Shown: positions 1 through 32,000, counted from the first letter of the stretch. The stretch is 32,000 nucleotides of DNA from Pasteurella multocida (GCF_900187275.1 NZ_LT906458.1:420001-452000); one strand, 5' to 3'. The notes: generated from the sequence alone by a model not told the origin. Numbers and translations are program-made.

Positions 1-701
1 TCGCCTTTGCGTGCGGCGGCAATTGAGGCGGCAACTTCGGGCAGAGATGTTCCAATAGCCACTACGGTTAATCCAATCACTAAATCACTGACACCCAGAT
101 AATGAGCAATTTTTACTGCTCCCCAAATAAGTAACTGCGAACTGACCATCAGTAAAGCTAAGCCCACAATGAGCCAAAATAAGGCAGCTTTAAAAGAAAG
201 ACAGGTTTCATGCTTATCTTCTTCATAATTTGCTTGAACAGATGCACGCTGTTTTTTACTTGACCAAATTGTCCAAACTACATAACCAATAAAAAGAGCT
301 AATAGCACGATGGCTTCTAAGCGAGCTATGCGCATATCGAATAGGAAATAAGCGGAGAGAACAGTAACTATCAATAAAATAGGCAATTCTTTTTTGATCA
401 CACTGCCATGTACTGTTAAAGGCTTGATCAACGCGGTTAAACCAAGAATCAGGGCAATATTAGTAATATTGGAACCATAAGCATTGCCTAAAGCAATCCC
501 CGGACTGCCATTTAAAGCGGATAAGGCTGAAACCACCATTTCTGGCATTGAAGTACCAAAACCGATAATCAAAATACCAATTAACAGTGGCGACATACCA
601 AGATAACGTGCTAATGCCGCAGCACCATCCACGAAACGATCGGCACTCCATACCAAAATAATCAACCCAACGAGAATCGCGAGTGAGGCTTCTAATAACA
701 T
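1..701 (-). CDS. yrbG: Ca2+/Na+ antiporter-family inner membrane protein (YrbG-like); the C-terminal part lies beyond the left window edge
   Basis: The frame runs off the left edge and is not in the ORF track. My translation from the ATG (complement of 699-701) reads MLLEASLAILVGLIILVWSADRFV...GFGTSMPE...GSNITNI, and at the window edge ..GIGTSLPEVAASIAAARKG. These are both alpha-repeat GTS(L/M)PE motifs of the CaCA/YrbG family. AGGA lies about 9 nt upstream of the ATG. Confidence 0.8.
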   Translation of the reverse strand, partial: MLLEASLAILVGLIILVWSADRFVDGAAALARYLGMSPLLIGILIIGFGTSMPEMVVSALSALNGSPGIALGNAYGSNITNIALILGLTALIKPLTVHGSVIKKELPILLIVTVLSAYFLFDMRIARLEAIVLLALFIGYVVWTIWSSKKQRASVQANYEEDKHETCLSFKAALFWLIVGLALLMVSSQLLIWGAVKIAHYLGVSDLVIGLTVVAIGTSLPEVAASIAAARKG

Positions 702-780
702 CTGAAATCCTATAAACAAATAAGAAGGAAAGAATATGGTCGCGTATAATATATGCAAAAATCAGGAAAGAGAAGAGCGC

Positions 781-819
781 AAAAGAAAAAATAAAAGCCC
801 ATAAGGAGGATATGGGCTT
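781..819 (-). terminator. Rho-independent terminator downstream of tRNA-Asn
   Basis: Stem AAGCCCATA (795-803) pairs with TATGGGCTT (811-819) around a 7-nt loop. On the minus strand it is followed by a T-rich run (plus-strand A-run 781-794). Confidence 0.7.
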
Positions 820-888
820 AAAATCTTTTGGTTAAAAAATGAAACTTTTATAAAAGGAGACAAATAAAAGCTCACCAAAAGAAAAAGT

Positions 889-964
889 TGGCTCCTCCTG
901 CTGGACTTGAACCAGCGACATACGGATTAACAGTCCGCCGTTCTACCGACTGAACTAAGGAGGA
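889..964 (-). tRNA. tRNA-Asn (anticodon GTT)
   Basis: The reverse complement reads TCCTCCTTAGTTCAGTCGGTAGAACGGCGGACTGTTAATCCGTATGTCGCTGGTTCAAGTCCAGCAGGAGGAGCCA. It has a cloverleaf, the anticodon loop CTGTTAA, a GTTCAAGTC T-loop and an encoded CCA. It is nearly identical to E. coli tRNA-Asn as I recall it. Confidence 0.95.
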
Positions 965-997
965 AAAATTCTGTATCACAAGGAATTTAGGTCGCGT

Positions 998-1026
998 ATG
1001 ATAATGTGCTTGATCTGTCTTGTCAA
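998..1026 (-). promoter_or_regulatory. Sigma70 promoter of tRNA-Asn with a GC-rich discriminator
   Basis: The minus strand reads TTGACA (complement of 1021-1026), a 17-nt spacer, TATCAT (complement of 998-1003), then the discriminator ACGCGACC. An A/T-rich UP-like tract lies upstream. The predicted start is about 25 nt before the mature tRNA 5' end. Confidence 0.65.
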
Positions 1027-1069
1027 CCTTAAAAAAGCAAAAAAATTTTCTTTTTTACAACTTATTTTT

Positions 1070-1092
1070 ATATCCACAGCGCCTGTGGATAA
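1070..1092. promoter_or_regulatory. Inverted pair of DnaA-box 9-mers forming a 9-bp-arm palindrome
   Basis: ATATCCACA (1070-1078) has one mismatch to TTATCCACA. TGTGGATAA (1084-1092) is the perfect reverse complement of TTATCCACA. The arms TATCCACAG/CTGTGGATA are separated by CGC. Confidence 0.5.
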
Positions 1093-1362
1093 GTCTGTGA
1101 ATGTTTATTAAAAAAAATCGCTAAAGCTAGAGAATAACTGGTATGATCGGACTTCGTTATACAATTGGTTGTAAAATGACATTTCTTTATTTTTCAATTA
1201 GTTAATAAAAATCCATAAAAAAATAGGAAATTTTTTTTAAATTTGAGAAGTTTGAATCTTGACAAATATAACTCTGTGTAAAACTTACATTTTTTAAATC
1301 CAAAACTGTTACAAAATTGTGATAAAATTGACCGCACTTTGAATAGAATTGAGTATAAGACT

Positions 1363-3399
1363 ATGGCGTATAAAATGCATACTAAATCATTTATTTTGCA
1401 TTCGGATTTTTCTCCTTCTGGTGATCAACCGCAAGCAATTACGCAGCTGATTGAGGGGCTTGAAAATGGGCTTGCTCATCAAACCTTGTTAGGGGTAACA
1501 GGGTCGGGTAAGACCTTTACGATTGCTAATGTGATTGCAAAATTAAATCGTCCCGCTATGGTACTTGCCCCGAATAAAACCCTCGCAGCACAGCTTTATG
1601 CTGAAATGAAAGCATTTTTTCCAGAAAATGCAGTTGAATATTTCGTATCTTACTATGATTACTATCAGCCAGAAGCTTATGTGCCAAGTAGCGATACTTT
1701 TATTGAGAAAGATGCGTCGATTAATGATCAAATCGAACAAATGCGCTTATCTGCCACTAAATCGTTTTTAGAGCGTCGAGATACTATTGTGGTTGCCTCG
1801 GTATCCGCCATTTATGGTTTAGGCGATCCAGATTCTTATTTAAAAATGATGCTCCATTTACAAACAGGTGCGATTATTAATCAACGTCAAATCTTAGCGC
1901 AATTGGCTGAATTGCAGTACACACGCAATGATCAGGCGTTTGAGCGTGGTACCTTTCGTGTGCGCGGTGAAATCATTGATATTTTCCCCGCAGAATCTGA
2001 TGATAAAGCGATACGGATCGAATTATTTGACGATGAAATCGAGCGATTAAGTTTATTTGATCCGCTAACTGGCTCAAGTTTTGGTCCTGTCCCTCGTTAT
2101 ACTATTTATCCGAAAACGCACTATGTCACACCAAGAGAGCGGATTTTAGATGCCATTGAAAAAATCAAACAAGAACTGGCGGAGCGTCGCCAATTCTTAT
2201 TGGAAAATAACAAATTACTCGAAGAACAGCGCATTACACAACGCACCCAATTCGATATTGAAATGATGAATGAATTGGGATATTGCTCAGGTATCGAAAA
2301 CTATTCACGCTATTTATCAGGGCGTAACGAAGGCGAGCCACCGCCAACCTTATTTGATTATATGCCTTCAGATGCACTACTTATTATTGATGAATCTCAT
2401 GTGACGGTGCCGCAAATTGGTGGTATGTATCGTGGTGATCGTTCTCGTAAAGAAACACTGGTGGAATATGGTTTTCGTTTGCCTTCAGCATTGGATAATC
2501 GCCCTTTACGTTTTGAGGAATTTGAACGTTTAGCCCCGCAAACGATTTATGTCTCCGCCACACCGGGTCCTTATGAATTAGAAAAATCCGCTGGGGAAAT
2601 TATTGATCAAGTAGTGCGTCCAACGGGCTTATTGGATCCAGAAATTGAAATTCGTCCTGTCGCGATTCAAGTAGATGATTTATTGTCTGAAGCTCGCCAA
2701 AGATCGGATCAAAATGAACGAGTTTTAGTCACTACCTTAACCAAAAAAATGGCGGAAGATCTGACGGATTATTTAGATGAACACGGTATTCGCGTCCGTT
2801 ATTTACATTCAGATATTGATACGGTTGAGCGGGTAGAAATTATCCGTGATCTGCGTTTAGGGGAATTTGATGTGTTAGTTGGGATCAACTTATTGCGTGA
2901 AGGATTGGATATTCCGGAAGTGTCTTTGGTGGCGATTTTAGATGCCGATAAAGAAGGCTTCTTACGTTCAGAACGTTCCTTAATTCAGACAATTGGACGC
3001 GCAGCACGTAACTTAAAAGGGAAAGCAATTCTATATGCGGATCGCATCACCAATTCTATGCAAAAAGCCATCACCGAAACCAATCGCCGTCGTGAAAAAC
3101 AAATGAAATATAATGAAGCACGCGGTATTGTGCCACAAGCATTGAATAAAAAAGTGGGAGAATTATTAGACATCGGTCAAGGGGCGAATCAAAAAGCTAA
3201 AGCGAATAGAAACGCGAAAAAAGTGGCAGAACCGACCGCACTTTATGTTGTACCACAAACGGCGAAAGAATATCAGCAACAGATTAAGAAATTAGAACAA
3301 CAAATGTATAAATATGCACAGGATCTTGAATTTGAAAAAGCAGCGGCTGTGCGGGATCAATTACAACAATTACGTGAACATTTTTTTGAGGTGCAATAA
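1363..3399 (+). CDS. uvrB: Excinuclease ABC subunit B (UvrB)
   Basis: The ORF is colinear with E. coli UvrB as I recall it. Motifs seen: [10 protein letters not shown] Walker [34 protein letters not shown], and the C-terminal [13 protein letters not shown] UvrC-binding helix. The track start at 1339 is TTG. ATG 1363 or ATG 1375 ([12 protein letters not shown], which aligns best with the E. coli N-terminus) is more likely. Confidence 0.95.
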
Positions 3400-3411
3400 A
3401 GCAAATTAATT

Positions 3412-4191
3412 ATGTTAGATGAACAATTAAGTCAACGTTTTTTAGCAGTTGCAGGACCGGCGATTGAATTAGCCAAACAGAAAAAGACCAAAGCAGCGTT
3501 ATTAACCTTAGAAAAAGTGGACATCGATCAAGCGCTTGAACCAGATTTCTATCATCTTGTCGAAATTCAAAAAGCGGCACTCTTGGAGCTATTGGAAAAA
3601 GAGAAACCGGCAAAGATGTTGCGTAATTTTGATACGGTTTTGATGTTGTATCGTGCTGTGCCGATGGACAATAAAACAGTGTATCGTTCTGCGCAAATGC
3701 AATTAGCCAATCTGTTGATTAATTTGAAACGCGTTGATGAGCTTGAACAACTTTATCAAGATTTCGTAGCACAACAAAAATTAGATGGCGAAGATAAATT
3801 ATTTTTAAGTTCTGTGTTGATTAGCCTCAATAAACTCGATGAGGCGCTAAAGATGTTGGATTCAATAACACATCGTGAGGGCGCTACTATTTTTGCTACG
3901 GCAAAAACTAATGCGGCACTTATCCTCAAAAACTTAAAACGCTACCAAGAATGTATTCGCACTTGTACGCTGGTTTCCGCTGACGATGATATGCATATGT
4001 ATGCCAAAGCCCAGCTGATTTGGGCGGAGGCGTTATATCGTCTAGGGCGTAGAGAGGAAGCGTTTGAGGTGTATAAACGATTAAGACCGTTCCATCAGCC
4101 TTTTTATTCAGAAGCCAGATGGCAGCTGTTTATTAAATTCCCTGTACGTGCGATTCGGGAGAATATTTTGGCGTTTTTTGGTAAGGCATGA
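3412..4191 (+). CDS. Hypothetical cytoplasmic helical-repeat (TPR-like) protein
   Basis: A 259-aa ORF starts 12 nt after the uvrB stop. It has no signal peptide or TM segment and is predicted all-helical. It contains at least one TPR-like unit (AKAQLIWAEALYRLGRREEAFEVYKRL). I recognise no family. Confidence 0.55.
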   Translation: MLDEQLSQRFLAVAGPAIELAKQKKTKAALLTLEKVDIDQALEPDFYHLVEIQKAALLELLEKEKPAKMLRNFDTVLMLYRAVPMDNKTVYRSAQMQLANLLINLKRVDELEQLYQDFVAQQKLDGEDKLFLSSVLISLNKLDEALKMLDSITHREGATIFATAKTNAALILKNLKRYQECIRTCTLVSADDDMHMYAKAQLIWAEALYRLGRREEAFEVYKRLRPFHQPFYSEARWQLFIKFPVRAIRENILAFFGKA

Positions 4192-4203
4192 TGACATTTT
4201 GCT

Positions 4204-4224
4204 AGAAAAACGATGTGTTTTTCT
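4204..4224. terminator. Weak A/T-rich hairpin between convergent genes (possible bidirectional terminator)
   Basis: AGAAAAAC (4204-4211) pairs with GTTTTTCT (4217-4224) around a 5-nt loop. It lies between the stop of the 3412-4191 ORF and the phoR stop. Confidence 0.35.
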
Positions 4225-4237
4225 TATGTTAGTGCTG

Positions 4238-5533
4238 TTAGGCTGAAGCGCTCTCACACAATAACTTCTTCGGAATAATAAAAGAAAAACAGCTTCCTTC
4301 GCCTTCTTTACTTTCAATCTCCAGTTGGGCGTGATGCTGTTCAAGGGCATGTTTAACGATTGCTAAACCTAAACCATGACCGCCAGTTTGGTTACTGCGG
4401 GATTCATCCACACGGTAAAAACGCTCAGTTAAATGATATAAATGATGTGTTGCAATACCTATTCCATTATCTGTCACACTGAATTTAGCACCCTCTGCAC
4501 AAGGTTGCCAACTGACGTTGATTTGACAATTCTCACCAGCATGTTTTATCGCATTATAAATGAGATTGGAAACCGCACTTTGTAGCTGGCTTTCATCGCC
4601 GAATACATAAATGTCCGGTGCGATATCAAAATGGATTTGATGGTGATAGTGGTTTAAAAAGTGCGTATTTTCTTTTAAATTTAAGATTAAGCGTGACATA
4701 TCCACGGGTTCGTGTTCTTGATTAGACGAGCTTTCAATTTTCGCCAACACATTGAGTTGTTGCAGTAAATTTGCCATCCGCTGACTTTGTGCTTGCATGG
4801 CGTGAATGGCTTTTTGTGCCAGTGCACTGTGATCTTTTTCTGCTTCTAGCAACTCTAAGTAACCTTGTAATACTGTTAACGGCGTGCGTAGTTCGTGGTT
4901 GATATTCGATAAAAAGGTTTGGCGAGAATGTAATAAACGGATCATTTGTGTGACATCGCGCGCAATAATCACACGTGATTCGTTGTCATAATGATTAATG
5001 TTGATCTCAATATAGCGGTTTTCATTGGTGAGTAACACCAAAGGGCGTTTTCTCATGGATTGATAAAAGTAGTGCTTAAATTCGTTATAGAAAATGACAT
5101 TGAAGAGATTTTTACTGTTTATTTTCTTATTCCAATAAAACATGAACATTTCTTGCGAGGCGTTATTGCACCAAGAGATATTGCCTTCATTGTCACAAAT
5201 GATAATGGCATCGGGGAGGTATTGAATATTTTTATTTAATTTCGAAAGTAAACGTAACGTTTTAATTCTTTCTTTTCGATTTTTACTTTTATAGTAGGCA
5301 GTGGTTTGAGAAATATTATCCAGCAGATGTGTTTTTTTCAGTGTGTCAGTCGCATCTGGATGGAGCATTTTCAACAACTTAAATTCATTGTAATGATGAA
5401 AAATCAGAAAGCAGAGGAGCACTGCAATAAACCAGAATGCAAAGGATTGAGTAAAATAGGAAAAAAGACTGGCAATCAGTAGGCTTATCGCTAATTCAAT
5501 AAAAAAATACTTAATTGAAAAGGTTCTTTTCAT
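4238..5533 (-). CDS. phoR: Phosphate regulon sensor histidine kinase PhoR
   Basis: Two N-terminal TM helices, a PAS-like region, the H-box HELRTPLT, the N box NLIYNAIKH, and the G boxes DNGIGI and [10 protein letters not shown]. There is a 4-nt start/stop overlap with phoB. Confidence 0.9.
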
Positions 5534-6225
5534 TTTATCTCGTCCTGAAAATGAGGCGAAAAACGATAGCCCGTCCCACGTACCGTTTGGATATAGCGAT
5601 CAAAACCATATTGCTCAAGGCTTTTGCGTAAGCGACGAATATAGCTATCCACCGTTCTATCTTCCACATAAATATCATTTCCCCAAATACAATCTAAGAG
5701 CTGTTCGCGTGTATAGACTTTTTCAGGGTGAGTCATGAGAAATTTAAGCAGTTTAAATTCAGTCGAACTAAGGTTAATCACATTTTTTTGATAACTCACC
5801 CGCAAGGCATTTTGATCTAAAATTAGTCCGTCAATTTCAATGCTATTCTGGCTTTGTTCATAAACACGTCGGAGCATGGCTTCAATTCTGGCAAGTAAGA
5901 TTTTAGGTGAGAAAGGTTTAGTGATGTAATCATCCGCGCCTGTATTTAAGCCGGTAATACAATCCTCTTCTTCACTACGCGCAGTCAGCATGATGACAGG
6001 GATGTTTTCGGTGTCTTCGTGTTTTTTCAAAAACTGAATAAACTGGATACCAGAACGACCGGGCAACATCCAGTCTAATAAAATGAGTTGTGGCTTTTCT
6101 ACTAATTTTTTGACCGCACTTTGGTAGTCAGCAGCCTCAATAATGTCATAACCTTGTTGAGTTAAAAATAAGCTGATCATTTCGCGAATCGCACTTTCAT
6201 CTTCAACCACCAGTATTTTGGTCAT
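5530..6225 (-). CDS. phoB: Phosphate regulon response regulator PhoB (OmpR family)
   Basis: Receiver domain ([22 protein letters not shown]) plus a winged-helix output domain ([19 protein letters not shown]). It sits between pstB and phoR. Confidence 0.9.
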
Positions 6226-6264
6226 TTGTACCTCACTTTATACACCGTATAGGAGTAGCGAACT

Positions 6265-6290
6265 TTCTCCTCATCAGAGCGTGAGGAGAA
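6265..6290 (-). other. Intercistronic stem-loop between pstB and phoB
   Basis: TTCTCCTCA (6265-6273) pairs with TGAGGAGAA (6282-6290) around an 8-nt loop. No U-run follows on the minus strand. It may be an mRNA processing or stability element, or a partial attenuator. Confidence 0.4.
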
Positions 6291-6351
6291 GTCCATAATT
6301 CGTTTGATTTTAATCAAAATGATACGGGATGCAATTTGATTTTGTTTATTT

Positions 6352-7131
6352 TTATCCCATGCGTCCTTTGATATAGTCTTCTGTGCGTTGCAGACGTGGT
6401 TTGTCAAAGATTTTGACGGTTTCATCAAACTCAATCAATTCACCTAAATACATAAACGCGGTGTAATCAGAACAACGCGCGGCTTGTTGCATATTATGAG
6501 TAACCATCACCACGGTATAATCGTGCTTGAGTTCTGAGATCAATTCTTCGATTTTGGCTGTTGAAATAGGATCGAGTGCGGAACAAGGTTCATCTAACAG
6601 TAACACTTCTGGTTTAATCGCAATGCCACGCGCAATGCATAAGCGTTGTTGTTGACCGCCCGATAAGCTGTCGCCACTTTGATTTAATTTGTCTTTCACC
6701 TCATTCCATAACGCCGCTTTGCTTAATGCCCATTCCACGCGAGCATTCAGATCAGCTTTGCTTAATTTCTCGAATAAACGGATCCCAAATGCCACATTGT
6801 CATAAATAGACATCGGGAAAGGGGTAGGTTTTTGGAATACCATACCGACTTTGGCGCGAATCAGTGAAATATCCATCGGTGACGTTAATAAATTTTCACC
6901 ATCTAATTTAATCTCGCCTGTAGCGTATTGATTTGGGTAAAGCTCAAAAATTCGGTTAAAGGAACGAAGCAAGGTCGATTTACCACAGCCAGAAGGACCA
7001 ATAAACGCCGTCACTTTGTGTTTCGCAATACGCATATTGATATTTTTTAACGCATGGAAATCACCATAGTGAAAATTGAGGTTGTTCACTTCTAATTTTG
7101 TATCTTCAAGTTGGATAATTTGAGTATTCAT
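6352..7131 (-). CDS. pstB: Phosphate ABC transporter ATP-binding protein PstB
   Basis: Walker [10 protein letters not shown], signature LSGGQQQRL, Walker [12 protein letters not shown]. The length and position after pstA fit PstB. Confidence 0.95.
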
Positions 7132-7148
7132 TCAGATTTCTCCCATTT

Positions 7149-7991
7149 TTATTTGGATTTCTGTGGAAAGAAAATACGTGCAAAAATATTAAGTAGTAAA
7201 ACAAATAAGGTAATTAAGGTTGCACCAGCCCAAGCAAGCTCGTTCCAATCTTGGAATGGACTTGCCGCAAATTGATAGATCACGATTGGGATATTTGCCA
7301 TCGGTCCATTCATATCAAAAGAAGTGAATTGATTGGATAGCGCAGTAAAGAGCAACGGCGCCGTTTCCCCCGAAATACGCGCGATTGACAGTAATACTCC
7401 GGTTAAAATCCCTGCACGCGCAGAGCGATAACAAATCATCGTAATCACACGCCATTGTGGGCAGCCTAAGGAGGCGGCGGTTTCCCGTAAATTATTCGGC
7501 ACAAGATTGAGCATATTATCGGTTGTCCGTACCACGACAGGAATAATGATGATGGCTAAAGCAAAGGCACCCGCCCAACCAGAATAATGCTTCACTTGTG
7601 ACACATAAATGGCGTAGATAAATAAGCCAATCACGATAGATGGTGCGGAAAGTAATACATCATTCAAAAACCGCGTCACTTTGGTTAATTGGCTATAACG
7701 TCCGTATTCTGCGAGGTAAGTGCCGGCGAGAATACCAATCGGGGTACCAATTAACGTACTGACAGTAATCATCAGAGTTGAACCAATAATGGCATTCAGT
7801 AAGCCGCCTTTTTCACCCGGTCCCGGTGTTTTTTCTAAGAAAAGTTCCAAGGATAACGCGGGAATACCTTTTGTAATTAAGGTAAACAAAATCCAACATA
7901 GCCAAAATAAGCCAAAGAAAACCGCTAAAAATGAAAGGGTGAGCATCAGCTTATTTTTAAGTTTACGACAGTGAAAATGGGTGTTACTCAT
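7149..7991 (-). CDS. pstA: Phosphate ABC transporter permease PstA
   Basis: Six-TM permease with an EAA-type loop (ARISGETAPLL). It sits between pstC and pstB. Confidence 0.9.
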   Translation of the reverse strand: MSNTHFHCRKLKNKLMLTLSFLAVFFGLFWLCWILFTLITKGIPALSLELFLEKTPGPGEKGGLLNAIIGSTLMITVSTLIGTPIGILAGTYLAEYGRYSQLTKVTRFLNDVLLSAPSIVIGLFIYAIYVSQVKHYSGWAGAFALAIIIIPVVVRTTDNMLNLVPNNLRETAASLGCPQWRVITMICYRSARAGILTGVLLSIARISGETAPLLFTALSNQFTSFDMNGPMANIPIVIYQFAASPFQDWNELAWAGATLITLFVLLLNIFARIFFPQKSK

Positions 7992-8960
7992 TTATTTCCG
8001 TCCTTCTTTTTTCTCAATACGCATAATTAATAAACGTGAAATGGATAGCACGACAGTAGTGATTAAGAAGAGAATTAAGCCTAATTCCATTAAAGCGGAT
8101 TTTTGCAATCCACTGGCTTCGTTAAACTCATTCGCGATGGCAGAGGCGATCGAAGTGGATGGGGAAAACAAGGATTCCGGTAAATGGAAGGCATTGCCAA
8201 TCACAAACGTGACCGCCATGGTTTCGCCCAGTGCACGACCTAAACCGAGCATAATGCCGCCAACAACGCCAGTTTTAGTATAAGGTAACACCACTTTCCA
8301 CATCACTTCCCACGTGGTTGAGCCCAGTCCATAAGCAGACTCTTTCAAAATGGCGGGAACGATAGTGAATACATCGCGCATTACGGCAGCGATGAAGGGA
8401 ATAATCATAATGGCTAGCACCAGTCCGGCGGTGAATAAACCAATACCAAAAGGCGCACCAGAAAATAAATAACTGAGTACAGGGAGATCGCCAAACCATT
8501 CGATCAAAGACGGTTGGATGTGTTCTTGGAAAAGTGGTACAAAAATGAAAAGTCCCCACATGCCGTAAATAATAGACGGAATTGCGGCGAGCATTTCAAT
8601 GGCAGTACCCACAGGACGTCGTAACCACTCTGGTGCTAATTCAGTTAAGAAAATCGCAATACCGAAAGAAATAGGCACGGCGATAATGAGAGCTAAGAAA
8701 GAGGTAATTAAGGTACCTACAATAGGAATAATGGCACCGTAGCTTTCTTGAACAGGATTCCAATCATTGTGCCATAAAAAAGAAAAACCAAATGTTGAGA
8801 ACGAATCCCAACTGCCAAAGACCAAGGAGGTCATCACTGCAGCAAGCAGTAAAAACACAAATACGGCGAAAAAACGTGTAGTTTGCCTAAAAAGAAGTTC
8901 AATAATATGATGATTTAAGCGGTTTGTTTCCGCTTGGGTTTTGCGTCGTAGCATGGTCAC
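7992..8960 (-). CDS. pstC: Phosphate ABC transporter permease PstC
   Basis: Polytopic permease ([15 protein letters not shown] loop) directly abutting the pstA start. Confidence 0.9.
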
Positions 8961-9015
8961 CCTCTTGTCATTATTGTATAGAGAGGGCAGCGGTGTTTCT
9001 GCCCTCTGCGTTTAT

Positions 9016-10050
9016 TTATTGCCAAAGTGTTTTGCCATCACTGGACTTCACATCGGTTTTCCATTGCGCTTGAATTTTCTGAATGACTTCCTCAGGCAGA
9101 GGCACATAATCAAGCTCCGTTGCTGCGACTTTGCCTTGCTTGAATGCCCAATCAAAGAACTCAAAGACAGCTTTGGTGATTTCTGGCTTTTCTGCATGCT
9201 TATGTAACAAGATGAAACTTGCTGCGGTGACTGGCCAAGATGTATCGCCTTCTTCATTGGTTAAAATAACGCCCATACCGACCGCACTTTCCCATTGTGC
9301 ATTGGCAGCAGCTGCCATAAAACTTTCTGCTGAAGGCTGTACAAATTGCCCGGCTTTATTTTGTAATGACGCCCAAGCGAGCTGGTTTTGTTTCGCGTAC
9401 GCATATTCCACATAACCAATCGAATATTTGATTTTGCTGACATAAGCAGCCACGCCTTCGTTACCTTTGCCGCCTTGTCCCGTAGGCCATTTGACTGATT
9501 TACCTTGACCGACTGTTTCTTTCCATTCAGTCGATACTTTAGAAAGATAATTAGTCCAACCGAATGTGGTGCCTGAACCGTCAGAACGATGTACGACGAT
9601 AATGGCTTTATCGGGTAAATTAGCCCCTTGGTTTAATTTGGCGATAGCGGGATCATTCCACTTTTTAATTTTGCCTAAGAAAATATCGGCGAGAACTTCA
9701 CCAGAAAGTTTAAGTTGTCCGGCGGTGATTTCTGGTAAATTCACGACAGGCACTGTGCCACCGATAATGGCTGGAAATTGCAATAATTGATGTTGTGCTA
9801 AAAGTTCTGCTTTCATCGGATCATCTGAGGCACCAAAATCAACGGTTTTGGCGATAATTTGTTGCTGACCGCCCCCTGAGCCAATTGATTGATAGTTGAC
9901 TTTGTTACCTGTTTGTTTTTCATACATGGATGCCCATTTGGCATAGATTGGATAAGGAAAAGAAGCGCCCGCGCCAGTAATGGTTTGTGCCTGCGTCGTC
10001 AAAGCAAATGTACTGAATAGAATAGCCAAAAGCATTGCACGTTTTGTCAT
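9016..10050 (-). CDS. pstS: Periplasmic phosphate-binding protein PstS
   Basis: The track ORF (to 10227) is over-extended. ATG at the complement of 10048-10050 has AAAGGAG 8 nt upstream. It gives the signal peptide MTKRAMLLAILFSTFALTTQAQT followed by ITGAGASFPYPIYAKWA, which is typical of PstS. Confidence 0.92.
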   Translation of the reverse strand: MTKRAMLLAILFSTFALTTQAQTITGAGASFPYPIYAKWASMYEKQTGNKVNYQSIGSGGGQQQIIAKTVDFGASDDPMKAELLAQHQLLQFPAIIGGTVPVVNLPEITAGQLKLSGEVLADIFLGKIKKWNDPAIAKLNQGANLPDKAIIVVHRSDGSGTTFGWTNYLSKVSTEWKETVGQGKSVKWPTGQGGKGNEGVAAYVSKIKYSIGYVEYAYAKQNQLAWASLQNKAGQFVQPSAESFMAAAANAQWESAVGMGVILTNEEGDTSWPVTAASFILLHKHAEKPEITKAVFEFFDWAFKQGKVAATELDYVPLPEEVIQKIQAQWKTDVKSSDGKTLWQ

Positions 10051-10104
10051 AGATGTTACTCCTTTGAGTGTCTTTTCAATCACTACCATGTGGTAGCGAA
10101 AGTG

Positions 10105-10149
10105 ATTGTAATGAACAAATATGACAGTTTGATGACAGGCGAATGACAG
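10105..10149 (-). promoter_or_regulatory. Pho box promoter of pstSCAB-phoBR
   Basis: The minus strand reads CTGTCATTCGC CTGTCATCAAA CTGTCATATTT GTTCAT TACAAT. There are three 11-bp-phased CTGTCAT repeats. The 18-bp core CTGTCATCAAACTGTCAT lies exactly 10 nt upstream of the -10 TACAAT (complement of 10105-10110), the same spacing I recall for E. coli phoA. Confidence 0.8.
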
Positions 10150-10320
10150 TTTGCAGTGCAAAAAGTGCGGTTGTTTTTGTACAGATTTTTTGAAAAAGGC
10201 AAGGCGGGTAGATTGTTTTATAGCCAATATTGATTCAATTCATTTTTTCTACCAAATTCGCCTTGAAACTTGTGTATAATGCCCCATATTGAAAAAACAT
10301 CCAAGCAATAGAAGAAGTTT

Positions 10321-10950
10321 ATGGGAAAGAAAAAACGTTCAGCGAGTTCTTCTCGCTGGCTAAATGAGCATTTTAAAGATCCGTTTGTCCAGAAAGCACA
10401 TAAACAAAAATTGCGTTCACGTGCCTATTTTAAGTTAGATGAGATCCAACAAACTGATCGTTTATTCAAGCCCGGTATGACCGTGGTCGATTTAGGTGCA
10501 GCGCCGGGTGGCTGGTCACAATATGTCGTTAGCCAAATAGGTGGTGCGGGACGCATTATCGCCTGTGATATTTTGGAAATGGATCCGATTGTAGGCGTCG
10601 ATTTTTTACAAGGCGACTTTCGAGATGAAAAGGTGTTAGCAGCGTTATTAGCGCGTGTTGGTGAAGGTAAAGTGGACGTGGTGATGTCAGATATGGCGCC
10701 TAATTTTAGTGGTATGCCGTCGGTAGATATTCCGCGTGCGATGTATTTAGTTGAGCTGGCACTGGATATGTGTAAACAAGTGCTTGCGACAAAAGGCAGT
10801 TTTGTCGTAAAAGTTTTTCAGGGTGAAGGTTTTGATGAATACTTGAGAGAAATTCGTTCTCTCTTTAGTGTTGTAAAAGTGCGGAAACCTGAGGCTTCTC
10901 GAGGTCGTTCTCGTGAGGTGTATATTGTTGCAACCGGTTATAAAGGATAG
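10321..10950 (+). CDS. rlmE: 23S rRNA (U2552-2'-O)-methyltransferase RlmE (FtsJ/RrmJ)
   Basis: N-terminal [23 protein letters not shown], the SAM motif [11 protein letters not shown], and the position immediately upstream of ftsH as in E. coli. Confidence 0.93.
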
Positions 10951-11072
10951 GCTTACTTACGTTGAGTAAGTTTATTCGTTAATGACTATTGATGGGATAA
11001 TTTCCAATTTCATTACAGATATAGTAATCTTTAGCAACAAATTATTAACGTTAAACAAAAAGAGGTCAAACC

Positions 11073-13001
11073 TTGAACGATATGGTAAAAAATTTAGTCC
11101 TTTGGATTGTGGTAGCTGTGGTAATGATGACTGCATACCAAGGCTTTAATTCAAGTTCGTCAGGAAATACCACTGACTATACAACCTTCATTACAGATTT
11201 AGGTAACGATCAAATTCGTCAAGCCCGTTTTGATTACAATGAAATTTTTGTTACCAAAACCGATGGCAGCAAATATACGACAGTCATGCCGTTAAATGAC
11301 GATAAATTACTCAATGATTTGCTCAATAAGAAAGTTAAGGTAGAAGGAACCTTACCAGAAAAACGGGGTTTATTCTCACAAATCTTAATTTCTTGGTTCC
11401 CAATGCTTTTACTCATCGGGGTTTGGTTCTTCTTTATGCGTCAGATGCAAGGCGGTGGCAGTAAAGCTATGAGCTTTGGTAAAAGCCGTGCTCGAATGAT
11501 GACGCAAGAGCAAATTAAAACCACTTTTGCTGATGTTGCGGGTTGTGATGAAGCCAAAGAAGAAGTAGGCGAAATTGTTGATTTCTTACGTGATCCAGGT
11601 AAGTTCCAAAAACTTGGCGGTAAAATCCCTAAAGGGATTTTAATGGTAGGACCACCGGGCACGGGTAAAACCTTATTAGCTAAAGCGATCGCAGGTGAAG
11701 CTAAAGTACCTTTCTTTACTATTTCAGGTTCAGATTTCGTTGAAATGTTCGTGGGTGTCGGTGCGTCGCGTGTCCGTGATATGTTTGAACAAGCGAAGAA
11801 AAATGCACCTTGTTTGATCTTCATTGATGAGATTGATGCCGTTGGTCGCCAACGTGGTGCCGGTTTAGGTGGTGGACACGATGAACGTGAACAAACATTA
11901 AACCAAATGTTGGTGGAAATGGATGGCTTTGAAGGGAATGAAGGCGTTATCGTGATTGCGGCGACGAACCGTCCAGATGTCCTTGACCCAGCATTAACCC
12001 GTCCAGGACGTTTCGACCGTCAAGTAGTAGTAGGTTTACCTGATGTGCGTGGTCGTGAACAAATCTTAAAAGTACATATGCGTCGTGTTCCGATTGCACC
12101 AGACGTCGATGCGATGACACTTGCGCGTGGTACACCAGGTTATTCTGGTGCGGATTTGGCAAACTTAGTCAACGAAGCCGCGTTATTTGCAGCACGTACA
12201 AATAAACGTTTGGTCACTATGCTTGAGTTTGAAAAAGCGAAAGATAAAATCAATATGGGACCGGAGCGCCGTACTATGATCATGACGGAGAAGCAGAAAG
12301 AATCGACTGCTTATCATGAAGCGGGACACGCCATTGTCGGTTATATCGTGCCAGAACATGATCCCGTACATAAAGTCACGATTATTCCTCGTGGTCGTGC
12401 ATTGGGAGTGACCTTCTTCTTACCTGAGGGCGATCAAGTCAGTATCAGTCAAAAACAATTAGAAAGTAAACTTTCCACATTGTATGCAGGACGTCTGGCG
12501 GAAGATTTGATTTATGGTGAAGAGAATATTTCAACTGGAGCCTCAAACGATATTAAAGTGGCAACTAATATTGCCCGTAACATGGTAACCCAATGGGGAT
12601 TCTCAGAAAAATTAGGTCCAATTCTTTATTCAGAAGATGATGGTGAAGTATTCTTAGGACGTTCAATGGCAAAAGCAAAACATATGTCAGATGAAACCGC
12701 ACATCTTATCGATGAGGAAGTCCGTGCCATTGTGACACGTAACTATGAACGTGCAAGACAGATTCTGATTGATAATATGGATATTTTACATGCCATGAAA
12801 GATGCGTTAGTGAAATATGAAACCATTGAAGAAGAACAGATTGAGCAGCTGATGAAACGTCAACCTGTTACACCGCCATCGGGCTGGGACGAAAACGAAC
12901 CGACTACGCAAACTAAAGCGGGGACAAAAGTTTCTCCAGAACCGAAAGGTGCGGTAGAAACGGAACAAGATTCCGAACATCAATCGCCTTCGGATAAATA
13001 A
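11073..13001 (+). CDS. ftsH: ATP-dependent zinc metalloprotease FtsH
   Basis: Two TM helices, AAA Walker A GPPGTGKT, Walker [13 protein letters not shown], and the zinc site HEAGHAIV. The start is either TTG 11073 (AGAGG 6 nt upstream) or ATG 11082 ([11 protein letters not shown]). Confidence 0.95.
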
Positions 13002-13008
13002 GCCTCTC

Positions 13009-13045
13009 AAAACCCTTTAATCGAATGTTAAAGGGTTTTTTATTT
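13009..13045 (+). terminator. Rho-independent terminator after ftsH
   Basis: AAAACCCTTTAA (13009-13020) pairs with TTAAAGGGTTTT (13028-13039) around a 7-nt loop, followed by a T-run. Confidence 0.8.
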
Positions 13046-13133
13046 CCCTCTTGACGCGTTTTAACAATAAGTTATTTTTTCTATGACAATCTTTCGCTAT
13101 AATTAGCCATACCTTTCATCGTGGTAATCATCA

Positions 13134-13961
13134 ATGAAATTATACGCAAACAATAAAGTATTAGACTTATCTACGCCCCAAATCATGGGGATTTTAAATT
13201 TCACACCGGATTCCTTTTCAGACAGTGGTCAATTCTTTGCATTAGACAAAGCCCTTTTTCATGTAGAGAGCATGTTAAATGCAGGGGCGGCGATCATCGA
13301 TATTGGTGGTGAGTCAACGCGCCCTATGGCAGAAGAAGTGACGCTTGAACAAGAATTAGCTCGTGTTATTCCTGTGGTTGAAGCGGTGCGCCAGAACTTT
13401 GATTGCTGGATTTCTGTGGACACGTCGAAAGCCGAAGTGATGAAAGAAGCCGCTCAAGTAGGAATGGATCTGATCAATGATATTCGTGCACTACGTGAGC
13501 CAAATGCATTACTCACTGCAGCGGAACTGGATTTACCAGTATGTATTATGCATATGCAAGGAGAGCCCCGTACTATGCAGCAGAATCCGTATTATGAGGA
13601 TGTCGTGGCTGAAGTTTTCGCCTTTTTACAAACGCGTTCTGTAGAATGTATAAGCGCGGGCATTCGGCAAGAAAATATTATTTGGGATATGGGTTTTGGC
13701 TTTGGTAAAAACGTTGTACATAACTATAAATTATTGCAAAACTTAGCGCACTTTTGTGCTGCAGGCTTTCCGGTATTAGCGGGCTTATCCCGAAAATCTA
13801 TGATTGGGAATGTGTTAGATAAAGCGGTAGAAGACCGTGTTGTTGGGAGTGTTGCTGGTGCGTTAATTGCAGTGATGCATGGTGCAGCAATTGTACGTGT
13901 GCATGATGTCGAACACACAGCGGATGCGCTCAAAATTTGGCAAGCAACAATGAATGCTTAA
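13134..13961 (+). CDS. folP: Dihydropteroate synthase
   Basis: Pterin-binding motifs GILNFTPDSFSDSG and DIGGESTRP, and VRVHDV near the C-terminus. ftsH-folP-glmM synteny is conserved. Confidence 0.93.
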   Translation: MKLYANNKVLDLSTPQIMGILNFTPDSFSDSGQFFALDKALFHVESMLNAGAAIIDIGGESTRPMAEEVTLEQELARVIPVVEAVRQNFDCWISVDTSKAEVMKEAAQVGMDLINDIRALREPNALLTAAELDLPVCIMHMQGEPRTMQQNPYYEDVVAEVFAFLQTRSVECISAGIRQENIIWDMGFGFGKNVVHNYKLLQNLAHFCAAGFPVLAGLSRKSMIGNVLDKAVEDRVVGSVAGALIAVMHGAAIVRVHDVEHTADALKIWQATMNA

Positions 13962-13980
13962 ATAAAGAAGGATGATAAAT

Positions 13981-15315
13981 ATGGCAGAACGTAAGTATTT
14001 TGGTACAGATGGTGTCCGTGGCAAAGTGGGAACATTCCCGATTACCCCTGATTTTGCTTTAAAATTGGGTTGGGCTGCCGGCAAAGTCTTGGCGACGCAA
14101 GGGTCAAGAACCGTATTAATTGGTAAAGATACACGTATTTCGGGGTATATGTTGGAATCGGCACTTGAAGCGGGTTTAGCGGCGGCAGGGCTTTCAGCAG
14201 CGTTCACCGGACCGATGCCAACGCCGGCTATTGCTTATTTAACACGCACATTTCGTGCAGAAGCGGGGATCGTCATCTCGGCATCGCACAACCCTTATTA
14301 TGATAATGGCATTAAGTTTTTTTCTGCCCAAGGGACAAAATTACCAGATGATGTAGAAGAAGCGATTGAAGCTATGCTGGATGAACCGATGGATTGTGTC
14401 GAATCTGCGGAGCTTGGTCGAGCAAGTCGGATTAATGATGCGGTAGGACGTTATATTGAGTTTTGTAAAGGAACGTTTCCCGCTCACCTGAGTTTAGAAA
14501 ACTATAAAATTGTTGTGGATTGTGCCCATGGTGCAACTTATCACATTGCACCGAATGTAATGCGTGAACTGGGCGCGGAAGTGATAGAAATCGGTGCTAA
14601 GCCAAATGGGCTGAATATCAATGAGAAATGTGGTGCCACCGATATCAAAGCACTGCAAGAGAAAGTGCTTGAAGTGAAAGCCGATGTGGGACTCGCCTAT
14701 GATGGTGATGGAGACCGTTTAATTATGGTTGACCATTTAGGCAATAAAGTCGATGGTGATCAAGTTTTATTTATTATTGCGCGTGAAGCTTTACGTGCAG
14801 GTCATTTAAAAGGTGGTGTGGTGGGCACCTTAATGAGTAATATGAGTCTTGAGCTTGCGTTAAAACAGTTAGGCATTCCGTTTGTTCGTGCCAATGTGGG
14901 TGACCGTTATGTGTTGGAGAAAATGCAAGAAAAAGGCTGGTTATTGGGTGGGGAAAACTCCGGGCATATTATTATTTTAGATAAAAACACCACTGGAGAT
15001 GGCATTATTGCTTCCTTAGCCGTATTAAGTGCGATGGTACAGCATAACTTATCTTTAAATGAGTTAGCCAGTGCGGTGCCACTGTTCCCACAAGTGTTAA
15101 TTAATGTGCGTTTTGCTGGGGGAGATAATCCACTCGAAAGCGCTGCGGTAAAAGTAGTTGCAGCAGAGGTTGAAAAACGTTTGGCAGGTAAAGGGCGTAT
15201 TTTATTACGTAAGTCGGGGACGGAACCTTTAATTCGAGTCATGGTAGAATGTGAAGATGGTGCATTAGCTCAACAATGTGCAGAACAGATTGCGGATGTT
15301 GTGCGAGCTAACTAA
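13981..15315 (+). CDS. glmM: Phosphoglucosamine mutase GlmM
   Basis: [14 protein letters not shown], the phosphoserine loop [11 protein letters not shown] and the Mg site DGDGDR. ATG 13981 is preferred (GAAGGA about 9 nt upstream) over the track start 13972. Confidence 0.93.
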
Positions 15316-15328
15316 TGTTTTTTTGAGT

Positions 15329-15362
15329 AAGCTGAGTCGATAAGGCTCAGTTTATTTTTTTA
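15329..15362 (+). terminator. Probable rho-independent terminator after glmM
   Basis: AAGCTGAG pairs with CTCAGTTT (one G-U pair) around a 9-nt loop, followed by TTTATTTTTTTT. Confidence 0.55.
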
Positions 15363-15378
15363 ATATTGAGAGTCAATT

Positions 15379-15837
15379 ATGGATATTTTTGTTATGCGCC
15401 ATGGCGAAGCCGAAGTGATGGCGAAATCAGACAGAGAACGTCACTTAAATCGTCGTGGTATTCAGCAAGCAATTTCACAAGGTGAGTGGTTAAAATCGAC
15501 GATGACGGTAGATAAAGTGCTAGTTAGTTCTTATGCACGCGCTCAACAAACATTCGAACAGATTAACGGTGTCTATGCTAATCAATTAGCCGAGAAAGTA
15601 GAAACTTGGGATGGGATAACCCCTTACGGTAATTCACATACGGTAGTAGGGTATTTGGATGTTTTGGCGAAACAAGGTATCCAGTCTGTTTTGATTGTTT
15701 CACATCTGCCTTTAGTAGGAGAAATTGTGGTAACACTTTGTGGACGGAATTCTGTTAGCTTTTATCCTTCGACGATTGCGCATGTCCAATGGGATGGAAA
15801 AATAGGCAATATCGTGCAAGCAAAATATCCAGAGTAA
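15379..15837 (+). CDS. sixA: Phosphohistidine phosphatase SixA
   Basis: The RHG motif (IFVMRHGEA), VSSYARAQQT and VSHLPLVG align with E. coli SixA. The length is 152 aa. Confidence 0.85.
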   Translation: MDIFVMRHGEAEVMAKSDRERHLNRRGIQQAISQGEWLKSTMTVDKVLVSSYARAQQTFEQINGVYANQLAEKVETWDGITPYGNSHTVVGYLDVLAKQGIQSVLIVSHLPLVGEIVVTLCGRNSVSFYPSTIAHVQWDGKIGNIVQAKYPE

Positions 15838-16056
15838 ATAAACACGGAAGTAATTTGTGTTAAATTTCATCAAAATGAAAAGTTCAATCATTTACATTAA
15901 TTCACAAACGCCATCTGATGTAAAAGTATTTTTCGCTTATATTCAATAAGTTAGAATCATACTGTGGCGTTTTTTATGATCCCAAAACACATGATGTTTA
16001 GTAAATAATGTAAATAATCATTTCTTTTTCATGGAATTTAATACACACTATATTGA

Positions 16057-16075
16057 ACAAAGTATGATACTTTGT
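16057..16075. promoter_or_regulatory. Perfect 19-bp palindrome (candidate operator) upstream of the repeat lipoprotein gene
   Basis: ACAAAGTAT-G-ATACTTTGT has 9-bp perfect arms. It overlaps a TTGAAC -35-like hexamer (16053-16058) and ends 38 nt before the ATG at 16114. Confidence 0.4.
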
Positions 16076-16113
16076 CGGTATTGAGTTTAAAAACCTCGTA
16101 AAAGTTAGGAGAA

Positions 16114-16806
16114 ATGATGAAAAAATCAGTATTAGCCGCATTAGTATTAGGGGCGAGTTTAAGCGTCACAGGTTGTTTTGATAAAGAGAGCAAAGCTGGT
16201 CAAGAAGTGGAAAAAGCGAAAGCGAGTGTTGTTGAAACCAAAGAAGCTGTTGTTAATGCAGCAAATGAAGTGAAAAACTCTGCTGTTGAAGCAGCGAAAG
16301 AAGCAAAAGAAACGGTTGCCACGAAAGTAGAAGAAGTGAAAGAAACAACAGCAGCTAAAGTGGAAGAAGTGAAAGCCGCTACTGCCGCTAAAGTAGAAGA
16401 AATGAAAGAAACTACCGCGGCTAAAGTGGAAGAAATGAAAGAAGCCAGCGCAGCGAAAATGGAAGAAGTTAAAGCTGCTACGGCGACAAAGATGGAAGAA
16501 ATGAAAGCGGCAGTTGCTGACGCGAAAAACGATGTTGCAGAAAAAGCAGCGGAAGTAAAAGACGCTGCAGCAGCCAAAGCGGAAGAAGCCAAAGCTGCCG
16601 TTGCAGAGAAAAGTGCTGAAATGAAAGACGCTGCAGCAGCCAAAGTGGAAGACGCGAAAGTTGCTAGCTCAGAAGCCAAAGAAATGGTAACAGAAAAAGC
16701 GACAGAGATGAAAGATGCGATGAAAGCGGAAGTGAATAAAGCAGCGGATGCAGTGAGTGAAAAAACAGAAGAAGTAAAAGAAGTGATTGTGCCTAAAGCA
16801 CAATAA
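16114..16806 (+). CDS. Lipoprotein composed of LEA-like 11-residue amphipathic repeats
   Basis: Signal peptide with the lipobox SVTG|C. GGAG lies 6 nt upstream of the ATG. After Cys21 almost the whole protein follows an 11-residue period (AAKVEEVKAAT-type units). Composition is dominated by A, K, E and V. Confidence 0.85.
   Translation: MMKKSVLAALVLGASLSVTGCFDKESKAGQEVEKAKASVVETKEAVVNAANEVKNSAVEAAKEAKETVATKVEEVKETTAAKVEEVKAATAAKVEEMKETTAAKVEEMKEASAAKMEEVKAATATKMEEMKAAVADAKNDVAEKAAEVKDAAAAKAEEAKAAVAEKSAEMKDAAAAKVEDAKVASSEAKEMVTEKATEMKDAMKAEVNKAADAVSEKTEEVKEVIVPKAQ
16318..16515 (+). repeat. Six tandem 33-bp coding repeats (core of the 11-mer array)
   Basis: The units encode ATKVEEVKETT, AAKVEEVKAAT, AAKVEEMKETT, AAKVEEMKEAS, AAKMEEVKAAT and ATKMEEMKAAV. 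They differ mostly at synonymous positions (gta/gtg, gcc/gca/gcg/gct). Confidence 0.9.
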
Positions 16807-16817
16807 TGCATGGATAG

Positions 16818-16849
16818 AAATAGCGGAGGTATTCTCCGCTATTTTTTTT
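16818..16849. terminator. Terminator between the convergent lipoprotein gene and minC
   Basis: AAATAGCGGAG (16818-16828) pairs with CTCCGCTATTT (16834-16844) around a 5-nt loop. A T8 run follows on the plus strand. The A-run is shorter for the minus strand. Confidence 0.8.
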
Positions 16850-16854
16850 ATCCT

Positions 16855-17532
16855 TTAGGTTTCTTTTTCTAACAAGAAGTGAAAACGCAATTTGTCTTTG
16901 TCGGCAAAGATACGTACGGCTTCATGTTGGTATTCATGAGGCAAGTTGTCTTTATATAAAAAGCGACTACTCACAGCAATGAATTCCGCATCAAGATATT
17001 GGGTATAAATTGAACCCACATTGTTATTCACGCCAGCCATGGCACGTCCTAATAGCTTGCCATAAATATGTACATTACCGTCGGCAGCCACTTCAGCACC
17101 GGGTTCTACATTACCATGAATAATCAGATCGCTGTTTTTGGCATAAATCACTTGCTTGCTTGCAACATGTTGATGAATGATTTTGACGGGTAAACAGCGT
17201 GGTTCTGGCAAAATCTCGGTAAATTCACCGCTCTTACCCAACAAGGCTAAGCCTGATGTCATGATTAATTCTTTTTGCAGATGATTTGTCCAATCTGAAA
17301 CTCCAATAATATGAATATTAAATTCTTCACAGAGACTTTTTAGTGCTTGTAGATTGACTTTTTCAAGTTCAGGCGTGAATTGGAGAATGACAGCAATATG
17401 TTGAAAAATTGAAGGGGAGGATTTGATTTTTTTGCTTAAGGCACGTTTAATCACGCTGAGGCTAGAGCTATGAAGAGTAAGAAAAATTGATGAAAATTGC
17501 CCTGTACGAAACGCTACAATATCCTGTGCCAT
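16855..17532 (-). CDS. minC: Septum site-determining protein MinC homologue (no minD/minE adjacent)
   Basis: The C-terminal beta-helix region aligns without gaps to E. coli MinC ([39 protein letters not shown] against [39 protein letters not shown]). It is divergent from ycgL as in E. coli. ATG 17532 is preferred over TTG 17544. Confidence 0.8.
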
Positions 17533-17625
17533 AACTCTATCCAAATAAACAAATTACTTGTTTCAATCATAAAGAATTGTGCTAGGATCGGCAAATCTTT
17601 TTTGTTCGAATTGGAAGTTAAAGCA

Positions 17626-17877
17626 ATGTTATGTGCGATTTATAAAAGTACAAGAAAAATGGGGACATACCTTTATGTGGCAAAACGTGATCAATTTGAT
17701 GCGGTTCCCGAGGTATTAAGAAATGCTTTTGGTCCCCCTATTTTTGTGATGATGTTTAATCTCGCTGGCGAGAAAGCATTAGTTAATGCGGAGAAAGCCG
17801 AAGTCCGCAAACAAATTGAAACACAAGGTTTTTATTTACAGATGCCAAAAGAGGATGACTGGCTATTTAAGTTGTAG
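17626..17877 (+). CDS. ycgL: YcgL-family protein (UPF0745)
   Basis: [31 protein letters not shown]...QGFYLQMP matches E. coli YcgL ([29 protein letters not shown]...QGYYLQLP). The track ORF start 17497 is over-extended; ATG 17626 is the likely start. Confidence 0.8.
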
Positions 17878-18256
17878 CTTTACTTGGTGTAAAGCGTGCT
17901 TTGACAGGCATTCTTTCTAAAATACGCGCTCTATTGGCGGCTAAGGCATGCTCAGTAGGGATGTAGTCTAACCAGAGGTTATCGTCCTCTGGCAACTTGT
18001 CGGGCCAAATATATTGCACATTAAACCCCCGAGCTCGACATTCTTGATGCAATAAGTCATAACGTTTTTTGAGAAACTGGAGCTTGTTAAAGAAAAAGCG
18101 TACATGCCCTGTACCTAATTTATAATCTTCTGGCTGACCGAGGAGGCTAAATTTCCTTTTTGCCACAGCATTGGGAATACGTGTCAGTTCTCTGTGTTCT
18201 GCTAACAGATGTTGATCACAAAGTTCAGCGGGGGCGATGAGATTAATCCGTGTCAT
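17867..18256 (-). CDS. denV: Pyrimidine dimer DNA glycosylase / AP lyase, phage T4 endonuclease V (DenV) family
   Basis: The N-terminus [28 protein letters not shown] matches T4 DenV [27 protein letters not shown], and further on [16 protein letters not shown] matches GHVTFFYDKLEFLRKR. The length is 129 aa against about 138 aa. Confidence 0.88.
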
Positions 18257-18279
18257 GAAAATCCAAGACTGTATTGTGA

Positions 18280-18302
18280 AAATGGCATCAATGATGCCAT
18301 TT
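18280..18302 (-). other. Stem-loop between the cytochrome c gene and denV (possible end of the iron-uptake operon)
   Basis: AAATGGCATC (18280-18289) pairs with GATGCCATTT (18293-18302) around a 3-nt loop. There is no clear U-run beyond the TTT inside the stem. Confidence 0.4.
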
Positions 18303-18315
18303 CTCTGTGGGTGGT

Positions 18316-18618
18316 TTATTTCAGTGTTTCGATAAATTTTGCCACACTCTGCATATCTTCTTCAGATAAGCGAGATTTCGCGGCATTTCCGGCACCGATA
18401 ATTTGTCCTTCTTTACGTGCTTTGAGGGCATTGACAATTTCATTTGCCGGTAAATCTTTTAATGGACGTGATTGGTTTAAAGCGGATTTTTCCGCTTGGT
18501 TACCATGACAAAAGGAACAGGGTTTAAAAAGTTGTTGACCGCGTTCAACGCTGACATTTGCTTGTGCGATTGGAGCAAGTGCCAGCAAAATCCATAAAGC
18601 AGAGTCGTATTTTTTCAT
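18316..18618 (-). CDS. Small periplasmic mono-haem c-type cytochrome (class I, c553-like)
   Basis: Signal peptide ending AQA|N. A single CSFCH haem-binding motif lies 14 residues into the mature protein. The C-terminal helix LSEEDMQSVAKFIETL is typical of class I cytochromes c. The start lies 3 nt after the upstream gene's stop. Confidence 0.8.
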   Translation of the reverse strand: MKKYDSALWILLALAPIAQANVSVERGQQLFKPCSFCHGNQAEKSALNQSRPLKDLPANEIVNALKARKEGQIIGAGNAAKSRLSEEDMQSVAKFIETLK

Positions 18619-18621
18619 TCG

Positions 18622-19122
18622 TTAACCTTTAAAAAATAAGTGTAAATCCTGAGCAGGAATTAAGCCCTCGAATTTATAAAGGATTTTGCCCTCGGGGTCA
18701 ATAACGAAAGAGGTGGGGGTGCCTACTAATTGGTAGCGTTCAGCCGTGATCTTTAATTGATCTTTCACTACCAAAAGGGAAATTTCTCTTTTTTTTACAA
18801 GCGCTTGTGTATCTGCTTTGTCTCCATCAACGTTAATCGCAATAATATGTAAATTATTTTGTGGGTAAGACTGGAGAAGTTGTTCAAAGGTTTTTAATTC
18901 TGCAATACATACGCCACAGGTTTCTGACCAGAAATTGAGGAGAATGGTTTTTCCTTTCCCTTCATTTAAAGAACGTTGTGTGCCCGCTAAATCAAAAACG
19001 GCAATTTCGGGGGCTTGCTTACCAATGATCGCGATGTCTTCTTTACATCCAATACAACTTAGAACGATTGTGCAAAGAAGCAATGGCTTAAAAAGTGCGG
19101 TTAACAATACGCTTGTTTTCAT
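18622..19122 (-). CDS. Thioredoxin-fold (TlpA/ResA/redoxin-like) thiol:disulfide oxidoreductase lipoprotein
   Basis: Signal peptide [22 protein letters not shown]|C with a lipobox. The WSETCGVC CXXC motif and a redoxin-like fold pattern follow. The start is ATG 19122 (alternative 19149). Either start overlaps the 3' end of the ATPase gene. Confidence 0.8.
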   Translation of the reverse strand: MKTSVLLTALFKPLLLCTIVLSCIGCKEDIAIIGKQAPEIAVFDLAGTQRSLNEGKGKTILLNFWSETCGVCIAELKTFEQLLQSYPQNNLHIIAINVDGDKADTQALVKKREISLLVVKDQLKITAERYQLVGTPTSFVIDPEGKILYKFEGLIPAQDLHLFFKG

Positions 19123-19783
19123 TTGAGGCTTCTCGTAGGAATTTACCATGCTGTAAGAAAATAGTGCGGTCGGCCAGTTTACTTAGCTCAGGATTATGGG
19201 TGACCATCACGACTGTACGTCCTTGTTGGTTTAATGCGACGAGTAAATCGAGCACCAGTTGCTCATTTTTTTCATCTAGGTTTCCTGTCGGCTCATCGGC
19301 AAAAATCACCGGCGGCTGATTAACTAAGGCGCGCGCAATACACACACGTTGTTGTTCTCCGCCAGACAGTTGGCTTGGTCTGTGGTCGAAACGATGCGCC
19401 AGACCGACTTGTTGTAACACCGCCTTGGCTGCATCTTCATCAATTACACTGTGATAATGTTGTGCTAACATGACGTTTTCCAAGGCAGTTAAATAAGGGA
19501 TTAAGTGGAATTGCTGAAAGACCAGACCAATCTTCTCCGCCCGGAATCGTTGTCTGCCGATTTCATCAAGTTGTGCGGCATCGACACCGTCTAGGATCAC
19601 TTTTCCTTCACTGGCAGTGTCTAAACCAGTGAGAATATTCATTAACGTCGTTTTGCCTGAACCTGAGGCACCCATGATTGCAACAAATTCGCCTTCTTTA
19701 ATTTGAATGTTGATGTCTTCAAGTGCGGTCACTTGACCGAATCTTTTGTATAAATGTTGTGTTTCAATCACATAATTTGGCAT
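19088..19783 (-). CDS. ABC transporter ATP-binding protein (LolD/MacB-NBD-like)
   Basis: Walker [11 protein letters not shown]-loop, signature LSGGEQQRV, Walker [15 protein letters not shown] 19783 with GGAAA upstream gives [16 protein letters not shown]. Confidence 0.92.
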
Positions 19784-19831
19784 TTTTTCATTTCCTTTTT
19801 TAAATCCGCAAAACAAGCTAATGAATTGACC

Positions 19832-20971
19832 TTATTCGCCTTTTAATACATTGGCAGTTTGGATCGCTAATGCTCGACGTGTTGGGATGATCACGGCAAT
19901 AAATGCCACCAGTAAGGATAACAATATCGTAATTGGGATAACGGGTAAACGCATATCAATATAGGCTTTAAATACAGTGAGTCCAAGAACTTGTGCCAAT
20001 AAATAACCAATCACTAAACCCGTGAAAATAGCACAAATCGCAATAATGAAGGCTTCTGTGCCGATTTGCTGGATAATATCTTGCTTTTTTGCTCCCAAAG
20101 CTTTTTGTAGTGCAAATTCTTTTGCTCTTTCTCCCACAATGGCGATCAATGTGGTGTTTACACAAAGGGTTGCTAGGATCAGGATTACCACAGAAATTAA
20201 GCCCATTAAGCCTTTTATTTTCTCTAAGATTTGCCCCTCTGACGCAGACACCTTACGAATCGGGCGAATTTCTAAATCGGGATATGTTTGTTGCAGTGAG
20301 GTGGCAAATTGTTCCACTTGTCCTTGATCATTTTTGACATTGAGTAAAGCATTAGTGGCTTGCCCTTCTTTTTCTAGCCAATGTTGCGCAAATTCTAAAT
20401 TTACAATCAACATATTATCAGTGGCATCGCCGGCTTCAATGATGGCTTTGATATGGAAACGATGTTTTTCCACCGCATTTTTACTTAAAGTAATGCTATC
20501 GCCAACATTGAGTTGTAAGCGTTCTGCTAGGGTTTTGCCAATCATCGCATTTCGATCATCAAAATTGACGCCAATTTGCGATCCTGTGACTTGCCAATAA
20601 GGAGAAAGGGTTTTCATGTCTTCAAACCACACACCCATAATCACAATTTTTTCCAATTCACTGCGTGTGACACCATACAAATAAGGGCTTGCTGCGGTGA
20701 CTAAGCCGGCTGGTGCTTGGGCTAAAATTTGTTGCAGTTGCTGTTCTTGGATCAGTCCGCGGCTATTTGAGCCAATATAAAAATTGGCACCAAAGGTACG
20801 TAGCTCTTGGCTCATTTTGGTATTGATATCAAAATAGACAGCGGCCATTGCTGTGACAATACTGGCGCCAACAGTGAGTGCGGCAAAAATAATCAAGACG
20901 CGTTGTAAACGTAAGCGTAAGGCACGAAAAACTAAACGCCAGAACATGGACTTGGGTTTATTGGCGACCAT
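19832..20971 (-). CDS. FtsX/MacB-type ABC permease (second subunit)
   Basis: TM1, then a periplasmic domain of about 200 aa, then three C-terminal TM helices with the FALQKALGAKK amphipathic motif. ATG 20971 (GAGG 8 nt upstream) overlaps the upstream gene by 14 nt. Confidence 0.85.
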   Translation of the reverse strand: MVANKPKSMFWRLVFRALRLRLQRVLIIFAALTVGASIVTAMAAVYFDINTKMSQELRTFGANFYIGSNSRGLIQEQQLQQILAQAPAGLVTAASPYLYGVTRSELEKIVIMGVWFEDMKTLSPYWQVTGSQIGVNFDDRNAMIGKTLAERLQLNVGDSITLSKNAVEKHRFHIKAIIEAGDATDNMLIVNLEFAQHWLEKEGQATNALLNVKNDQGQVEQFATSLQQTYPDLEIRPIRKVSASEGQILEKIKGLMGLISVVILILATLCVNTTLIAIVGERAKEFALQKALGAKKQDIIQQIGTEAFIIAICAIFTGLVIGYLLAQVLGLTVFKAYIDMRLPVIPITILLSLLVAFIAVIIPTRRALAIQTANVLKGE

Positions 20972-22280
20972 ACAGCACCTCAACAGGGTAGAGATTGGCA
21001 ATCCGATGTGCCGGGAACCAGGTACCAATTAAGGCAATCAAGATAGAGAGCACTAATACACAAGGCACCACTATCCAGGTAAAATCTAAAGGGAGACCAA
21101 AAAGTGTAATACCAATAAATTTTGCTAGTCCCCAACCCGCTAAACATCCTAATATACCACCAAATAATGCGCTAATAGTGGCTTCACAGTAAAAGAGCAG
21201 GACAATCTGCCATTGGTATGCCCCCAACGCTTTCATCAAACCGATCTCTTTACTTCGTTCAATAATTGTACTGGTCATCAAGGAGGCTATCCCCATTGCC
21301 GCAGCAATCACTGCCGCTACGGTGACCACCGCCAATAATAATTGGATTTTTTCAATCACTACGCCTTCAGAGGCCGCGACTTGCCAGATAGGGCGAACAA
21401 TTGCGCCTGAAATCGCCTCTTCTAATTGATGAGCAATAGAGGATACATAAGCCGTACAGTACCAACGATCATATTCTTCAGCATCTAGTCCTTCAACATT
21501 GGCGCGTGCTTTGCGCGAAAGTTCATTTTCTGGCACGGTTAAAGCGGACACTTTAATGGCTTGGATTTTACCTTCGAGTCCAAGTAATTGTTGTACCGCA
21601 CTTAACGGTAGCACCAGTTGTTGTTCTTCGCTGCCACCAGTGGCAAGTATCCCTTTGATTTCTACTGTAAGCTGTTGTTGAAATTCCTCGTCTTGGTAAG
21701 CAAGATGAATCTGTTCACCGGGCTGGAGCGACCAGGTTTTGGCAAGTTGTTCTCCGGCTAAGGCAGGCACGATTGTGCTAAATTGATCCTGTAAATCATT
21801 GACCCACTCACCTTGTACTTTCCAATATGGACTGATAATCTTTTGTCCCGTATGGTAATCTGCTTCATCAGGAATGGCGATCTGACGATCAAAAAATGTG
21901 CCTAAAATCTGAATCGGTTGTAGTGTATTCTGATTAGCTTTTTGTGCTTGTACGTTCGCACTTAGTAACGGCGCAAAGCCGACAATGTTATTTCGCCAAA
22001 AAATGTTTTTTACATTAGGTAATTCTTTTTCATCAAGAAAGTCTTGGCTAGTTAATGAACTGGTGCCATTCACATCCTCGGGTAAAATCGCACGGCTAGC
22101 GGGTTCAATTAAAATATTGGCACCATAGGATTTTAATTCGCGCGCCATTTTGTCACCGATATCAATGGAAACCGCGAGGAGTGCGGAGACTAAACCTGCG
22201 GCAAGAAAAAGAGTTATGATTGCGAGAAGTTTGCGTTTTAAACCAAAGCGCCAAGATTGATATAACATTCTGGCTAACAT
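20958..22280 (-). CDS. FtsX/MacB-type ABC permease (first subunit)
   Basis: The architecture is the same, with a periplasmic domain of about 270 aa and a C-terminal FtsX module (IGLMKALGAYQWQI). Its ATG overlaps the stop of the upstream gene by 1 nt (TAATG). Confidence 0.85.
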   Translation of the reverse strand: MLARMLYQSWRFGLKRKLLAIITLFLAAGLVSALLAVSIDIGDKMARELKSYGANILIEPASRAILPEDVNGTSSLTSQDFLDEKELPNVKNIFWRNNIVGFAPLLSANVQAQKANQNTLQPIQILGTFFDRQIAIPDEADYHTGQKIISPYWKVQGEWVNDLQDQFSTIVPALAGEQLAKTWSLQPGEQIHLAYQDEEFQQQLTVEIKGILATGGSEEQQLVLPLSAVQQLLGLEGKIQAIKVSALTVPENELSRKARANVEGLDAEEYDRWYCTAYVSSIAHQLEEAISGAIVRPIWQVAASEGVVIEKIQLLLAVVTVAAVIAAAMGIASLMTSTIIERSKEIGLMKALGAYQWQIVLLFYCEATISALFGGILGCLAGWGLAKFIGITLFGLPLDFTWIVVPCVLVLSILIALIGTWFPAHRIANLYPVEVLYGRQ

Positions 22281-23677
22281 TACTTGCCTCCTTCTGCATT
22301 GAGGTAATTTTCTGGGGCATCTCGGAATAAATGAAGATTTTTTTCCGTAGCAAAGAAATACGTTTTGCCTTCGTAACTGTATTTGTGCTCAGTACGGGTA
22401 TTCTTCAGCTGACTGTGATCCACAGGATCGATCACGTCAATCTCAACGACAGTTGAAAAATAATGTAAGCCGTCTTCTAAGCTTTTTTTGTGAATAATCA
22501 CCTGAGTGTCCGTTTGTTGCCAATTTTCAATCGGAACAGGATTACAACCACCGGGTTTACCGATAGACGGAATAAACATTCTGACACCGCAACCTACGCA
22601 AATCACTTGATCGCCTTCCATGACATAACCCTGATCGCCACAAAGAATACAGGCATCAAAGACCGCGGCTAGACTTAAACGGTCAGGCAGGCGGTTAATT
22701 AAAAAAAAGCGTACTGCTTTTCCGTCATCTGCTATCCATACAAAGCGATGTAATTTGCCGTCTTTTACTTGTTCGATAGGGATATAAACTTGGTTCTTGT
22801 CATCCATATGTACAGGGATGGCTTCGGATAAGCGAGGCGGTTGAGAAGCCACTTTATCCCAGTAAAGTTGTGCCGTGAAAATGAACAATACGCAAACGCC
22901 TCCCCATTGTAAGAGACGGGATGACGTCAGTAGCGTGGCACGTTTTTTGCGTTTTTCAATTGGGTGTGTTTCTTGTTCTACGGCATGTTGACGAGCTAAA
23001 TGGACGCGGAACCAGAAACTCAGCATGATAATCAGTAAAATAGCACTTTGGAGATAATTAAAGAAATTGGTGAGGTTGCCAGCTTTCGCAACAAAGCTAA
23101 GCCTTGCTTTGGTTAAGTCGAGCAGTTGGAGTTTCATTAAACTTAACAGCAGCTCAGCGCTCTGTGGTATCAGTAATAAAATCACTATCAGGTAAGTGAG
23201 GAGAGGAGCAAGTGCGGTCAGTTTGTGTTGAATTTTACTTTGTTGTAATAAAAGACTGAGCCAGCTTGCGACAAAAATGGCAAGTAAAATCGCTAAGATG
23301 ATCGCACTGCTGTGTAAGATAAAATCGGTATTGATGACGTCGGTGTGTGTGATAGCGGACAGATTGGGATCTTTACCCCATAAAAGTCCTGCGATAAAGC
23401 TTAACAGGACGTGCCAAAAAGAGGTTAATGTTTTGTTATGCCAATATTGGCTGAGACAGAATAAAAGTAGGCTAGTGATAATCCACGCACTGAGCACTAA
23501 ATTAATGCGCTGGCTTTTTGGTAAATAGATGCTCAGAATTGCCCCAGCTACGAAACAAAGTAGCGCTAGCCACAGGCGTGATTTCATGTTCACTTGCGGA
23601 TGGTAGGACCACGCACAGCCAAGCAAGAGGGCAAAAGGCAGAAGCGTTTGCAGTAAAGACGTAAAAAAGTAATTCAT
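22280..23677 (-). CDS. Polytopic membrane protein with a C-terminal Cys-rich (DUF2318-like) domain and a Cys-less YHS-like tail
   Basis: About 7-8 N-terminal TM segments are followed by KRKKR, a last TM, and then a soluble region of about 190 aa. That region contains CILC-X13-CVGC-X14-C and ends in DPVDHSQL...YEGKTYFFATEKNLHLFRDAPENYL. The tail resembles the YHS pattern DPVCGM...G.tYyFCS..C...F...P..Y with the Cys positions replaced. Confidence 0.75.
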   Translation of the reverse strand: MNYFFTSLLQTLLPFALLLGCAWSYHPQVNMKSRLWLALLCFVAGAILSIYLPKSQRINLVLSAWIITSLLLFCLSQYWHNKTLTSFWHVLLSFIAGLLWGKDPNLSAITHTDVINTDFILHSSAIILAILLAIFVASWLSLLLQQSKIQHKLTALAPLLTYLIVILLLIPQSAELLLSLMKLQLLDLTKARLSFVAKAGNLTNFFNYLQSAILLIIMLSFWFRVHLARQHAVEQETHPIEKRKKRATLLTSSRLLQWGGVCVLFIFTAQLYWDKVASQPPRLSEAIPVHMDDKNQVYIPIEQVKDGKLHRFVWIADDGKAVRFFLINRLPDRLSLAAVFDACILCGDQGYVMEGDQVICVGCGVRMFIPSIGKPGGCNPVPIENWQQTDTQVIIHKKSLEDGLHYFSTVVEIDVIDPVDHSQLKNTRTEHKYSYEGKTYFFATEKNLHLFRDAPENYLNAEGGK

Positions 23678-23716
23678 AAGTTGTCCGCAATGCTGTGATA
23701 GTTGATTAGATACGAT

Positions 23717-23834
23717 AAGGCATAACTTTTGTTTGCCTTAAAATGCTACTATTTCCAATCGCACTTTGTCAGAAAAGCCACGATTGGAAATAGTGTATCG
23801 AAAATTGGTGTAAAGGTGCGTTTTTACGCACCTT
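23717..23834 (-). other. Three stem-loops in the 165-nt gap between the P19 gene and the downstream membrane-protein gene
   Basis: AAGGTGCG (23813-23820) pairs with CGCACCTT (23827-23834). CTATTTCCAATCG (23749-23761) pairs with CGATTGGAAATAG (23781-23793) as 13-bp perfect arms. AAGGCA (23717-23722) pairs with TGCCTT (23734-23739). Confidence 0.5.
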
Positions 23835-23842
23835 AAAGCGAC

Positions 23843-24364
23843 TTAGTTCAAGCCGGTATATTTGAATTCATAACTGACATCAAATGGTTTCCACCAACGA
23901 CCCACACCAGTTTCTTCATCGGTATGACGGTGCATCCCCGCTTTTGGTGGCGGCTCAATATGGTAAGTTAATTTATAGTTGCCTACGCCCATCATTTTGA
24001 TATTTAAGCCATAGTGTGGACCATCAGCCGCAACCATCGGCATAAAGGTACCTTCTTGTTTCTCACCAGTATCAGTATTGACTAAAGTATAGTTAATGGT
24101 GAGATATGGCATCCATTCTCCTTCACCAAAACCATTCACGTTACCTTTAATCGCATGAATATCTGCTTCTAAGTGAATATCAGATTTGGCTGCTGGCAGC
24201 CCCATACCACGCGGTTCCATGTCAACGGGCTGCAAATATACGGCTGCAATTTCCATACCGTTCATTTCAATAGGCTCACCAATTGGATATTCTTTAAATG
24301 CCAGCGCGGATGGTGCAGCTAAAATGCTGGCGAGTAAAGTGGTGGCTAAGAGTACTTTTTTCAT
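23843..24364 (-). CDS. fetP: Periplasmic P19/FetP/Tp34-family iron (copper-assisted) binding protein
   Basis: Signal peptide ending ALA|F. The mature protein of about 150 aa carries the family's conserved blocks (MEIAAVYLQPVDMEP, DIHLEADIHA, GFGEGEWMPYL, FMPMVAADGPHYG, YHIEPP). GAGGAG lies 8 nt upstream. It sits directly after the FTR1 permease gene. Confidence 0.88.
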   Translation of the reverse strand: MKKVLLATTLLASILAAPSALAFKEYPIGEPIEMNGMEIAAVYLQPVDMEPRGMGLPAAKSDIHLEADIHAIKGNVNGFGEGEWMPYLTINYTLVNTDTGEKQEGTFMPMVAADGPHYGLNIKMMGVGNYKLTYHIEPPPKAGMHRHTDEETGVGRWWKPFDVSYEFKYTGLN

Positions 24365-24403
24365 ACTTAATCTCCTCTGACTATTTAAGTATAGATTGTG
24401 AAA

Positions 24404-26308
24404 CTAAACTGCTTTGCGGTTCTGATATTTCATATAGAACAGGGCAAAAAGGGCTGCAATAAGTAATATCACTTGTGGTATCAAGGTTTCTAGGTAAGGA
24501 TAAATACCTAACCAACTGATCTCGGGTGCACCCACAATTAAAGTTGGTTCAAAAAGTTTACCTTCAATTAACTCTAATACGCTCTTGCCGGCAAAAACAA
24601 AGGCCATCAGATACATAAAGGTGCCAGTAAACATAAAGAAGGGTTTTAATGGCAGCTTCACCACGGTATAGCGCATAATCAAATAACAGACGGTGAGAAT
24701 GACTATGCCCACTACCAACCCTGCGAAAAGGTAGAGATAACTGACCGCACTTGTGGCATCAGCAACCAACGCGTAGTAGAACAATACAGTTTCCGCCCCT
24801 TCACGATAGACAGCGAGAAAACTGGTGAGCCATAGCCCAATCAATGAACCCGTTGTGAGTGCGCTAGACAATTTGCCTTCTAAATAACGTTGCCAATTTT
24901 GCGCTTCTACTTTGGATAATAGCCAGTAGCTCATCATAAATAACATCACTACAGCGATCATCATTGTAAAACCCTCTAGCAGCTCTCGACTGGCGCCTGC
25001 ATTAGCAAACACGAATTGAAAAATCACGGCGGTAATCAGGCTAGCGATCAAGGCAACATAGACAGATTGGCGAATAACGGGGAGCTTATCTTGATGTTGG
25101 TTTTTGATCAGATAAGTCACAATCGCAGCAACAATGAGCAAGGCTTCTAACCCTTCACGTAGAATAATTAACAGGCTATAAAGGAACATTGACCAATGAC
25201 TTTGTTTTCCTCCTTGTAACATCTCGACACTTTTGCTTAAGCCTTGAGCGAGCTGATTTGCTTGTTGTTGTAGTTGATCGGAGGAGGCATTGGCTTTGAT
25301 CAAACTTACTAAACGGGTGAAATAGCCTTCGAGTTCAGCTTTCATATTGCTGTCCCGTGCGCCTATTTTGTTTTCCATCCCACTGCTTTCGAAGACATCA
25401 AAATAGGTATCTTGTACAGCAAGCATTGCTTTTTTCTGTTCACCTTGTTGATATAAGTTCATCGCTTGTTGAATGCGTTGATTAATCTCATTCGTTACTT
25501 TCTGCCAGTCTTGATCGGGCGTATTGTCTGTTGAGTTGACTTGTGCTTGCACCACTTGTGTTTCACGCGTAGTCGGAAGATTTGGTAGCTGTTCTTCAAT
25601 CTCTTGTAACAACAACGTGATTTGGTAGCCTAAGTTATTGAGCTGATCCGGTTTTTCGCTAAGACGAATGAGATCATAAAATTGTTGATTAATGCTAGCT
25701 GAAATGGAGGCAGAACGATTTTGACGAATAGCCATTTCCATTTCAGCATTTTTAAAACCATCGTATTGTGCTTGCTGAACCCATTTTTTCGCTTGAGCAA
25801 ATTCGCCCTGTTCATAAGCACTGATCGCTTGGGCAAGCAGATCATCAATAATTTTAAAACTTTGTTGCCAGTGTTGGGCAATAGTTTGATTGCTATACAC
25901 GTCATGTTGGGCAGAGGCATTGAGTTGGTGTCCGTCCGTTAATACAGGTAATACTTCTTGCAGTTCGGATTTGAGACCATTGATTTTTGTTTGTATTGCT
26001 TCTAATGAAACACCTTCACCAATCATTTTGCGAATTTCAGCAAACGTCGCTTCCATTTGGTAACTTTTTTGTGCTGAGAAATTAATACGAATCGGACCTT
26101 CTAAGTTCTCGAACACTTCAAAATACGCCATTTGCACTTCCGTACGTGCTTCGTCAGCTTGACCTTGTTGATATAGATGCGCCGTTTTGTCTAAACGATG
26201 TTCAATGTCTTGAATCCACTCGGCATAATTGTCTTTAGCTTGTGTGAAGGCACAGAAAAACACGCTGAAAATGAGCACTAAATATCGAAGTTGTTTAACG
26301 TAAAACAT
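24404..26308 (-). CDS. fetM: FTR1-family iron permease with a large N-terminal periplasmic domain (FetM/cFtr1-like)
   Basis: Signal peptide MFYVKQLRYLVLIFSVFFCAFTQA|K. A helical periplasmic domain of about 350 aa is followed by seven TM segments carrying two REXXE motifs (ILREGLEALL and VYREGAETVL). ATG 26308 is preferred over TTG 26320. Confidence 0.88.
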   Translation of the reverse strand: MFYVKQLRYLVLIFSVFFCAFTQAKDNYAEWIQDIEHRLDKTAHLYQQGQADEARTEVQMAYFEVFENLEGPIRINFSAQKSYQMEATFAEIRKMIGEGVSLEAIQTKINGLKSELQEVLPVLTDGHQLNASAQHDVYSNQTIAQHWQQSFKIIDDLLAQAISAYEQGEFAQAKKWVQQAQYDGFKNAEMEMAIRQNRSASISASINQQFYDLIRLSEKPDQLNNLGYQITLLLQEIEEQLPNLPTTRETQVVQAQVNSTDNTPDQDWQKVTNEINQRIQQAMNLYQQGEQKKAMLAVQDTYFDVFESSGMENKIGARDSNMKAELEGYFTRLVSLIKANASSDQLQQQANQLAQGLSKSVEMLQGGKQSHWSMFLYSLLIILREGLEALLIVAAIVTYLIKNQHQDKLPVIRQSVYVALIASLITAVIFQFVFANAGASRELLEGFTMMIAVVMLFMMSYWLLSKVEAQNWQRYLEGKLSSALTTGSLIGLWLTSFLAVYREGAETVLFYYALVADATSAVSYLYLFAGLVVGIVILTVCYLIMRYTVVKLPLKPFFMFTGTFMYLMAFVFAGKSVLELIEGKLFEPTLIVGAPEISWLGIYPYLETLIPQVILLIAALFALFYMKYQNRKAV

Positions 26309-26318
26309 ACACTCACCC

Positions 26319-26356
26319 AAATGATAGTGATTATTATATTCGTTAGTATGATTATC
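26319..26356 (-). promoter_or_regulatory. Candidate Fur-box-overlapped promoter of the fetM operon
   Basis: The minus strand reads GATAATCATACTAACGAATATAATAATCACTATCATT. GATAATCAT and AATAATCACTATCATT both resemble the Fur consensus GATAATGATAATCATTATC. They flank and overlap a perfect TATAAT (complement of 26333-26338) 24 nt upstream of the ATG. The -35 is poor. Confidence 0.55.
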
Positions 26357-26473
26357 CTCTTATCGTTTTTTTTCGCAACAAGAAATCCTGCTTTGATGAT
26401 AAAAATGTGATAAAAAGCACAAATTTTATTACAAATATGCAGGGTATTTTTCAAAGTCGTTGGGGTAATGGAA

Positions 26474-26495
26474 TACTGTGATGTGAGTCACGAAA
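26474..26495. promoter_or_regulatory. Candidate CRP binding site upstream of pepE
   Basis: TACTGTGATGTGAGTCACGAAA contains TGTGA-N6-TCACG, which matches 9 of the 10 core positions of TGTGA-N6-TCACA. If CATAAT (26533-26538) is the -10, the site is centred near -61.5, a class I position. Confidence 0.45.
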
Positions 26496-26574
26496 TCAAC
26501 AATGCCAGCTGTTTATTTAGGGCGGTGCATTGCATAATGAGAGAAATATGACCATGAGTTCAGTGAGGAAAACG

Positions 26575-27279
26575 ATGAAAAACATGTTATTAATGAGCGG
26601 TTCGAAATATCAAAATACAGACTATTTAGTGCATACGTTGCCTTGGCTACAGGATTTTTTGGCAGACTATCAAGGGAAAACCGTTGCTTTTGTACCTTAT
26701 GCTGGAGTTCGTCAAAGTTATGATGAGTACGAATTAAAAGTCCAAAAAGCATTAGCTGAATTAAATGTGGCGATTCTTTCGGTTCACCGTGCAGAAAAAC
26801 ATGCAGAAATCATTGAAAAAGCGGATGTTATTGCGATTGGGGGAGGTAATACGTTTTGTTTATTAAAAGGCATGTATGAACATCATTTATTGCCATTGAT
26901 TCGCGAAAAAGTTCAGTCGGGTACACCGTATTTTGGTTGGAGTGCGGGGGCAAATGTGGCAGGTCGCTCTATTATGACCACCAATGATATGCCGATTACT
27001 TATCCGCCATCTTTTGACGCTTTAAATTTATTTCCACACCAACTAAATCCGCATTTTATTTCGGGCAAACCTGCTGGGCATAATGGAGAAAGTCGCGAAG
27101 AACGCTTAGCGGAATTCTTAATTGTCAACCCAACTGCCAACGTCTATGCCTTGCCAGAAGGAACCGCACTGCATATTCAAGGTCAGCAAGCGCGTGTATT
27201 GGGTCAACATGATGTGTTATTGTTCAGTGAAAATATGCAATTAGCGACCTTGCCGGTGAATAGCGTATTTGATTATTAA
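26575..27279 (+). CDS. pepE: Peptidase E (alpha-aspartyl dipeptidase, family S51)
   Basis: [10 protein letters not shown]..., [16 protein letters not shown] (Ser nucleophile), [19 protein letters not shown] and GESREERL are colinear with E. coli PepE. ATG 26575 has GAGGAA 6 nt upstream. The track start TTG 26530 is over-extended. Confidence 0.88.
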
Positions 27280-27284
27280 TCTCG

Positions 27285-27330
27285 CTTTCTGGTCTTTTTG
27301 TGAACTTTGTTTGGTGAAAAGATCAGAAAG
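27285..27330 (+). other. Long stem-loop between pepE and yfeX
   Basis: CTTTCTGGTCTTTT (27285-27298) pairs with AAAAGATCAGAAAG (27317-27330), giving 14 bp with one G-U pair and an 18-nt loop. No U-run follows. Confidence 0.45.
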
Positions 27331-27339
27331 ACTTATAAT
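27311..27339 (+). promoter_or_regulatory. Possible yfeX promoter
   Basis: TTGGTG (27311-27316), a 17-nt spacer, then a perfect TATAAT (27334-27339) 36 nt before ATG 27376. The spacer coincides with the 3' arm of the preceding hairpin. Confidence 0.35.
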
Positions 27340-27375
27340 CTGTACTGCTTTTTGATTAATAAGAGAGAGAACAAA

Positions 27376-28266
27376 ATGACAGCGCAAAGTGGCGTATTAT
27401 TAGAGCATTGCAAAGCTGCAATTTATTTAGAAGCAAACATCACGGATCTGACGGTGATTCCTGAAGCAAGTCGTCAATTCTGTGACAAATTAGCACAATT
27501 ACAACAAACCTATCCTGATGCTAGACTAGGCGCGGTTGTTGCCTTTGGCGATAGGGTGTGGAAACAATTAGCAGGAGAGAACAGTGCAAAAGAGCTCAAA
27601 CCTTTTGTGACATTAGGTAAAGGTGATGCCTCCGCACCTGCCACCCAATGGGATCTGTTGATTCATATTCAATCTTTACGTCCTGATGTGAATTTTTCTG
27701 TCGCCTTAGCCGCGATGAACTGCTTTGGTAAAGCGATTCAGGTTGAGCAAGAAATTCATGGTTTTCGCTGGGTAGAAGAACGTGATTTTACTGGTTTTAT
27801 TGATGGTACAGAAAATCCACAAGCAACAAAACGCGCAGAGGTCGCACTCATTGCACAAGGTGACGATACGGATGGAAGTTATGTCTTTACACAACGCTAT
27901 GAGCATAATTTAACCAAATGGGAAAAGCTTACTACTGCGAAGCAGGAAATGGTAATTGGGCGGACTAAGCCGGACAGTATTGAGTTAGAAAATAAAGTGG
28001 ATACCTCACATGTAGGGCGAACTGATCTAAAAGAAAATGGTGTGGGATTAAAAATTTTACGTCATAGTTTACCTTATGGTAAAGCCAGTGAGAAACACGG
28101 TTTATTCTTTGTTGCTTACTGTGCAACCCTGTATAACATTGAGCAACAGTTACTCAATATGTTTGGTGAAAAAGACGGTAAAACCGATCGTTTACTAGGC
28201 TTTACTAAAGCAGTAACCGGGAGCTATTATTTTGCGCCGTCATTAGAGAAATTAAAAACTCTCTAA
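27376..28266 (+). CDS. yfeX: DyP-type peroxidase / porphyrinogen oxidase YfeX
   Basis: [21 protein letters not shown]..., [21 protein letters not shown] and [31 protein letters not shown] are colinear with E. coli YfeX. ATG 27376 is preferred over the track start. Confidence 0.9.
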
Positions 28267-28283
28267 TCTTCATATTCACTTAG

Positions 28284-28324
28284 AAAAGTGCAGTCAAAAA
28301 AGCAAAAAAATTGACCGCACTTTT
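28284..28324. terminator. Bidirectional terminator formed by an inverted pair of uptake signal sequences
   Basis: AAAAGTGCAGTCAA (28284-28297) pairs with TTGACCGCACTTTT (28311-28324) with one mismatch. It is flanked by A- and T-runs and lies between the convergent yfeX and mrcB. USS-pair terminators are typical of Haemophilus. Confidence 0.8.
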
Positions 28325-28340
28325 TATTTATGCTGTTTGC

Positions 28341-30668
28341 TCAGTTAGCAATAGCATCTTCTACTGGTGCCGGTTGGTTTGATGGAGCACCCGGCGATAA
28401 CACATCCCATACGCTTTCTTGTTTGCTGATTTCAGGTGCTTGGCAAAAAGACTGAGCATGATTTATCCAAACGGGAATTTGACGTGCGCTTGAACAATCC
28501 CAACTACCATAATCATTAATCCCCACCCATTGAATACTGTTAAGAGAAGGTAAGTGAAGTACAGTTGCCGGATGACGCTGTAAATAATTTTGATAAATTT
28601 GCAAGGCACCAGAAGCGCCAGTTAGTTTGGTTTCGCCATTATCATCACGCCCTAACCAAACCGTCACGATGTTTTCACCATCAATGCCCACAAACCAGGT
28701 ATCACGTGCATCATTGGTAGTGCCTGTTTTTCCAGCAAGATGTAAGTGACTAAATTGGTTTTGTAAACTGCGCGCAGTGCCTCGCGTTACGGTTTGTTGC
28801 ATGGCATACAGTGTTTGATAACTGGCTTCAGCCGGTACCACTTGCTCAGGTTCTAAGCGGCGTTGATATAAGAGATTTCCTTGTTGGTCTGTGATGCTGT
28901 CAATGGTCGCCAACGGGATTTTTTGTCCTTGATTGGCGATCACTTGATATAAATGCGTGACTTCGTAAGGGGAAATCGCATAAGCGCCCAATAAGGTGGC
29001 GGGTACCTTGGGGATTTGTACTTTATCCCAACCCATTTTCTTTTGTGTTTCAATCACTTTCTCTAATCCCACTTGCATCCCAATATTTACTGTTGGGATG
29101 TTTAAGGAACGAGCTAAGGCATCCATTAACATCACGGAACCGCTGTATTTGCGATCATAGTTACGCGGTTGCCACGGTGGGCTGCCTTTAATTTGAATGG
29201 TAATCGGTTGATTTTGAATCGCTGTATTAAGACGGAACTTGTCAGGTACTGAAAGTGCGGTCAAATAAATGGCGGGTTTTACTAAAGAGCCAATTTGGCG
29301 TTTGGCGCTTAAGGCACGATTAAAGCCCGCATATTGTGTTTGTAAACCACCAACAATGGCCCGCACTTCGCCTAAACGATAATCAGCAATTACCATCGCA
29401 GATTGTAAATGGGGGTTTTTGTGTTTCGCTTGTAAGGTAGATGTCGCACTGACTACTGCATTTTCTGCATGGGTTTGTTGTTTAGGATCTAAGGTTGAAA
29501 AAATCCGTGCTCCTAATAAATTTGTGGCTTTGTTTTCGCCTAATTGCTCACGTAATTCAGCTTGTAAAGTCTGAATGAAGGCAGGGTACTTGCGCGTAAT
29601 TTGACCACGTTCCTGTACGCCTAATGGGCGCTGGACTAACATTTGATACAGTTCATGACCAATTACTTGATGATCGAGGAGTAAACGCAGTACCACATTA
29701 CGGCGCTCTAATGCGGTGTTCGGATTCCGCCAAGGATTATAAAGAGAAGGACCTTTGACCATGCCAACTAATAAGGCGATTTGATCCAAACTAATTTCGT
29801 TGGTTGAGCGCCCAAAATAAAAGTGGCTAGCCAGTTCAAAACCATGAATTTGAGTATCGCCATTTTGCCCTAAATAAATTTCATTTAAATAGGTTTCTAA
29901 AATACGATTTTTATCGTAACGCCAATCTAAAATCACTGCCATCAAGGCTTCATTGACTTTACGGCTTAGGGTTCGTTTGTTGCTTAAAAACAGATTTTTG
30001 ACTAATTGTTGCGTTAAGGTACTGCCACCTTGTACAGTATGACCTGCTTGAATATTGGTGATCATCGCACGTGCAATGCCGAGTAAACTGATCCCTTCAT
30101 GTTGGTAAAAGCGACGATCTTCGGTAAGTAATAATGCATCGATTAATAAACGTGGATAGTTATGGAGTGGGATCGCTAAACGCTCTTCTTTCTCTGACTG
30201 TAGCATAGCGATTAATTTTGGCGCTAAACGAAACTCAGGAATGGTACGTTGGTTGATTAAATCTTCAATTACTGCCAATTGATTGTGTTTAAAACGTAGG
30301 CGAAAGACACGTTGTGCTTCTGGTTGTACAGGAAAGGGAAACGCGCGTCGTAGCAAAACGAGGGTATCACCTTCCACTTTAAAATCGCCAGGGGCTGCTA
30401 CTAGGGTGGTTTGACGATAATCATTGTCTAATAAACGTTGTTTGACTTGTTCAAAGCTCAGTTGTTCTTCAAGACTGATACGTTCAATACGGCTATAGAC
30501 TTCTGCGGGGAGTCGCCAGATCTGCCCATCCATTTTAGAGCGTATTTGCCAATCTAAATACAATCCATAAAACGCCAACATACAGATTAATGTAAAACTC
30601 ACTTTGGCAAATAAGAGGAGCCAAGAAGATTTTTTTCGGCTTACATTGGTTTTGTTGGATTTTGGCAT
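28341..30668 (-). CDS. mrcB: Penicillin-binding protein 1B (bifunctional glycosyltransferase/transpeptidase)
   Basis: N-terminal TM anchor and a UB2H-like segment. GT51 motifs EDRRFYQHEG, GGSTLTQQLVKN and RKVNE. Transpeptidase motifs S-L-V-K and KTGTT. The length is 775 aa. Confidence 0.92.
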   Translation of the reverse strand: MPKSNKTNVSRKKSSWLLLFAKVSFTLICMLAFYGLYLDWQIRSKMDGQIWRLPAEVYSRIERISLEEQLSFEQVKQRLLDNDYRQTTLVAAPGDFKVEGDTLVLLRRAFPFPVQPEAQRVFRLRFKHNQLAVIEDLINQRTIPEFRLAPKLIAMLQSEKEERLAIPLHNYPRLLIDALLLTEDRRFYQHEGISLLGIARAMITNIQAGHTVQGGSTLTQQLVKNLFLSNKRTLSRKVNEALMAVILDWRYDKNRILETYLNEIYLGQNGDTQIHGFELASHFYFGRSTNEISLDQIALLVGMVKGPSLYNPWRNPNTALERRNVVLRLLLDHQVIGHELYQMLVQRPLGVQERGQITRKYPAFIQTLQAELREQLGENKATNLLGARIFSTLDPKQQTHAENAVVSATSTLQAKHKNPHLQSAMVIADYRLGEVRAIVGGLQTQYAGFNRALSAKRQIGSLVKPAIYLTALSVPDKFRLNTAIQNQPITIQIKGSPPWQPRNYDRKYSGSVMLMDALARSLNIPTVNIGMQVGLEKVIETQKKMGWDKVQIPKVPATLLGAYAISPYEVTHLYQVIANQGQKIPLATIDSITDQQGNLLYQRRLEPEQVVPAEASYQTLYAMQQTVTRGTARSLQNQFSHLHLAGKTGTTNDARDTWFVGIDGENIVTVWLGRDDNGETKLTGASGALQIYQNYLQRHPATVLHLPSLNSIQWVGINDYGSWDCSSARQIPVWINHAQSFCQAPEISKQESVWDVLSPGAPSNQPAPVEDAIAN

Positions 30669-30696
30669 ATGACCTACTCAAACTCGCGTAATTTCA

Positions 30697-31053
30697 TTAG
30701 GATTGGATGAAAGCTAGTGCAGATTGTAAGAAATGGATAAAGTCATCTGTGCCACAAAAGGCAATACTTTCTTCATCGTAATAGTGGAAATCATCTTCAA
30801 GCGGTTGGTCATGTTCAAGCATTAGATTATTAGCGCGAACCATGACTTCTTCTTGATTGATAAATACACTGTATTCTGTCCCAATGAGTGTGATGTCTTG
30901 TTGTGCTTTGCCTGTTTGGAGTTGCTGAAGTACTGTTTGAATTTTGGCAGAATCTGACCGCACTTCGCTATTAAACCAGTTTGCAATGGCTTCATGTCCC
31001 ATAGAACATTTCGCCATTATCGAACCTAAATGAGATGTGAATTGGAAATCCAT
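30697..31053 (-). CDS. yacL: UPF0231 family protein YacL
   Basis: MDFQFTSHLGSIMAKCSMGHEAIANWFN...EEVMVRANNL...YYDEESIAFCG matches E. coli YacL (MDYEFLRD...MSMGHEVVGHWFN...EEVMVRANQL...YYDEESLSLCG). ATG 31053 lies 1 nt after the erpA stop codon. Confidence 0.85.
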   Translation of the reverse strand: MDFQFTSHLGSIMAKCSMGHEAIANWFNSEVRSDSAKIQTVLQQLQTGKAQQDITLIGTEYSVFINQEEVMVRANNLMLEHDQPLEDDFHYYDEESIAFCGTDDFIHFLQSALAFIQS

Positions 31054-31054
31054 A

Positions 31055-31396
31055 TCAAATACTGAAAGATGAACCACAACCACAGGTAGTTGAGGCGTTT
31101 GGATTATTCACAACGAAACGAGAACCTTCTAAGCCCTCAGTATAGTCCACGGTTCCCCCAATTAAATATTGTAAACTCATGGGATCGATCACTAAGTGCA
31201 CGCCAGATTTCTCAATAGTTAAATCACCGTCGTTTACTTTTTCATCGAAAGTAAAACCATATTGGAAACCACTACACCCACCGCCGGTAATATAGACGCG
31301 TAATTTCAAATTCGGGTTTTCCTCTTCACTGATTAAGGCTTTTACTTTGTTGGCAGCCGCATCAGTAAAGATCAGTGGCACGGAAATCTCTGTCAT
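31055..31396 (-). CDS. erpA: Iron-sulfur cluster insertion protein ErpA (A-type carrier)
   Basis: [35 protein letters not shown] and the C-terminal [10 protein letters not shown] are nearly identical to E. coli ErpA. Confidence 0.95.
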
Positions 31397-31431
31397 AATT
31401 TATCTCGCTATAATTTCAACTGAATTGACGT

Positions 31432-31464
31432 ATTATCTAATAACCGACTAATTCGTTCAAGAAT
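31432..31464 (-). promoter_or_regulatory. erpA sigma70 promoter with an overlapping IscR type-1-like site
   Basis: The minus strand reads TTGAAC (complement of 31455-31460), a 17-nt spacer, then GATAAT (complement of 31432-31437). The 25-mer ATTCTTGAACGAATTAGTCGGTTAT (complement of 31440-31464) matches about 21 of 25 positions of the IscR type 1 motif ATASYYGACTRWWWYAGTCRRSTAT as I recall it. Confidence 0.45.
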
Positions 31465-31534
31465 TTATCAAGGATTTTTATGTTGGATAATGTTATAATT
31501 CGCGAACGAATGCATTTTCTGGAGAAATTTTTTT

Positions 31535-32000
31535 ATGGCAATTCCATTAAGAACGGAAGACGAAATTGTGAAGTTACGTGAGGCATGTAAGTTAGCCTCA
31601 GATGTCTTAGTGATGATTGAACCTTATGTTAAAGCGGGCGTGAGTACAGGTGAGTTGGATCGTATTTGCCATGAGTATATGGTGAACGAACAAAAAACTA
31701 TTTCAGCTTGTTTAGGTTATCATGGCTTTCCAAAAGCGACCTGTATTTCTGTTAATGAAGTCGTTTGTCACGGCATTCCCAGTGACGACAAAATATTAAA
31801 GCATGGCGATATTGTTAATATTGATGTGACGGTGATTAAAGACGGTTATTTTGGCGATAATTCGAAGATGTATATTGTAGGTGAAACCAATGTGCGTAGC
31901 CAAAAATTATGCGAAGCAGCACAAGAAGCTCTCTATGTCGGATTACGTACAGTAAAACCGGGGATCCGTTTAAATGAGATTGGTCGAGCAATACAAACAT
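31535..32000 (+). CDS. map: Methionine aminopeptidase type I (N-terminal part; continues beyond the window)
   Basis: My translation from ATG 31535 reads MAIPLRTEDEIVKLREACKLASDVLVMIEPYVKAGVSTGELDRICHEYMV...GYHGFPKATCISVNEVVCHGIP...DIVNIDVTVIKDGYFGD. This includes the MetAP metal-ligand region. The frame is open to the window end. Confidence 0.9.
   Translation, partial: MAIPLRTEDEIVKLREACKLASDVLVMIEPYVKAGVSTGELDRICHEYMVNEQKTISACLGYHGFPKATCISVNEVVCHGIPSDDKILKHGDIVNIDVTVIKDGYFGDNSKMYIVGETNVRSQKLCEAAQEALYVGLRTVKPGIRLNEIGRAIQT

Follow-up and report, generated by a model that had tools for sequence, protein, structure and literature searches.

Eight co-directional open reading frames lie on the minus strand, from 26308 to 18316, of the 32,000-nt (32-kb) stretch of Pasteurella multocida DNA that we analysed (the window; Table 1). 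All eight products were matched in Pfam, NCBIfam and PDB searches, and the Pfam profiles agreed with the domains assigned in an earlier sequence-only reading, which had described the same eight genes. The overlaps that it reported recur at fetA/fetB (1 nt), at fetB/fetC (14 nt) and, if the thioredoxin gene trx starts at its second ATG (19122), at fetD/trx (35 nt). Its range of 3–48-nt gaps holds for the other short intervals (39, 48 and 3 nt) but not for fetP and fetA, which are 165 nt apart.

Table 1 Genes and sequence features at the fet locus (positions counted from the first nucleotide of the window).
Feature	Position	Strand	Evidence or description
fetM	24404–26308	−	Pfam FTR1, 1.4e-44; ATG start (mechanical ORF begins at TTG, 26320)
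fetP (P19)	23843–24364	−	Pfam Iron_transport/P19 (PF10634), 2.4e-70
fetA (flsD/flpD-like)	22280–23677	−	Pfam FtrD-like/DUF2318, 1.7e-29; YHS, 1.4e-19
fetB	20958–22280	−	Pfam FtsX, 7.3e-20
fetC	19832–20971	−	Pfam FtsX, 1.7e-17; MacB_PCD, 3.7e-12
fetD	19088–19783	−	Pfam ABC_tran, 1.1e-36
trx (fetE-like)	18622–19122 or 19149	−	Pfam AhpC-TSA/Redoxin, 2.1e-21
cytC	18316–18618	−	Pfam Cytochrom_C, 2.3e-7
Sigma-70-like promoter candidate, TTGCGA-16 nt-GATAAT	26351–26378	−	Consensus scan, 9/12; just upstream of Fur site
Fur-box-like site, GAATATAATAATCACTATC	26323–26341	−	15/19 positions of GATAATGATAATCATTATC; 15 nt upstream of fetM ATG
Flanking Fur matches	26317–26335, 26329–26347		13/19 each
Structured fetP–fetA spacer, 165 nt	23678–23842	−	MFE −52.1 kcal/mol, z = −6.1
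First spacer hairpin	~23813–23834		9 bp, GC-rich
Spacer inverted repeat	23748–23761/23781–23794		Perfect, 14 bp
Terminator-like hairpin after cytC	~18280–18303	−	ΔG −15.8 kcal/mol, z = −3.7; followed by a short U-run
Dyp-type peroxidase gene	27307–28266	+

FetA is 99.8% identical to the protein of a P. multocida record whose annotations read FTR1, iron transporter, Fe-S-containing protein, ABC permease, FtsX-like, ABC ATPase and cytochrome c. The corresponding locus of strain Pm70 (PM_RS02335–02300) is included in Fig. 3B and Table S3 of Liu et al. (2018), where the cytochrome is mentioned as an eighth-gene variant. The P. multocida cluster is orthologous to the Fur-controlled iron-uptake system FetMP-FetABCDE(F), which also goes under the names FetMP-Fls and FetMP-Flp; in the Pasteurellaceae form seen here, the eighth gene is a small c-type cytochrome, which replaces a second thioredoxin. 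With the Pm70 locus in print and the Campylobacter jejuni accessory genes each deleted individually, the earlier description of the cluster as under-described no longer stands: the eight-gene cluster is genuine, yet already published and widely conserved.

The neighbourhood comparison proposed in the sequence-only reading gave all eight genes in unchanged order in 64 of the 67 Pasteurellaceae loci with enough sequence to judge, which places the cluster beyond chance. The exceptions were three Avibacterium loci, from three species, from which the thioredoxin and cytochrome genes are missing together; both are present in all the others. Synteny of fetMP with the downstream genes was also kept in the five distant clusters that we sampled, and Liu et al. 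(2018) reported it in 33 species of six phyla, with the same gene set also occurring in Gram-positive bacteria.

Upstream of fetM, the Fur-box-like site is the best match to the Fur consensus in the window, where about 0.25 matches of at least 15 positions are expected by chance, and two further matches lie 6 nt to either side. Fur-like sites of 14–15/19 are similarly placed in Bisgaard Taxon 45, P. oralis, Aggregatibacter and Escherichia coli pEC958, consistent with the Fur-like promoter that had been proposed. Sigma-70-like matches in the region were in total no more numerous than in shuffled sequences, so the promoter candidate alone is weak evidence. At the other end, the hairpin expected from the earlier reading is present after cytC, with a short U-tract, and was not called by the terminator scan.

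The spacer between fetP and fetA had not featured in the earlier reading. It opens with the GC-rich hairpin, directly after the fetP stop, and continues with the 14-bp inverted repeat, which has one copy only in the window, and a smaller third hairpin; an Rfam search of the spacer matched no family. In many of the loci whose spacers were read, pEC958 among them, fetP is likewise followed by a GC-rich hairpin of unrelated sequence, as judged by eye from spacer starts and from whole-spacer MFE. The consensus scan also returned a promoter-like match between fetP and fetA. Given the terminator-like hairpin, the spacer suggests that fetMP and the downstream genes are unequally expressed. The single operon that had been proposed is putative.

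FetM (634 aa) has a signal peptide, a periplasmic N-terminal domain of ~355 aa and REGLE and REGAE motifs by motif and hydropathy analysis. It carries three REXXE strings (REGLE 384, RELLE 441 and REGAE 502) rather than the two counted previously. It matches the NCBIfam EfeU/Ftr1 models under their equivalog cut-offs and is 63% identical to FetM of E. coli pEC958. FetP matched E. coli FetP (3NRP, 1e-93) and C. jejuni P19 (3LZL, 4e-64) in PDB by sequence, and is predicted to be a periplasmic Cu/Fe-binding protein. In homologues, periplasmic FetP/P19 binds iron beside a copper site and passes it to the FTR1-type permease FetM; the P. multocida FetP would hand iron to FetM by the same established step.

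FetA has about eight TM helices, followed by a DUF2318/FtrD-like domain with five cysteines (C343xxC346-x13-C360xxC363-x14-C378) and then by a YHS domain that has no cysteines and varies at candidate ligand positions. The Cys domain is placed in the periplasm because it follows a KR-rich loop and the last TM helix (positive-inside rule). None of the five cysteines varies across 105 diverse homologues, nor do D341, Y351 and R243; no His or Cys is invariant in the membrane domain, which therefore offers no obvious transmembrane electron path. In a confident AF2 model (pLDDT 95.1 for the full protein, 94.4 for the domain), the closest PDB folds to the domain are Rieske domains (1FQT, E = 6e-3, probability 1.0, target TM-score 0.53, a modest value). 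A sequence-profile search gave no supporting match, and the ligand pattern is CxxC...CxxC rather than the Rieske CxH...CxxH; the modelled likeness is modest and at fold level only. A pre-assembled Fe-S cluster is unlikely in a Sec-inserted, C-terminal periplasmic domain, and the site could equally well hold Zn or mononuclear Fe or Cu, or serve plain disulfide chemistry.

The trx product is a TlpA/ResA-type thioredoxin-fold protein and probably a lipoprotein (...VLSCIGC), with a CGVC motif, a match to the NCBIfam ResA subfamily (2.4e-25) and PDB matches to ResA, TlpA and C. jejuni FetE (8T4C, 3.3e-11). The cytochrome is a small, periplasmic class-I c-type protein with a signal peptide, a CSFCH motif and a PDB match to c553 (8e-6). 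CXXCH is kept in 70/70 Pasteurellaceae orthologues, but no Met or His is conserved as distal ligand; the lack of a conserved sixth ligand is not typical of a simple electron shuttle. Behind fetD, the redox slot that trx and the cytochrome fill in P. multocida holds, in other lineages, an unrelated cytochrome c alone (L083), a thioredoxin alone (L084), a thioredoxin, PCuAC and FMN_bind (L086), or FMN_bind alongside a fumarate-reductase-like flavoprotein (L089). Such variability fits the finding that extracytosolic electron mediators are interchangeable (Meheust 2021). Since trx and the cytochrome are both absent from the three Avibacterium loci, and trx is frameshifted in one P. multocida strain, the pair may be dispensable or replaceable from elsewhere.

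FetB and FetC each have four TM helices, with a periplasmic domain of 217–263 aa (263 aa in FetB) between TM1 and TM2, and matched MacB, LolC/E, LolF and YtrF in PDB by sequence. We rejected FetC as a LolC/E protein, its score against NCBIfam lolCE being 62.6 with a cut-off of 362. FetD has intact Walker A, signature, Walker B and H-loop motifs. Its best NCBIfam matches (LolD, the putative bacteriocin-export ABC ATPase TIGR03608, YbbA, FtsE and MacB) all fall under the cut-offs, and by sequence it belongs to the LolD/MacB/FtsE clade of ABC ATPases. The topology, the FtsX and MacB_PCD domains and the PDB matches support the earlier view of FetBCD as a type VII (FtsX/MacB/Lol) system and no conventional importer; mechanotransmission by FetBCD is inferred solely from this family membership.

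The first seven genes agree in order and domains with C. jejuni FetMP-FetABCDEF (CJJ81176_1649–1656, cj1658–cj1665): FTR1, P19, DUF2318 plus YHS, two FtsX proteins, an ABC ATPase and a CXXC thioredoxin lipoprotein, with a Fur box upstream in both. Proteins of Pm70 and C. jejuni are 24–57% identical (Liu 2018, Table S3). The C. jejuni system is known from experiment and that of P. multocida from sequence. Both have a non-coding interval between fetP and fetA (82 nt in C. jejuni, 165 nt in P. multocida). The two systems differ in the eighth gene, which in C. jejuni encodes the second thioredoxin FetF; the CGVC of the lone P. multocida thioredoxin is the FetF motif, whereas FetE has CPSC. The enterobacterial FetMP-Fls/FetMP-Flp systems (E. 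coli F11 and pEC958, Salmonella pUO-StVR2, Yersinia pestis) share the seven-gene core. In pEC958, the gene order is as in P. multocida, the proteins are 42–82% identical, the Fur-like site lies at the same upstream distance and a GC-rich hairpin follows fetP. However, the E. coli version is plasmid-borne and IS26-flanked, with an FMN-binding (NqrC-like) gene upstream, an HTH protein as the eighth product and no cytochrome.

More distant systems share parts of this design. Bordetella/Brucella FtrABCD likewise pairs a P19 protein (FtrA) with an FTR1 permease (FtrC), under a similar proposed logic of periplasmic Fe(II) oxidation and a membrane electron sink; PDB entries for FtrA match FetP at 1e-55, and the Pfam label for DUF2318 is 'FtrD-like'. 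The P. multocida cluster nevertheless has no cupredoxin FtrB and no identified polyferredoxin, and FtrABCD itself lacks a thioredoxin, a cytochrome and a type VII ABC transporter. In EfeUOB, too, an FTR1-family permease is teamed with redox partners in the periplasm, among them the haem protein EfeB, a DyP peroxidase, but neither EfeO nor EfeB is encoded in the P. multocida operon. The Dyp-type peroxidase gene nearby is separated from the cluster by pepE, is adjacent in few genera only and encodes a product with no obvious export signal in its N-terminal sequence, as read by eye. With MacB, LolCDE, FtsEX, YtrF and LolF, FetBCD shares the FtsX four-TM topology with its large TM1–TM2 periplasmic domain, the MacB_PCD domain and a LolD/FtsE/MacB-clade ATPase, yet it scores far under all equivalog cut-offs and is none of these. 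It is heterodimeric like LolCE, but lies in an iron-uptake operon without an adaptor protein or LolA-like partner.

The parallels that had been drawn with C. jejuni cj1658–1665 and Y. pestis fetMP-flp agree with the literature, as does the statement that the accessory genes are needed for function there. In C. jejuni, deletion of fetA, fetB, fetC, fetD or fetEF causes growth defects under low iron; single deletions of accessory genes phenocopy fetP deletion, and iron relieves the defects. In Y. pestis, complementation of fetMP mutants requires the downstream genes. Deletion of fetMP-flsDA in Salmonella lowers cellular iron about five-fold, and the Avibacterium paragallinarum DUF2318 gene is induced by iron restriction. 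We read the P. multocida cluster as FetMP iron uptake that is probably backed by redox proteins acting as a module in the periplasm and by an ABC mechanotransducer of the MacB/Lol type (probability about 0.85).

Beyond the hand-over from FetP to FetM, two further steps seem to us about evenly balanced between right and wrong. FetA, the TlpA-like lipoprotein and the cytochrome would form a periplasmic redox-support module that passes electrons to the iron site of FetP/FetM or draws them from it, either taking an electron from Fe(II) oxidation or feeding Fe(III) reduction; alternatively or in addition, it would keep the five periplasmic FetA cysteines reduced and metal-loaded. With its Rieske-like beta scaffold, the Cys-rich domain of FetA would serve as a membrane-anchored redox or metal centre, and the cytochrome as a soluble one-electron shuttle. 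Counting against this reading are the absence of a conserved sixth ligand in the cytochrome, the Avibacterium losses and C. jejuni data that suggest an oxidase rather than a reductant role for FetE. With similarly even odds, FetB-FetC-FetD2 would be a heterodimeric type VII (MacB/LolCDE/FtsEX-like) machine that uses cytoplasmic ATP to power conformational changes in its periplasmic domains, which might for instance release or hand over iron or gate FetA/FetM, and that imports no substrate.

One rival reading is already in the literature (Liu 2018; Meheust 2021): a thioredoxin, FMN protein or cytochrome would send electrons outward to reduce periplasmic chelated Fe(III), FetBCD or FetA would supply or relay reducing power, and the freed Fe(II) would go to FetP/FetM. 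The way in which thioredoxin, FMN_bind and cytochrome c replace one another in the slot is reminiscent of assimilatory iron reductase systems, and the flavoprotein coupled with FMN_bind in L089 points the same way. However, FTR1 permeases are classed as oxidase-dependent transporters, C. jejuni data suggest that FetE behaves more like an oxidase than a reductant, the cluster has no recognisable transmembrane electron-transfer component and MacB-type ABC ATPases have no known part in electron transport; we regard outward reduction as possible and distinctly tentative. YHS domains of the type called in FetA go with copper and heavy-metal proteins. Together with Cu(I)-favouring thiolate-rich sites and the kinship of the thioredoxin to ResA and TlpA, its best characterised relatives, this domain raises the less likely idea that FetA, the thioredoxin and FetBCD mainly serve to obtain Cu(I), hold it in the reduced state and load it into copper-needing FetP/P19, while the cytochrome tunes copper or thiol redox state. 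The parallel would be TlpA-ScoI-PCuAC metallation of CuA sites, where a TlpA/ResA-like periplasmic thioredoxin likewise stands beside a Cys-rich metal-site protein, although the target here would be FetA or FetP instead of cytochrome oxidase. A PCu(A)C gene (3.4e-18) directly follows the thioredoxin gene in L086, but in that lineage only among the few clusters sampled, and the window encodes neither Sco nor PCuAC. The lack of cysteines and the varying candidate ligands in the FetA YHS domain also count against copper loading, FMN-binding proteins or cytochromes filling the slot would be left unexplained, and in C. jejuni it is iron that relieves the accessory-gene defects, with copper rescue unreported in the literature.

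The C. jejuni model, in which iron arrives on an unidentified chelator, together with the family likeness to MacB, would also accommodate FetBCD as a MacAB- or PvdRT-like pump that, once the iron is released, clears the periplasm or outer leaflet of the emptied chelator or of a toxic by-product. We consider this improbable: the cluster encodes no adaptor (membrane-fusion) or outer-membrane partner, and tripartite efflux is irrelevant to the Gram-positive bacteria that carry the gene set. The spacer, with its hairpin and promoter-like match, and the equally good scores of FetD on bacteriocin-exporter models would fit six downstream genes that merely sit beside fetMP as a separate unit, for instance an ABC exporter of peptides or antimicrobials served by redox helpers of its own. 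Against such a unit, which we hold to be very unlikely, stand the synteny across Pasteurellaceae, distant clusters and phyla, the fetP-like phenotypes of the C. jejuni single deletions and the dependence of Y. pestis complementation on the downstream genes; published genetics thus contradict and largely refute it.

The eight genes of the cluster are consecutive open reading frames (ORFs) on the minus strand (26308-18316), each with a strong Pfam family assignment (see table), which bears out the gene set proposed by the sequence-only reading. The motifs quoted there were all found, namely the FetA cysteine pattern, CGVC in the redoxin, CSFCH in the cytochrome, and REGLE (384) and REGAE (502) in FetM; its count of two REXXE strings in FetM was too low, RELLE being a third. 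In FetM, 378 N-terminal residues precede the first transmembrane (TM) helix, and the protein is 63% identical to FetM of the Escherichia coli plasmid pEC958. FetP matched PDB entries 3NRP (1e-93) and 3LZL (4e-64). Neighbouring genes overlap by 1, 14 and 35 nt, as had been read (35 nt when the second ATG is taken as the redoxin start), and small gaps of 39, 48 and 3 nt agree with the proposed 3-48-nt range; the fetP-fetA gap, at 165 nt, lies outside it. The Fur-like promoter suggested for the 5' end corresponds to a 15/19 Fur-box match, GAATATAATAATCACTATC, 15 nt upstream of the fetM ATG; this was the top-scoring match in the whole 32-kb window, where ~0.25 such matches are expected. The hairpin proposed 3' of the cytochrome gene is present (dG -15.8, z -3.7) with a short U-tract, and the consensus terminator scan made no call at it. 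Rfam returned 0 families in 17800-26800 at E<=1.

Genes and sites of the cluster and its flanks (window positions), with protein identity ranges across the homologous loci compared.
Feature	Position	Strand	Assignment	Identity to window across loci
Dyp-type peroxidase	27307-28266	+	flank	
Dipeptidase PepE	26530-27279	+	flank	
Fur-box match	26323-26341			
fetM	24404-26308	-	FTR1, 1.4e-44	
fetP	23843-24364	-	P19/Iron_transport PF10634, 2.4e-70	83-98%
fetP-fetA spacer	23678-23842	-		
fetA	22280-23677	-	FtrD-like (former DUF2318) PF10080, 1.7e-29; YHS PF04945, 1.4e-19	55-82%
fetB	20958-22280	-	FtsX, 7.3e-20	
fetC	19832-20971	-	FtsX, 1.7e-17; MacB_PCD, 3.7e-12	
fetD	19088-19783	-	ABC_tran, 1.1e-36	83-95%
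trx (redoxin)	18622-19122/19149	-	AhpC-TSA/Redoxin, 2.1e-21	44-80%
cytC (cytochrome)	18316-18618	-	Cytochrom_C, 2.3e-7	34-92%
DenV-like pyrimidine-dimer DNA glycosylase	17867-18256	-	59 nt downstream of cluster, same strand	

The sequence-only observation is confirmed and its interpretation supported, and the cluster is an already known system, listed for P. multocida with its cytochrome variant included. The same genes have been described as fetMP-fetABCDEF in Campylobacter jejuni (Liu et al. 2018, PMC6083913; Richardson-Sanchez et al. 2023, PMC10783030), as FetMP-Fls on Salmonella plasmid pUO-StVR2 (PMC7285068) and as FetMP-Flp in Yersinia pestis, so the C. jejuni and Y. pestis parallels drawn in the sequence-only reading were correct. 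P. multocida Pm70 appears in Fig. 3B of Liu et al. 2018 (PMC6083913), and Table S3 of that paper gives the identities of the PM_RS02335 to PM_RS02300 products to their C. jejuni counterparts as 31/56/25/37/33/57/24%. Its authors describe the eighth gene as variable, a cytochrome or a hypothetical protein being possible. In C. jejuni this gene is FetF, a second thioredoxin, whereas the window's eighth gene encodes a CXXCH cytochrome c; because the position is variable (Liu 2018), FetF defines the C. jejuni version and not the family. The Bordetella/Brucella FtrABCD system likewise has P19 and FTR1, but it includes a cupredoxin (FtrB) and a polyferredoxin (FtrD), and none of the eight window products received a Pfam call for a cupredoxin or a ferredoxin domain.

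Homologous clusters are Fur- and iron-regulated, and their accessory genes are needed at low iron, in line with the earlier claim; for the accessory genes, the evidence comes from C. jejuni, Y. pestis and Salmonella only. In C. jejuni, single deletion of fetA, fetB, fetC or fetD, or of fetE and fetF together, impairs low-iron growth. Complementation of Y. pestis fetMP mutants requires the downstream genes, as far as this work is summarized by Liu et al. (2018, PMC6083913), and deletion of Salmonella fetMP-flsDA lowers cellular iron about five-fold. Induction of the DUF2318 gene of Avibacterium paragallinarum by iron restriction was the sole Pasteurellaceae transcript evidence found, and our literature search returned no P. 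multocida-specific study of the cluster and no mechanistic paper after 2023. We put the identity and general role of the cluster at a probability of about 0.85-0.95. Many pathogens share this conserved iron-uptake route, which is induced during infection; among them are Campylobacter, Yersinia, Aggregatibacter, Haemophilus parainfluenzae and Pasteurella, and ExPEC and Salmonella plasmids carry it too. The window adds no new system; it offers incremental clues, namely the resemblance of a FetA domain to Rieske domains, the lack of a conserved distal ligand in the cytochrome, a thioredoxin and cytochrome that are present or absent as a pair, and a structured spacer.

A scan of one genome per species gave 80 loci, all from Pasteurellaceae, and in tblastn searches with the eight window proteins nearly all of them had the same genes in the same order. 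The succession of two FtsX permease genes and one ABC ATPase gene was identical in the 80 loci, in pEC958 and in distant metagenomic clusters. Megablast against E. coli genomes gave 0 matches, the DNA of the E. coli homologues having diverged too far. Where enough sequence followed fetD, redoxin and cytochrome were both present (64/67 loci) or both absent (3/67, all Avibacterium), with an unrelated gene directly after fetD in the latter. The loci ending at fetD belong to A. volantium, A. gallinarum and A. paragallinarum (L021, L026 and L066); unlike these, Avibacterium sp. 21-586 (L068) has both thioredoxin and cytochrome c.

Distant FetA neighbourhoods retain the FTR1-P19-FetA-FtsX-FtsX-ATPase core, and the position after it varies. 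Where the window and other Pasteurellaceae have thioredoxin plus cytochrome c, one distant cluster has thioredoxin alone (L084) and another an unrelated cytochrome c alone (L083, 10749-11270; 22% identical, Cytochrome_CBB3 type). A third continues with thioredoxin, a PCu(A)C copper chaperone and an FMN-binding protein (L086, 11986-13197), and a fourth with an FMN-binding protein, two ORFs without a family hit and a fumarate-reductase-like flavoprotein (L089, 5745-9044). In pEC958, fetD is followed by thioredoxin and an HTH protein, and an FMN-binding gene lies upstream of fetM. The interchange of FMN-binding protein and thioredoxin in P19 clusters was already noted by Meheust et al. 2021, who also pointed out that these clusters encode no recognisable transmembrane electron-transfer component. 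All three classes of extracytosolic electron carriers can fill the slot after fetD, and Pasteurellaceae almost always pair thioredoxin with a dedicated cytochrome c.

The seventh gene, in the FetE/FlsT position, encodes a probably membrane-anchored thioredoxin-fold protein whose CXXC motif is CGVC and which matches the C. jejuni FetE structure 8T4C at 3.3e-11; FetE itself has been reported to be more like a thiol oxidase. In a second P. multocida record (CIRMBP-0884, NZ_CP020346.1; L001, 11529-12055), the thioredoxin gene is frameshifted into ORFs of 127 and 50 aa and is missing from the annotation table, whereas the window copy is intact; the frameshift may mark a genuine pseudogene or stem from a sequencing error in a homopolymer.

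Like class I c-type (c553-like) cytochromes, the eighth product has a signal peptide and a single haem-attachment motif (CSFCH), and its PDB match is to a c553 (8e-6), but it lacks their conserved distal Met. Although CXXCH was present in 70/70 orthologues, these showed no conserved Met or His column after it, and two Rodentibacter orthologues (L075, L076) have zero Met or His in the mature part. In the alignment with Desulfovibrio c553, the c553 segment that we take to carry the axial Met falls in a gap. The positions that are invariant after CXXCHG are A46, S50, L65, R68, G77, K81 and L84. Together, the alignments suggest that haem ligation is unusual, and the haem may be His/Lys-ligated or five-coordinate.

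The cysteines of FetA follow the pattern C343xxC346-x13-C360xxC363-x14-C378. A search of 1.84 billion representatives gave 993 FetA family clusters, and in an alignment of 105 diverse full-length members the five Cys, D341, Y351, G373, G377, N379, P380, F407 and R243 were invariant. AlphaFold modelled FetA with confidence, at pLDDT 95.1 over its full length and 94.4 for residues 276-465. The model shows about eight TM helices, and in the predicted topology a KR-rich loop ahead of the final helix puts the Cys-rich and YHS domains on the periplasmic side. The membrane part contains 0 invariant His or Cys and thus offers no obvious transmembrane electron route. Full-length FetA gave no significant PDB fold match (top E 0.05, TM-score ~0.2), and a PDB sequence search found nothing. 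For the isolated periplasmic domain, the best fold matches were Rieske domains, led by the biphenyl-dioxygenase Rieske ferredoxin 1FQT (E 6e-3, probability 1.0, target TM-score 0.53) and followed by oxygenase Rieske domains and the complex III Rieske protein. The modelled likeness is at fold level only: Rieske [2Fe-2S] proteins use CxH...CxxH ligands, whereas FetA has CxxC-x13-CxxC-x14-C with no conserved His there, and a profile search with the domain recovered no Rieske protein, its matches being confined to YHS-like repeats of a ciliary protein and of adenylate kinase 9.

Outside the periplasmic domain, FetA has a single invariant residue, Arg243, which immediately precedes the last TM helix. 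Within residues 225-260 (window ~22900-23005, minus strand), many distant homologues have RRW after an NPAExRK motif, and an RRW ahead of a cofactor-bearing domain is reminiscent of a twin-arginine signal. Tat export of the FetA periplasmic domain was considered and set aside, as P. multocida has SSRLL there, with the single invariant Arg and not RRW.

FetB and FetC each have one TM helix, then 263 or 217 periplasmic residues, then three further TM helices, a MacB/FtsX-type topology, and their PDB sequence relatives are MacB, LolC/LolE, LolF and YtrF. These features and the FtsX domains agree with the FtsX/MacB/Lol-type ABC machine that had been proposed. The MacB_PCD family matches FetC; FetB has no Pfam match to it at E<0.01, and FetB homologues elsewhere do match, some weakly. 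For FetD, the best NCBIfam matches were LolD, a putative bacteriocin-export ABC ATPase (TIGR03608), YbbA, FtsE and MacB, all scoring far below the equivalog cut-offs. The lolCE scores were 62.6 and 43.8 against a cut-off of 362, and the LolD score 214.7 against 307.75, which rules out membership of LolCDE. FetBCD is therefore classed among the type VII ABC systems, but with such scores it is none of the named ones. Richardson-Sanchez et al. 2023 (PMC10783030) treat the ABC unit as a generic transporter, with no mention of MacB or mechanotransmission, and the mechanotransmission point made in the sequence-only reading is a reasonable refinement of that discussion.

Work on homologues has shown that FetP has an iron site next to a copper site and that it supports FetM, the FTR1-type permease. 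We infer that FetA, thioredoxin and cytochrome may form a periplasmic redox-support module, because FetA carries its invariant periplasmic Cys5 site on a scaffold like that of Rieske domains, a TlpA/ResA-type redoxin typically keeps metal-site or haem-site cysteines reduced, and all three extracytosolic electron-carrier classes occupy the same slot. A one-electron carrier (haem or flavin semiquinone) would suit the Cu(I)/Cu(II) and Fe(II)/Fe(III) couples at FetP, and FetBCD, by analogy with its family, would most likely perform ATP-driven periplasmic work and not import. We give each of these mechanistic inferences even odds at best. Joined up, they would make the Pasteurellaceae operon a self-contained periplasmic one-electron chain, running from a c-type haem that lacks the customary Met ligand through the Rieske-like FetA Cys5 metal centre and the P19 copper to Fe(II)/Fe(III), its productive geometry set or reset by ATP-driven mechanotransmission from the MacB-like FetBCD. 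We consider this full chain improbable; if true, it would be an ABC-powered machine for redox and metal hand-over, with FetA as the membrane link of P19 systems.

The idea that the downstream genes are merely co-located with fetMP is contradicted by the conserved synteny and by the published genetics. The literature's own model is reductive release. A copper-loading role for FetA, thioredoxin and FetBCD would draw on the TlpA-like protein, the YHS domain and the PCu(A)C gene of L086; it is weakened by iron rescue in C. jejuni and by a YHS domain without Cys. Expulsion of an emptied chelator by FetBCD is likewise weakened, the cluster being without adaptor genes and Gram-positives also having the system. 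The slot, the pairing and the FetA observations point to a redox or metal-centre model, and they narrow down what an FTR1/P19 transporter might need four additional membrane proteins for.

The fetP-fetA spacer ranks among the most highly structured parts of the locus (MFE -52.1, z -6.1), with a 9-bp GC hairpin (about 23813-23834) directly 3' of the fetP stop and a perfect 14-bp inverted repeat, ACTATTTCCAATCG / CGATTGGAAATAGT, whose arms lie 19 nt apart. Among the loci whose spacer was read, a GC-rich hairpin right after fetP, as judged from visual inspection of the spacer starts, recurred in many Pasteurellaceae and in pEC958, with unrelated sequences. Such a pattern is typical of an intra-operon attenuator or an mRNA-stabilising element, either of which would yield more FetM and FetP than accessory proteins. 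The recurrence fits the regulatory elements suspected in the C. jejuni fetP-fetA spacer in the literature on that species. In A. paragallinarum (L066) the spacer is 1294 nt and holds a 320-aa opposite-strand ORF, taken to be a putative transposase.

Adjacency of the peroxidase, PepE and DenV-like genes to the cluster is restricted to P. multocida and a few relatives. The DenV-like gene was accordingly rejected as a ninth operon member, its adjacency being limited to the P. multocida group, and the Dyp-type peroxidase as an EfeB-like partner, since pepE intervenes and only a few genera share the adjacency. Read by eye, the peroxidase N-terminus has no obvious export signal. In NZ_CP020346.1, which encodes a protein 99.8% identical to FetA, the same gene series is annotated, flanked by pepE, the Dyp-type peroxidase, mrcB and the DenV-like glycosylase. 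Labelled a P. multocida 'plasmid', this non-mobilizable 325-kb record carries the housekeeping genes mrcB, pepE and sixA and is probably a piece of the chromosome that was deposited under a plasmid label.
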